Shown one piece after another: positions 1-64,000 of a stretch of 64,000 nt of DNA. A model generated the notes under the pieces. The model made no database searches and was not told the origin of the DNA. It saw only the letters and a program-made list of their open reading frames with translations. Source of the DNA: Heteronotia binoei (lineage: Eukaryota); NCBI RefSeq assembly GCF_032191835.1, contig NC_083225.1:53754001-53818000 (forward strand). Reading direction: 5' to 3'. The position numbers and the translations under genes are program-made. Numbering within the stretch: position 1 is the first letter of the stretch; every line of letters begins with the position of its first letter.

Positions 1-1108
1 TTTTGTGAAGCTGAACCAAGATAGTAGTAAACAGGAGCAAAAGAAGTGGTAGAATGGTTTAGCCCACAGTCAATCACCCATTCCTCTATCAAATGTTATA
101 GACCAGAATATGGATTTCCTCAGTTTGCCAGTTTGGTGTAGTGGTTAAGTGCGCGTGGACTCTTATCCGGGAGAACCGGGTTTGATTCCTCACTCCTCCA
201 CTTGCAGCTGCTAGAATGGCCTTGGGTCAGCCATAGCTCTCACAGAGCTGTCCTGTTAAAGTTTCAAAGCAGTTTATGTCTTGGCATGCATGGCTGCAAA
301 GAGGCAGGAAGCACGGCATCTTTGCTCTCTATACGGCAGATCCTTTCAAAAAGGGAGAAAAACACAGCCTTCCCAGAATGGCTCTGCTACTGTGGGCTGA
401 AGACCACTGGCTTAAGAGGAGTAAAAGATAACTACAGGAAGTTAATGAACAACGTTTGAATCCAGTGGTACCTTTAAGACCAAACAAGTGTTATTCTCAG
501 TATAAGGTTTTGTGTGCATGCACATTTCTTCAGATAAGTTATTGCTAACTTAAAGCATTTGTTATAAATAGGTAAAACATCTGAACTTTAAAATAATATT
601 TTTGATTTAATTTATATGTTTCTGAAATTGTATTAACCATTCGTAGACTTTAAATGCACACCGACAGTCAGGCTAAGAGACATAGTTACAGAAGTGAGTC
701 ATGAAGCAAACCTGGTAGCCTCCCTCAGCTACAGATTTCTCAGGTGGGAAGGAAGTAGCAGAGTTTTCTATCCAATGATGATATTGGATTGGCCCTCAAC
801 ATAAGCTAACTAACTAGATTCTGGACTAATATGTGAGTGGACCGAGATCAAACAGCTTCACAGGCCCTTCTCCAATAGCATCTGTAGGGGCAAAGAAGCA
901 TTTAGCAAAGAAGCCTGTAGCATTTGATGTCCTTTTCAAGACTGAGGGGCAGGAGTCATGTGGTGGGAGGCAGCAGCAACAGAGCTTAGATGTTGTTCCA
1001 GCAAAGTCTGAGGGTGAACTGAGGCCTTCAGTACTCCTTCAAGGTGCTAGTTCTTTAAAAGTGCCATACCTGTTTACAGCATAATAAAGTTATAACAATC
1101 CATCCGTC

Positions 1109-1327
1109 GGGGAGGGACGGTGGCTCAGTGGTAGAGCATCTGCTTGGGAAGCAGAAGGTCCCAGGTTCAATCCCTGGCATCTCCAAAAAAGGGTCCAGGC
1201 AAATAGGTGTGAAAAACCTCAGCTTGAGACCCTGGAGAGCCGCTGCCAGTCTGAGAAGACAATACTGACTTTGATGGACCAAGGGTCTGATTCAGTATAA
1301 GGCAGCTTCATATGTTCATATGTTCAT
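1109..1327 (+). mobile_element. Young tRNA-derived SINE
   Basis: A box TGGCTCAGTGG, B box GGTTCAATCCC, non-tRNA body, (CATATGTT)n tail. Confidence 0.9.
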
Positions 1328-2076
1328 CCATCAGGTTCACTTTCATTTTTAAAAAATAGTTAGTCCCATTCCTCACTAACAGTTGATCTGCCTCTGGGCT
1401 TCTGCTTTCCCCAGCTCAAGCGATCAATTCCTCACCAGTTGCTGCACAGGCACATTTCCCCGACGGCTTCTTGGTCTGGTTTTTTTAGAGATCCGGAAGC
1501 TGTGAGAGAAATTGGAGGTAGCTGTGGGGCAAAATACGCCTGCGCAACAAGTGGTGGGGAATCGTTTGCTTGAGCCAGGGAAAGCCCGGGGGTGAAACAA
1601 CTGCTAGTGAGGAAATGGTCTTAGTATCTAATCCAACATTATAACGTCAAAACAATATGTCAATTGACAATTGTTAAAAAGCTCTCTGGTGAAAGAGAGG
1701 AAATGGCTTCCATGGAGAATCAGGGCAAGGAAAAATGGCACCAATGGTGGGGTTGATAGGAAAGATCTGGACTTTCCTATCCACGTGGATGCCACTTTGG
1801 CTTTGCTGCGATCTTTCCCAAAACATCACATCAAAGCAGATGGGGGAAACTCAGGAGATGCATGAAAGCAACGCAAGTCTGTAAGGAAGCAGGTGGAAAA
1901 GCCCACTTCCCAGAAGCATTCAGGCAGGGTCAAACAACCCATGCAGAAGTGACAGCAGTTGTAAAAAGTTGCAATCCCTGGTCCTTGCATAAAATTACAG
2001 TTCCCAGAGTTCTTCGGTTGGAAGACATAACAATTGAACTAACTTGAAATTTGTCATGAGCACACATAGTCTATGG

Positions 2077-2215
2077 CAGGGGTGGCCAACGGTAGCTCTC
2101 CAGAAGTTTTTTTTGCCTACAACTCCCATCAGCCCCAGCCATTGGCCATGCTGGCTGGGGCTGATGGGAGTTGTAGGCAAAAAAACATCTGGAGAGCTAT
2201 CGTTGGCCACGCCTG
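2077..2215. mobile_element. Palindromic hAT MITE
   Basis: TIR CAGGGGTGGCCAAC / GTTGGCCACGCCTG; whole element folds back; perfect TSD GTCTATGG. Confidence 0.92.
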
Positions 2216-3469
2216 GTCTATGGTTCTAGCTCACATGTGCAAAAGAAAGAGGTGATAAATTGCTGCAGTTGTAGAATGGGCTGCAGCAGTTCAGACCGTA
2301 GGTGGGAGATTCCATCTATCTGCCTAGCAGAAAACCAACAAGAAACAAGTACAGCAAGAAGGAATGCTCCTCCTCTTTGCTTAGGGTGCTGGATTTCTAT
2401 TGAATTTGTAATATACAGAGGAGCTTTCTAAAACGTGATCCTCCATGATCCTCTCCACCTGCAGCCTCACTCTCTGGCGCATGTAAACCAGGTCTTAGTG
2501 GAGAAGAAGAGATTCAGAGGCTGAGAACAGACGGGCACTTAAAGCTGCCCGGGGCCGGGAGGCAGGCGGACCAAAAAAATGCTTCCATACACGCACATCT
2601 GCATCCCGCCCCTGTCCCGCCCCCGGCTTGCTGGGAGCTGGCTCGAAAAGGGACCACTTTGAAAGTGGTGCCTTTTTGCTGGGGCACCTCCGAGGCGCCT
2701 CCTCAGCCATCTGGAAGGCCGGGAAGCACCGGGAGTGCCCAGGGAGCCACGGATGGGACGCATGAGCATTCCAGATGCTCCCTGGGCATCCACAGCCCAT
2801 CCCTTTTCCAAGAGCCATCTGGAAGCTCCGGGGTGCTCTATTTCAGGTTGGCTCTCTTTGGGGCAGCTTCAAGGCACCCCAAACCAGCCATCTGCTATCA
2901 GTCACAGAGCACTTAAACAGGTCTATTCCCATACGGAAGTACATTATTCTACATGATCTTAAATTGCTCACTGGCAGCTATGACTGATCCAGTAGACACC
3001 AGATAAAATGTTCAATGAAACCCCAGTAGGCAACTGTAGATATAATACTGCGTCATCCTTGTGGAGGCACATGCTTTAATAAGCAGGTTGCCAGTCTCTT
3101 GTTTTGAGTCATTCCAGGAAATTCATGGTTGTGAAAGAGGAAAAGAATGGAGTAGGTGGGGAAGATGTAGTAGGCTGATCAGTATGAGCTTCTCCTAGAA
3201 TTGCCCCATGGGATATGTGGGTTTATTTTATTTTTTTTTGTAATATACTGTGTACATATTTTAAAGTGTGTGTGTGCTTAATGTACATAGATACATACAT
3301 AATATTTGTAAATTTTTAATCAATGCTTACAGTTGTGGAGAGTTTCTGGTATGCACTGCTTACAATAAAGAAGGCAGCTCTGTAATGTTAGCATCAACTA
3401 GGGCCTCCTTGGACTCTCCCCTTCTGCTACAATAGAAACCAGAGAGGGTGTAGCAAAGAACCTCCAACC

Positions 3470-3650
3470 CAGGACTTTTTTTGTAGCAGGAACTCCTTTG
3501 CATATTAGGCCACACACCCCTGATGTAGCTAATCCTCCAAGAGCTTACAGAACTTTTAGTACAGGGCCTACTGTAAGCTCCAGGAGGATTGGCTATATCA
3601 GGGGGTGTGGCCTAATATGCAAAGGAGTTCCTGCTACAAAAAAAGCTGTG
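3470..3650. mobile_element. Palindromic hAT-like MITE (related copies ~9705-9830, 34240-34418, 34580-34640)
   Basis: Fold-back GTAGCAGGAACTCCTTTGCATATTAGGCCACAC arms; perfect TSD CTCCAACC. Confidence 0.88.
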
Positions 3651-5172
3651 CTCCAACCAATGCATATGTTGCTCCTATGGCCAGTCGATGATGATCCTAC
3701 CAGTGACTGCGCTAAGTGCTGCTCCATATCAAAGCTGCTGCATGGTGCAGATTCTTGTTGGAATACAAGCTATGTACATTCCAGCCATTATATAGTTAAC
3801 TGTTTGTTTACATGATAGAGGAAGTGATGTATTGTGACCTAAACTCAATTGTGGGATGGTTCTTACTTTGCCTGAGAAAGATGTAAACACAACATTGGTC
3901 AGAGAGGATGTTAGGTGTGAAATGCTTTGATCTTGTATGTAAGTTTTATTGCTCTTCTTCCTGGTGAAATACGTTTTGGGGAGAAGAACAGTTGAGACAT
4001 AGAACGTAGCCATGTAGTAAAACATAGATAAGACTAGCTGGTAAGCTAGATTGTTTTTCTGTTTTATCCCAAGTACCCTATCCTGATGTTTTCTAGTAAA
4101 CTTGATTTCTTTTGCTAAGCTTAAGCCTCATCTCCAATTACTGCCACTCCAAACCTCTGAATTTAACATGTATTTCCTAACATTTTGGTAGCAGATGGTG
4201 AATGGTTCCAACAATTCTACTTGAGGATAATTGTTCGTGGGAGCATTACCTGTTCCATATGTCTTTTTCAGGGTCTGATTCAAGGACTCACAGTTAGAAC
4301 TCAGTTCCCAAGCAACACACAGCCCAGTCACAGTTTGGGACTGTGGCATATGCAGAGAAGGGCCTTTGGCCATTTTCCTGACTCAGCACAGCCCTGGGAA
4401 GGAGAAGCTGTGGGCCTGTTGGGAAAACCTGAGTTGTAGGAGCTGTTAGGTCAGGAATTGATTTCTCAGAGGGGGGGGACTTGTAGCTGATGTTTTACTG
4501 AGAGTCCTTGGGGCAGGCCCAGGGAAGACATGTGGAAAAGGTAAGTATAGTTTGTCTGGCCACAACCTTCCAGTGGGCATGCCAAATCTACTTGTCAGAC
4601 ACCTAGAAAAAACGTTAGTGACATTGGACTGAATCTTTTTGTTTTTGTGCAGCTTTTTGTTGCTGTGTCCCTTTCTGTAGTTATTCAGCCGTTGACATCA
4701 CATTTTAGGGGCCATGTAATGAAAACAAGAGATCAAAATTAAAAAATGCAAAAAAAAATATCTATAAGCTCTCCCCTTATAGTGAATTAGCCTTTTCTGG
4801 CAGGATGCAATGTTTTGTTAAGTTTATATCAAGCAGGTTATTTGGTATGCAAAATGCCACTGATTCCCTCTGCATCTGTTTAATTGACGGTATTGGCTCA
4901 ATGGCCTTTGATAGCTACACTAATTCCTCTGGAATTTGTGCAACACCCAAATTGTTGGGGGCAGGTCTGGAAAGCAGTAGTTTTGAAGTCCAGACTTAGA
5001 GAAAGAAGCTTGAGTTTTGCATCTAATTGTCATATGAAGAAACAGTACTTGAAGTTGAATGTTATTGCATTTTGAGGACTGCTGCTATTTTGCATACATT
5101 TTCTTCCTCTCCCTTATCTTCCTTATTTATACCCAATAGTGAAGTGGTCTTCAGCCCATGGGTCAGGAGTTC

Positions 5173-5415
5173 TAGGGATGCCAGCCTCCAGGTGGGACCT
5201 GAGAATCCCCCCGAATCATACTGTCCTCATCTCAGACTACAGAAATCAGTTCCTATGCAGAAAATGAATGCTTTGGAAGGTGGAATCTATGGCATTGTAC
5301 CCCATTGAGGTCTCCCTGAGGTCCTCCCCAGGCTCCACCCCAAATCTCCAAGAATTTCCCAACCTGGAGTTGGCAACCCTCCCCCCACTGGTGGCCAGGG
5401 GGACCTGGTACCCTT
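5173..5415. mobile_element. TAGGGTTGCCA-type MITE (related copies ~12650-12887 and ~19786-19995)
   Basis: TAGGGATGCCAG ... TGGCAACCCT termini; shared internal sequence among copies; TSD unclear. Confidence 0.6.
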
Positions 5416-6470
5416 AATCAGGACCTTCAGGTGTATCATGGAGCCTCCTTCTGCAGTCATGAGATTCTAGAGAGCTATCTCTCTCTTTCTTATTTGTGTG
5501 TGTATGTGCATCTGGAAGTCATGTTGACCTCTGGTGACTGACCCCTACTGGGGGCCTGGAGAATGTTCACTGAGGTGGCTGAACAAGCCTGCCCCTGCCT
5601 CTTGACTGGGTATTTCAAGGACAGTCTCCCATTCAAGTACTAACCACAGTCAACCCTGCTTATCATCTGAGATATGACAAGATTGGGCTTGTTTGAGCTA
5701 TCCAGGTCAGGGTGAGAGCTATCTTTTATTTTTATTTCATTTTTTGTTGTACAGAAAACAAGGGTGCCATACCTCCTGCCTCTCTTTGCTTGCTTGCAAG
5801 CTTCAAAGAGCGGTGGGGTGGCGGCATTCACTGGTGTAGAAAATTAATCAATGGCTCCAGCCTCTGGCTTGTTCCTCATGATGGTGCACCTACTGATGCT
5901 TGGCTTGTGTTCCCTATCTTTTTTGGTCTCTTGCCCATTGTCTTTGACATTAGTGATGTAATAACTCTGGCTCCTCCTCTTTCTGTCATCTGACTCTGCT
6001 GTCAAGTGACTCCCAGTCAATGTCTGCAGTTTAATCTTATGCAAAGCAGATCCTGGATCTCAAAAAAACTGAAAGACACTGGCCTACTTTTTGTCCTTAT
6101 AGAACATGTTCTGGAATCTACCTTCTGGTGGGGGGAAAAAGAGCACAAAGAAACTTCTGAAATTTCTTAGGGAACCAGCATAGTACTAAGTCTTTGCACC
6201 AAGCCATAACTGAATTTTTTTAGAAATAGTTAAGAAGACATAGCTTGAGGCTGTACTATCTTTATGGGGACACAGTGTTATAATAACTAACTGTAATGTG
6301 GACATTAGTTTGTGTATGGTTTTGTAGATATCAGTGATTTCTAAAATTACTTTTAGGAAAAACAGTAATGTTTAGCCTACTGTCTAAAGATCTGAGACAA
6401 AATGTAGATCCCTTGCCTCTGACACCCCTATCTTACTGTCGCCCAAACATCTAAAACACTTAACCTGACA

Positions 6471-6634
6471 CAGGACTTTTTTTCTGGAAAAGAGGTGCCA
6501 GAACTCTCAAGAGGGAGATGAAGGAGAAAAATACGGGTGCCCCTCATGAACTTTTAAACATTATTTGAGAATTTTGTTTTCACCAAGAGGTTCCAGAACT
6601 CCATCTCACCATGTTCCCCCAGAAAAAAAAGCCA
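6471..6634. mobile_element. hAT-like MITE
   Basis: CAGGACTTTTTTTCTGG ... CCAGAAAAAAAAGCC termini; 8-bp TSD ACCTGACA on both sides. Confidence 0.8.
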
Positions 6635-7573
6635 ACCTGACATCTAATAACACATAACCTTCTCCTGATCAACGTTCTGAGAACTGTTGGTGTGTTTACT
6701 TACGTCTCAAATAAACAAGAGCCAGAACTGCCATTATCAGGATCCTCCTAATCATATTTAAGTTAGTTTATAAATTAATTTGCAGCTCTAGGAAGCTATT
6801 TTGAATATTAGGAAGGGTAATTGGAAAACAGGAATATTTAACCCCTTCCTTCCATGTCCCTTCAATGATTTAAATAGCATCTCTGAAGTTGTTGTAACTA
6901 GTTCTTGGGGGGGGGGGGAGGTTTAATACAATTACAAGCACTTGAATTGTCTTTTTCCATCCACAGAACTAACTGTAGCTTCAGAGTATGTGTTTAAAAG
7001 TTCTGTTCTAAGAAGAGCTACACCCCTCTAAGATTTGCACTGCAAATTGTAAATGGGGGCTCACAAGCTTAATAAGGTGCTATATTCCCTATAAAACCAT
7101 CTCCGTCAGCAAGATCCCTCTATATGTCTTTGGAAATAAATTCAGCACAGGTTCTGTTTCTCTCTGCACTTTCCCTAATTGCTTCCTGTTTTCTTGGGGC
7201 TTGCTGGTTTCCTTGTTAATAAGAGTTTGTTTAGCAGCTCTTGGGGAGAGGGGGCTTATGTACTTACCGTACTTTACTTTGTAACTAGCAAAGGCCACTG
7301 CTTATTTTTGTTGTTTTGGTTAAAACACTATTACAAAATGACAGTTGTTTAAAATTAGAGGCAGGGAAAGATTTATGCTTCTAAATAAGACTTAGACAAG
7401 CTCCCACAGAGACCTTTCCATAATATCGAAACTGCTGCCTGGGGCTGCTAATTAGCTTTTAAAACACCATAGAAGATCCTAATTATGGGCTGTTTGTGTC
7501 TCATAGTGAATACGTGTAGTTCTGATGCAGAAATCAACAGTAACATGAAACAAACCTTTGTTTTTGCTTGCAG

Positions 7574-7687
7574 GAAAACTGTTGTCGATCCTGATGATCC
7601 ACGATGTGCCAGGCTCATTTTGACAGGACAGATGGTTACAGTACCACTGGAAGAAATAGAATTTGCCAAACAAGCATTGTTTTCTAG
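7574..7687 (+). CDS. CREG2: CREG2 penultimate coding exon (114 bp); upstream exons not found in window
   Basis: ttgcag|G AAA ACT... translates (R)KTVVDPDDPRCARLILTGQMVTVPLEEIEFAKQALFS(R), matching the CREG2 C-terminal domain; donor AG|gtctgt; phase 2/2. Confidence 0.93.
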
Positions 7688-8169
7688 GTCTGTATGAATC
7701 TGTTCTAAGGGGGTGAGGTGGGAATTTAAAAAACCAAGTTGTTGTAACTGAGAATGGAAGAAATACGCTTACAACAAGTCAGACTTTTGGTTCCTTTTGT
7801 TCAGCAATGCCAGCTGTAATAGGAAAAAGCTCTCTGGGGACTCAGGCAGGGACACGCTGACATAATACCTGAGATCCTTTTGATTCAAGATGCCAGGGAC
7901 TGGACCCAAGATATCGGTGTGCAAAGCACACTTGATTGTAGTGTTTAAGTGTTGTTTGTCCTTGTGACACATGTTGGGTTTGGAATGTATTTGGAAGAGC
8001 AGAATGAGGTTGGGGATGGTGCCACAATCAATAGGGTGGTGCTGGGAAATACAGTAGTGGGAGAACATGCCAGGAAAGGGAAAGAGACAATGGAATTTTG
8101 CAGGCTGTTGCCTTGTCTGGTTCGTCTTCCAGCCAGGGTGATGCTGGTGGCCATATCAGTGTCTTGCTG

Positions 8170-11100
8170 CATTATCATATTTTGCTTTCAATTCTAAATC
8201 AATTACAGGCAAAATGGCAGCCATTCAGAATTTAATTCTGGATGAGAGGACTCACCTGGTATGCTTCAGTGAGATCTGGTTGGAGGAGGGGGGAGAAGTT
8301 AATCTTTACCGATTATGTTCTCCAGGGTACTCAGTGATTCATCATCGTGGGCCTGATGGGTGGGGAAATGATATTGCTGTGGTCTATTGAGATGCTGTCT
8401 CCCAAGTTAGATGCTCCATCCAGGACTGACAGTTTGGAGAGTGTATTTCCAGTGCTGAGGGCATAAGACTGGATTGGGATCTTGTTGGTGTAGCACCCTA
8501 CCCTCCTGCCCAACCATATCTGTAACTTAAGCTGGTGGAATTGATCTGGGAGGTAACTTGAAAAATCCTAGAACGATTGTCCTGAGGTACTTCAACATTT
8601 ATTTATTTATTTAATTTGTTTCCTACCCTCCCCACAAGTGGGCTCAGGGCGGCTTACAACCAATGTTCCCTCTAAGCTGCAGAGTCTTGTGAGCAAAAAT
8701 TCTACTTTGTGAGCTACCGGCATTTAAGTTGTGAGTTACTGGCATTAAAGTTGTGAGCTACTGCATAAATTAGCATGCTCTGGGGTCATCCTTCCTAAGC
8801 TAAGAAGCTGGAAGCTAAAAAGTGGTGAGCTAGCTCATGCCAACTCAGCTTAGAGGTAACACTGCTAACAACATAGATGTTTGTAACAGATAGCCAGTTT
8901 TAAAATCAAAAACAGCACTTTTAAAACCACAGTTTACAATATTAAGATAGCTTTCTGAAAAAGTATAATGTCCTGGCTCTGTTTTGATTTTAAAAGAGGC
9001 CTGATCCATGGGTTCCCAGGCCATACAGACCCTTGCCAACAACAGTCCCACAGGACAGTTTGGCAGGCAATTTGAGCAGGCTTAACATGCTTGCTAAAGC
9101 TACCTTGTAGGAAGCAGCTCAGGATTTCATGGTCTCCATGACAACCATGGGCCTTTCTCAGGAAATAACAGATCCTCCACACTGTGGAAGTCACGCTCTT
9201 GATCTGGTGTTCTGTTCTGGGCAGGAAGGTGACCTGAAGATTGGGAGGGACTGAACATGGTCCCCTTGTAAAGAACGGGTTACTACTTGCTGAGGTTTAG
9301 ATTTACAGGGATACCAGGAATGCAGGAATGAGGGATCAGGATCACCCACCCCTGTTTATCCATGGTTCTCAGATGAGATTATGGGTTTTTTTTTCCTGCT
9401 CATATCATCAGTGCTTCTATAGATGCCCTCTGGAATGAGGAAATGACCTGAACAACTGCCATGATTGATCCTAAGTGTCCTCTCTCAGGCCTAAGAACTC
9501 AGGCAGCCCCATCTTTTACTGAGGAGCTGAGGATGATGAAAAGACAAGGGAGGCATTGAGAGTGACAGTGGAGAGAGACTGGGAATGAAATTGAAAAGGC
9601 ACAGGCTTGAGTTCATTTTAAAGCATACTCCATGGCACTGTTGGTAGCACAGAAAGAATATTTCTTGGCTGCCTTTGCATCTGTACATTGTGGACCTGTG
9701 AAACTCAGGTTTTTGTAGAAAAGCCCAGCAGAAACTCCTTTGCATATTAGGCCACACTGCCTGACATCACCATTGTTCCACTCAGGGCTTTCTTGTAGAA
9801 AAAGCCCAGCAGGAATTCATTTGCATATTTGGCCACACACCCTGACACCAAGCCAGCCGGAACTGCTTTCCTGTGCGTTCCTGCTCAAAAAAGAAAAAAA
9901 AACCCTGATGAAACTGTTCTGGGTGGGCAGGGGCCTGTTGGGTTCTGGCCTTCAGAAGGAAGTGGTCTGCTCTGCATTCTGCTGTGATCATTTTGTTCAA
10001 TACTTTGCAGATAAAAACTCTCACATCCACTTGTCCTTGGACTCTACTTCAGCAGGGATAGGATCAGATGGTCCCAGGGTGCTGATTTGTCTAGTTGTAT
10101 GGGATACCTTTCAGCTTGTGCAGTCTGAAGATGTGGACAGGATTCTTGGAAGTTTGAGACCTACAACTTGTTTGTACAACACTTGCCCTTCCTGGCTCCT
10201 TAAAACTGTTGAAGGAGACTGGTATACTGAGTTTGGGAGACAGTAAATGAGAGAGGAAGTGGTTGTTCCTTCTTTGAAGCAGGCAGTGGTTCATTTACTC
10301 CTAAAGAAACCTACTCTGAACCCAGAAAAGATTAATAACCGTTGTCCATTCTCCATGTATCATCCTTAAGTAAGGTGATTGAACAAATAGTGAGCAACTC
10401 TGAGAACTCCTGAATGAAGCACATTTTTCAGATCCAATCCAGTCTGATTTCAGTTTCCTCATGGGACTGAAATGGCCTTGGTCCCCCTGGTGGATTACCT
10501 GTATCAAGAGATGGATGGGGGAGTACAGCCCTGGATTTAACTGGATGTCTTAGCAGCTTTTGATCTAATTGATCGTGGTATCCTTCTGGACCAACTTTTG
10601 GAATTTGGACTGAGAGCCACTATACTGAGATGGTTTCAGTCGTACTTTGAGATTAGGTTTCAGAATGTGGTGGTGGGGGATACTGTTTCACCTCTTGTCC
10701 TCTGGCAGTTTCCCACAAGATTCCATCTTGTCCCTCATGCTTTTTGAGATCTATGCAAAGCCGCTGGGAGCAGTCATTCAGAGATTTGGGGTGAGCTGTC
10801 ACCAATATGTAGATGACACTCAGCTCTTACTCAGGCTTTTAAGAGATCCCTGGGAGGCTGTGGAAACTGAAAACTGGTGCCTGAAGGCAGCTGGACATGG
10901 AGAGGGCTAACAAACTGAAACTTAATCCCAGTGAAATGGAGGTGCTACTGGTGGAGGAAAGTTTTGATGTAGGAATATCACCTGTTCTGGATGGGGCTGT
11001 ACTCTCCTTAAAGGAGAAGATTTGTAGCTTGGGGGTGTTGCTGGACCTGCTTGATAAACACATGGCAGCAGTGGCCAGGGATGCCTTTCACTACCTTTGG

Positions 11101-11640
11101 TTGGTGAGCCAGCTGTGGCCCTTCCTGCATGGGGAAGATCTTGTCACTGTAGTGCATGGCCAGGTAACATCTAGATTAGTTTACTGCAGTGCACTGTATG
11201 CAGGGCTGCCCTTGAAGACTGTCCAGAAGCTACAGTTGGTACAGAGTGCAGCAGCCAAAACGTTAACTGGAGTTGGTCATAGGAACTAAGTCATTCCAAT
11301 TTTGTTCTGTTTATGCTGGCTCCCAATTTGCTTCTGATCTCAATTCAAGGTGCTAGTATTGAGCTTTGAAGCCATACATGGCTTGGGGCCAGCATACCTT
11401 AAGGACTGCCTTCCGCCATATGAACCTGCCTGTTCAGTCTTCTTTGGAGGCCCTGCTTCAGTTGTTCCTGCCATCTGTGGCTTGACAGATGGGAACCCAA
11501 GAAAAGGCCTTCTTGGTCATGGTGTCAGTGCTTTGCAACCCTTCTCTCAAGAGATTCATCTGTCTCCCTCTGTTGTGGTCTTTTGCCAGTGGCTGAAGCC
11601 TTTGTTGTTTTATTTGTTGTGCTCCCAGTAATTGTTATTG
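8170..11640 (+). mobile_element. Decayed near-full-length L2-clade LINE ORF2 in the last CREG2 intron, interrupted by SINE/MITE insertions
   Basis: Endonuclease-like start (NSKSITGKMAAIQNLILDE...SEIWL); RT remnants CHQYVDDTQL, NKLKLNPSEMEVL, VTSRLVYCSALYAGLPLKTVQKLQLVQSAAA; many stops and frameshifts; boundaries approximate. Confidence 0.8.
8661..8864. mobile_element. hAT MITE, CAGTGTTCCCTCTAA family
   Basis: TIRs; TSD CTTACAAC/CTAACAAC. Confidence 0.85.
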
Positions 11641-11711
11641 GCCCCCCTCCCTGGTTGTGCTGCCGTTTGTGTTTGTATTTGTATATATTTTACTGCATTA
11701 TTTAAGTATTT

Positions 11712-11752
<41 letters not shown>

Positions 11753-11767
11753 ATATATATACACACA
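11712..11767. repeat. Compound (TA)n(TG)n microsatellite at the L2 3' end
   Basis: Direct reading. Confidence 0.95.
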
Positions 11768-12088
11768 TTATTTTAAATACTGGTTTAATAAAATGTTTTA
11801 ATTTTGAAATGTTTTCATGTTTGTTATTCTTTGCATTGGTGACCCTATTTTGGTAGAAAGGCAGCACAGAACTGTTGCAAATAAAATAAAATAAATAATA
11901 GTTGGCTTCACTATGGGGATATAAAGGCATTCTCTCTCTGGAATAGTCTGCTTATAAGAGTTAATCATTAATTGAAAAATTGAAAAATAGTTGTTCAGCC
12001 AATAAGACCATTTTAAAATCCCTCTAGTCAGTGACTGAAAATGGTAGGATTTAAACCTGCTTTTAAAATGGCACGTAGCACACAGCTA

Positions 12089-12390
12089 GAAGAGCCCCAT
12101 GGCACAGAGTGGTAAAGCTGCAGTACTGCGGTCCTAAGCTCTGCTCACAACCTGAGTTCAATTCCAGCGGAACCTGGGTTCAGGTAGCTGGCTTGAGGTT
12201 GACTCAGCCTTCCATCCTTCTGAGGTCGGTAAAATGAGTACTCACCTTGCTGGGGAGAAAGTGTAGATGACTGGGGAAGGCAGTGGCAAACCACCCCATA
12301 AAAAGTTTGCTGTGAAAACGTTGTGAAAGCAATGTCACCCCAGAGTCGGAAACGACTGGTGCTTGCACTGGGGACTACCTTTACCTTTTT
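12089..12390 (+). mobile_element. Sauria-type tRNA-derived SINE (second copy 38499-38795)
   Basis: tRNA-like head, body ...GGGGAAGGCA.TGGCAAACCA..., ACCTTT tail; two homologous copies in the window. Confidence 0.75.
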
Positions 12391-12986
12391 AAAGACTGAA
12401 TATTTGAGTATGATTGTACCAAACCTTCTGTGTTGCAGTCTTTTTTGGAATTCCCAATTATTCCAGAACTAGTCTTTATATTATTTATTTTCATTCTTGT
12501 ATGACTAGGATAGTTTTGGAGGTTTCCCCCCCCTCTTTTCTTCTCAGAACTAAAAATACCTGACCTGACCTGAATTAAAAATATGGACAAGCAGTTGCAC
12601 ACATACTCAGTCTTAAAATTTGTTTTTGTAAGTGGAGAGACTTGCTTTCCAGTAGTTGCCACATGTACTGGAGAATAATCAGCAGTCATCCTGGAAAATA
12701 CCTGGAGATTTTGGGGGTAGAGCCTGAGGAAGGCAAGGTTTGGAGAGGGCAGGACTTCAACAAGGTATAATGCCATAGAGTCCACCTTCCAAAGCAGCTG
12801 TTTTCTCCAGGGGAACTTATCTCTATGGCCTGGAAATCAGTTGTAATCCCAGGAGATCTCCAGCCACCTCCTGGAAGTTGGCAACCCGCTTGTTGCTGCG
12901 CATCCTCAAACTATAAGCTGGAAGAAACCTTGTGTAGATTGACATTATTGTAAATCTTTTTGGTTATCTTGTCTCTGTTCTTTCAG

Positions 12987-13134
12987 GCACCCTGTCATGA
13001 GAAAATGGCCTCGCAGTTATGAATGGTTCTTTATGAAAATGAACATAGATCACATCTGGCTTCAGAATTGGTATGGAGGAATTAATGCCATTGCACCAGA
13101 GGAATATTTCAAAGTAGTTCAAAGTAAAGCTTGA
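12987..13134 (+). CDS. CREG2: CREG2 last coding exon to stop
   Basis: tttcag|G CAC CCT... gives HPVMRKWPRSYEWFFMKMNIDHIWLQNWYGGINAIAPEEYFKVVQSKA*, TGA at 13132-13134; phase matches the previous exon. Confidence 0.94.
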
Positions 13135-15370
13135 TTGAACTTCCAAATACAACAATTCAGTGTTTTCGCAGTTACTTCAGAAACAAACTATTTTATATAA
13201 AATGTCACTAAGTGTGTGTTGAACAAAATGTTGTTTGGGATTTGTTTTTGCACAGTATTCAAAATGGCTCCATCTTTCTTGATTGGAACAGGATATTTTT
13301 AATTGAATATGAACACCAACCTCTTGCCATTTAAGGCTGAAAATGGATTGTACTAAATATGTCTTTAGGTGTTTGAACTCTTTTATACTCATGTTCCCAC
13401 ATGATAATCACAATATAAGCTAATTACAATTTTTAAAACTGGAAAAAATGCATTGTAAGATGAAATGGCTGGAATGTATATTCTGGATGTATTACTGCAT
13501 GGAGGTGGTGCTTTTGAAACAACAATCTGAAACTTAAAAGGAATGTTTTAAATATATACAATATTTTAATTGTTAACATTATAGACTCCATCTTTTCCTA
13601 AGCATATGTTTTTTTTCAGTTAGCTCACAGTATGTTTGGTTGCATAGGGCTTTTGCTGTGATTTAAAATACGGTAATCTCTATGCCCTAACAAGATTCTT
13701 TGGAAGAACAGGAAAAGTCACGTGTTTACTGTGCTTTAACCACTCAGATAGTGGGAACAAAAGCCAAAGCTCCTCTAATATAAATTATCTTGTGATTGCT
13801 GTCTAGAACTGACCTTTTAGAAAGTCAAGGGATAATCAGTATTATTTCCAGTCCAGTGAGTAAATAAATGTACTTAAATTCATTTTTAACCAGGTATTGG
13901 AATAAAGAGACAGTGATTTTGGCACTTTTAAGGAATAGACTACTGTTAGGTATATCTGGTTGTTTTCCTTCCTACAAAAGTATTACAATATAGATGAGTG
14001 TTAAAGTGCTCCATCACATTACATCAAAGTTGAGAGGTCAATTAATGTTGTCACTGGTGGAAAAAACAAGTCCAAATCAGAAGGGTGTGTGTGTGCTGCT
14101 TAAGGTTCCCAAGATAGTTTCAACAAAAACACTGGACACATTTGATAAAAAAATTTCAACCATGCAGGCACCAAGCAGGATGGAGAGAAAGAGGCAGGCC
14201 CCAAACTGCTCCTGTTGATGCTATGTGCCCTTCATGCCATGCCAGTGCTGGCCTGGCAGTTCAGTGATTCTGGGACTCTAGGCAAAAGTCAAGAATGGGG
14301 CCGGACACTTAATTTATTCTGACCTAAATCACTGATTTCAACCTATCTCAGAGTTATTGTGAAGATTAAATGGATGTGGGGTGACTGTTATATGCTGCTT
14401 TGGATCCCCATTAGGGAGAAAACTGAATATAAATGAAGTAAAAAAACATATACACTATCAAAAAAAACTAAACTTAAAGCACCTCCACCCCATCCCATCC
14501 TCATTGCCTTTGGAGTCAGGGTGGCAGAGGCTTCAGGGAAAAGTTACTGAAGCTGATCATCAAGGGAGAGAGGGAGGAAGAAGAGGAAAGATAGAAACAA
14601 GACAACTCCAGTGTGGAAATTCCCTTGGAAGTGATTTTGGGAACTTCTGCACTGATTTTGGAACAGTGACTATTTCTCCCACCCACCCACCCACCTCCAA
14701 TCAACTAGGAATGTCACCTTGGTTGTGATTATGGTTATAAGGCAAGATGGGGATTTAAGTTCTTTATCATGCCTGCTCTCAGAATTTGCTTGGACTCTGC
14801 CCTCCTGCTGCTGCTGCTGTATGTGTGAGAGTGTTTTACAGCTGCCTTACACCAAGACAGAGAAAGAAAAATCAAGATGGGTAGCCACATAAGTCTGTCT
14901 GTAGCAGTAGAAAAGAGCAAGAGTCCAGTAGCACCTTAAAAACTAACAAAAATGTGTGGTAGGGTAGGAGTTTTTGTGAATCACTGTCTGCTTCTTCAGC
15001 TGCAGCTAGAATGTGAGTCCATCTGTCCTTATAATTGGAGAATAGAATGATTTCAGATGCCAAATGACAATAGAAAGTGAATGACAATAGCAGGCGTGAT
15101 TGGATTAGGTGTGATATGCAGAGTGGTAGTAAGTATGGACAAATCTGTGTTCACACAGAACCAAAAAAGTTGTGCAAGCCATATGGCAAAGAAAAAGTGG
15201 GAAATTTCATTCATATTTATGTAGAACAATCTATTCTGATTACCTTATTTTTTCAACAATTCATAGCGATGTCCATATAGGTTTGTGGCGATGAGTCCTT
15301 GGCTATCACATACTAACTAAGGACTGTAACAGATTGTACAGTGCTTTCTTTATGGTATTACATCTTCTTT

Positions 15371-15576
15371 GTTTGCTGTCATGTCACAGCTGACTTATGG
15401 TGACTGTAGGGTTTTCAAGGTAAGAGCCATTCAGAGGTGGTTTGCCATTGCCTGACTGTGCATCATGACCCTGGTATTCCTTGGAGGAATCCCATCTAGA
15501 TACTAAGCAGGACTGACCCTGCTTAGTTTCCAAGAGCTGATGAGATCAGGCTAGGCTGGGCTATCCAGGTCAGGGC
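15371..15576 (-). mobile_element. 5S rRNA-derived SINE
   Basis: Head CCTGATCTCATCAGCTCTTGGAAACTAAGCAGGGTCAGTCCTGCTTAGTATCTAGATGGGA resembles the 5S internal control region, followed by a non-5S tail. Confidence 0.8.
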
Positions 15577-16245
15577 TATTACATCTTACTTCGTGTAAAT
15601 AAGGCCCATAATAGAATATTTCAATTTAAAAAAAAAAAAAAAACAGCATCAAGATTCCTTTAAAGAAGTTGGGAGAGGGGTTAGAGATCAAAGAAGTTAA
15701 TGCTAAAATTATTCTAAAACTTCTGGCATGTCCACAAGAAAGACAGATCCTAAATGGTAAGTGTAACATGGCTTTTGATGACAAAGGAATGCTGGGTTTA
15801 TTGTAGGCTATGGTGAGTTTATCATTGGTTGTGCAAATTGTAAAAATGTTTATAATAGACTACAAACAACAAAAGTTTTTTTTTCTGAAAATGGAATCTT
15901 ATCATTTGGCACAGGAGGGAAACCTCTTCAGTCAGGCCTGACGCAGCCCTTCACAATCTGCTTTCACCTTTGCAGCTCTGTTTCTGGAATGAAGTCAGTC
16001 AGAGACTGGTGCTATCAGACCAAATGCAGCAGATGCTGCTTTACAGTATGGTGGGTGCCTTTATGGCTGCAAATATGGAGCATGCCTCAAAGGCTTCTGT
16101 ACTGATGCAGAAGCATTTAAGTGTTCTCCGATAATGCACCAAGAAAAGGGCACTTGCCAAGTTATTCAGCCACAAGAGCTTGATCTTCCTGTTTCAGTTT
16201 GCAGTATTTATTTCACAAGCAGCTAAATCGGTGAGAGATTATCTC

Positions 16246-16889
16246 TAGGGATGGGCATGAACTGGGAAAATGTGGTTTGGTTCATGGCTCTTGGCATGCC
16301 TGGTTCACGAACTATAACCCATCATGAAATTTTAGGGGCAAACAAACTGCTTTGGTTCATGAGGGTTGTGACCAGTAGAAACCCTCCTTGGCATGCTAGT
16401 GTCACCAAACTTGCAGAGGGCCTCTGACTGACTCTCTTCTACATGACTTCCATATTTGATGAGGATTGGATTTATGGGGTCTGAGTTATTGCCCCCCAAA
16501 GAAGGTGCCCTAGGAAAGGGGGGGGGGGGAAATGACCACCTGAACTGCCTGTGCCTGTCAAAATGACTGCCTGGTCAGGAGTGTATAGAATGGATCCTGT
16601 GCAAGCTAAGGACAACAAAGTCACAGGGGACCTCTCCTGGATGCTCCTTTACATGCCCCACAAGTTCTGCCCCTTGTTGCTTTGAAGTTATGTAAACGTT
16701 TAGATTGAATGGAGACAGTCTGCCTGGGAATGTATTCATTCATAGACCAGCATTAACCTAAGCAAACAGCTTGAAAGTTTGTAGGTACTTCATGCCTGTT
16801 GACCTGCCACAAACTTCACTTCATGAACCACAAACTAGTCAAAACTCATCACGAGCTTTAGTTTATGAGCCGGTTTGTGCCCATCCCTA
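16246..16889. mobile_element. hAT-like element with TAGGGATGGGCA TIR
   Basis: TAGGGATGGGCA / TGCCCATCCCTA; TSD ATTATCTC/ACCATCTC (6/8). Confidence 0.75.
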
Positions 16890-16972
16890 ACCATCTCCTA
16901 CTGCCCAACCTGAATAAGTTTGCCATCACTGCAGTATAGAACTAGGCATCCACTGAAATAAATTGGCTAAAG

Positions 16973-17727
16973 CAGGGATGTCGAACTCATTTGTTATGAG
17001 GGCTGGATCTGACATAAATGAGACTTTGTTGGGCCGAGCCATGTTGGGTTGGGCCAGACCATGTGTGTGCCTATTTAAGATTAGGTAGCAGAGATATAAC
17101 CTTTATAAAGGACACAAACACAATTATTATTTTTTAAAAACTTAAAACATGCTTAAAACATTAGCACTCACTCTTAAAAGTACTTTCTTTGTATTTCTCC
17201 TATGGGATTCAGGGAACTGGGCAAAGGAAGTTCTGGCTCTTTCCTTCCTTCCCCAGGGGACCAGGAGGGGGAAGAACCTCAGCCAACAAAAGGGAGAGAG
17301 GCTTAGCTCAGTAGCTTTGCTGTGAGATTGAGCCTGGAAAAACAAGCCCTGCCAATGGAGAAAATAGAGGTTTTGCTCTGTAGCTCCTGTGCAATTGAGC
17401 AAGCCTTGCAAAGTAAGGAAGCAAAAGAGAAGGAAAAGGAAGCAGATGACAGCCAGTTGCTCAGGAGCCTGATAGGAGACCTCCAGGGACCTGATTTGGC
17501 CCCCAGGCCCAAGCCCAGGCCCAGATCTTCATGTTTTTTGATGGGGGGGGGCAACATTAAAAAAAATGGTGCCCCCTTATGGGCCATTCTATCTTATGGT
17601 CCCATAGAATATAATGAATTCCATACCCAATTTGGCACCTCCCTCCGTTGGCACCCAGGACAAGCACCCCACTCTGCCCCCCCCCCCTAGATCTGGCCCT
17701 GTCCAGGCCACATGTTTGATACCCCTG
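16973..17727. mobile_element. Non-autonomous hAT (CAGGGGTGTCAAAC TIR family) with a nested MITE at 17516-17701
   Basis: TIRs CAGGGATGTCGAAC / GTTTGATACCCCTG; perfect TSD GGCTAAAG; inner element CAGGCCCAGATCT...AGATCTGGCCCTG. Confidence 0.9.
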
Positions 17728-18734
17728 GGCTAAAGCGTGCCTAATTCTGCAGTAAACTGTAGTCAGATGCTCTGCATCTGTAACATTATAAGAAGAAACC
17801 AAGACTTGCTTTTGAAAATTTTAAAAAAAGAAAACCAACATGTAGAACTTTACCTGGCATGGAGATTCCATGATGGTGAAAACTCTGTTTATTTTTGGCT
17901 GCCAGGCAGCTCCTAAAAACAAAGCTTCTGCCCATACAGCTACTGAACCCCTAATCGAGATTTTAATCTTTGCATCTTGATGTATAATATTTTAATACCA
18001 TGGGATACTTGTAAGGTACACGTTTGTTAAGGACTTTTTTTAGCCATAAAAAGCTACCTTTGTAATAATTATGGGGAAATTTTCCACATTCCAGTATATT
18101 TGCTAAGAAAATTGGTTATTTAAAGCTGTGAATTTGCATGAACAGCGATATGTTTTGTTAAATTGCATAATATAATGCTTGTATAACAACTAAGCACAGC
18201 TGGCTTTAACAGCTGCTGTTATTTAACCAAAGAAATAACAGTTTATAAAATTACTTTTTTCTCATTATATAAAAATTATTTATCCCATCCCCACTATGCA
18301 TTTTAATTTGTAGTGTATATTGACTAATGACAGAAATGAATGTTGTAAGAAAGTTGTTTATCAAAAATTACATGTAAATAAAATGAAATATGGGACATCG
18401 CAGCTGGGATGTTTTGGTGAATGATGTTTAAGTAAGAACAGCAAAATAAATTAGATCACGGCACTTTCAAAATTTAAATCTAAAAAAATGAATTGATAAG
18501 TGAGGTTCAAGACTAATATAAAGACAAAAAGGGAAAAGTAAACTAAGTAAAGCTGCATACTAGATCTTAAGAAACTAACAATGCCATTTTCAACAGAGCT
18601 ACACTCCAAGTCCATTGAGGTCAACAAACTTAGAAGAGTACAACTCTGTCTAGGGGGGCACTGTAATACAGTAGTGTCAATGGTTTCTAAACCAGTTCTT
18701 TTAATATTATAAATTGTTTATAGGTTTCCTAAAT

Positions 18735-19090
18735 ATAGAACCATAGAATCAGAGTTGGATGGGATCTCCAGAGTCATCTAGTCCAACCCTCTGCACAGTG
18801 TTGGAAATTCACAAATATCTTCCCCATAGTGACTCCTGCTCCATGCCTAGAAGATGGCAAAAAATCTCCAGGGTCCCTGGCCAAGCTGTCATGGAGAAAA
18901 TTGCTTCCTGGCCCTAAACTGACAATCAGTATTTCCATGGGCATGTAAAAAGAAAACAGCCATCATGTAAGGAACTTTGTCACCATGTGGGGAAGACCAG
19001 CCAGTATCTTGCCCCTTTTCCTTTTGCTGCCACCATCCTGGGTAAAAATTTAGCCCCTCTCTCTCATGGGTTGCCCAAGGCTGACACCAC
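18735..19090 (-). mobile_element. CR1 3'-end fragment
   Basis: Typical CR1 tail catagaatcagagttgga..gtcatctagtccaaccc; boundaries approximate. Confidence 0.6.
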
Positions 19091-20307
19091 AAGGGTATAT
19101 ACTGAGAGACCAAGGCACATGGGTAAGGAAGTGTGCAGACTCTGCTTATCTCTGCTTTTTTAAAAAAAAGCTTATTTATACAACGAACAAACTCAGGGTA
19201 CGGAAGACAGGTCTAGGTACACTAAGCAAAACAAACAAAAGGAAAGTTATTAACTAGGTACTTACAATCCATGGAATGTCTTTTTGCTTTCATTATGCCC
19301 CCCTAGGTACATGATGCCACCCAGGTGCACCAAATATCTTTAGCATCACTCCCCTCTGTAGTCCTTCATGGCACACCAACAACTTCAAACAAAGAATCAG
19401 CTCTCCTTTTCAGACTGCTCCCCTAATTGTACTCCTGGGCCATAACCAATCTGGATGCCAGGTCCTGGGGTTCAAGCCCACCTGAACATGGACCATTTAA
19501 TCAAGAGGTGTTAATACATGAAACAGCTGGCATGTTTTCTCTGTCAGTTGTAAAATATGCTAACTGGAGAACACCTTTCCCATATTTTCCCAGTCACAGA
19601 GATGCCAGTGTACCCTTCCATTGCTGTAACTGTCACAGATTCCCAACCCAGAGCTGGTAACCCTAATTGAAGGGCCAGCAAGGTTGCTTCATCCAGTGCC
19701 TCTTGTGCCAGCCAGATAAAACTTAAAATGTCCTTTAAACTCCCTCTTCCTCAGTGTATATCATGGCTAAGGTTGGGCTAAAGGAGGGTAGCCAGGTCTG
19801 TGTTGGAAAATATTTGCAGACTGTGGGGGTGGATCTGGGAGAAAGTGGGGTTTGTGGAAGGGAGGGGCCTCAGCAGGGTAGAATGCCATAGAGTCCACCC
19901 TTCAAAGCAGCCATTTTCTCCAGCGGAGGTGATCTCTGCCAACTGGAGATCAGTTGTAAAAGCGGGAGATTTCCAGGCCCTGCCTGGAAGCTGTGTAATC
20001 ACTTATCTCAGCATTCTTGGTTTAAGACCTGTAGAAGAAAGAGGTACTACAATACTGTAGGAGAACCAAACATACCTCAGACTAGAAACACTGGCTTTAT
20101 TTACATACAAAAACTCCACACAAAGAAAACCACAGAGCAAGAAGACAGCTTTACCCTCTTTTTAGCTTGCTGTGGTGGTTTCTAGTTGCAGAGAGCCTTT
20201 TTAAATAATGGCGCATACCAAAATGCAATCTTCTGTGATACTACACTTGTAGTCTGATTCTGCCTGATCACCTTATTTCCATTTAATTGTACTCTGTGCT
20301 CTCCGAC

Positions 20308-20675
20308 CAGTGGTGAATTAAACCCTGTGGAGGCCCTTAGGCAGTCAAAATCTTGGGGCCCACTCACAAATTATCTCAAAGTTGGAGTGCCCGCCCAGCC
20401 ACCCACAGCCCCCGCTGCAGCCTGCAGGTACCTTCTCAAAAGCTGCTTTGACAAAGCTGCAGGGAAGAGGCAGAGAGAGGCAAACTTGGCAACAACGCCA
20501 GCAGCAGCTGCACCAGGCACATAGGGCAAAGAACAGCTCAGTTGTTGGTTGCATGTGCAGGCTAGGAGGGCTGTAAACAGGGAGGAAAACGGGTAGGGGA
20601 GCTGGCCCGGGGCCCCTAAATGCATGGGGGCCCATGGGCCAGTGCCTACTTGGCCTAATTGTTAATCCGGCCCTG
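20308..20675. mobile_element. hAT-like MITE
   Basis: CAGTGGTGAATTAA / TTAATCCGGCCCTG termini; TSD TCTCCGAC/TCTCCTAC. Confidence 0.75.
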
Positions 20676-20720
20676 TCTCCTACTATGCCATACTGAGCCT
20701 CCAACTGATTTAGGCTTTGG

Positions 20721-20985
20721 GAAGATGAAGATATTGGATTTATATCCCACCTTATACTCTGAATCTCAGCGGTCACAATTTCCTTTACCTTCCCACCCCC
20801 CCCACAACAGACACCCTTGAGGTAGGTGGGCCTGAGAGAGCTCTTACAGCAGCTGTCCTTTCATGGACAACTACGAAAGCTATGGCTGACCCAAGGCCAT
20901 TCCAACAGCTGCAAGTGGAGGAGTGGAGAATCAAACCGGGTTCTTCCAGATAAGACTCCACACACTTAACCGCCACACCAAAATG
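20721..20985 (-). mobile_element. tRNA-derived SINE, third family (copies 129-257 +, ~62165-62345 -, 62771-63031 -)
   Basis: Head CAGTTTGGTGTAGTGGTTAAG...GGTTTGATTCC.CACTCCTCCAC; shared body among copies. Confidence 0.8.
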
Positions 20986-21459
20986 GCTTCTCCTTTGCTG
21001 CTTGGTTTGGAACAACCCTTCCCATTTCTACGTTGTTTGAAATCAAAATATTTTAAACATGATGTTGTGAAACACAATACGAATTTCTGCAAAAATGGCT
21101 GCGGTTTTGGGTTGTTGTTTTTTTTAAACAATTGCTCAAAAAACTGCCTACACGAACTAAGAAAGGTTTCCATATCAGAGTACTTCAGTTTAATATTTCG
21201 CTCAGTCCAGCTTTCAGAGGTTTGGCTTGCTTCCCAAAGTCGGTAGCTGAAATGGAAAAAGGAAAAGCTCTCTATCAACAGCTCTCCTAGCAAATCTCAG
21301 GAGGACGGGGGATGATTAAGAAGTCTTTTGAGTGGTTGCAGAAAATGGCTGAGATGCACACAACAGAGGGTGTCGATTAGGGTTGTCCAGGAACCGGGTC
21401 TATGTCAGAAACTCCCCAGACTAACAGTTTGTCCACTCCATTGTAAAACTGATATTTCT

Positions 21460-22270
21460 CTTCCTGTGGAAAAAACCGCGGGGGCGTGGGCGGGGGGAGG
21501 AGACACTACACGTGCGCGCCAATTCCTTTGGGGGAGGGGGGCGGCCTATACTTTCCGGTCTTGGGCGGGACGAAGGAAGCCGGCTTTGGGCGGTTGAGGG
21601 AGGAGCAAAAGGCGCGCCACAGCAGCTTCTGCCTTCTCCCCTCCCATTTCTAGTCAGTCAGTTCGGGGGAAAGGGGGCGGGAGACCGATGCTGATTATCT
21701 GAGCCGCTGAAGCGGCATCTTTCCCTGTGTCAGCAGCAGCGCTGGAGTGAGCCGGCGGGCGGGCCACGTCGTGTGGCCGGGAGACCATGTTACTGGTGCG
21801 GCGCGTGGCGCTGCCGTTGCTGCTGCTGTTGCTGGCGGCCGCGGGGTGCCCGCGAGTGGCCTGGTCGCTGGTGTGGTACTCGGCTTGGGTGACCACGGTG
21901 TACACCGAGCCCGGCACCAACCGCACGGTACGGGGGAGCGCCGAGAGCGGCCGCTACGGGGACACCTCGCCCAAGGAGGGCGCGCAGGGCCTGGTGGGCA
22001 TCCCCCGAGGCGTGGGTAGCCGCCACATGGAAGGCTGTGCCCCAGACGTCGAGTATGAGGTGCCCATGCCTCCCGGCGCCAACCGTGGGTCTCCTCCTCC
22101 TCCCGCCTGGATCGCTCTGGTGTCCCATGGCGGATGCAGACTGAAGGACAAAATCGCCAACGCAGCGAGGAAGAGGGCGGCCGCCGTGGTGGTCTATAAC
22201 GAGCCCCATTTCGGCAACTCTACCCTGACCATGCCGCACCTCGGTGAGTGAAAGAGGGTTTTTAGGGGCG
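21460..22270 (+). promoter_or_regulatory. CpG island / promoter of RNF149
   Basis: CpG-dense GC-rich stretch with GC boxes (GGGCGG ~21488, ~21563), E-box CACGTG ~21509 and ETS-like TTCCGG ~21553, running through exon 1. Confidence 0.75.
21787..22243 (+). CDS. RNF149: RNF149 exon 1 (signal peptide + PA domain)
   Basis: gagaccATG; hydrophobic leader MLLVRRVALPLLLLLLAAAGCPRVAWS; PA-domain motifs GRYGDTSPKEGAQGLV and WIALVSHGGCRLKDKIANAARKRAAAVVVYN; donor G|gtgagt (457 bp, phase 1). Confidence 0.95.
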
Positions 22271-24190
22271 GGGAGGGCGCTAGAGACCCCTGTGAAGGAA
22301 AAGCAGAACTGGTTGTGGTGCAGGACCCCAAGAGAAGGCTTGAAACGGTAGGCTCCTGCAAAAGTATTTTCCTTCCAGAGGGTGTGATAAAGATCATCTC
22401 CCTTCTCCCACAGTCATTGTTTTCTTAGAATTTGGAAGGATGAAGAGAGAGATATGTATTCATCCCCAAAAGGGTGGTCAAAAATAGATGACAGGATCTG
22501 TGCAAAATTTGCACATGCTGATTTAAATGCATCGATGAAGAATTGAAGTAAAGGAAAATTCTCCTCTTGATCATCTGCCCAAGCTAGTCTAAAAGAAAAA
22601 TCTCCTAAATAAATAATAAGAGCCCTGCTAGATCCAGCATCCTGTGTTCTACAGTGGCCAAAAAAGTACCTCCTGGAAGGCCACAAACAGGTCACCGAAT
22701 TAGCAGCCTTTCCTCTGTTGCTACTCATCTCCATGCTCCAGCAATTGGTTTTTAGAAGTGTCTTTGAACATGAAACATAGAATTACTGATAGACCCCCAA
22801 TTTTTTTTATTTTTTTTTAAAGTAATCTGAACTAGAGAAAGCCATCACATCCTGTAAATTATTGTGTGAACATGTTCTTTCTTGAAATGGTAGGCAAGGA
22901 CTTTTGCAAAAATGGTAGGTATGTGTGAAAGGATGTATGTACTTAGCAGTGGATGCTCAGAAATCAGGAGTTGAAGAATGAGCTAGGAAGTAAACCACAG
23001 TGGGCAGTGGTGTCTGTGAAATCTGCTGGGCAGGGGCAGCTGTTGCCCCCCCCCCCTTATGAAAGGATGATGCTGTGAGTTGTTTAAGAAAACAAGTGGG
23101 TGAGTTGGTTGCTTAAAGGTGCTTCTGTATGAACCACAGCAGAATTAACCTAACAACCTGTTTAAATTGCGTAGACGAGCATGCAATTATCTGTCTTACA
23201 AGCATTTCTGTAATACCTGTTGGCTTGGCTTGGCAGTTTGTCATAAATGTGCAGTAATCATATCTGTTCAAGGGGAGGGAGTAGGCAGCAGTTAAAAAAT
23301 AATATGCATACTTCAGTGGGAGAGCAGCAGTACAAAGAAAATGCTATATCCTTTGACTGGCTTGTGTAAAGAGTTCCTAAATTATTTTGACATAGACTTA
23401 ACACTTCCCTACAAGTGTACATGCACATGAAATGTTATACCCAGAATAAAGCTTATACGCAGAATAAAACTTTGTTGGTCTTAAAGGTACCACTTGACTT
23501 AAAGTTTGTTCTTCCCTACAATGTTTAGTATAGCAACAGATGTGAAAGAGGTGGCCAAGAGATGGGTGCTTCTAGAAGTTCTAGAAGAATGTGGAAATCA
23601 TGGGTATGACAAATTGTGATGAGCTGGAGAATATTTCAGTAGCCAAGACTTCATGTTAAAGTATAAACCTGGCTGAAAGTACATGGATGAGACAGACAAT
23701 AACAAGACTGCATCCTAATTGAGTGGAGTGCATGTTATAAGAGGACGGAAAATAGCAACATAATGGGTGCATTGAGTGTACATTGCCTTTGAGAGAAGAT
23801 GTTTGAAAATAAGATTGAGAACCCCTGATAGAGGCATCATGTGAACTGCTGCCAGCTTCCTAAAGCATCTGAAAAGGCGTTTTAATTGATGAACATTTCC
23901 AAAGGCTCTAATGCCTTTCAAATTCACATGGTACACCTACCAATTTTCTGCAGCAGCAGGTGTTTCTATATTAAAAGCTCTGTCTTGCTTTGTGGACCAA
24001 AAATTAGGAACTTCCTAATTTGTGTCAAATTAAACGTGGCATTGGTTATATTTTTATGGTGGCTTTTATTCTCTGTTCTGTCTCAGACTATGGGTATTCC
24101 AAATGTATTTGTAACGTACAAGACCATATAACTGGAAATTTCTGGGCCACCGGACTGTCATGCAGTTTTTGAGATGCTGATGTATGTCTT

Positions 24191-24410
24191 GCCCTGACCT
24201 GGGTGGCCCTGGCTAGCCTGATCTCTTCAGTCTCAGAAGCTAAGCAGGATTGGTCAGCTCTGGTTAGTTGTTTGGAAGAGAGACCAGCAAGGTAAACTAC
24301 GGTCACTGTGCAGAGGCAGGTAATAGCAAACTACATCTGCACATGTCTTGCATTGAAAATCCTATGGGGTCGCCATAAGTCAACTGCAGCTTGACAGCAC
24401 TTTCCACCAC
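24191..24410 (+). mobile_element. 5S rRNA-derived SINE
   Basis: Same head and tail as 15371-15576. Confidence 0.8.
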
Positions 24411-25258
24411 AAATGAATGTCTTAGACCTCTGGGGTATCTTGGAGTATCAGCTGCCATCTGTACCACCTCTGTGTGTAGCAGGGCCTTTTTGATGGTGGT
24501 TCTGCAGATGTGCAATATCTGTGAGATTTGTTTTGTCTCCTCCTTTAGCGATTTCCAAAGACCGGGGAAAAATGTTTTGTTCAGAATGTGGTGTCATTCT
24601 GTTTGTTAATGTGGCAGAATGGCACTTATTTGGTAAATGAGGAGTGATCTTCCTTGTATCCTCACTTTCACTGCAAATTCCCACTTTGCCCTCTAGGTTG
24701 TTTCTAAAGGTCTCTGGGGCCCCTGTGATCAGAATTTGAGGAGGTTCTGCCGGCTGAGGCAAGAGTGAGAAGTCTCATTCTTCCATCTTTATTTCATTGG
24801 TGGTACTTTGGATTCAGCCTGCTATCTCTTTAGTAATGATTTTCAGTCATTTTTGTGACTGGTGTTGTAGTTTTTTATGGTTTGTATTTGAATGCCATTT
24901 GAAGTAGTTGAAAACAAATAAAATTCAACTGTGGGTTTTAAGTAGTCACTTAAATAAGTTTGGAGCCATATAAGTGCCTGTTGTAATGACGGGAATTTCG
25001 AACAGGACAAATACGCATTTTGCTTTTTCCTTTCGGTCTTCAAATAATCATCCTGCTCCTTTAGTTATCTTTTTGTTTTTCAGATTTGGGAATTTAAAGC
25101 AGGTTGTAAAGTATTGTGTTGAGTCTCAAGTCAGAGTTGCTTCATAAATGAAGCCTAATCTAATGTTGCGATTTAGTGACCAAGGTTATATGAATTGGTT
25201 TGCTTTTTAGAACTGCTGCTAACTCACTAGATGGCTTTAAGCAAGCCACTCTCAGCTC

Positions 25259-25319
25259 CCATCTACAATATGAAAGTGATAATACTTGCCATCTACAATA
25301 TGAAAGTGATAATACTTGC
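25259..25319. repeat. Perfect 30-bp tandem duplication
   Basis: CCATCTACAATATGAAAGTGATAATACTTG x2. Confidence 0.9.
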
Positions 25320-25639
25320 TTACAGGATTGCTATAGGGACTAAAACAAGATAAAATAAAGTGCTTTTAATAATGAAAGTGCAATATAAATTCTAAAGAAT
25401 GTTATGATATGAGAACAGAACTAATCCAATGACTGAGTAAGGAACTGTTGGGGAAATCCATGGGTTCTTCATTGGCTGTTTCCTCTTCACTTATACAGAT
25501 GCATTCAGCATCTCTGGGTGGAAACTCCATTGAAGTGCAGTCCTTTCAACAACTATGATGATCATCAGAGCATGCAGATAAGTACGACAACAAAACATAA
25601 AACCATACCTTCTAAGCAGGTCAGAGGAACTTTGATTTT

Positions 25640-26662
25640 TGAATTTCTTGATATTTTCATAATTTATATTCTTTGCACGCTTAAAGGCACACCCATTTCA
25701 CAAGAATAAAGTATAGTTATTTGATTTCTAGTTCCTGCATTTGTGCAGGCTGTCATAAAATGAATCAATGTAAACTTGAAATCTAGAACCTTTAAGCTGT
25801 TCACACAGAAGAATGGCTTTTTTGTTTATCTTTTGTAAGATCACATTCTTCACCTTTTTAAGACAACGTTTGATTCACTCAAAATATATACCTTGAAGAT
25901 TTTTATGGAATATAATCGATTGCATAAGAGAATGAGAATTCCTCGGTACACTGTAGACATAAAACATTTTCAAGAATATGTTTATTGTTTAAACATTACT
26001 GATTTTGTCCACAGTCAGTATTCTGTTTGATTATGTGTGTGATTATGATACACCATTGAAGAATTCAGTGTTAGAAGTTTAACTCAATGTCAACATATGC
26101 CTATTGTGCATATACAAGACTTTTTCTGTCCAAATAATACATTGAATTGATGAGAGAGGAGGTCCTACAACTGATGGGTAAATTAAAAACTGACAAACAC
26201 CAGGCTCAGATTGCATACATCCAAGAGTTCTAAAAGAACTCAAATGTGAACTTGTGGATCTCCTGAAAACAATATGCAATCTATCACTAAAATCTGCCTC
26301 CATTCCTGAGGATTGGAAAGTAGCTAATGTAACCCCCATCTTTTTAAAAAGTTCCAGAGGAGATCCAAGAAATTACTGGCCAGTTAGTCTAACATTGATA
26401 ATGGGTAAGTTGGGTGGAATCTGTTATTAAAGATAGAAATAGTAGGCACAGATCTTACATAAATGGGATTTTGTGGGGCCTGAATTTCTTGACATTTTCA
26501 TAATTTATATTCTTTGCAAGCTTAAAGGCACACCCATTTCACAAGAATAAAGTATAGTTATTTGATTTCTAGTTCCTGCATTTGTGCAGGCTGTCATAAA
26601 AAGAATCAATTTAATCTTGAGATCTAGAACCTTTAAGCTGTTCACACAGAAGAATGGCTTTT
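25640..26662 (+). repeat. 182-bp direct repeat pair (25640-25821 and 26481-26662)
   Basis: Near-identical (~95%) AT-rich copies 841 bp apart. Confidence 0.9.
26120..26448 (+). mobile_element. CR1 LINE fragment (pre-RT / RT start)
   Basis: Degenerate translation EEVLQL..KLKT..PG.D.IHPRVLKELK..W KVANVTPIFKK..RGDP.NY.PVSL. Confidence 0.8.
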
Positions 26663-27477
26663 ATTTTATATGCATATAAAGTGTAATGCCAGTAGTGGAG
26701 ATATAAACTTTTTAAGAGATACAGAGAAACACAATTAAAGATATTATTTTTTACTTAAAATGCAAACACGCTTAAAAGTCTTGCAATGTTTTGTTTAAAA
26801 TGAAACGGTGAGGGAATAGTGGGATTTGGCAATGCAATTTTAAAAATAAAGCATCAAAAAAAATCCACAAGGATCACAGCAGAAACTAAAAATATAAACC
26901 AGAAATATAAAATGCTCTGGGTTTAGGAAAACATGAAATGGCTGAGCATTGCAAGCTTCTGCCCCTGCCCCCATGTCTGCTCAGATTGGCAATGGCTCTT
27001 CAATTTGGCTGTAGGTTCCTAGGCTAGAATACTCACTAGGCACCAGTTCTAAGGTCCATTCAGCAGACGTGCTTGTTAAAGCATCCACCCTTTATTTGCA
27101 AGGTCACACAACTCTAGCAAGGAACAGCTTCTAACTGGCCATATAAACGCTGAAAAGTGAAACTGAGCTCCACTCCATTAAAGTACAGACAACGCTGCAA
27201 GGAAAACAAGGAACGGACGTTCCACTAACGTCTCTGTGCCCAGATAGTCTGTCTGGGCACAGAGGCCTTAATGGAAAGTCCATTATGTTTTTTTCTTTGC
27301 AAGCCCAAAATTACTTCCTGCTTCAGCCTGCAAAGACAAGGAAGAAGGAGCTGGGAACTTTGGCTAGTTCAGTACTTCAAAGGGGGGATGGGAGGGGGGA
27401 GAAAAGAGCCCCACAAGCCTGATTAAAACTCTGGGCAGGCTGGTTCTGGCCCACGGGATGGACATTTGACATCCCTG
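26449..27477. mobile_element. Left-truncated relative of the CAGGGGTGTCAAAC hAT family splitting the CR1
   Basis: Begins AGATCTTACATAAATGGGATTTTGTGGGGCC (like 17007-17037); ends in TIR ATTTGACATCCCTG; left TIR and about 35 codons of CR1 missing. Confidence 0.6.
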
Positions 27478-28180
27478 CAGTAGATATTGTTTACCTAAAC
27501 TTCCAGAAAGCTTTTGATAAAGTTCCCCATCAAAGTAAACTCAGCAGTCATGGGATAAGAGAACAAGTTCTCTTGTGGATTAAAAACTGGTTGATTTACA
27601 GGAAACAGAGAGTGAGTATAAATGGGCAGTTTTTACAGTGGAAGGTGGTAAGCAGTGGGTATCATAGGGCTTGGTACATGGTACTAAGTTTGCGAATGAC
27701 ACTAAGTTTTTCAGAGCAGTGATAACCAGAGATGACTGTGAAGCACTCCAGAGGGATCTGTCAAGGCTGGCCAAGTGGGTGTCAGTGTGGCAAATAAGAT
27801 TCAACCTGGGCAAGTGCAAAGTAATGCATATTGGAGCCAAAAATCCTAGCTATAAATATATACTGATATTTTTAGATGATGCAGTCCAAACTGGCAGTAA
27901 CTGACCAGGGGAAAAATCTTGGAGTCATGGTAGATAACTCACTGAAGATGTCGACTTAGTGTGCAACTGCAATAAAAAAAGACAAATGTTATGCTGGGAT
28001 TTAATAGAAAGGGGATTAAAAACAAATCAACCAGTATTGTAATGTCCTGTATAAATCTATGATGTGACCTCATTTGAAATACTGTATATAGTTCTGGTCA
28101 CTGCACCTCAAAAAAGATATTATACCATTGGAAAAGGTACAGGAAAAGGCAACTAAAATGATTAAGGGGGTGAAACACCT
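27478..28180 (+). mobile_element. CR1 LINE RT fragment (left of the L1 insertion)
   Basis: VDIVYLNFQKAFDKVPH..., KFANDTKFF, FNLGKCKVMHIG; frameshifted. Confidence 0.88.
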
Positions 28181-31100
28181 AGATTAACCCTGCAAAAATC
28201 TATCCAAGAGTTGGAAGCTTTACATAAACGTACTTGTGCCAAGAAGGCCTACAAAAAATTATTACTTGAACGCAAAAAATTGGAGCTATTAGAATCCAGC
28301 ACTATTAAGAAAAACCTCCTGTTCACCAAACAAAAATATTGGTTCAGCCACCCCAGATCCTTAAAGATCCTCTCATGGAAACTCAGAACAGAACTAGCAG
28401 ATCGACAAATCCACCTAATTAGAGATGCAACAGGGAAAACCCACTCTTCCCCTCCCAAAATCAGACAAATTTTCCAGGAATTTTTTCAAAAACTATATAC
28501 CTCTAAAAACCCAGACCCAGGTCTTATAAAAAACTTTCTCAATAAACCCGAAATCCTCCAAAAATTGGACTCAGATCATCAAAGCTGCATGGACTCTCCA
28601 ATTACACCATTGGAAGTCCAATCAGCAATTAAAAACGCCAAAATCAACAAGACTCCAGGGAGGGATGGCTTCCAGTCTGAGTTCTATAAGAAATTCTCTC
28701 AAAATATTCTCAAACCTTACACAGAAATCTGCAACCATGTCCTGGACTCCGGAACAATCCCCGAAAGCTGGAAACTAGCAAAAATAATTTTAATACCTAA
28801 AAAGGAAAGGGATCTACTAGACCCAAAAGCGTTCCGCCCAATTTCTCTCCTCAACACCGACTATAAATTTCTAACTTCTATTCTAACCGCCCGTCTAAAC
28901 TCCTTCATTGGCCAATACATTCATGAGGACCAGACAGGCTTTATCCCAAAACGTCAAATCACAGATAACATTCGCCAAACCATTAACATCATCCAATATG
29001 GCAAATTCCAACCCTACGAGTCGTGTATTCTGGCTTTGGATATTGAGAAAGCCTTTGATAGTGTGGAACCCACATACTTACTCTTAGTTTTGAAAACAAT
29101 GGGGTTCGGTCCTAAATTTCTATCAACTATAGAGTCTCTTTACTCTTCCCCGAAAGCCCTGCTGAATATCAATGGGGTTTCAACCCCAGACTTTTCCCTC
29201 TCTAGGGGGACCCGCCAAGGGTGCCCTCTTTCCCCACTGTTGTTCGCTATAGCAATTGAACCACTAGCAAACTACATAAGGCAATCCTCCTCCATCCACA
29301 GCATCAGCATTAACAACGCTAACTATAAAATTAGCTTATTTGCAGACGACATGGCCCTTTACCTAAAAAACCCTTTGGAATCTTTGGCGATACTGTCTCC
29401 CTTCCTCCTGGAGTTTGGAAGGTACTCAGGGTTATCTACTAACTTATCTAAATCCCTTATTTTCCCAATAAATATCTCCTCAGATACCCAATCATCAATT
29501 AAAGCCTTGTACCCTTACCAATGGGTTAACTCATCCTGGTCATATTTAGGAGTAAAGATCCCGGTCGACCTTAAAGACCTTCTCAAATTAAACTACTCAG
29601 CAGTATACCAACAAACAACAACAGCTCTACAATCATGGAACCCCTTAGCTCTGTCGTGGATAGAACGGATTAACACAATTAAGTCATTTATTTTTCCAAA
29701 ATACCTCTACTTATTTCGAGCCCTCCCCATTAACATTCCAGCAACACTATTTAAGAAATGGCAGGCCCTACTGACAAACTTTATATGGGGTGATAAACCT
29801 CCCAGAACCCGCTTTACCACAATCAGAAGGCCCAAAAATAAAGGAGGAATAGCTTTCCCTGATCTGTACCTTTACTATAAAGCCTCTGTAGTATCTTCCA
29901 TGGTCAACATACTATACATAAGACCGGGCCCAGCATGGGTCTACATAGAAGAGACCCACATATCCCCCTACAAATACCATGAATTTCTATGGCTAAAGAA
30001 AAAAGACCGCCCTTCTTGGACTATACTCAATACTTTAAGTCAGGCTTTAATCACAATTTGGGACCAGGTCCGGAAGGACCTGGCCCCGGATCTATCTATT
30101 CTCTCCTCATTTCTAAAACAGCCCTGGTTCCCCCCAGCTCTCCAGTTTCCCTCATTCTGCTCTTGGGAAACTGCTTCAACGGTCTTTCTATTCCAACTCT
30201 TCAGCAAAAACAGAATTAAAACGAAGGCTCAGTTAGAGGAATCCACAACCGTTAAGATCCCCTGGTTTGAATACTTACAAATCTGCCACTTCCTTAACAG
30301 CTCTTTCTCAAAATTGGCTACCACTAGGCCCAAAACGGACTTTGAATATCTGATTTCTCAACCCTCTTTAAACACCAAGGGCCTCATCTCTAAAATCTAT
30401 CGCATTCTACTACAGCAGGCCTGTAGCAGTCTACCATCCTACTGCGAAAAATGGCACAAAGAATGCAAACTCACACTTACCAACACACAATGGGAAGCCA
30501 TATGGGAATCAGAAGTCTGCAAGACCAAATCAATAGCAATTTTTCAACAGAACTACAAAATTATGTCAAGATGGTTCCGCACTCCCTTGCACTTCGCCAG
30601 TATCGACAATAACTATTCCCCACTTTGTTGGCGTAATTGTGGCATGCAAGCCTCATCACTACACTGTTGGTGGGACTGTCCGATTGTCAACTCTTTTTGG
30701 CAAAAGGTTATTACCCAGGTAGAAAACATTTCCGGAACTACAATCCCAAGACAAGTTGAGACCATCATTCTAAATGATTGGCACTCTGTAAAGGCTACAA
30801 GTTCTAAACTATCCCTTATTATCTCGCTTATAACTGCAGCCAAAAACATAATAGCCCTGAACTGGAAATCTAAGCTCAATCTGTCCATAGATAATTGGAT
30901 CCTCAAAATTTGGGACTTCATCACGATGGAAAAAATCACAGCCGGCATAGACACCATAGATCCGATAAAGGCAGCTAACGATTTCTATGCAAAGTGGTAT
31001 CCAATTCTGGATAGGATAGAGGTTGACACCACTCTTTCTTCTTCACTTAACCAACGGGTTACCCACAAGAGTATTCTTTTCTCGTGATCACTCTATAGCT

Positions 31101-31220
31101 GTATAACTTTATTTTATATAACGGTATGTATGTGGAATGAAAATCAAGGCATTACTGTAACAATGTTATTCTCTGTTTACAAACATTATATTCAAAATAA
31201 AAATTGTTTGAAAAAAAAAA
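28181..31220 (+). mobile_element. 5'-truncated L1-clade LINE with stop-free ORF2 (RT + C-terminal CCHC), nested in a CR1 in RNF149 intron 1
   Basis: Frame open from 28181 to TGA 31085-31087; RT motifs KTPGRDGF, FRPISLLNTDYK, LALDIEKAFD, GTRQGCPLSPLLF, SLFADD; CWRNC-x7-H-x4-C; AATAAA 31196-31201; A10 tail; TSD (AA)GGGGGTGAAACACCT at 28164-28180 and ending 31238. Confidence 0.95.
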
Positions 31221-31238
31221 GGGGGGGGTGAAACACCT

Positions 31239-31720
31239 TCACGATGAAGAAGAGTTAAAGAGGTTAGGGCTCTTTAGCTTGGAGGAACAATGATTGAGTG
31301 ACATGATAGAAGTTTAAAAAATTGTGCATGGAAAAGGAATGCAGAGAAAGGTGCTTTTCTCCTTTCTCACAATACAAGAACTCATGGGCACTCAATGGAA
31401 TTAGTGAGCTTAGAACAGATAAAAGGAAGTACTTCTTCACCCAAATGATGATTAACACGTGGAATTCACTGCCACAGGAGGTGGCAGTGGCTACAAGCAT
31501 TGATAGCTTCAAGATGGGATTGGATAATCATATGGAGCAGAGGTCCATCAGTGGCTATTAGCCACAATGTATAGATGGTACACCATGGCTGGGTAGTGAT
31601 GCTCTGTATTCTTGGTGCTTGGGAGGCAGCATTGAGAGGGCTTCTGGAGTTCTGGCTCTGCTGGTGGACCTTCTGATGGCACTTGGTTTTGTGGCCGCTG
31701 TGTGACACAAAGTGTTGGAC
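31239..31720 (+). mobile_element. CR1 LINE 3' fragment (right of the L1 insertion)
   Basis: Continues the CR1 after the TSD: LKRLGLFSLE..., RTDKRKYFFTQ...WNSLPQEV. Confidence 0.88.
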
Positions 31721-32355
31721 TCAGAGAGCTGGTGCATGGGAGTCAGCGACGGCAAGGGGTGCCAGCTCCCACAGGGGTGCGTGCCGGGGGGGGGTAGGCT
31801 CTGAATTTACTTGATCAATTCTGGACCACATGGCATACAAAAAAACACTGAATGCTATAGGTATGCTCTTGATTAAGACATAAGGCTATAGAACAAGAGG
31901 CCTCAAGAATATCTCTAAGCCTTTGTCACTTCACTGTAAGTAATTAATTCTAAATATTATCCTTAAATAGCACGAAAAAATATTTTTACAAATTTATAAT
32001 TTTTCTCTTTTATATTACAGAAATTTCCTTGTGGTCCAGCATTGTTCTATTGTTTTATTCTGTTCGGTATTATGAGCCAATATGTGTACTTACCTTTCTG
32101 ACCTCTGAAGAAGACCAATTTAGGTTGAAACGCGTTAGGTCAAGTTGAGTGGGTTCCCATTGAGGTTTTATGATTTTGCATAGGATAAAGGCTTATGATG
32201 GGCCCTTAAATAGTTGTAGCTTTCAACAATAAATACATGTATGTTGATTGATTTTTTTACACCTTATTTTATCTAGCACAAAATATTATGTTTTCCTGTT
32301 CCTCAAATGGGAAAAATACTTATCGTATATATGCTAACGTGGCATAGGTTGCAGC

Positions 32356-32559
32356 GAATGGTCCCTCTAAGCTGAAGCATCTTGTGAGCAGAAATTATAC
32401 TTTGTGAGCTACTGGCATTAAAGTTGTAAGCAAGTGATTTGGCTGCTGGATAAATAAGTTTGCTGTGGGGCCATTTTTCCTGAGCTAAGACAAAAATGTG
32501 TGAGCTGGAGACTAAAAAACTGAGCTAGCTCACACTGACTCAGCTTAGAGGGAGCTCTG
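32356..32559. mobile_element. hAT MITE, CAGTGTTCCCTCTAA family
   Basis: Same internal sequence as 8661-8864; TSD GTTGCAGC/GTTGCAGA. Confidence 0.8.
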
Positions 32560-33525
32560 GTTGCAGAAGTTTTCAGCTCCTTTTCTCTCTAGAATAAGGC
32601 ATATTTGTAATTTTACTTGTAAACAAGACCTTTTGTAAATATGCTAAGTAGTTCAGTTGCATATGCTAAGCTGTCAATAATGCATTTTTTCTTGTTAATG
32701 CAATAAAATAAGTTTAGGGTTCATAAGTAGTTATTGCATATGTTTTCTGCAAAAATGCTCCCTGATGGCTTCGTATTTTCCAGAACTTCTACACCTCTTG
32801 TTTCAAGTTCCAATACTCTTAAATTATAATATTTTTCTCACTCTGATTTTTGTTTCGCTTGCATGAGCCAAAGTGATAGTTCTAGGTATAAGCTTGAATC
32901 CTTAGTAGGTGTTTCAAAGGGTACAAGGATTTCCACCCATGGAATGTGATTTCATCCCCTCCAGCAGTGCTCTCTCTCTCTCCCAGGAACAGAATTTCAG
33001 GGGCATTTCAGGTTGACACTAGAGACAGGAAAATTGGATTCCATTGAAGGAATCCCTGCACCCATGGAGGCACAGTCTAGATCCATCCCATGCTGTCCTT
33101 GTTTTTCTCTCTCTAAGATCTTTTAGGCCCAGCATGTGACTAGGAAAGAATTCAGGAGGAGACAATTGTGATGCTGGCTTTGAGTGATCTGCAGAGACAT
33201 CAGGTTGTGGGGAAAAGCAGCAAGCTAGTTGGAGTCTGGTGAGATGGCAGGAAGGAAAAAGCCATGATTACTTTGGGAACTCAGTCAGAGGCCACGGCTT
33301 TTGGTCAGATGACCACTTTTGCATTTGTTTCCAAGGCTGAGGGATTTTGGTTACCCTACTGGTTTGTGGTTATGGATGTTGAATGAGAATTTATTGCTAC
33401 CTAATTTAGCAATTAATTATGACAAAGTAGTTCCATCTGATTATCTAATGGGCCTAGATTTCATTCAATTGATAAAAAGTGATAAGAAAGTACACTTGAT
33501 TCCTATTTTTCTTTCCCCTCAACAG

Positions 33526-33776
33526 GTACTGGCAATACAGTGGTAATTATGGTTGGGTATCCAAAAGGAATGGAGATCTTGGAGCCAGTGCGAAGAGGGA
33601 TTCCTGTGAAAATGACTATTGATGTTGGAAATCGGCACATACAAGAATATATCAGCGGACAATCAGTTGTTTTTGTAGCTATTGCGTTCATCACCATGAT
33701 GATTATCTCTTTAGCATGGCTTATATTTTTTTATATACAGCGTTTCCTCTATACTGGAACACATTTTGGAAACCAG
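33526..33776 (+). CDS. RNF149: RNF149 exon 2 (end of PA domain + transmembrane helix)
   Basis: aacag|GT ACT...; GTGNTVVIMVGYPKGMEIL...GQSVVFVAIAFITMMIISLAWLIFFYIQRFLYTGTHFGNQ; donor CAG|gtaatt; 251 bp. Confidence 0.95.
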
Positions 33777-35209
33777 GTAATTATTAGTGGTGATGGTGAC
33801 TTATTCTTTGCTGCCTCTTTTAAAAAGCTTTTGCCTAATGATAGGCAAGTGTTGAAAACTTACTTGAAAGGATGTGTGGTAACTTCTTAACTTCCTACTT
33901 CATCTATGAATGCTGCTTAACTTGAACAAGTTTCTTCATACCAGTTTCTATATTGCCTGTTAATGTTTGTTGCGGCAACTTATTTTTTAGAGTTGGACAT
34001 ACTTGCACTGTATCTGGCACTCAACAAACTGATTTTTAAAATTGTTATTGTAACTGGACAACAGATCTTTCGTTCTTCCACTTTTTCATAACTGGTGATC
34101 AATGAAACTGCCATAAACATCTGGCAGGGAACTTGCTTCTCTGAGTTTTTTGAGATAAACTGAGGAATAACTAACAGTTGAGTGGTCAGATCAAATGAAT
34201 TAAACAATTAGTGGGACTTAATTGCTTTAAATAAGAAAGCAGGGCTTTTTGTAGCAAAAACTCCTTTGCATATTAGGCTACACCTGCCTGATGTAGCCAG
34301 TCTTCCAAGAGCTTACAGTAGGCCCTGTAAGAAGAGTCTTGTAAGCTGTTGAAATTGGCTACATCGAGGGGGGCTAGCCTAATATACAAAGGAGTTTTTG
34401 CTACAAAAAAAAGCCCTGAATAGCTGAGAAAGGTATATATTGTGTCCAGAATTAAATCCTTGTCCTTAAGACAACCTTCTATTTTGAGGAGTCAAGTACT
34501 GAAGTTTCTGCTAAGGTTTTGTAGTTCCTTTGAGGGCAATATTGTATCTCACTTGAAACTCCCTGTTTGCATTAAAATTTTTGTAGCAAAAACTCCTTTG
34601 TATATTAGGCTAGCGCCCCCCCCTCGATGTAGCCAATCTGTGTGAATAACAACTAGAAAAGTATCAGATTGTTCTTTATATATACCAGCACAACAGAACT
34701 GATCATGATCAAATTATTTTCTTAAACTTGAGGGCTGCTTAATGGGCTGCAAATAAACTGGGGGGCATATTTCCTAACTGCCTTGCTGAAGTATGTTATA
34801 GAAACTAAGGTGGCTTACCATTGCTAACTTTGTTTCAGGAAGAAAATTAATGAGCGTTGAACTATTCTTTACAAGTAGAAATGATCTGAATAATTCTTCC
34901 AGATAGCTACTTAAAGTGACGTTTCTTCTTGTAGCTGCTGTACTTACAATAGTATAGAGAGGAGTATCAATCAGACATTTTGATAGGCACCTACAGTTTG
35001 ACAACGTCATATATGGATAGTCCCTTTCAGATGTTATATTCGTACAGAATTGTGGTTCTCGTTAGAAAGTGAACTTAAAATATTTACCCGGTGGTGGCGA
35101 TAGATAAAAAACTCATAAAACTTCTGATAAAACCTTTGGCTGCAGAATACATAATCCTTTATAAGATGATGCCACTGGAATTTGGTTATTAACTTGAATT
35201 ATTTTTAAG

Positions 35210-35278
35210 GGGCACAGAAAAGAGATCAAGAAAGTAATTGGCCAGCTGCAGCTCCATATTGTGAAGCATGAGGATAAG
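35210..35278 (+). CDS. RNF149: RNF149 exon 3
   Basis: ttttaag|GGG CAC...; GHRKEIKKVIGQLQLHIVKHEDK; donor AAG|gtaatt; 69 bp. Confidence 0.92.
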
Positions 35279-36415
35279 GTAATTTTGATCACACTAATGT
35301 ATAATGAAAGCTTTCTTTGATTATAGTTTCATTAAAATTATATTGATGGGACTCCTGTATGTAGAACTAGTTGGATGATTGGTTTTAACTAGAACTTTAT
35401 AAAATTAACAGCACTGTTCAAAGATACTTTGGGCTTTTGTTTTGTGATAAGTGATAATACGGTATTTACTCACAGGTATGCCGTCAAAAAAAGAGGGGGT
35501 TATCTTATGGTGTATGTATAGCAATTTTAAGGGGTAATTTAGTGTGATCTTCCATTTATTAATATCATCTTCCTTTCAAATAAATATGTTACAATTGAGC
35601 TCTCTATCTGGATACTTTCTGTTTTCTCATGTTCAGAACCAGCCAAATGTTGATTTGCTAATTGTTCAGAGCTCAGGACAGGGTTTAGAAATGGAATGAG
35701 AGCCTTTACTCTTATTACTTTTCTAGAGTGTTAAAGAACTATTAAAAAAAGTTCATCATCAAAGCATATTCATTATGTTGTAGACCTTGGCTAAGAAAGA
35801 GATTTTATAAAATTATTTGCTTTTGGCTATATATGCCATTAAATACATATGCTACTAGGTGACCGATTTTTTTCCAGTGATACACTCTTGCACAGTGGAA
35901 GCTGGCATTTGGCCTGATACCCCTTCCTGGTTGCAGCCCCTTTGTTGCTTGGCATATAAATATAATTGAAGTTATCAGTCTTAACAGCTGACAGTTTCAG
36001 CTTCTCATTGTTTTCATAGGCCTCAACAGTTATTAGAATATTTGTTGAAGTCTCTTTCATTGTGTAGGAAAAAAGTACATCTTAGCCACTAGCTTTAATT
36101 AAAAACCATGGATTTTAATTATAATTTGCTTTGAGAACAAACTCAGTTGAACAGCCAGTTATAAAAACATTAAATAATATAAAATTAGCACTAAAGCTAG
36201 CTAAGCTTGCAGTTTTCCAAGTCAAGCTAGTTTTCTTTTTCCTTTTGAAGACTGACACAAATTTATTCTATCTACAGTATTCTAAGACTTCCGATAATTC
36301 AGTAGTTCTTTTATGAACAAACAAAACTTTAATTGAAATAGTTAAGCTATCTAAAAGTTGCAAAATGCTTAAACCACTCTCTTTCTCCATCTGTTTTGTT
36401 TTTTTTTTCTTCCAG

Positions 36416-36498
36416 GGGCTGGATGTTGATGCTGAAAATTGTGCTGTGTGCATAGAAAACTATAAACCAAAAGACACAGTTCGAATTTTGCCTTGCAA
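36416..36498 (+). CDS. RNF149: RNF149 exon 4 (RING-H2 first half)
   Basis: ttccag|GGG CTG...; [27 protein letters not shown](K); donor AA|gtaagc; 83 bp. Confidence 0.95.
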
Positions 36499-36929
36499 GT
36501 AAGCTTGTTAATTTCAATAAGCTTGCTGAAGAGGTGCTGTTTTTTAGAAATATTTTGATTAACCTATACAAATAAATAGAGATTGTCATGAACCTAATTT
36601 TGTGACAAACATTGCTTGCTTTGTGGTTCATGCTGGAGGGTTGTGTGATCACATTCACAACAAACTGCCAATGAACCTTCATTTTTTTGTGTGCCAGCAG
36701 TTCATGTGCAAGTGAAGTCCATCAATGAGTTCACACACTTTCAGGTGAACTCTCTGCTTGGACTTCAGTTGTGCACAGCGCAGCTTACACGAGTCATTTA
36801 AAGGGAATGTGCTGGACTTTGGCAAGCTGCATGCCAATGAAGTCCAAGCAGAGAGTTCACTTGCTTCAGAGTGAACTCGCTGCTTGGACTTCACTCATGC
36901 ACTGCGTGTCTTGCAAAAGCCATTTAAAG

Positions 36930-37392
36930 CAGGGGTCCCCAACCACCAGGCTGTGGACTGGTACCGGTCCATGGTCTGCTAGCAACTGGGCCATGGTGCG
37001 GGGCAGAGGCGCCACACCACCCCCACCTGCCCAGGACCCTGGCAGACAAAAGAGGCAGCATGGCCTTGCTCCAAGGCAGGGAGGCAGCCTCAGAGCGAGG
37101 CAGAGCAGCCCCACAGCCCCTTCTGCCTGCCCAGGACTCGATCAGCTGACTGGTGGGGGTCTTTAAATAAGAGGGGGAGACAGATTGGCCTTCTGCCTCC
37201 TGGCCCCACCTAGCAGGAGAAATAGCCCCAGTCTTCCCCCCATTTAAAGACCCTCATGGGGGGGCAGGGATGGAGTGTGAGCAGGGGGCAGCCTTGGGTA
37301 GCAAAAACCCCAGTCCGCCCTCCCCGCCAGTCCATGGAAAAATTGTATTCCATTAAACTGGTCCCTGGTGCCAAAAACGTTGGGAGCCACTG
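36930..37392. mobile_element. Non-autonomous hAT element
   Basis: TIR CAGGGGTCCCCAAC / GTTGGGAGCCACTG; perfect TSD ATTTAAAG. Confidence 0.9.
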
Positions 37393-37951
37393 ATTTAAAG
37401 GGAATGTCCCCTTTAAATGACTTTTGCAAGGTCTCTCTCCCCTCCCCCTCCTTTCTGCTGTTCTTGGGGAACCGCCTCAGCAGATGGGGAAATTTCAGAT
37501 CTCCCCCCCTACTGCATCACAAAATGAACAGGTTCAGTAAGTGGGAGGCTTGTGATGGTTATTGTGACCCTCACAAACCACAACAAACCTCCATTTTCCC
37601 AATTCATGCACATCTGTATAAATAAAAGCTTTCTGTGGTATGCTGAATGGTGAAGATACATATAGCTGCTAATGCTGGGCATAGTAAAAAAAAATTAAAA
37701 AATCTGACATGAGTTTCTGTGTTTTGTGTTCTTGTTGGGAAACTGCTTTATGCATGAGAATACTCTGAATTAAAAGGCAGAAATGATGGGACAATATGGG
37801 TCTTTTATAGCTTTTCTGTTATTAAAAGCACAGTTTGGTTGTCTGTAGGTATTTTATAGCAGTTATTATGTTTACTAAATCTTCCATTTTTAAAAGTTCC
37901 ATCAGGAGTGTTCTTATATTAGTTTTAAAGATGCTGCCCTCTGTTTTTCAG

Positions 37952-38048
37952 ACATGTATTTCATAAAACATGCATTGATCCTTGGCTGTTGGACCACAGA
38001 ACATGTCCAATGTGCAAACTAGATGTTATCAAAGCTCTAGGATGTTGG
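37952..38048 (+). CDS. RNF149: RNF149 exon 5 (RING-H2 second half)
   Basis: tttcag|A CAT...; [32 protein letters not shown]; donor TGG|gtatgt; 97 bp. Confidence 0.95.
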
Positions 38049-39161
38049 GTATGTATATAGAATCTTTGAGGTGGCACTGACTACAAGATTGTCTTATATA
38101 TGGCTCAGCAGTGTGTGTTTCTCCCTTTTCTTCATGTCACGACTTCTGTTAGAGCAGATAGGTTGTATGCAGTAGGTTCCATATTTAGTCCGCAACATCT
38201 CAAAAGTACAAGGATTTTGGTATGATTAGCTCTGCCTGAGATTTTAGACAGCCACTGCCAGTGACAGTAGATAGCATTGGGCTGAATGGTCCAGTTGTCA
38301 TACAAGGGATAAGGCAGCTTCTTGTATTCATGTATGTGCTTTTCCTCTGCCTTCCCATTCACAAAACCTGACTATTGCTGCTTTACTTCTTTATTTTAAC
38401 CCTTCCTGCTCTGTTTACTGCAATCTCTATCACTAGTCACTTCCTCAAGCTGAGGAAAGGAAATAAAGTATGCATGGAATTAGCATGATTGTTCCATCAG
38501 AAGAGCCCCGTGGCATCGAGGGTTAAGGCTGCAGCACTGCAGTCTTAAATTCTGCTCACAACCTGAGTTCAATCCCCGGTGAAAGCTGGGTTTTCAGGTA
38601 GCCGGCTCAAGGTTGACTCATCCTTCCGAGGTCGGTAAAATGAGTACCCAGCTTGCTGTGGGGAAAGCGTAGATGACTGGGGAAGGCAATGGCAAACCAT
38701 CCCATAAAAATTCTGCCGTGAAAACGTGAAAGCAACGTCACCCCAGAGTCAGAAACGACTGGTGCTTGCACAGGGGACCTTTCCTTCCTTTCCTCAATCC
38801 ATACAATTGCCAAATCAGTATTTATATTGTTACTTCTATGTAGCCTCTATGTTAAGGATGTATCCGATTTAGATATTTTATACTGGGCATACATGGGTTT
38901 GATACTGAGGATACACTTGATAGTCTTAAAGAAAACTCACTTCCTGATAACATCTGACTTGAACACTAGAAGCAGTCAATCACACTTTATAGATTATGTG
39001 TAATATATTGCGTACACATGGAAACCATAACACATGAAGCTGTCCTTAGAACAGTAAGCACACATTCAGTAAAATCACATGGTTTACCATGTCATAATAG
39101 ATGACTAAAAGAAGTAGGAGAGCCCCATGGGCAGCATGGATTTGTGAGACATACTGTGCAG

Positions 39162-39351
39162 CGGCGTTCCCTCTGAGTTAGAGTGAGCTAGTTCACAGAT
39201 TTTTAGCCTACAGCTCACACATTTTTTGTCTTTGCGCAGGAAAAATGGCCCCAAAGCACAGTAATTTATGCAGTAGCTCACAACTTTAATGCCAGTAGCT
39301 CACAAAGTAGAGTTTTTGCTCACAAGACTCTGCACCTTAGAGGGAACACTG
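39162..39351. mobile_element. hAT MITE, CAGTGTTCCCTCTAA family
   Basis: TIRs; perfect TSD CTGTGCAG. Confidence 0.88.
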
Positions 39352-39692
39352 CTGTGCAGCCCTGCCTCCATGAAAGTTTGGGCCCTCAATGCTGGGAGGC
39401 AGGTTTCTGTTTCGTGGAGAGATCAGGTTTTCCTCCTCCTGAAAAGTTTTACTCATTGCAACCCAACAAAATTTCCTTTTAGGAATTTAGTGGGAGCCAT
39501 TCAAAACCAAGCCTTCTATTCTGTGTATAATCAGCACCACTCTTACATTTTTGAAGACAGTATTAACAGAAGTTAGAGACACTGGCTTAGAGAATTGATA
39601 GGATTGCATTTTAGTTCTATTTAAATAAACATTTCTCCCCCACTCTTGTACTCTTTTTGCTGATCAGTATAATTTTTTATTTAAATTTAAAG

Positions 39693-39885
39693 GGAGAACC
39701 TAAAGATTTACTTGAACTTGCAGTACCTGAATCAATAAGTGGTAGTATATCAGCTGAAAGCTGGAGTATTACTGTACAAGAAGACAGAAATGACCTAAGT
39801 GAGATATCAGCATCCTCTACTCATGAATCTACATTAAACTGTAGCAGATTAAAAGAAGATGTAGGTGAAACAACAGCATTACTTG
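39693..39885 (+). CDS. RNF149: RNF149 exon 6 (Ser-rich tail)
   Basis: ttaaag|GGA GAA...; GEPKDLLELAVPESISG...EDVGETTALL; donor G|gtaggt; 193 bp, phase 0/1. Confidence 0.88.
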
Positions 39886-41328
39886 GTAGGTAACAACTAT
39901 GCTGTATGTTTAAATCTTTCACATTCTAAAAAGGGAAAATTTTGCCCACAAAATTCCAAACATACTCATCTGTTCTGAAAATGAACTTTAGTGTAGGTAG
40001 TAGATCCACTTAACAAACACAGAATCATCCCATTCTTCTTAAATAGATCATATGAGTTTCTGTGTTGTCCTTAACAGTGTTGTTTACTGAACCCAAACCT
40101 GAAGCAATAACTTGTTTTACTCACTTTGTCTGTATCTGCTCCTGTAGAATGAAAAATTCACCCATCTTTAATTATACAAACAGTACTTAATAGGGTATAT
40201 TATCCTTATAGAGAATGGGGGCTTAAACACAACTGAGGAGGAGTGAAAGGATGGAGAGGGTCTATGTGGAACTAAGAACATTAAGAAAATTCTCCTTGTA
40301 ATATTGAACAGCTTTTCCCTATTCCATTACCTGCTAGAGACTTTTGAAATAAATCATTTATCTTAAATAGGTTTCCTGTGTTATCTTGACTAGGAATGGG
40401 CATGAACCAGGAAGATAGAGGTTTGTTTCCGTTTATGAGGTTACCTGAACCACAAGCCTTCATGAGCCTCCCTTTTTACTGAACCAGTTTGTTTTGTGAG
40501 GTTTGTTACCAGTGAATGTGCTGCCCCAGCTGATCCTCTCTTACAGCTCCTCCTCTTCCATATCTGCTGGCCTTGGGAGAGCCACCACCAGCAAAAAGGA
40601 AGGAGAGAAAATCTCAGATCTCCCTCCTATTATGTTGGCCTCAGGGAGCTGCCACCAGCAGAAAGGAGGAAGATTGGCTGGCCCAAAGGAGCCAATCCTG
40701 CAGGGAGAATTCTTCCTGCAGGGTGGGCTGGACCATTAACACAATTCAAAGGAGGGAGAACAAAATAGAGGGCAGCCATTTAAACAGAAAAGCTGATGGG
40801 CAGACCCTTTCAGCTGGTAGGTTTAAATTCTTGTAAGCCATTAAACCCCCTGGTTTGCTCCCCCTGCTTTGAAGGGGGGCGTGGTAAGAGAGATTGCTGA
40901 AATGGCTTGCATCTGTTTCAGTCTGAGGTGATAGGCACACCAGCCCTGCTGTTAGGCCGAAATTGATGCAAGCCATTTTAGCGATTCCTCTTGATTCCCC
41001 CCGTCCCCAAGCTGCACAGACCTCCTGATAACCACATGGAGGGTTGTGGGAAGGGTTGTTAACAGGGATGGGCATGAACCTTGGTTTGTGAACTGCGACT
41101 CAAGACAGTTTTTGTGATGAAATTAGGGTTGTGGGGAGATTCATGGCCATTCCTAATCTTGATTTAGTCAAAAACCAAATTAGGATGATCTTGTTAATGA
41201 CAATCTTTTTGGGTCTCTCAGATCTTAAATGTTTTGATGCAATGTAAATAGAAAATGTGTTACTTATTCTTTCTACAATTTAGACATCAGAGCTAGCTAA
41301 TGTTACTACTTCCATCTTTATTTTGCAG

Positions 41329-41387
41329 AAATGGATGGCAGAGGCAATCAGCCTGAAGAATTCCTGTCCAGTGGAAACTCTCAGTGA
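41329..41387 (+). CDS. RNF149: RNF149 exon 7 coding part to stop
   Basis: ttttgcag|AA ATG...; (E)MDGRGNQPEEFLSSGNSQ*, TGA at 41385-41387; total CDS 1209 nt = 402 aa. Confidence 0.8.
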
Positions 41388-43320
41388 AAGCTTTAAACTT
41401 AAACTGAGAGCTAAAAACTAATTTATTTTTATTTAAATAGTATGGACATAATTTTTATTTCAAAAGGGCTAATACAATTAAATTTTGTATGAGAATATTT
41501 TTTAGGAAAACTCTAGTCCTATAGAAAAAGAGTTATACTGATGTTACTTTTGTCTAGAAATAAGAGTTGTTGCAATTGACAGGGACAAAACCAGCCTGGG
41601 TTTTGGCTATGGGTGTGATAGAAAAACTGGGAGGAGGGTCAGATGCCTTAGAGTTGATCTTTTCCAAGCATGTTGAAAAACAGCTTCCTTTCTTTCAATT
41701 GATTTCTGTACCATCATTCATAGGAACAGAGTATAAGGGAAAGAATAGTACTGATTCTTACAGATGCTACAAAGGAAAATTCCCTTTGATAAAGAACAAG
41801 CTTAAAATGTATCACATAACTTGTTTTTAGGCCAGAAAACTCTTACAGTGATCAAGCCTGGAAGGAATATACAGGCTAACAGACAATAGTGGGTTACTGT
41901 ATTACATGTAGCATGCATTTATCAAACCTAACAAGTTTTTAAACTTTTTTGTTTAAAAGATTACCTAGTTAATATATAATACAGACTTGGGAAACACCAT
42001 ACTATTTAAGTGGTTAGCCATATACTTGCTGAGAAACACTTGGTTGTGCTACTCAGTTAAGTTCATTGGTTGAAATTATTTCTTTTGTATTGCCTTGGGA
42101 ACATAGATCAACTCATACGTCGTGTATGAAGTTATTTAATACTCATGCAAGTTAACCTCAACCCTTACATGAGTAAAACTGAAGTAGAGCGTTCATGTTT
42201 GGAAGTTATTTATTCTATTTATAAATCCTCATTGATTCAGATATATATGCATCTTTTCCTGTTACTTCTACTTGAGCTTCCTTTGCATTTTCTGTATCTG
42301 AACTCAGTATTAGGATCCTTGTGAAGACCTCCTATACAAATATACAATTTTTTTTGTTTGAGGTAGCCATTCTATTTTTGTTCTGTTGCTAAATTAGCAG
42401 CATTGTGCCTTGTATATAATGGGAAGCATTAAACTTGAAGTCTACAAAACTAAGAAATACCAGTTACTTAATTTCCCCTCCCGATTAAGTAATGCTATAT
42501 AAGCTCAGAGGAAAACAGCAGTTGTGTGTGTAGATAAAAATGCTGAAAACACATTCAGAATTTTAGTATTACCATTAATGAATGTATGTTGTAAAGTTTA
42601 TACCTTGCTTTAAACTGCCCAAAGTAGACATTCAGTTAAGGTGCTTACTGGATATGTATTTTAAAATGGGTATTTTCTAAAGCTTTAATATTTAATGTTA
42701 TGATGTTCCAAGAAGAAAAGTATTTCAAATGTGGGAGAGAAGAGAAGTTTGTTTTTAAGCCTCCGGGACAAGGGAGTTGCTGTAAACATGCATGTCCAAA
42801 ACTCCCTGAACAGCTTGCCACCACTTCTTGCGGGAGAGCAACTCTGCCACATGCTGACTGTTGAATTCACTTTTTACATGACCTGTATCCTGCTGTGAGC
42901 ATTTATTGGAATGGACTGCTATCAATGTCAGTATTGATGGTTGCTTTCAGAAAGGAACTACCTTCAAGCTGTTCAGTAATTTCTCAGCACAAAGCATTAA
43001 CTACCATTTTTAAAAAGATTACAACTTCAGTTTAACATACAGGAGCTGAAAGGAAGCTGATGCACTGGAAGCCTCAGTATTTACAATTCAGAGCTGCTGT
43101 TGGGAAATACAGTGCAGTGAGTATGAATTTATTTTTCATATAAGTGGTATTGGTACTTTATATGCTTAAAGTACACTTTTCCCATTTTAGAAATCCTGTA
43201 ACAACCACATGTAAAATCTGGTATCACTTGTTTTATCTAATAAACTCTCATATGGAGAAGATTCTGATTATTGGCTGTAATTGTCGGTGTAGACATACAT
43301 TTCTGTGTAGCTTGAGCATT

Positions 43321-43429
43321 GCTGAGGAGTGATGACAGTGAAAGGCCGAATTGCAGTGCCTGCAAACAGTTTTCTCTCTAAAGGCATGATGACAAATCTC
43401 CTGAAGCGACTATTTTGTCTGACCTCAGC
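43321..43429 (+). ncRNA. SNORD89: C/D box snoRNA SNORD89
   Basis: 10-bp terminal stem ATTGCTGAGG/CCTCAGCAAT (43318-43327 / 43423-43432); C box GTGATGA 43329-43335; internal ATGATGA 43386-43392; D box CTGA 43419-43422; closely resembles recalled human SNORD89 (CTGAGGAATGATGAC..AAAGGCCGAATTGCAGTG..CTGAAGCG..TCTGACCTCAG); syntenic between RNF149 and CNOT11. Confidence 0.92.
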
Positions 43430-43887
43430 AATACTGCATGAAGTTAAAAAAATAATCTCCTCCCTTGGCTGCTAAATAAATCACAATTGGCCACATAAAC
43501 TTGATATTTTGGTAACATGGACCATAGTTTTGACAATGCAATTGAATGACTCAACTAGTTTTCTCCTATGAACTAGCTCTGTTAGGTCAATTCACATATG
43601 ATAGTTCCAGCTTTCTACTTCTTTAAATGTCATTCTTTTAACATAGTACGTTCTTTTTTAAAATGACTGTAAAAATAATATTCTTTTCTCTGTATAGTTT
43701 TAAAGCAGTTGAGCCAGAATCTTCAAACCTTTACTCTGTATAGATTCCTAGAGGTTTAAAGCACACTAAATAACAAAGCATACATGACTATTTCTTTTCT
43801 CACACAGGTGTTCTGGAACTCATTCAGGCAAGCCCAGTTGAAATATTCAGACTGATCTGTAAATCAGAATTACTGAAGTGTTATGCC

Positions 43888-43893
43888 AATAAA
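43888..43893 (+). terminator. Candidate RNF149 distal poly(A) signal
   Basis: AATAAA followed by GT-rich sequence, downstream of SNORD89 and of a candidate acceptor at 43807. Confidence 0.5.
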
Positions 43894-44794
43894 GGTTCTG
43901 TGACTGTGAATTACTGAAGTTGTATGCATACGTGCTGGATAGAAAAAAAAAATGTTCATGGATCCAAGTCAAAGTTAAAAATAATTTTGTGTAAGGCCAA
44001 GATCACTTTTCTTCCTGGTGTTATATTCTGTGTAAAATTTTATGATACTGCTGCATACTGTTACTATCTTCAGGAAGTATTTTCTCTTTTGAAGCACCTG
44101 AGACTCCTGTGGTCTCCCAGCCACACATAAGTGTAGCAATAGTAGAAATACAGCTTAATAAGCACAGCTCACTTACTGAGCTACAGAAAGTATTCCTTTA
44201 ATTGGTTTTGGTTCTTTTTAAAAATGCCTAGCCTAATGCAGAAAATCAAAATTACTACTTTAAATTAGTCATTTAATGAACAGAGCTTGTACCATGTGAC
44301 TGTCCACCTTTGTAAGATATGATCTAGTTTCTTTAATGCATTGTACAAAGCAATCAACTTAATGTTTGGAAGCAAGGCATTTCTCTAAAAAATCCTTTTA
44401 TCAGGACAAAATTAAGGTCCATTTTGCACTTTTACAGGGTATGTTGATGTTTTATGTTGAAGTCCAGAAATTAAAAATTTGATGTTATGACATGTCTCAC
44501 AAGTAAGCTACAGGGGCTGTTACTGAAGTATCTGCACTAAGTTGTATATTTAAACAAATTATAAAAACTTTTGTAAAAGTTGGTGTTCGTCTGTTGTATA
44601 AAAGCTGTTTATTTATGGCCTGTCAGCATAACTATGTAGGTTTATTCAATTGAAATGACAAATTGTATCCTGAAAATGGGAAAAGAGGGAGAAGAGTCTC
44701 CTTATGCCCACTTAGGGTGGCCATAATGTCTGAAGGCCAGCCAGGGACACCTTGGGGGGGGGGAAGGCAGGAGTGCGCGCGAAGCGCGCGCGCC

Positions 44795-45080
44795 GCCGGA
44801 AACAGGAAGTGACGTCACTTCCGGCGACGTCATACCACCGCCGGAAACAGGAAGTGACATCACTTCCTGTGACATCATTTCCCCCGCGCCACCTGCCGGA
44901 AACGGGAAGTGACATCACTTCCTGTGACATCATTCCCCCCGCGCCACCTGCCGGAAGCAGGAAGTGACATCACTTCCTGTGACATCATTTCCCCCAAATG
45001 CCACTGCCGGAAACAGGAAGTGACTTCACAGCACTTCCTGTGACGTCCCCAAAAATCCCCCAAATATCACCGCCGGAAAC
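44795..45080. repeat. Tandem array of 45-66 bp units rich in GGAAGTGAC(G/A)TCACTTCC
   Basis: Units begin GCCGGAA at 44795, 44840, 44895, 44950 and 45006; a truncated sixth starts at 45072. Confidence 0.9.
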
Positions 45081-45974
45081 AATTTTGTTCTCAAATCCTG
45101 TATATACTTCATCAGTATATGGGATAAGGCACTTTCTCAACTGTGCTGCATAATGCAGCCTATTTATTTTGTCCTGTTGGCTCTGTTGGCTCTATCTGCG
45201 CCACCTTCATCACTTTCGGGGTGTGGATCCCCCAGTGGGGTGGGCTCCCGACTCCCTCCGCCGGCTGTTTCTGATAGCCCTGCGCCCCCTCTTTCATTTG
45301 ATATGTGTCCCGTGCGGGTGCCACCCTCCTGCCGGGAGATGCCGCAAAATGAGCCCCCTTGAGGCTTATGGCGGCAGGGCTCGGGGGAAGCAAGCTAGAC
45401 TGCTGTTCTTTTGAGGGGTTATAGAGTGTTTCGAGCCCCTCCCTGTGGCATTGGTCCCATCGTCGTGGGACCCAGGGGGCCGGCGCAGCAGCCTGCCGAA
45501 GCAGCCTGTCACTAATAACACAGGTCGAGATGCGGAAGTGACTGACAGGCTGCTTCAGCGGGCCGCTGCGCCGGCCCCCTGGGTCCCACAACGATGGGAC
45601 CGATGCCACAGGGAGGGGCTCGAAACACTCTATAACCCCTCAAAAGAACAGCAGTCTAGCTTGCTTCCCCCGAGCCCTGCCGCCATAAGCCTCAAGGGGG
45701 CTCATTTTGCGGCATCTCCCGGCAGGAGGGTGGCACCCGCACGGGACACATATCAAATGAAAGAGGGGGCGCAGGGCTATCAGAAACAGCCGGCAGAGGG
45801 AGTCGGGAGCCCACCCCACTGGGGGATCCACACCCCGAAAGTGATGAAGGTGGCGCAGATAGAGCCAACAGAGCCAACAGGACAAAATAAATAGGCTGCA
45901 TTATGCAGCACAGTTGAGAAAGTGCCTTATCCCATATACTGATGAAGTAAATACAGGATCTGAGAACAAAATTG
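45080..45974. repeat. Long inverted repeat: 432-bp arms, 31-nt spacer
   Basis: 45080-45511 pairs with 45543-45974 without indels; 8 mismatches by manual comparison. Confidence 0.95.
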
Positions 45975-45984
45975 CACCAGAAGA

Positions 45985-46115
45985 CACAAACACAAAGCTC
46001 CCTTACACTGAATCAGTGCTTGGGTCCACCAAAGTCAGTATTGTCCACTCCAGTCACAAACACAAAGCTCCCTTACACTGAATCAGTGCTTGGGTCCACC
46101 AAAGTCAGTATTGTC
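45985..46115. repeat. Two 61-bp direct repeats (period 70) resembling the SINE/CR1 tail, followed by further tail-like fragments up to the gap
   Basis: CACAAACACAAAGCTCCCTTACACTGAATCAGTGCTTGGGTCCACCAAAGTCAGTATTGTC at 45985 and 46055. Confidence 0.85.
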
Positions 46116-46228
46116 ACATAAGAACATAACAGAAGCCCTGTTGGATCAGGCCAGTGGCCCATCCAGTCCAAAACTCTGTGTCACATAAGAGAAGCCCTGT
46201 TGCATCAGTCCAACACTCTGCGCCACAT

Positions 46229-46428
46229 NNNNNNNNNNNNNNNNNNNNNNNNNNNNNNNNNNNNNNNNNNNNNNNNNNNNNNNNNNNNNNNNNNNNNNNN
46301 NNNNNNNNNNNNNNNNNNNNNNNNNNNNNNNNNNNNNNNNNNNNNNNNNNNNNNNNNNNNNNNNNNNNNNNNNNNNNNNNNNNNNNNNNNNNNNNNNNNN
46401 NNNNNNNNNNNNNNNNNNNNNNNNNNNN
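46229..46428. other. Assembly gap (200 N)
   Basis: Run of exactly 200 N; true size unknown. Confidence 0.99.
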
Positions 46429-46529
46429 CCCCCCGCTTTCGGCCCCCTTACCTGCGGTGGCGGGCGGCGGCGAGTCGGGCGGCGGCGGCGGGTCGGGCGG
46501 CGGCGAGGCCAGGGAGGCGTCGGAGAGGC

Positions 46530-47130
46530 CTTCCTTGGCCGGCGCTGGCCCGGGAAGGCCTTCCAGAGGCTCTGGAAGGCCTTCCCGGACCAGCGCCGGG
46601 TGCTCCGCGGCCTCCGCTGGTCGCTGGGGGCCTTCCAGACACTCTGGAAGGCCCCCAGCGACCAGCGGAGGCCGCGGGGAGGCCTTCGCTGGCCGGCGCT
46701 GGCCCGGGAAGGCCTTCCAGAGGCTCTGGAAGGCCTTCCCGGACCAGCGCCGGGTGCTCCGCGGCCTCCCCGCGGCCTCCGCTGGTCGCCTTCCAGAGTG
46801 TCTGGAAGGCCCCCAGCGACCAGCGGAGGCCGCGGGGAGGCCTTCGCTGGCCCGGGAAGGCCTTCCCGGACCAGCGCCGGGTGCTCCGCGGCCTCCGCTG
46901 GTCGCTGGGGGCCTTCCAGACACTCTGGAAGGCCCCCAGCGACCAGCGGAGGCCGCGGGGAGGCCTTCGCTGGCCGGCGCTGGCCCGGGAAGGCCTTCCA
47001 GAGGCTCTGGAAGGCCTTCCCGGACCAGCGCCGGGTGCTCCGCGGCCTCCCCGCGGCCTCCGCTGGTCGCTGGGGGCCTTCCAGACACTCTGGAAGGCCC
47101 CCAGCGACCAGCGGAGGCCGCGGAGAGGCC
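46530..47130. repeat. GC-rich minisatellite (~154-bp unit, 4 copies) built from nested palindromes
   Basis: Hairpin with 35-bp arms and 3-nt loop (e.g. 46605-46677) alternating with a ~30-bp-arm hairpin centred on TTCCAGAG-G-CTCTGGAA. Confidence 0.9.
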
Positions 47131-47487
47131 TCCCCCACCGCTGCCGGCCCCGCGCGCGGGCAAGGCGGGGAGTGAGGGAGGGAGCGTCCCTGCGCAGGTG
47201 CAGGGACGCTCCCTCCCTCACTCCCCGCCTTCCCCGCCGGCGCCCGCGGCCCACCGGCTCCGGGGCTGGCTAAACCGGGACCTTTAATGGTCCCGGTATA
47301 GGCAGCCCGGGAGCCGGGATTGGGTGGCCAGAACCGGGAATGTCCCGGGAGACCGGGACGGTCTGGCCACCCTATGCCCACTGGATCATAGGACTCACTT
47401 TGGTAAAAGCCAGAGAGGTCAGGGAAAAAAAGGAATTAAGAATCTATTATTCAGTCTCTCCCAAGTGTTTTCTAGAGTTTGATTTCC

Positions 47488-47493
47488 TTTAAT
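47488..47493 (-). terminator. Candidate CNOT11 poly(A) signal (ATTAAA)
   Basis: TTTAAT on + about 950 nt past the CNOT11 stop; no minus-strand AATAAA seen between 47400 and the stop. Confidence 0.4.
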
Positions 47494-48439
47494 TGCTTGT
47501 TATTTTTCCTAATTCTTGAAACGTTAGGCCAAAATCAATCACTCCCAAGCACTGTTAATATGTCTGAAGTTGCATTATCTTTGAATTTCTCACGGCAACA
47601 CTTACAGTCTAAAAGTTATGCTGTATTTATAGATATCACAACTGGATTTTTTTCTCCGCTATGACTATATATAGAAAGATATATTAAGTCAGCTTGATCA
47701 TAAAAACTCCTTAGCTGTTCATATTGTTATGCAATCATGTATAGGTTCATATCCACAATTACAATGAAGCATGTAAACAGAAATGTATATAACTCCTTTT
47801 ACAAAGGCAAAACCTCTCATTTTTATATTCCCAGGGTTGGGGTGAATGCACCAAAGGCTAGAAGAAGGGGGCTGACTTCAAACCACTAGTCAGCCCAGCT
47901 TTCCAACTACTACCTGATCTCTCCTTTGGAGACTATCTGTAGAAGATTTGTATTAGAACTGTTCATTTTACAGAATTACAAAAAATACATTTAAAAAATA
48001 GTTGAGCCATAGTCTGCTATACTATATTCAGAAGATTTTACATTAGAATACTCTGGGGAAAGTGCCTCAACACTGTTTCAGAGAAACTGTTCAGGAACAT
48101 TTGGCAGTTTCAGCTTTTACATGTAAATTAAAAGGATTAATAGTAGAAAGCCTGTACCTTAAATACTACATGGGCTTGAATTTCAGATATAAGAAATATT
48201 TCCAAAAGTAGCAACTTCTCCCCACGTTTGTAGTCCCATAAGCAAGTATCCCCGCAGAAGTTCCAATACAAACTAACAACCAAAGGCAATGTCAAACAGA
48301 AGCTTATAGTACAGTGCCAGACTCAGACTCCTTTAACACCAGAAAAAGTATTTAATACAGCACAAATAGCATCTTAATTGCAAGCAATAATGCAATCAAC
48401 TATACAAGTCAAACAGTCCAAAGTACAGTCTTTCAAGTC

Positions 48440-48709
<270 letters not shown>

Positions 48710-49062
48710 TTAAATTTGATTTTATTAGCTAAGCACTATATTTACTTCATACAATTCAGTAAATCTTGCAGCAATTCTACATTTTAATCCAGCAACAAAT
48801 GGATACTTTACTACCATATATTCTGTAGTTGCTGGTATACCTATTTCGCTCTTCTAGCTGAAACAGAACAACCTTCAATAGAATGTAGTGTGTTTTGTGC
48901 CATCAAGTGGCTTCCAACTTTATGGCTACCCTATCATTAACACCCTTGACCAGGCTAATTTAACAGAACAGGTTTAAAGATGCCCCACCCTCAAATTCAG
49001 ACTCCTAGAAGCAAAAATTGTACATCTTCAAACCCCAGATGACGTTTCCTTCTGTACTACGG

Positions 49063-49661
49063 CAGGGCTGTCAAACATGTGGCCCAGGGGCCAAATCAGG
49101 CCCCTGGAGGTCTCCTATCAGGCCCCTGAGCAACTGGCTGTCATCTGCTTCCTTCTTCCTCTCTCTTAGCTTCCTTCTGCGTAACAGCTTGCTTTGCAAG
49201 GCTTGCTCAACTGCACAGGAGCTGCAGAGCAAAACCTATTTGCTCCATTGGTTGAGGCTCCTCCCTTGGGGAGGAAGGAGGGAAGTGAGAGCTTGCTTTG
49301 CCAGGCTATCTCAATTAAGTAGAGCTACTGAGCCAAGCCTCTCTTCCTTCTACTGGCTGGGGCTCCTCCTCCAGGTCCCCTGGGGAAGGAAGGAAAGAGC
49401 CAGAGCTTCCTTTGCCCAGTTCCCTGGATCCCATGGGAGAAATACAAAAGTGCTTTAAGATCAATGAGTGCTAATGTTTTGAGTATGGTTTATTTATTTA
49501 TTTTTTTAAAAAAAATCTTTGTGTTTGTGTACTTTATAAAATTTGTATCTCTGCTATCTAATTTTAGATAGGTACACACATGGCCCGACCTGACACGGCC
49601 TAGCCCGATGTCTCATTTATGTCAGATGCGGCCCTCGTAACAAATGAGTTTGACACCCCTG
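49063..49661. mobile_element. Non-autonomous hAT (CAGGGGTGTCAAAC family) in CNOT11 intron 6
   Basis: TIRs CAGGGCTGTCAAAC / GTTTGACACCCCTG; reverse orientation to the 16973 copy; degenerate TSD TACTACGG/ATCTATGG. Confidence 0.88.
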
Positions 49662-49733
49662 ATCTATGGCCTAGTTTTTCTTCAGTAGCTGGGATGCAAT
49701 GATTTCTCTTTTTAGTAAACTCACGAACATTAC

Positions 49734-49830
49734 CTGCATGTACTTGTCCTTAATCTGCTCACAAGTAGAAATACAATTGGAAATATAAAGGTGAATAAAT
49801 TCTGGAGGAAGATCAACTGCTGTTGTAAGC
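49734..49830 (-). CDS. CNOT11: CNOT11 exon 6
   Basis: caacag|G CTT...; [32 protein letters not shown]; donor CAG|gtaatg; 97 bp. Confidence 0.96.
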
Positions 49831-50419
49831 CTGTTGAATATATAGTAGTTTATTATCCTTGGCAATCATTGAATTCACCCCAAATCTGAACAAATCATCC
49901 CAGTCCTGTCCATGGGCAAAGCCAAAATCCTGGGCATATTGGTTGGAATTAACATCCTTTCACAAGTACACATAAACAGACAGCTCAACAATTAGCCTTC
50001 CATGTGTGGAATGCAAAAATAAAAAATACAGCAGAATGCAAGTGAAAAAGGAATAACTCTAAATTTCTGTTCTGTGTAGATGCTTTATCTCTGCTACCCA
50101 TGTGGAAGGGTTTTCCACACTGCACTGTTGTTCACAAGTGCAATAATTCACTTATATGGGAGAAAGCAAAGAGGACCAAAGCTACCTTTTGTGACCCCAG
50201 TCCCTGTTACTGAAAGTAGGTTTTGCCTCTCTAGATCATATCTCAGGTTGCAGCCTGCTTTGTCCTGTAGTTCTATGAGGCAGTCTATTTCCATCTGCAT
50301 ATATATTCACCCCAGGTTTTATTTCTTGGAATGACAGATGTGATAGAATCCTAGAAATTGGCTTTCTATATATTAAAATTAAGCTCTTTTTAAAATTGTT
50401 TCAAGTAGACAAGTACTTA

Positions 50420-50647
<228 letters not shown>

Positions 50648-50855
50648 TTATGAATTAAAAGGTACACACATACACCGCTCTTAAGTGTCATTCTGTCTTA
50701 ATCACTCCAAAAAACACTGATTCTATAACATTCCACATGTAGCCTGCAAAAGCACTATGTACCTTCTCTGCTAGAATCAGGAGACTGGTAGCTGAGATAC
50801 TTATGCTGTCCTTCCCTTGTCATGCCTACCTGGCATGCATGCAAGGCCTTGTTTA

Positions 50856-51103
50856 AGAACAAAGTTGGAATCCAGTAGCACCTTTAAGACCAACAAAGTT
50901 TTATTCAGAATGTAAGCTTTCATGTGCATGCACACTTCGTCAGACAATGAAATGGGATACAGTGAGCAGTGCTACATATGGCTGGTGGGCAGCGGTTAAG
51001 CATGCAAAATAGTACAAAGAATCCCAATGGAAAAATAGTGAAATTAACAAACTGAAAGAACAATAAGTTTGGTCTGACCCAACATGCTGCCCACCTGAAT
51101 CTA
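50856..51103. mobile_element. Penelope-like element terminal (pLTR) fragment; related pieces ~455-540, 14875-14995, 23410-23515, 60595-60715
   Basis: Recurrent TCCAGTAGCACCTTTAAGACCAACAAAG motif followed by a hammerhead-like core; PLE assignment is inferred from the hammerhead association. Confidence 0.65.
50911..50946 (-). ncRNA. Minimal type I hammerhead ribozyme motif (Penelope type)
   Basis: Minus strand UGU-CUGACGA-A-GUGUGCAUGCACAU-GAAA-GC-UU-ACA: intact core, hairpin stem II, palindromic AGCU stem III, 3-bp stem I. Confidence 0.65.
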
Positions 51104-51932
51104 TCTACATGGAAGGTTACAAAATTTGACCAGACTACTCTGCTCCTTTGTAGCGGCTCCTGGAGCAGATCTTATGTACTTGTCCAAAGTCACTTCAGCA
51201 GCATTTGAATGAGCCACAAAGCCAAATCCTATGCATGTTTACCTGCAGTTATTCCATGGAGTACAAAAAGGTATGCATTTCAAGTAAGTGATATTTTAGA
51301 AGATGGATTTTAAACAGCACTGAGAGGGCTAAATTTAAGTCCAGTAGCTAGGTTTTAATCAGAAGGGAATTTCTGAAGTAATCTGGATCCTTTCAACTTT
51401 GCTGTAGCAGCCAAGACAAATCTGGTACAACTAGATCCAGATCAAATGTAAGTTTGATCAATCAAAAGGCTACAAATTAGGTTTTAACCAGCTCAGAAAA
51501 ACTTTATTTTCAAGGCAAAGTAGTTCTCCCTGAAGGGCCCCATCTGAATCCTTTAATCACTACCTGTTGTTCAATCACCATCCTTGCTGATTCCCACACC
51601 CTGTTTTATTAGCTATGACCCAAGGTGATTATAATAGGGTGGAGATTTTACCATTCCTATATATTTAGGGCTAGCTTGCAAGACAGCCAGAACTCTGAGA
51701 AAAAAACGTAGTAAGAAAGGCGGAAAAAAGGATAAAAGGCAAGTGAATTCAGTAACAAGGAAGCCAGACATTAGTCTCTGTTCCTCTCAGTACAGACTTT
51801 GCTTAAGTTAAAATGCATTAAAGTACAAAACAAGTCATGAAAGGAGAAAATGGAGGGGGGAAGAGATAGAAGTTATCCAGTATAGTACAGTGTTCTGTGT
51901 ATAACTATCTCCCTACTGGGCAAGTCTACTCA

Positions 51933-52313
<381 letters not shown>

Positions 52314-53476
52314 CTATGCAGCATATCCTGGTTCTAGCTATTTTAGAGCACTGGGTACAGGACACTGATCATCTCCACGCTACCATTCACGACATATAAC
52401 AAAATCCTGAATCTATTTCCAGTTATCAGTTTCAGGTAAAGCAACCTGTTTTTTCCAATACCTTTTCAAGCTAATGGATAAAACACAAAAAGACGTTTTT
52501 ACATGTTCAACAGAATGCTCATCTTGAAACGAGGTCACAACCTAAAACTGTGGGGAGGATCTGGTGGAGGAAGAAAGACGACAATCTGCTCTCCCCATTT
52601 GCCTGGATTTTTTCCCATTGTAAGCCATGTTTTGAGTCTCCACTGGGGAGACAAGCAGGATATAATTACGCAGTGCAAATTATTTTTGTTGTTACAGGAA
52701 ATGAAATAAAACTAATGAACACACACCTCTGATCATAAGAAATATATATATATATATATAGTGGTCTGTGGCACCACATCCTTCAGTGGGCATTCATAAA
52801 GGACATCAACTACAAACTTTGCCACCAAGTGATTCCTATAAATAGTTCTATTAAATGCATCTATGAAGTGTGATGCAACTTACAAAAACTTGTATCTAGG
52901 ACAAGGATTAGTTTGATAGCACCGCCTGGTTCATTGTGTTCTCAGAATCAAATGCTATCGTTCTTGCAGCTTCTTTTGCATTATTTACTAGGTTAGTGTT
53001 GCTAATAAAAAGTCCATAAGTTTAAGCATCCTTACTAGATTTAATGGTGTGTACTTCCCAATAAACAAGTTTAGGATTTGTCTGAAGCGTTTGCATTCTC
53101 TTATGATGCTGACTGTTTTGCCAAGAATATCTATAAACGACACCTCAGATTTGAGTTGTGTTTTAATCTGAAAGGGGTATCTATTTGAAGTCCCACTGTC
53201 AAACACAATGTGTGCTTCATTTCAAAGAACTCTATAACCTTCAACTTTTAGAAATAAAAATGATCAAACCAAAAAAAACAGTGCTGTTTGGAAGAGTTTC
53301 TGACATTGCAGCCTAATTTAATAATTACGTATGTCAAGTTTTTACATATTTGTGCACTGTTTTTATTATCATAGTAACCCATTTCAGAGAAATGTGGGCC
53401 AAAATGCACTAAATAAATTTTTATAACATGACAGTTTAGCAGCCCACAAGCTTCTAGACAAGAACAGAAGACATCA

Positions 53477-53866
<390 letters not shown>

Positions 53867-54038
53867 TCACACAAACCAGATTTAACATTATTTAGTAATC
53901 CACCCCGTGCCAAACTGTAGGAAACGACCAGGGAAATTGGGATGCCCACTGCAAGGGCAAGATCAACAAGTTTCTTTCCTGCTTTTAGTCTTGAGGGGGA
54001 AGGGATTTTCCACTTGTTAACTGCTATAGTATCAGGAC

Positions 54039-54271
54039 CAGTGTTCCCTCTAAGCTGAGTTAGTGTGAGCTAGCTCACAGATTTTTAGCTTCCAGCTCAC
54101 ACATTTTTGTCTTAGCTCAGGAAAGATGACCCCAGAGCACACTAATTTATTCAGTAGCTCACAACTTTAACGCCAGTAGCTCACAACTTTATTGCCAGTA
54201 GCTCACAAAGTAGAATTTTTGCTCACAAGAGCAAAGTAGAATTTTTGCTCTGCATCTTAGAGGAAACGTTG
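54039..54271. mobile_element. hAT MITE, CAGTGTTCCCTCTAA family
   Basis: CAGTGTTCCCTCTAAGCTGAG start; same body as 8661 and 39162; degenerate TSD. Confidence 0.8.
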
Positions 54272-57122
54272 ATTGTGACCTCTCCTCCCTCTTTAAAAAC
54301 AGACTTAAAACTATTAAAGACAGTTAAACAGGCTTATTCAACATGGATGAAGTCATGGCTCACTCTTTGGAGATTTGTATGAAACAGATACTATTAAATT
54401 TTGGTAAAAGACTCTTATCACCTTGAGCTAAATTAAGTTACTAAGAAGCACTTTCCATTTATTTCAGTGGAACACACTTCTAGGTTGTGCAGTCAGGATG
54501 AGATAGAATGAAGACACATGATGGTTTGCTTGTTGCTGTGCTCATGCAGCCACCTTCCACCTCCCCATCTTATCACTCATGGAATGGCACTGAAGGCTTC
54601 ATGTTTGGGAATCCTGAGTCATGCTCCAAGTTGCACGACTTCCTAATGCAGGCGCCAAGACAAACTGGTGCTTCCTCCCTTCTGGAAAAACACACACACT
54701 CCACACTGACAAAATACTGGTTTAGAAGCCTGGAGGGAAAGGAGAAAAACCTCCAATTCACCCAGGTGCCTGCCTCCCAACATCAAGCAACCTGACACCT
54801 GATTCAAGATTTTCCAAACTCAGAATCAATTGTGCCCCAAGTGGGAGAGGACTACAGTAGCACAGTAACAAGCTTTGTTAACACCCATCATGGACAAACC
54901 TTGGTTTGTCAAGACATCTGAATGCAGCCTCCAGCTTTTGCTGGCACAGCTTATCCTTGTCTGTAATTCTGGAGAAGTACATGAAAGCAGACAACATAAG
55001 GTCACATTTAGAGTGATCCTCTACAAAGGACATTAGGAGGCCAAAACTGTACACAAGCTGAAACCCAAACAATGAGCTACAAGCTTTATCAATTCATTTG
55101 TTTACAAATTACAAGTAATTTCAAATATTTACAGTTTAGAAAAGCCCTAATCTTCCCAACTTTTTCAACACAGAGAAAAGAAATATGACAGATTCAACAT
55201 CTCCCTTTTACTTAAGTGCTTCAATTGTCCCAAGCAGCATTTCCCAAACTGTAGATGGGGGGGTTCATGAGGATACTTCAGCAGTTTTCAGATTCTTCGT
55301 AAAAATGGAGTGCAGGACATTCTTGTATGCATTCAGCTAATGTAAAAATGCACCCAACCCCCAGTTTTCTAGTACTGGAGGCAGGAACTCTTCAAGGTAA
55401 GGCAAAGGGCAACCACCCCCTTTCATTCAATGGGCAGTAATTTATAACAGCTACTGCTGCCTGCATTCACCAGGTTCACAGCCTGAACCAGAAAACATGC
55501 AGAATGGACACTGAGAACCAACAATAGCCCTAGGAACCCTAACTGACTGAATGGTACAATCCTAATATAGTTATAGCTACCACCAGTATAAAATTGAATT
55601 GGGTTTTGTTCATTTTCATTTTCAGTTTCAGCATACAGATAAACATACTCTTCGCAGAAGATAACCACCTGTGGTTTTCAACTGAATACCTGAAGTTTAT
55701 ACTTAGGTCTTTATTTCTATCAGCAGCTCTGAAAAGTTCATCCAGGACTCTTCCTGCTCTTCTGGCTAGAAGTTATTACCCAATCAGGATGCTGCTCCTG
55801 GGGCATAGTCTCTTCCAATCAAGGAGTCAAATTAGGACTTCCATCAGAGCTTTCTAGTTGCGGCCATATAAAATCAGCTGTCATCTGAGACCCAGCCTTG
55901 TTCTCTGCTTTCAGACAATATAAACATTTTATTTAAACTTTTTGTTAAGGAGAGCTAATGTGTTTCTCACTGGTGGCACTTCTTGTTTTGAGAACATCAG
56001 GGGATGGAGGCTTCCATGGGACATTCATGACTTCTTGGGCACACATAAGGGGGCCAGAACAAGGTAGAGGGCCTGGTGGAGTTCCTGGTTGCGAAAGTTT
56101 GAGAGTCACATCCATATTTAATTATCCAATTAAGTATTTCAAAAACTCAGTATTTGGATTTTTACAAAGAATGAGACAGTATTGTGTCAAAGTTGATTTT
56201 AGGAAGGTCAGGCATTTTCCTAGAGTAAGCATGTTTCCAAATAACATGGCCTACATATCTTGCTATGCTGACAAACCATCTCAACAGTGTACTGGATTTT
56301 AATAGGATTACACTAAATTAAAAGCATTGCTCGGGATAAAATGAGATCATAACTCACAAATACACACGTCAGCATCTCTCAATCAGGCAAGTAAAGCTCA
56401 GGGTGACCTCAATTATACTCCAAAAAGCTCCATCATAATGATAAAATTATTCTTAACCCTTCCTAAATTAAGAAACAATAGTGGGAGCCCAAGCTGTTAT
56501 CTAAAGAAATATATAAACAATATGAGAGGTGGGATTCTTTGGATATTGACTGCACCTGTGCCAAGAGACCAACAGGCAAAAAAAAATGTAAAAATGTTTG
56601 GGTCTTCAGCATTGTTCTTAATTGTAGCAGACATTTCATAATTCCATTTCTAGATTTCTCATCTGAGCAAACATACACCTTTGTAATTTGTGGTTTTGAT
56701 GCAGAAGCAGAAACATTTCTTAAAAGCAGAAAAATACAGTGAGAGGGAAAAAGCTCCATGCTATTCAAAAGAAAACAACTGGAGATGCTTTGTGGAGCAA
56801 AATTTTCCCCACATTTGTCAATTCCAGGAAGTCTCCTTTGATTACAGAGGGAGTGTTCTAAAAAACAGGGATTCAACTACAGGTCAGTCATGCTTAATCA
56901 CAGTAATCTTGTATCAGATAAACAGTTGGAGCTTACAAAATCTTTGCCAGAATACTTTTCCTTTTTCCATAAGCAGATGACACAAAATTGGCAGACAAGC
57001 TTTAAAATGAAAAACTGCAAAACACTCCATCTCAACTCTTATAAGAATACAGGCTCTAAGAATACTGCACAAAAGATTACTAACATGTTAATCCCAATAT
57101 GTTTACTCAGGACTAAGTCCTA

Positions 57123-57320
57123 CAACCTGACTTGGATAGCCCACACTACCCTGATCTCATTAGAACTCAGAAGCTAAGCAGAGTCAGTCCTGTTTAGTAT
57201 TTGGATGGGAAACCACCAAGGAACACCAGGGCCTTAATGCTGAGGCAGGCAATGGCAAGCCACCTGAATGTATCTTGCCTTGAAAATCCTACAGGCTTAC
57301 CATTAAGTTAGCTGTGACTC
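57123..57320 (+). mobile_element. 5S rRNA-derived SINE
   Basis: CCTGATCTCATTAGAACTCAGAAGCTAAGCAGAGTCAGTCCTGTTTAGTATTTGGATGGGA head plus shared tail. Confidence 0.8.
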
Positions 57321-59847
57321 AGTGGGATATGCCTGCGCGTATTTAAGGCCTACAAAACTCACTGGAACTATGTGACCTTGTTTACGATTGCTGTGCAGTA
57401 TTTCTCAAAAATTATATTCAGAGAGATTTGAATTCTCATAAAAGCCGATCTATTCTTATAGCATGAAAGATCAGATGAACTGACAATTTAATTCAAAGAT
57501 AATTTTTATAAGGGAAGAAAACTAAAAAATACATAAAAGTTCAGCACAATGTACCTCAATGGAGTAAGTATCCTACAATTATACACAAATACTGATCAGG
57601 TGCATTCTATTCCACCTTTCTTTCTTACATGTCTCCTCCATTTTGATGTCAATTAAAGCTATGGGCCATCTGTGCTATTAAATAAGGTTCAGTTTCATTA
57701 TCCAATATTATGTTTGTTCTGGAAAAAATTCAACCTCATTTCTGAAGCTCACTGTACTGATGCCCAAAACAGAATAATTTTAAAAGCTCAAACCATCAAT
57801 ATAACTCATTGTGTCACATGTACATATTCTAGGAGTTTTTATATGAGCACCTACACTACCAGATACTTTCGATTTTGTATGCGATCTAAGCTATTACCCC
57901 AAATTCAGCCTTGGAAAGTTGCTAAAAGTTCTCATATTACAGCATAAATGACCCCAAGAATCATTCTGTAAGTACAGAGAAAAAGGACACTGTCACTGTT
58001 CTACTCTCATACAAACCAGTCTAAAATTATGTAGGAGTTGAGCCACAGCAGCATTTGCTGGAAGGCACTTTTAAAGGATGAGGTGTTTTGAATCACCTTC
58101 TCAAAATTATCTCAGAATCAGAGATGATGGGATTGAAACCTGGGACCCTAGGCTTGCCAAGCAGATACTCTAACACTGAGCCATGGACCTATGCCTGTGT
58201 AAGAGACAGGAAATGGGGAGCAGTGGAGCATCAAACCCAGTTCTTCAGATTAGCATCCACCACTCTTAACCAGTATACCAAACTGGCTCTCAGAATGGCT
58301 GCTGCAGGGGAGGCAGAGCCAACCAAAAAATCTCAGTGATTGAGACAATATATAATTCTAATAGTAACTATTCAACATTTCAGGCAGAAGCTCTGTTTAA
58401 CAGGACGTCCTTTAATCTACACTACCAATCAGAAGTACTGCTTAACAAAAGCCCCACCTACAGTGTAAAAACATTCAGCAGGTGCCAGGAAAAGTGTTCG
58501 GGGCACCATGATGCTCACAGGCACTAAATTGCGAGTCTATGCTGTAGAACAAATGCCCAATATTAATATGTTTTAAAAACATTTATTTAACGTTTATATT
58601 TTTTTCAGTCTCTTCATCTCAGACTCTGCCTAGCCTGTCACTAGAATATACCAAACTATCAGTGTGCAAATAAAGAACGTAAAAATTAAAAAGTGTGCTT
58701 TACACTTACACATAAGTAGCAACAGAAACAATTCAACAGACTAGTGTATTTTTAAAAGAGATATTTAGTGGTTCTTCACTATGGAATCCCAGTACCAAAA
58801 CATTCAAACAGGGCTCCCAACCCACATAAGGCAAGATACACTACAATTCATGTTATCAGCATAAGATATTGCCTAACTCTGGAGGGGAGACTGTAGTCAT
58901 ATTGTACTGGAACTTAAAAGTGTGACTGGGATACTGGTTTTGCTCATGCAAAAAGCTTCCAGATTTCCCTGCGTTCAATTATGTGGTAAATTGGATTTAC
59001 AGATGCTTTAGGAGGAGGTGAATTTTTGTGATTTGCTCCCTAGATATTCAAAGTCATAACTCTGCTTCAAATGGAAAAATATCTCCACAAGAGCTCAGTC
59101 CTAGAAACAAGGGTCAAAAGATTAAAATCATTATTTATACACAAAGTATAATAATTCTTCTTGAGTTTCATAGAAGTTAAAAGAAAGGGCCAACTGTCCA
59201 TGCAGTCATTAAAAATGAAGACTGCAGTGATGTGAGTTTTCTGGAAAAATATAAACCAGGAAATGTTCTGGAAAATGTCATTATGCACTAAAAGTATAAT
59301 TTGATTCAGTATATTCATATAGATGTATTTAGTAAACGTTTTTTTAAAAAAATTAAATTTTATGTTTATTTTTATATCTTAACAACAACAAATACTTGAA
59401 TATATGATTAGGAAAAATACAAATCAAGTGCAATTTAAAATGTTATATTCAAACAAACAGACAAAGTTTTGCTGGAATAATACTTGCAAGAATATAAAGA
59501 CAACATAGCATATACTTCCTCTATATTGTTTATCTTTAAGAAAAAAAATAAAATGCACCAAAATGGTTCACCCAATAACAGAATTAATCTAGGAGTTCAA
59601 CAGAAACTCTTTATAGTATTGCAGTAAAATTTTAGCATATCCAAATGTATGTTAGGTGCTCCTAGCGAATAAAGAACTGTTGCTGCTACCCATTTACCCT
59701 TCTGGCATTACTCCTTTTTTCACATTCAGAACAAGGAAATTGTCTATTTTCCTTCCTTTCCCCCCCCCCCCTCCAGCAGCAGCTGCTGTTATCTGCAGTC
59801 AGCAAGTAAGAGAACAGAGAAAAAAGCAGCTATGAATTCACACCTAC

Positions 59848-60055
59848 AACATATGAAGCTGCCTTATACTGAATCAGACCTTTGGTCCATCAAAGTCAGT
59901 ATTGTCTTCTCAGACTGGCAGCGGCTCTCCAGGGTCTCAAGCTGAGGTTTTTCACACCTATTTGCCTGGACCCTTTTTTGGAGATGCCAGGGATTGAACC
60001 TGGGACCTTCTGCTTCCCAAGCAGATGCTCTACCACTGAGCCACCGACCCTCCCC
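59848..60055 (-). mobile_element. Young tRNA-derived SINE (same family as 1109-1327)
   Basis: Reverse complement differs from the 1109 copy at 2 positions over about 205 nt. Confidence 0.9.
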
Positions 60056-60274
60056 AATTGAAGAAAGAATTAGTATTAAACCCTCTAAGATTCCAAGAAC
60101 TGTCTCCTACAAGCAATAAAAAGGGGATACAGTTCATAAGATATCACAGAAGCTCAATATGCTTAGATTCAAGCATATTCTGTAAACACATACTGAAAAG
60201 TACATGTTAGCTAGTAGGTAAACAGAAACAAAGCAAACAAATGCCATATTTCATTCTGGAACATTCAGATCTCA

Positions 60275-60481
<207 letters not shown>

Positions 60482-61513
60482 TCAGCATTTTACGTTGTAA
60501 ATATACACACACACACGAAAGTGTAAGTATGAAGTTAATGTAACAAGTTAGCACAGGCACTGCACTAATCAGCAACACAAAGAAAGAAGTTTCAGAAGAT
60601 AGCTGTGTTGGTCTCCAGCAGAATAGGTAGATTTGAGTCCAATAGCACCTTAGACAGCAACAAGATTTTTTGGAGCATAAACTTTTGAAAGTCAGAGCTC
60701 CCTTTGTCAGGTAAGTTGTTCTCACTTTATATTAAGCAAAGAGGACTGGTAAGAACTGAGCAGTCAGCAGCAAGGAAGTTGCTGTTTTAAAAAACCCTGA
60801 ACACTTCCTACCATTACCCCAATTTTTAAGGGACATTATAAAGCCTGTTCCTGGCACTGTTAACATTAAGAACATTTGTGATCCTTCTTATATTGATTCT
60901 CACAATTCTGTAATGACATTTTTCAAATGGTGTAACTCCAAACAGAGCTCACTATATAAGTTTCTCCTGAAACTCCCAGAGAATTCATACTGCAGTATTC
61001 CTTAAAGTTATTTCACACTGCTGATGGTAATCACATAAGTGGAATTGGTACAGCTATAACATTATCCATTGGGCTGTTGTAAACTTACTTATGGCTTGGA
61101 GGCTTTATGATCTCAATTAGGCTCACATATAAAAGCTGCAGATTCTTCTGGGTTTTGATCTATACAGCCATCATGCAATCAGCTCACAAACCTTCCCATA
61201 CCCTGCAAACACTAATTGGTTTCTCTGAAGTGTACTTAACCTTAAAAACATACACAAAGTACTAGATTATCAATACTTTAAGAAATGCACTCTAGCACCT
61301 TTCAGAATGTGTTTTACTTGACAAGGCCATAGACAGTGAGGATAAATACTAGCTAACATATGGCATGAGAGATAGGATCAAGCCTTTGTTTAAAAAAAAA
61401 CCAAGTCAAAGCCCACATCTTATATCATATATCCTTTCCACTACAAAACAAATATATCAAGCTCAGGTTAGTCACATGCAAAATGGCTTAGTTTTCAACT
61501 TCATGGTATAAGA

Positions 61514-62116
61514 CGGGTGTCAAACATGCAGTTTGGGGGCTGAATCAGGCCCCCAGAGGACTCCTTGGCAGGGCGGGTGGGGTATAAATCAAATTAAACT
61601 TGAAACTATCAGGCGCCCCCCCCCCCCAGCAACTGACTGTGATCTGCTTCCTTCTCTGTTTCGTTCTGCATAACAGTTTGCTTTGCAAGGCTTGCTTAAT
61701 CGCACAGGAGCTACAGAGCAAAACCTCTGTTTTCTCTGTTGGCTGAGGTTCCTCCCTTGGGGAAGAACGGGGAAGGAATAGCTTGCTTGGCCAGCCTCTC
61801 TCAATTGCACAGTGGAGCTACTGAGCCAAGCCTCTCTTCCTTCTATTGGCTGAGGCTCGTCCCTCCCCCTAGTCCCCTGAGGAAGGAAGGAAAGAGCCAG
61901 AGCTTCTTTGCCCAGTTCCCAGGATCCCATAGGAGAAATACAAAGAAAGCATCTTTAAGACCAATAAGTGCTAACAGTTTAAGCATTTTTTAAAAATATA
62001 TTTGTGTTTGTCTGCGTTCTTTGTATCTCTGCTACCTAATCTTAAATAGGCCCGGCTCCTCAAGGTCTCATTTATGTCAGATCCGGCCCTCATAACAAAT
62101 GAGTTCAACATCCCGG
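61514..62116. mobile_element. Non-autonomous hAT (CAGGGGTGTCAAAC family) in CNOT11 intron 1
   Basis: Body homologous to 49063-49661; TSD GTATAAGA/ATATAAGA. Confidence 0.85.
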
Positions 62117-63059
62117 ATATAAGAGACTTAGAATGGTACAGGCTATGAAAGAAAAAGAACTGGTTTTTATACCCTTCTTGTGTCTACTCTGAGGGGTCTC
62201 AAAGCAGCTTACAATTTCCTTTCTCTCCTCACAACAGGCCCCTTGTAAGGTAGGTGGGGGCTGAGAGAGCTCTAAGAGAACTGTGACTGGCCCAAGATCA
62301 CCCAGAAAGCTTGTGGAGGAGTGTGAATTGATCCCAGTTCTCCAGTTTAGAATTGGCAGCTCTTAACCACTACACCACACTGGCTTTCCTAGTTTCTAAA
62401 TACACTCATAAAATAGATACTGTTCTATTACAACTGGATAAAAATCAGCATGCACTAAAGGGCAAGATGCACCTTAATGCTGATTATTATTAATCATCAG
62501 GGTCCACACTGTAATAACAGAAGGGAACAAAAGTCTTAAACCACACTTTACTGAAAGGTCTTAAACCACACGACTGATCACCAGAGCTGGGAAATTAAGA
62601 GAAACTGTTCCAGATTCCTCAGTGAAGGCTACAAGATCCATCCATAAAACATGTAACATGTGAGAAAGATGGGGCATCAAAGTTATAACAAAGGATACAG
62701 TTAGCATTGCTTAAAATGGCTGTATTATAAAGGGGCATCCATGCATGGTTTTAAAAAATGCAGGGGGAAAGAGAGAAGATAATGGATTTATATCCTGCCC
62801 TGTACTCTGAACCTCAGAGGGGTCACAATCTCCTTTACACCTTCCTCCCCCCACAACAGACACCCTGTGAGGTAAGTGGGGCTGAGAGAGCTCTTATAGC
62901 TGCTGCCCTTTCAAGGACAGCTCTGCGAGAGCTATGGCTAACCCAAGGCCTTTCCAGCAGCTGCAAGTGAAGGAGTGGGGAATCAAATCCGGTTCTCCCA
63001 GATAAGAGGCCGCTTACACCACTACACCAAACATGGCCATAAACAAGGTCATCTCTAAA

Positions 63060-63960
63060 AGATGCTTTAACGGAGAAGCCAGTTCCCGAGGCGGAGTACC
63101 TGAGAGCGGGGGTCTCTCGCCGTCGTCCCCTCCTCCGCCAGCGGGGCCAGGGCCGGCGTTTGAGGAGGAGGAGGCGCGCTCGGGGGGCGCGGGGTTGAGG
63201 AGGTGGGCGAAGATGGCGGCGAAGGGGTTGGCGGCCAGGGGCTCGGTGCGGTACATCTCCCACAGCAGGTAGAGGGCGGTGAGGCGCTGCGGGGGGCTGG
63301 GCAAGAGGTCGGGCTGCTGAAGGAGCAGCACCAGGACGGAGCCCACGCGGAAGTGCTCGGCCTTGCCGAAGTAGTGGTGGAAGGCGGTGGAGAGGCCCTC
63401 GAAGGTGCTGCCTCCGGCCTCCTCCGACACGATGCTCAGCAGGCTCGACAGCTCCTTCGGCGAAAGACTCATCTTCTCCCCCGCCGGCGGCGGCGACACC
63501 GCCTCGCTGCTTCTACTAGGGCTGCTGGGGCAGCTGCTAGAGCCGCCGCCGCCCGGAATCGAACCTGCACTCGCCGCTGCGCTGCCAGCCTCGGAACTGA
63601 TGCCAGCCTCACCCCCGGGCATTCAGCGCCTCCCCGCCCGCTGCCTCACTTGCGCGTCCGCGCGCGCACCTGCTCAATTACCGCCGCAGCTACTTCTACG
63701 GCCGCCACCGACGCGGCCTCATGGCTTCATCCTTCCGCGCGCGCATGCTTCAGTAACGTGTCCCCATTTGCGCATGCGCGCTACCATCTTCTTCCCTCCC
63801 TCCCTGTAGCTACTGCTAAAGATCCCTGTTCCAAGCGGGCTTTCTTTCCCCCCGCCCATCATTGTCGTAAAGCCATGGGGAGGGGCCGGGAGGGAAAGAC
63901 GGCGGTTTCTATGGGAAGACTAGGAGTTCGCGGGTTCCCCCGCAAAGAGATTGGTCCTTT
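63060..63960 (-). promoter_or_regulatory. CNOT11 CpG island / promoter with NRF1-type sites
   Basis: CpG-dense; TGCGCATGCGC at 63769-63779 and GCGCATGC at 63741-63748 match the NRF1 consensus. Confidence 0.75.
63100..63622 (-). CDS. CNOT11: CNOT11 exon 1
   Basis: ATG at 63622; low-complexity MPGG... leader, then [18 protein letters not shown]...[28 protein letters not shown]; donor G|gtactc; 523 bp; total CDS 1542 nt = 513 aa. Confidence 0.95.
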
Positions 63961-64000
63961 CTTTTCACACGGGAAGGAGGGATTGGCTGCTAAAAAGCAG

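What the first reader, a model, noticed from the sequence alone, without database searches (positions are those of the whole stretch)
45080..45974. 432-bp-arm palindrome with mirror-image AATAAA signals: possible bidirectional terminator and long dsRNA source
Seen: the arms pair with no indels and 8 mismatches around a 31-nt spacer. Six of the 8 mismatches are CpG to TpG/CpA changes, the signature of germline methylation, which argues against a sequencing fold-back artefact. AATAAA lies at 45886-45891 on + and at 45163-45168 on -, so a transcript entering from either side passes the loop and most of the second arm before meeting a poly(A) signal. Inference: read-through from RNF149 or CNOT11, or from the adjacent ETS/CRE array, would give a polyadenylatable hairpin of about 350 bp. 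That is a substrate for ADAR, Dicer or MDA5, and the DNA could extrude a cruciform.
Basis: partly seen in the sequence, partly recalled or inferred. Interest (0 to 1): 0.7.

Follow-up and report, generated by a model that had tools for sequence, protein, structure and literature searches.

The report
Long hairpin inside a jumping gene
The 895-base palindrome is real, but it is internal cargo of a recently inserted, multi-copy cut-and-paste (hAT-type) transposon lying between two gecko genes that both end before reaching it, so it is an ordinary transposon feature with no sign of terminator or double-stranded-RNA function.

Summary
Arms 45080-45511 and 45543-45974 pair over 432 nt with 8 mismatches around a 31-nt loop. 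Six mismatches are CpG transitions (P = 2e-5), three lost in each arm.

The palindrome is not free-standing. It lies inside a non-autonomous hAT element at 44713-47374, with 11-bp inverted ends (TAGGGTGGCCA) and an 8-bp target duplication (TGCCCACT).

Public reads add four points:
- One contig joins 44702 to 47373 exactly, which is an empty-site allele.
- Contigs from another study cross both outer palindrome junctions without a mismatch.
- Arm, ETS-array and terminus depths far exceed the depth of unique flanks, so this looks like a multi-copy family.
- The RNF149-type gene's 3' ends pile up at 44515/6, 565 bp before the palindrome. No reads lie at 47550-48011 on the CNOT11 side.

No 3' ends are listed after either AATAAA. 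The A/G and T/C differences in the arms are fixed variants, one also seen in a run the index guesses to be DNA.

A fold-back assembly artefact is very unlikely, although no listed record crosses the loop. The dsRNA potential is physical only (-952 kcal/mol if transcribed). The terminator reading is not supported. The scan has already met similar hairpin-carrying hAT elements in this genome.

The parts
44705..44712 (.). Left copy of the 8-bp target-site duplication TGCCCACT
   Evidence: Identical 8-mer at 47375-47382. The empty-site contig in X1 keeps one copy.
44713..47374 (.). Whole non-autonomous hAT-type element. It is 2662 bp as assembled and contains a 200-N gap, so its true length is unknown.
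   Evidence: The 11-bp inverted ends TAGGGTGGCCA / TGGCCACCCTA each occur only once in the 64-kb window. The TSD is 8 bp. An X1 contig skips 44702->47373 with 10 shared letters. The element's ORFs are pseudo-ORFs through the repeats; only the arm ORFs were scanned, and they matched no family.
44793..45079 (.). Tandem ETS/CRE-like array (45-55-bp units, GGAAGTGAC(G/A)TCAC) abutting the left arm
   Evidence: TRF. Depth about 3000 in X1 against about 5 in the unique flank. An X4 contig at 44980-45134 crosses into arm L with 0 differences.
45080..45511 (+). Left arm of the palindrome
   Evidence: X7 (guessed DNA) contig 45083-45342 has 3 differences.
45512..45542 (.). 31-nt loop. Its last 10 nt, CGGAAGTGAC, repeat the ETS-array motif (reverse complement at 44814-44823).
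   Evidence: One X1 contig follows arm L into the loop up to 45533 and then differs (table 7). No listed record crosses the loop with 31 letters on both sides.
45543..45974 (-). Right arm of the palindrome
   Evidence: X4 contig 45570-45949 has 6 differences, and X4 contig 45920-46014 crosses the outer junction with 0 differences.
45163..45168 (-). AATAAA motif on the minus strand (mirror of the next part)
   Evidence: No pile-up of 3' ends is listed downstream of it in X18 (table 6).
45886..45891 (+). AATAAA motif on the plus strand
   Evidence: No pile-up of 3' ends is listed downstream of it in X18 (table 6).
45985..46228 (.). Patchwork of interspersed-repeat fragments: a 70-bp unit x1.9, then a very high-copy SINE-like repeat running into the gap
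   Evidence: TRF. The 51-bp core is also at 59856-59906 and 1258-1308. Depth is 16,000-330,000, with 67-bp 'goes back' joints in three runs.
46229..46428 (.). Assembly gap (200 N), left unfilled
46429..47363 (.). GC-rich (76%) nested-hairpin minisatellite and right subterminal region with CCGGGA repeats
   Evidence: Read depth is near zero in all four runs at 46472-47241 but high at 47242-47395.
47375..47382 (.). Right copy of the target-site duplication TGCCCACT
44515..44516 (+). Main 3' end of the plus-strand PA-domain (RNF149-type) gene. It lies outside the element, 197 bp before it.
   Evidence: X18 fragment ends: 16 begin and 21 end here. Depth falls from 55-59 to 21-25 to 3-4 per mate orientation (tables 2 and 6). 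ATTAAA is at 44470.

Best explanation
The palindrome is a genuine inverted duplication inside the non-coding cargo of a non-autonomous hAT-type DNA transposon. That element inserted recently between the converging 3' ends of a PA-domain (RNF149-type) gene and CNOT11 in a gecko.

Shown: the element has hAT hallmarks, an empty-site allele still exists, and its pieces, including the arms and both outer arm junctions, occur in other runs at depths far above single-copy flanks.

Inferred: the inverted duplication arose by fold-back or template-switch repair of a break inside an ancestral element. This is the same gap-filling process that loads hAT elements with foreign DNA. The 10-nt ETS-array motif at the right end of the loop may be a junction or filler scar. 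The two arms have since decayed independently by methyl-CpG deamination, 3 CpGs each. The 0.5% non-CpG divergence gives roughly 1-4 million years under an assumed rate of about 1e-9 per site per year, and less reliably if the arms undergo gene conversion.

It has no demonstrated function. Both genes terminate before reaching it, so it is at most an occasional, low-level source of hairpin RNA from read-through or from other family copies.
For: TIR and TSD. Empty site: an X1 contig joins 44702 to 47373 and skips 2670 bases. The 10 shared letters are the 8-bp TSD plus TA.

Independent support for both outer junctions comes from X4, a different study and organism label. Its contigs 44980-45134 and 45920-46014 each have 0 differences and at least 40 letters on both sides of the junction.

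Multi-copy signal: in X1 the unique flanks have depth about 4-7, against 75-665 across the arm bins, about 3000 for the ETS array and 233 for the right terminus. In X7 (guessed DNA) the flanks are at 0 and the arm is at 8.6. The SINE-to-arm depth ratios are of the same order across the three contig runs: roughly 500-1100 in X1, about 1900 in X7 and about 1150 in X4.

CpG decay: 6 of 8 mismatches, P 2e-5, split 3+3. At 45494 and 45795 the outside reads carry the CpG state, so the TpG/CpA states are derived in this copy.

Non-coding: no Pfam family for the arm ORFs. Only three weak, repeat-driven hits among 1.84 billion proteins, and the two whose sequences I read are unrelated repeat proteins. 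The arm-arm differences show no codon-position bias.

Termination upstream: X18 ends at 44515/6 and no reads at 47550-48011.

The template-switch and gap-filling origin of hAT cargo in animals is described in PMC8277862.
Against: No listed read or contig crosses the 31-nt loop with good anchors on both sides. All four runs dip over the inner arms and loop, so adjacency of the arms through this loop rests on the assembly alone.

The palindrome lies 255 bp from a contig end (the gap). Copy number is inferred from summed contig depths, which the tool warns are not copy numbers. I could not search the genome itself.

X18 depth on the element (about 20-30) exceeds that of the adjacent flank (about 7). 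I attribute this to other copies, but an internal promoter would look the same. Which arm is the original is unresolved. One X1 contig diverges inside the loop at 45533, so some copies have a different centre.
Confidence: 0.8

Rival explanations
1. Assembly artefact: a fold-back chimeric long read, or a mis-join of two family copies next to the gap, created a palindrome that does not exist in the animal.
For: A 200-N gap lies 255 bp to the right. No listed record spans the loop, and depth dips at the centre in all runs.
Against: A fold-back chimera would mirror the left flank. Instead arm R runs into different sequence that leads to the matching right TIR and TSD, and the empty-site contig skips exactly that span. 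Both outer junctions are present with 0 differences in an unrelated study (X4). The arm differences are CpG transitions split 3+3, not random errors or indels.
Confidence: 0.05
2. Functional element. On this view it acts as a bidirectional terminator, or as a hairpin-RNA (endo-siRNA / ADAR / MDA5 substrate) locus fed by read-through or by the ETS/CRE array as a promoter. It might then silence the hAT family, as the maize Mu killer locus does.
For: The fold is extremely stable. AATAAA lies in each arm. RNA-library reads do cover the arms, and in X18 the element's depth is 3-4 times that of the adjacent flank. ETS/CRE motifs are promoter-like.
Against: Both genes end before the element. No 3'-end pile-up is listed after either AATAAA. 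The arm differences are fixed and one is also present in a run guessed to be DNA, so there is no editing signature. The X18 changes are A>G 21 and T>C 10 against C>T 31 and G>A 16. Depth ratios to the SINE are alike in the RNA runs and the guessed DNA run, as expected from copy number and not from specific expression. The insertion is polymorphic. The arms encode nothing, so there is no transposase target for silencing.
Confidence: 0.08
3. The palindrome is a separate foldback or MITE-type transposon with 432-bp terminal inverted repeats, nested inside the hAT element.
For: The inverted arms are exactly equal in length with a short spacer. Arm depth in X1 is about five times lower than that of the ETS array, so the arms occur in only a subset of copies.
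Against: There is no target-site duplication at 45079/45080 versus 45974/45975. Every junction-crossing contig listed shows the same flanks as the window, and no loose ends are listed at either outer boundary (114 loose-end rows were not shown).
Confidence: 0.07

Closest known systems
Non-autonomous hAT elements carrying captured or rearranged internal DNA (Pack-TIR / Pack-hAT; Tan et al. 2021, PMC8277862), and Ds-type derivatives formed by abortive gap repair
   Same: Both have an 8-bp TSD, short TIRs, no transposase and a patchwork non-TE or repeat cargo. The interior is explained by break repair with template switching, and the elements are multi-copy and polymorphic.
   Different: Here the cargo is non-coding with no identified parent locus. 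Its most striking part is a long, near-perfect inverted duplication, not a gene fragment.
Inverted-repeat TE pairs in transcripts (for example inverted Alu pairs) that form dsRNA edited by ADAR1 and sensed by MDA5 (PMC12695637; PMC8118290)
   Same: Two inverted copies of one sequence lie close together near 3' ends of genes. If co-transcribed they would form long dsRNA.
   Different: Those pairs lie inside mature transcripts, and editing is observed. This palindrome lies downstream of both genes' 3' ends, and the data at hand show no editing signature.
Maize Mu killer: an inverted duplication of a transposon that makes hairpin RNA and silences its family (my own knowledge: Slotkin et al. 2005)
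   Same: It is an inverted duplication of transposon-borne sequence with hairpin-RNA potential.
   Different: Mu killer duplicates transposase-gene sequence and is transcribed from a flanking promoter. Here no coding sequence is duplicated and transcription through both arms is unproven.
DNA palindromes formed by fold-back priming at double-strand breaks (my own knowledge: yeast and mammalian palindrome-formation work; also an earlier scan note on a 779-bp palindrome in this genome, s1-322616)
   Same: Both have a short asymmetric spacer, equal arms and no TSD.
   Different: This one is carried within, and apparently amplified by, a mobile element.

Membership tests
hAT superfamily, non-autonomous element | 8-bp target-site duplication | tested here: met
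   TGCCCACT at 44705-44712 and 47375-47382.
hAT superfamily, non-autonomous element | Short terminal inverted repeats (about 10-25 bp, typically starting C/TAG) | tested here: met
   TAGGGTGGCCA at 44713 and its reverse complement ending at 47374. The match is 11 of 11, and each occurs only once in the window.
hAT superfamily, non-autonomous element | Evidence of mobility: a precise empty site in another allele or individual | tested here: met
   An X1 contig joins 44702 to 47373 and retains a single TSD copy.
hAT superfamily, non-autonomous element | Relation to an autonomous hAT with a transposase (BED finger, DDE, hAT dimerisation domain) sharing these termini | not testable with these tools
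   Nothing resembling a transposase is visible in the element. Its ORFs run through low-complexity repeats and were not scanned, and the arm ORFs match no family. The genome cannot be searched for the autonomous partner.
hAT superfamily, non-autonomous element | Multiple copies in the genome | tested here: inconclusive
   Depth of termini, array and arms is 15-600 times that of unique flanks in X1 and is non-zero in X7, whose flanks are at 0. Depth is only a proxy. Earlier first-reader notes of ETS-CRE arrays in other hAT copies are unchecked.
Hairpin-RNA / endo-siRNA locus | A single transcript covers both arms, and 21-23-nt small RNAs map to them | tested here: inconclusive
   RNA-library reads cover both arms, but they cannot be assigned to this copy and none is listed across the loop. 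No small-RNA data were available.
ADAR/MDA5 inverted-repeat substrate in a 3' UTR | The inverted repeat lies inside the mature mRNA and shows clustered A-to-G changes absent from DNA | tested here: not met
   The main 3' end is at 44515/6, upstream of the element. The arm differences are fixed, and the one at 45330 is also in the X7 contig (guessed DNA). There is no A>G excess. Hyper-edited reads would fail the 90% likeness cut, so absence is not proven.
Bidirectional poly(A) terminator | 3' ends map 15-30 nt after each AATAAA, and neighbouring transcripts terminate there | tested here: not met
   No such pile-ups appear in table 6 (one row was not shown). Both genes end earlier. An allele without the element exists.
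Fold-back sequencing or assembly artefact | The flanks are mirrored too, arm differences are random errors or indels, and independent data give no support | tested here: not met
   The two flanks differ and are independently confirmed (X4). The mismatches are CpG-biased with no indels.

The most novel reading that the evidence does not exclude
The ETS/CRE array carried by this hAT subfamily works as a portable promoter that transcribes the adjoining palindrome into a hairpin RNA of about 430 bp. Copies such as this one would then be natural, polymorphic hpRNA/siRNA generators. They could dampen the family in a Mu-killer-like way, or trigger dsRNA sensing and alter convergent transcription between RNF149 and CNOT11 in carriers compared with non-carriers.
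Probability: 0.06. Interest if true: 0.55.

Novelty: new member of a known kind. Interest (0 to 1): 0.2.

Why it matters
As it stands, this is a tidy example of how cut-and-paste transposons in a gecko accumulate and spread hairpin-forming DNA, and of a long palindrome surviving in a vertebrate germline long enough to decay at CpGs. The most useful by-product is that the insertion is polymorphic. Animals with and without it form a natural experiment for testing whether a 0.9-kb palindrome placed between two converging genes changes termination, dsRNA load or local stability. No such effect is shown here.

Tried and rejected
- Rfam scan of 44000-48000 at permissive E-values. It gave only sub-threshold generic miRNA-hairpin matches, the best on the palindrome being mir-341 at 31.9 bits against a gathering score of 90. 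Rejected as chance or hairpin-shape matches.
- tRNA scan. Nothing in the element.
- Captured-exon idea. The arm contains a 116-codon stop-free frame. Pfam gave nothing significant. A phmmer search of 1.84 billion representatives gave three weak, multi-stretch hits, and the two whose sequences I read are unrelated repeat proteins. Arm-arm differences show no third-position bias and GC3 is not raised. Rejected. The second long frame (81 aa, other orientation) was tested against Pfam only.
- Own TSD for the palindrome. None found, so nested insertion is disfavoured.
- Other copies of the arm in the 64-kb window. None.
- Exact 30-mer of the arm in metagenome and viral contig collections. 0 hits. 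These collections do not hold gecko genomes, so this says little.
- Bacterial promoter/terminator scan. Irrelevant to a vertebrate; ignored.
- The search of earlier findings by sequence was blank.
- RING-finger regex to confirm RNF149 found no single-frame match, probably because the motif is split by introns. The gene's identity rests on the PA domain and its position next to CNOT11.

Full report
**Observation**

The inverted repeat is exactly as described. The arms are 45080-45511 and 45543-45974, each 432 nt, 98% complementary, ungapped, with 31 nt between them. There are 8 mismatches. Six are transitions at CpG sites, one is a non-CpG transition and one is a transversion.

Only 42 of 432 arm positions lie in a CpG, so six or more of eight has binomial P = 2e-5. 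The losses are split three to each arm, out of 21 ancestral CpGs. AATAAA at 45886-45891 (+) and its mirror at 45163-45168 (-) are present. Because they are mirror positions of one arm motif, they count as a single feature. As RNA the 895 nt fold into one hairpin of -951.8 kcal/mol (z = -92).

I did not fill it or use any read to infer its letters.

**Context**

The window is vertebrate. Earlier notes of this scan call the genome a gecko, Bynoe's gecko; I did not test the species.

Its exon 1 is at about 21787-22251 (PF02225, E 7e-7). CNOT11 runs on the minus strand. Its exon 1 ORF is at 63014-63622 and its last coding exon at 48440-48703 (PF10155, E 1e-22). The two genes therefore converge on the region.

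**The palindrome is transposon cargo**

Prompted by an earlier first-reader note on the same stretch (s1-335906), I checked the ends of the repeat-rich block. TAGGGTGGCCA starts at 44713 and its exact reverse complement ends at 47374. Each occurs only once in the 64-kb window. Both are flanked by the same 8-mer, TGCCCACT (44705-44712 and 47375-47382). An 8-bp duplication with short TAG-initiated inverted ends is the hAT signature.

The interior as assembled consists of:
- an ETS/CRE-like tandem array (44793-45079);
- the palindrome;
- a 70-bp repeat whose core belongs to an interspersed repeat also found at 59856-59906 and 1258-1308;
- a very high-copy SINE-like repeat;
- the assembly gap;
- a 76%-GC nested-hairpin minisatellite;
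- a subterminal region rich in CCGGGA.

The element's ORFs are pseudo-ORFs running through these repeats. Only the arm ORFs were scanned, and they matched nothing. The element therefore looks non-autonomous.

**Independent reads**

I laid 43700-48300 against four runs:
- X1: RNA-library contigs, organism A.
- X18: raw RNA reads, organism A.
- X7: a small run the index guesses to be DNA ("DNA?"), organism A.
- X4: RNA-library contigs from another study, organism C.

The results were as follows.

1. One X1 contig (399 nt, depth 4.9) runs from 44338 to 44702 and then jumps to 47373, skipping 2670 bases with 10 letters shared by both sides. Those letters are TA plus the TSD. This is a precise empty site, so the element is a discrete insertion that is absent from some allele or lineage. 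That contig differs from the window by about 1-1.6% in the flank. X18 shows 12 fixed differences in about 950 bp of flank, so these animals are diverged lineages or haplotypes.

2. X4 contigs cross both outer junctions of the palindrome with no difference from the window. One spans 44980-45134 (array into arm L) and one spans 45920-46014 (arm R into the 70-bp repeat). A 380-nt contig also covers 45570-45949 with 6 differences. Two oppositely oriented arm copies with these two different flanks therefore exist outside this assembly.

3. Depths point to a repeat family.
   - In X1, unique flanks sit at about 4-7. The array is at about 3000, the arm bins at 75-665, the right terminus at 233 and the SINE at 331,000.
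   - In X7, flanks are at 0, the arm at 8.6 and the SINE at 16,000.
   - In X4, flanks are at 0-3 and the arms at 6-16.
   - The SINE-to-arm ratios are of the same order in all three contig runs, including the one guessed to be DNA: about 500-1100 in X1, about 1900 in X7 and about 1150 in X4. This is what copy number would give and what specific expression would not.
   - The tool warns that summed depth is not copy number, so I treat "tens of copies" as an inference.

4. All runs dip over the inner arms and loop (X1 75, X18 about 6, X7 and X4 0). No listed record crosses the loop with 31 letters on each side. One X1 contig follows arm L into the loop as far as 45533 and then differs. The centre therefore rests on the assembly alone, and some copies may have another centre.

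**Artefact or real**

A fold-back chimera would mirror the left flank. Here arm R continues into different sequence that is confirmed in X4, and that sequence leads to the matching right TIR and TSD. The empty-site contig removes exactly that span.

The arm differences are CpG transitions with no indels. At two of these sites (45494, 45795) outside reads carry the intact CpG, so the TpG/CpA states arose in this copy. I put an artefact at about 5%.

**Origin (inferred)**

The palindrome has no TSD of its own, so it is unlikely to be a nested foldback element. Every junction-crossing contig listed has the same flanks as the window.

The last 10 nt of the loop, CGGAAGTGAC, repeat the array motif found 700 bp upstream. 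This is the kind of short templated or microhomologous stretch left by template switching. The most economical account is fold-back or template-switch repair of a break inside an ancestral element, followed by transposition of the rearranged copy. This is the same process proposed for cargo capture by hAT and other TIR elements in animals (PMC8277862).

Non-CpG divergence between the arms is 2 in 390 (0.5%). At an assumed 1e-9 per site per year that is roughly 1-4 million years. The error is wide, and the figure would be an underestimate if the arms undergo gene conversion.

The cargo is not a captured exon:
- The 116-codon open frame in the arm has no Pfam family.
- It has no real relative among 1.84 billion proteins. 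There were three weak, repeat-driven hits, and the two whose sequences I read are unrelated repeat proteins.
- It shows no codon-position signal.

**Function**

In X18, fragment ends pile up at 44515/44516 (16 begin, 21 end). Depth per mate orientation falls from 55-59 to 21-25 and then to 3-4 before the element. The plus-strand gene therefore ends 197 bp before the element and 565 bp before the palindrome.

On the other side X18 has no reads at 47550-48011 and about 1 at 48012-48300. The CNOT11 stop codon is near 48440 with an ATTAAA at 48351 on its strand, so its 3' end probably lies just outside the stretch I laid.

No pile-up of ends is listed after either AATAAA. The differences within the arms (for example 45330 T>C, 45662 T>C, 45724 A>G) are seen in all reads, and one is also in the X7 contig. 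They are variants, not editing. Overall the X18 changes are A>G 21 and T>C 10, against C>T 31 and G>A 16.

Three caveats apply:
- X18 is unstranded.
- Hyper-edited reads would fail the 90% likeness cut.
- X18 depth on the element (about 20-30) exceeds that of the adjacent flank (about 7). I attribute this to other copies, but an internal promoter would look the same.

In X1 low-level coverage runs straight across the empty site, so the intergenic zone is weakly represented with or without the element.

**Verdict**

This is a real long palindrome. It is explained as internal cargo of a polymorphic, multi-copy, non-autonomous hAT transposon and has no demonstrated role. The hairpin-RNA potential is a physical property only.

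The scan has already followed up several hairpin- or cargo-carrying hAT elements in this genome. Those notes agree with this reading, but I did not count them as evidence.

Noticed in passing
window 28211-31087 (+): An uninterrupted 958-aa ORF with a reverse-transcriptase domain (PF00078, E 7e-35) lies inside an intron of the plus-strand gene. It looks like a young LINE copy.
   Followed up: partly
window 46112-46228: A very high-copy SINE-like repeat (summed depth 16,000-330,000 in four runs) abuts the assembly gap. Many reads in three runs show a 67-bp 'goes back' joint, which indicates a tandem-duplicated head in many family members.
   Followed up: partly
window 45985-46115; 59856-59906; 1258-1308: The 70-bp x1.9 repeat right of the palindrome starts with a 51-bp piece of an interspersed repeat that has two fuller copies elsewhere in the window (86-88% identity). 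One of them lies next to a tRNA-Pro-like sequence at 1113-1185, possibly a SINE head.
   Followed up: partly
window 47155-47238: A near-perfect GC-rich palindrome of about 36+36 nt lies just inside the right end of the hAT element. It gives the best, but still sub-threshold, generic miRNA-hairpin Rfam scores (mir-550, 47.6 bits against 81).
   Followed up: no
window 17142-17690; 49018-49458; 61589-61993: Three copies of another repeat give the same pseudo-ORF (…GAKSGPWRSPIRLLSNWLSSASF…). The copy near 49060 begins with a GGGCTGTCAAACATGTGGCCC-type terminus, so this looks like a MITE or DNA-transposon family.
   Followed up: no
window 44515-44516: Raw RNA reads give a sharp 3' end for the RNF149-type gene here, about 40 nt after an ATTAAA at 44470. 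The 3' UTR therefore appears to be about 4.6 kb long, measured from the last coding ORF I assigned by eye near 39893 (it has no Pfam match).
   Followed up: partly
window 46472-47241: The 76%-GC minisatellite part of the element has almost no coverage in any of the four runs, while the termini on either side are well covered. Either GC bias hides it or this block is specific to this copy.
   Followed up: no
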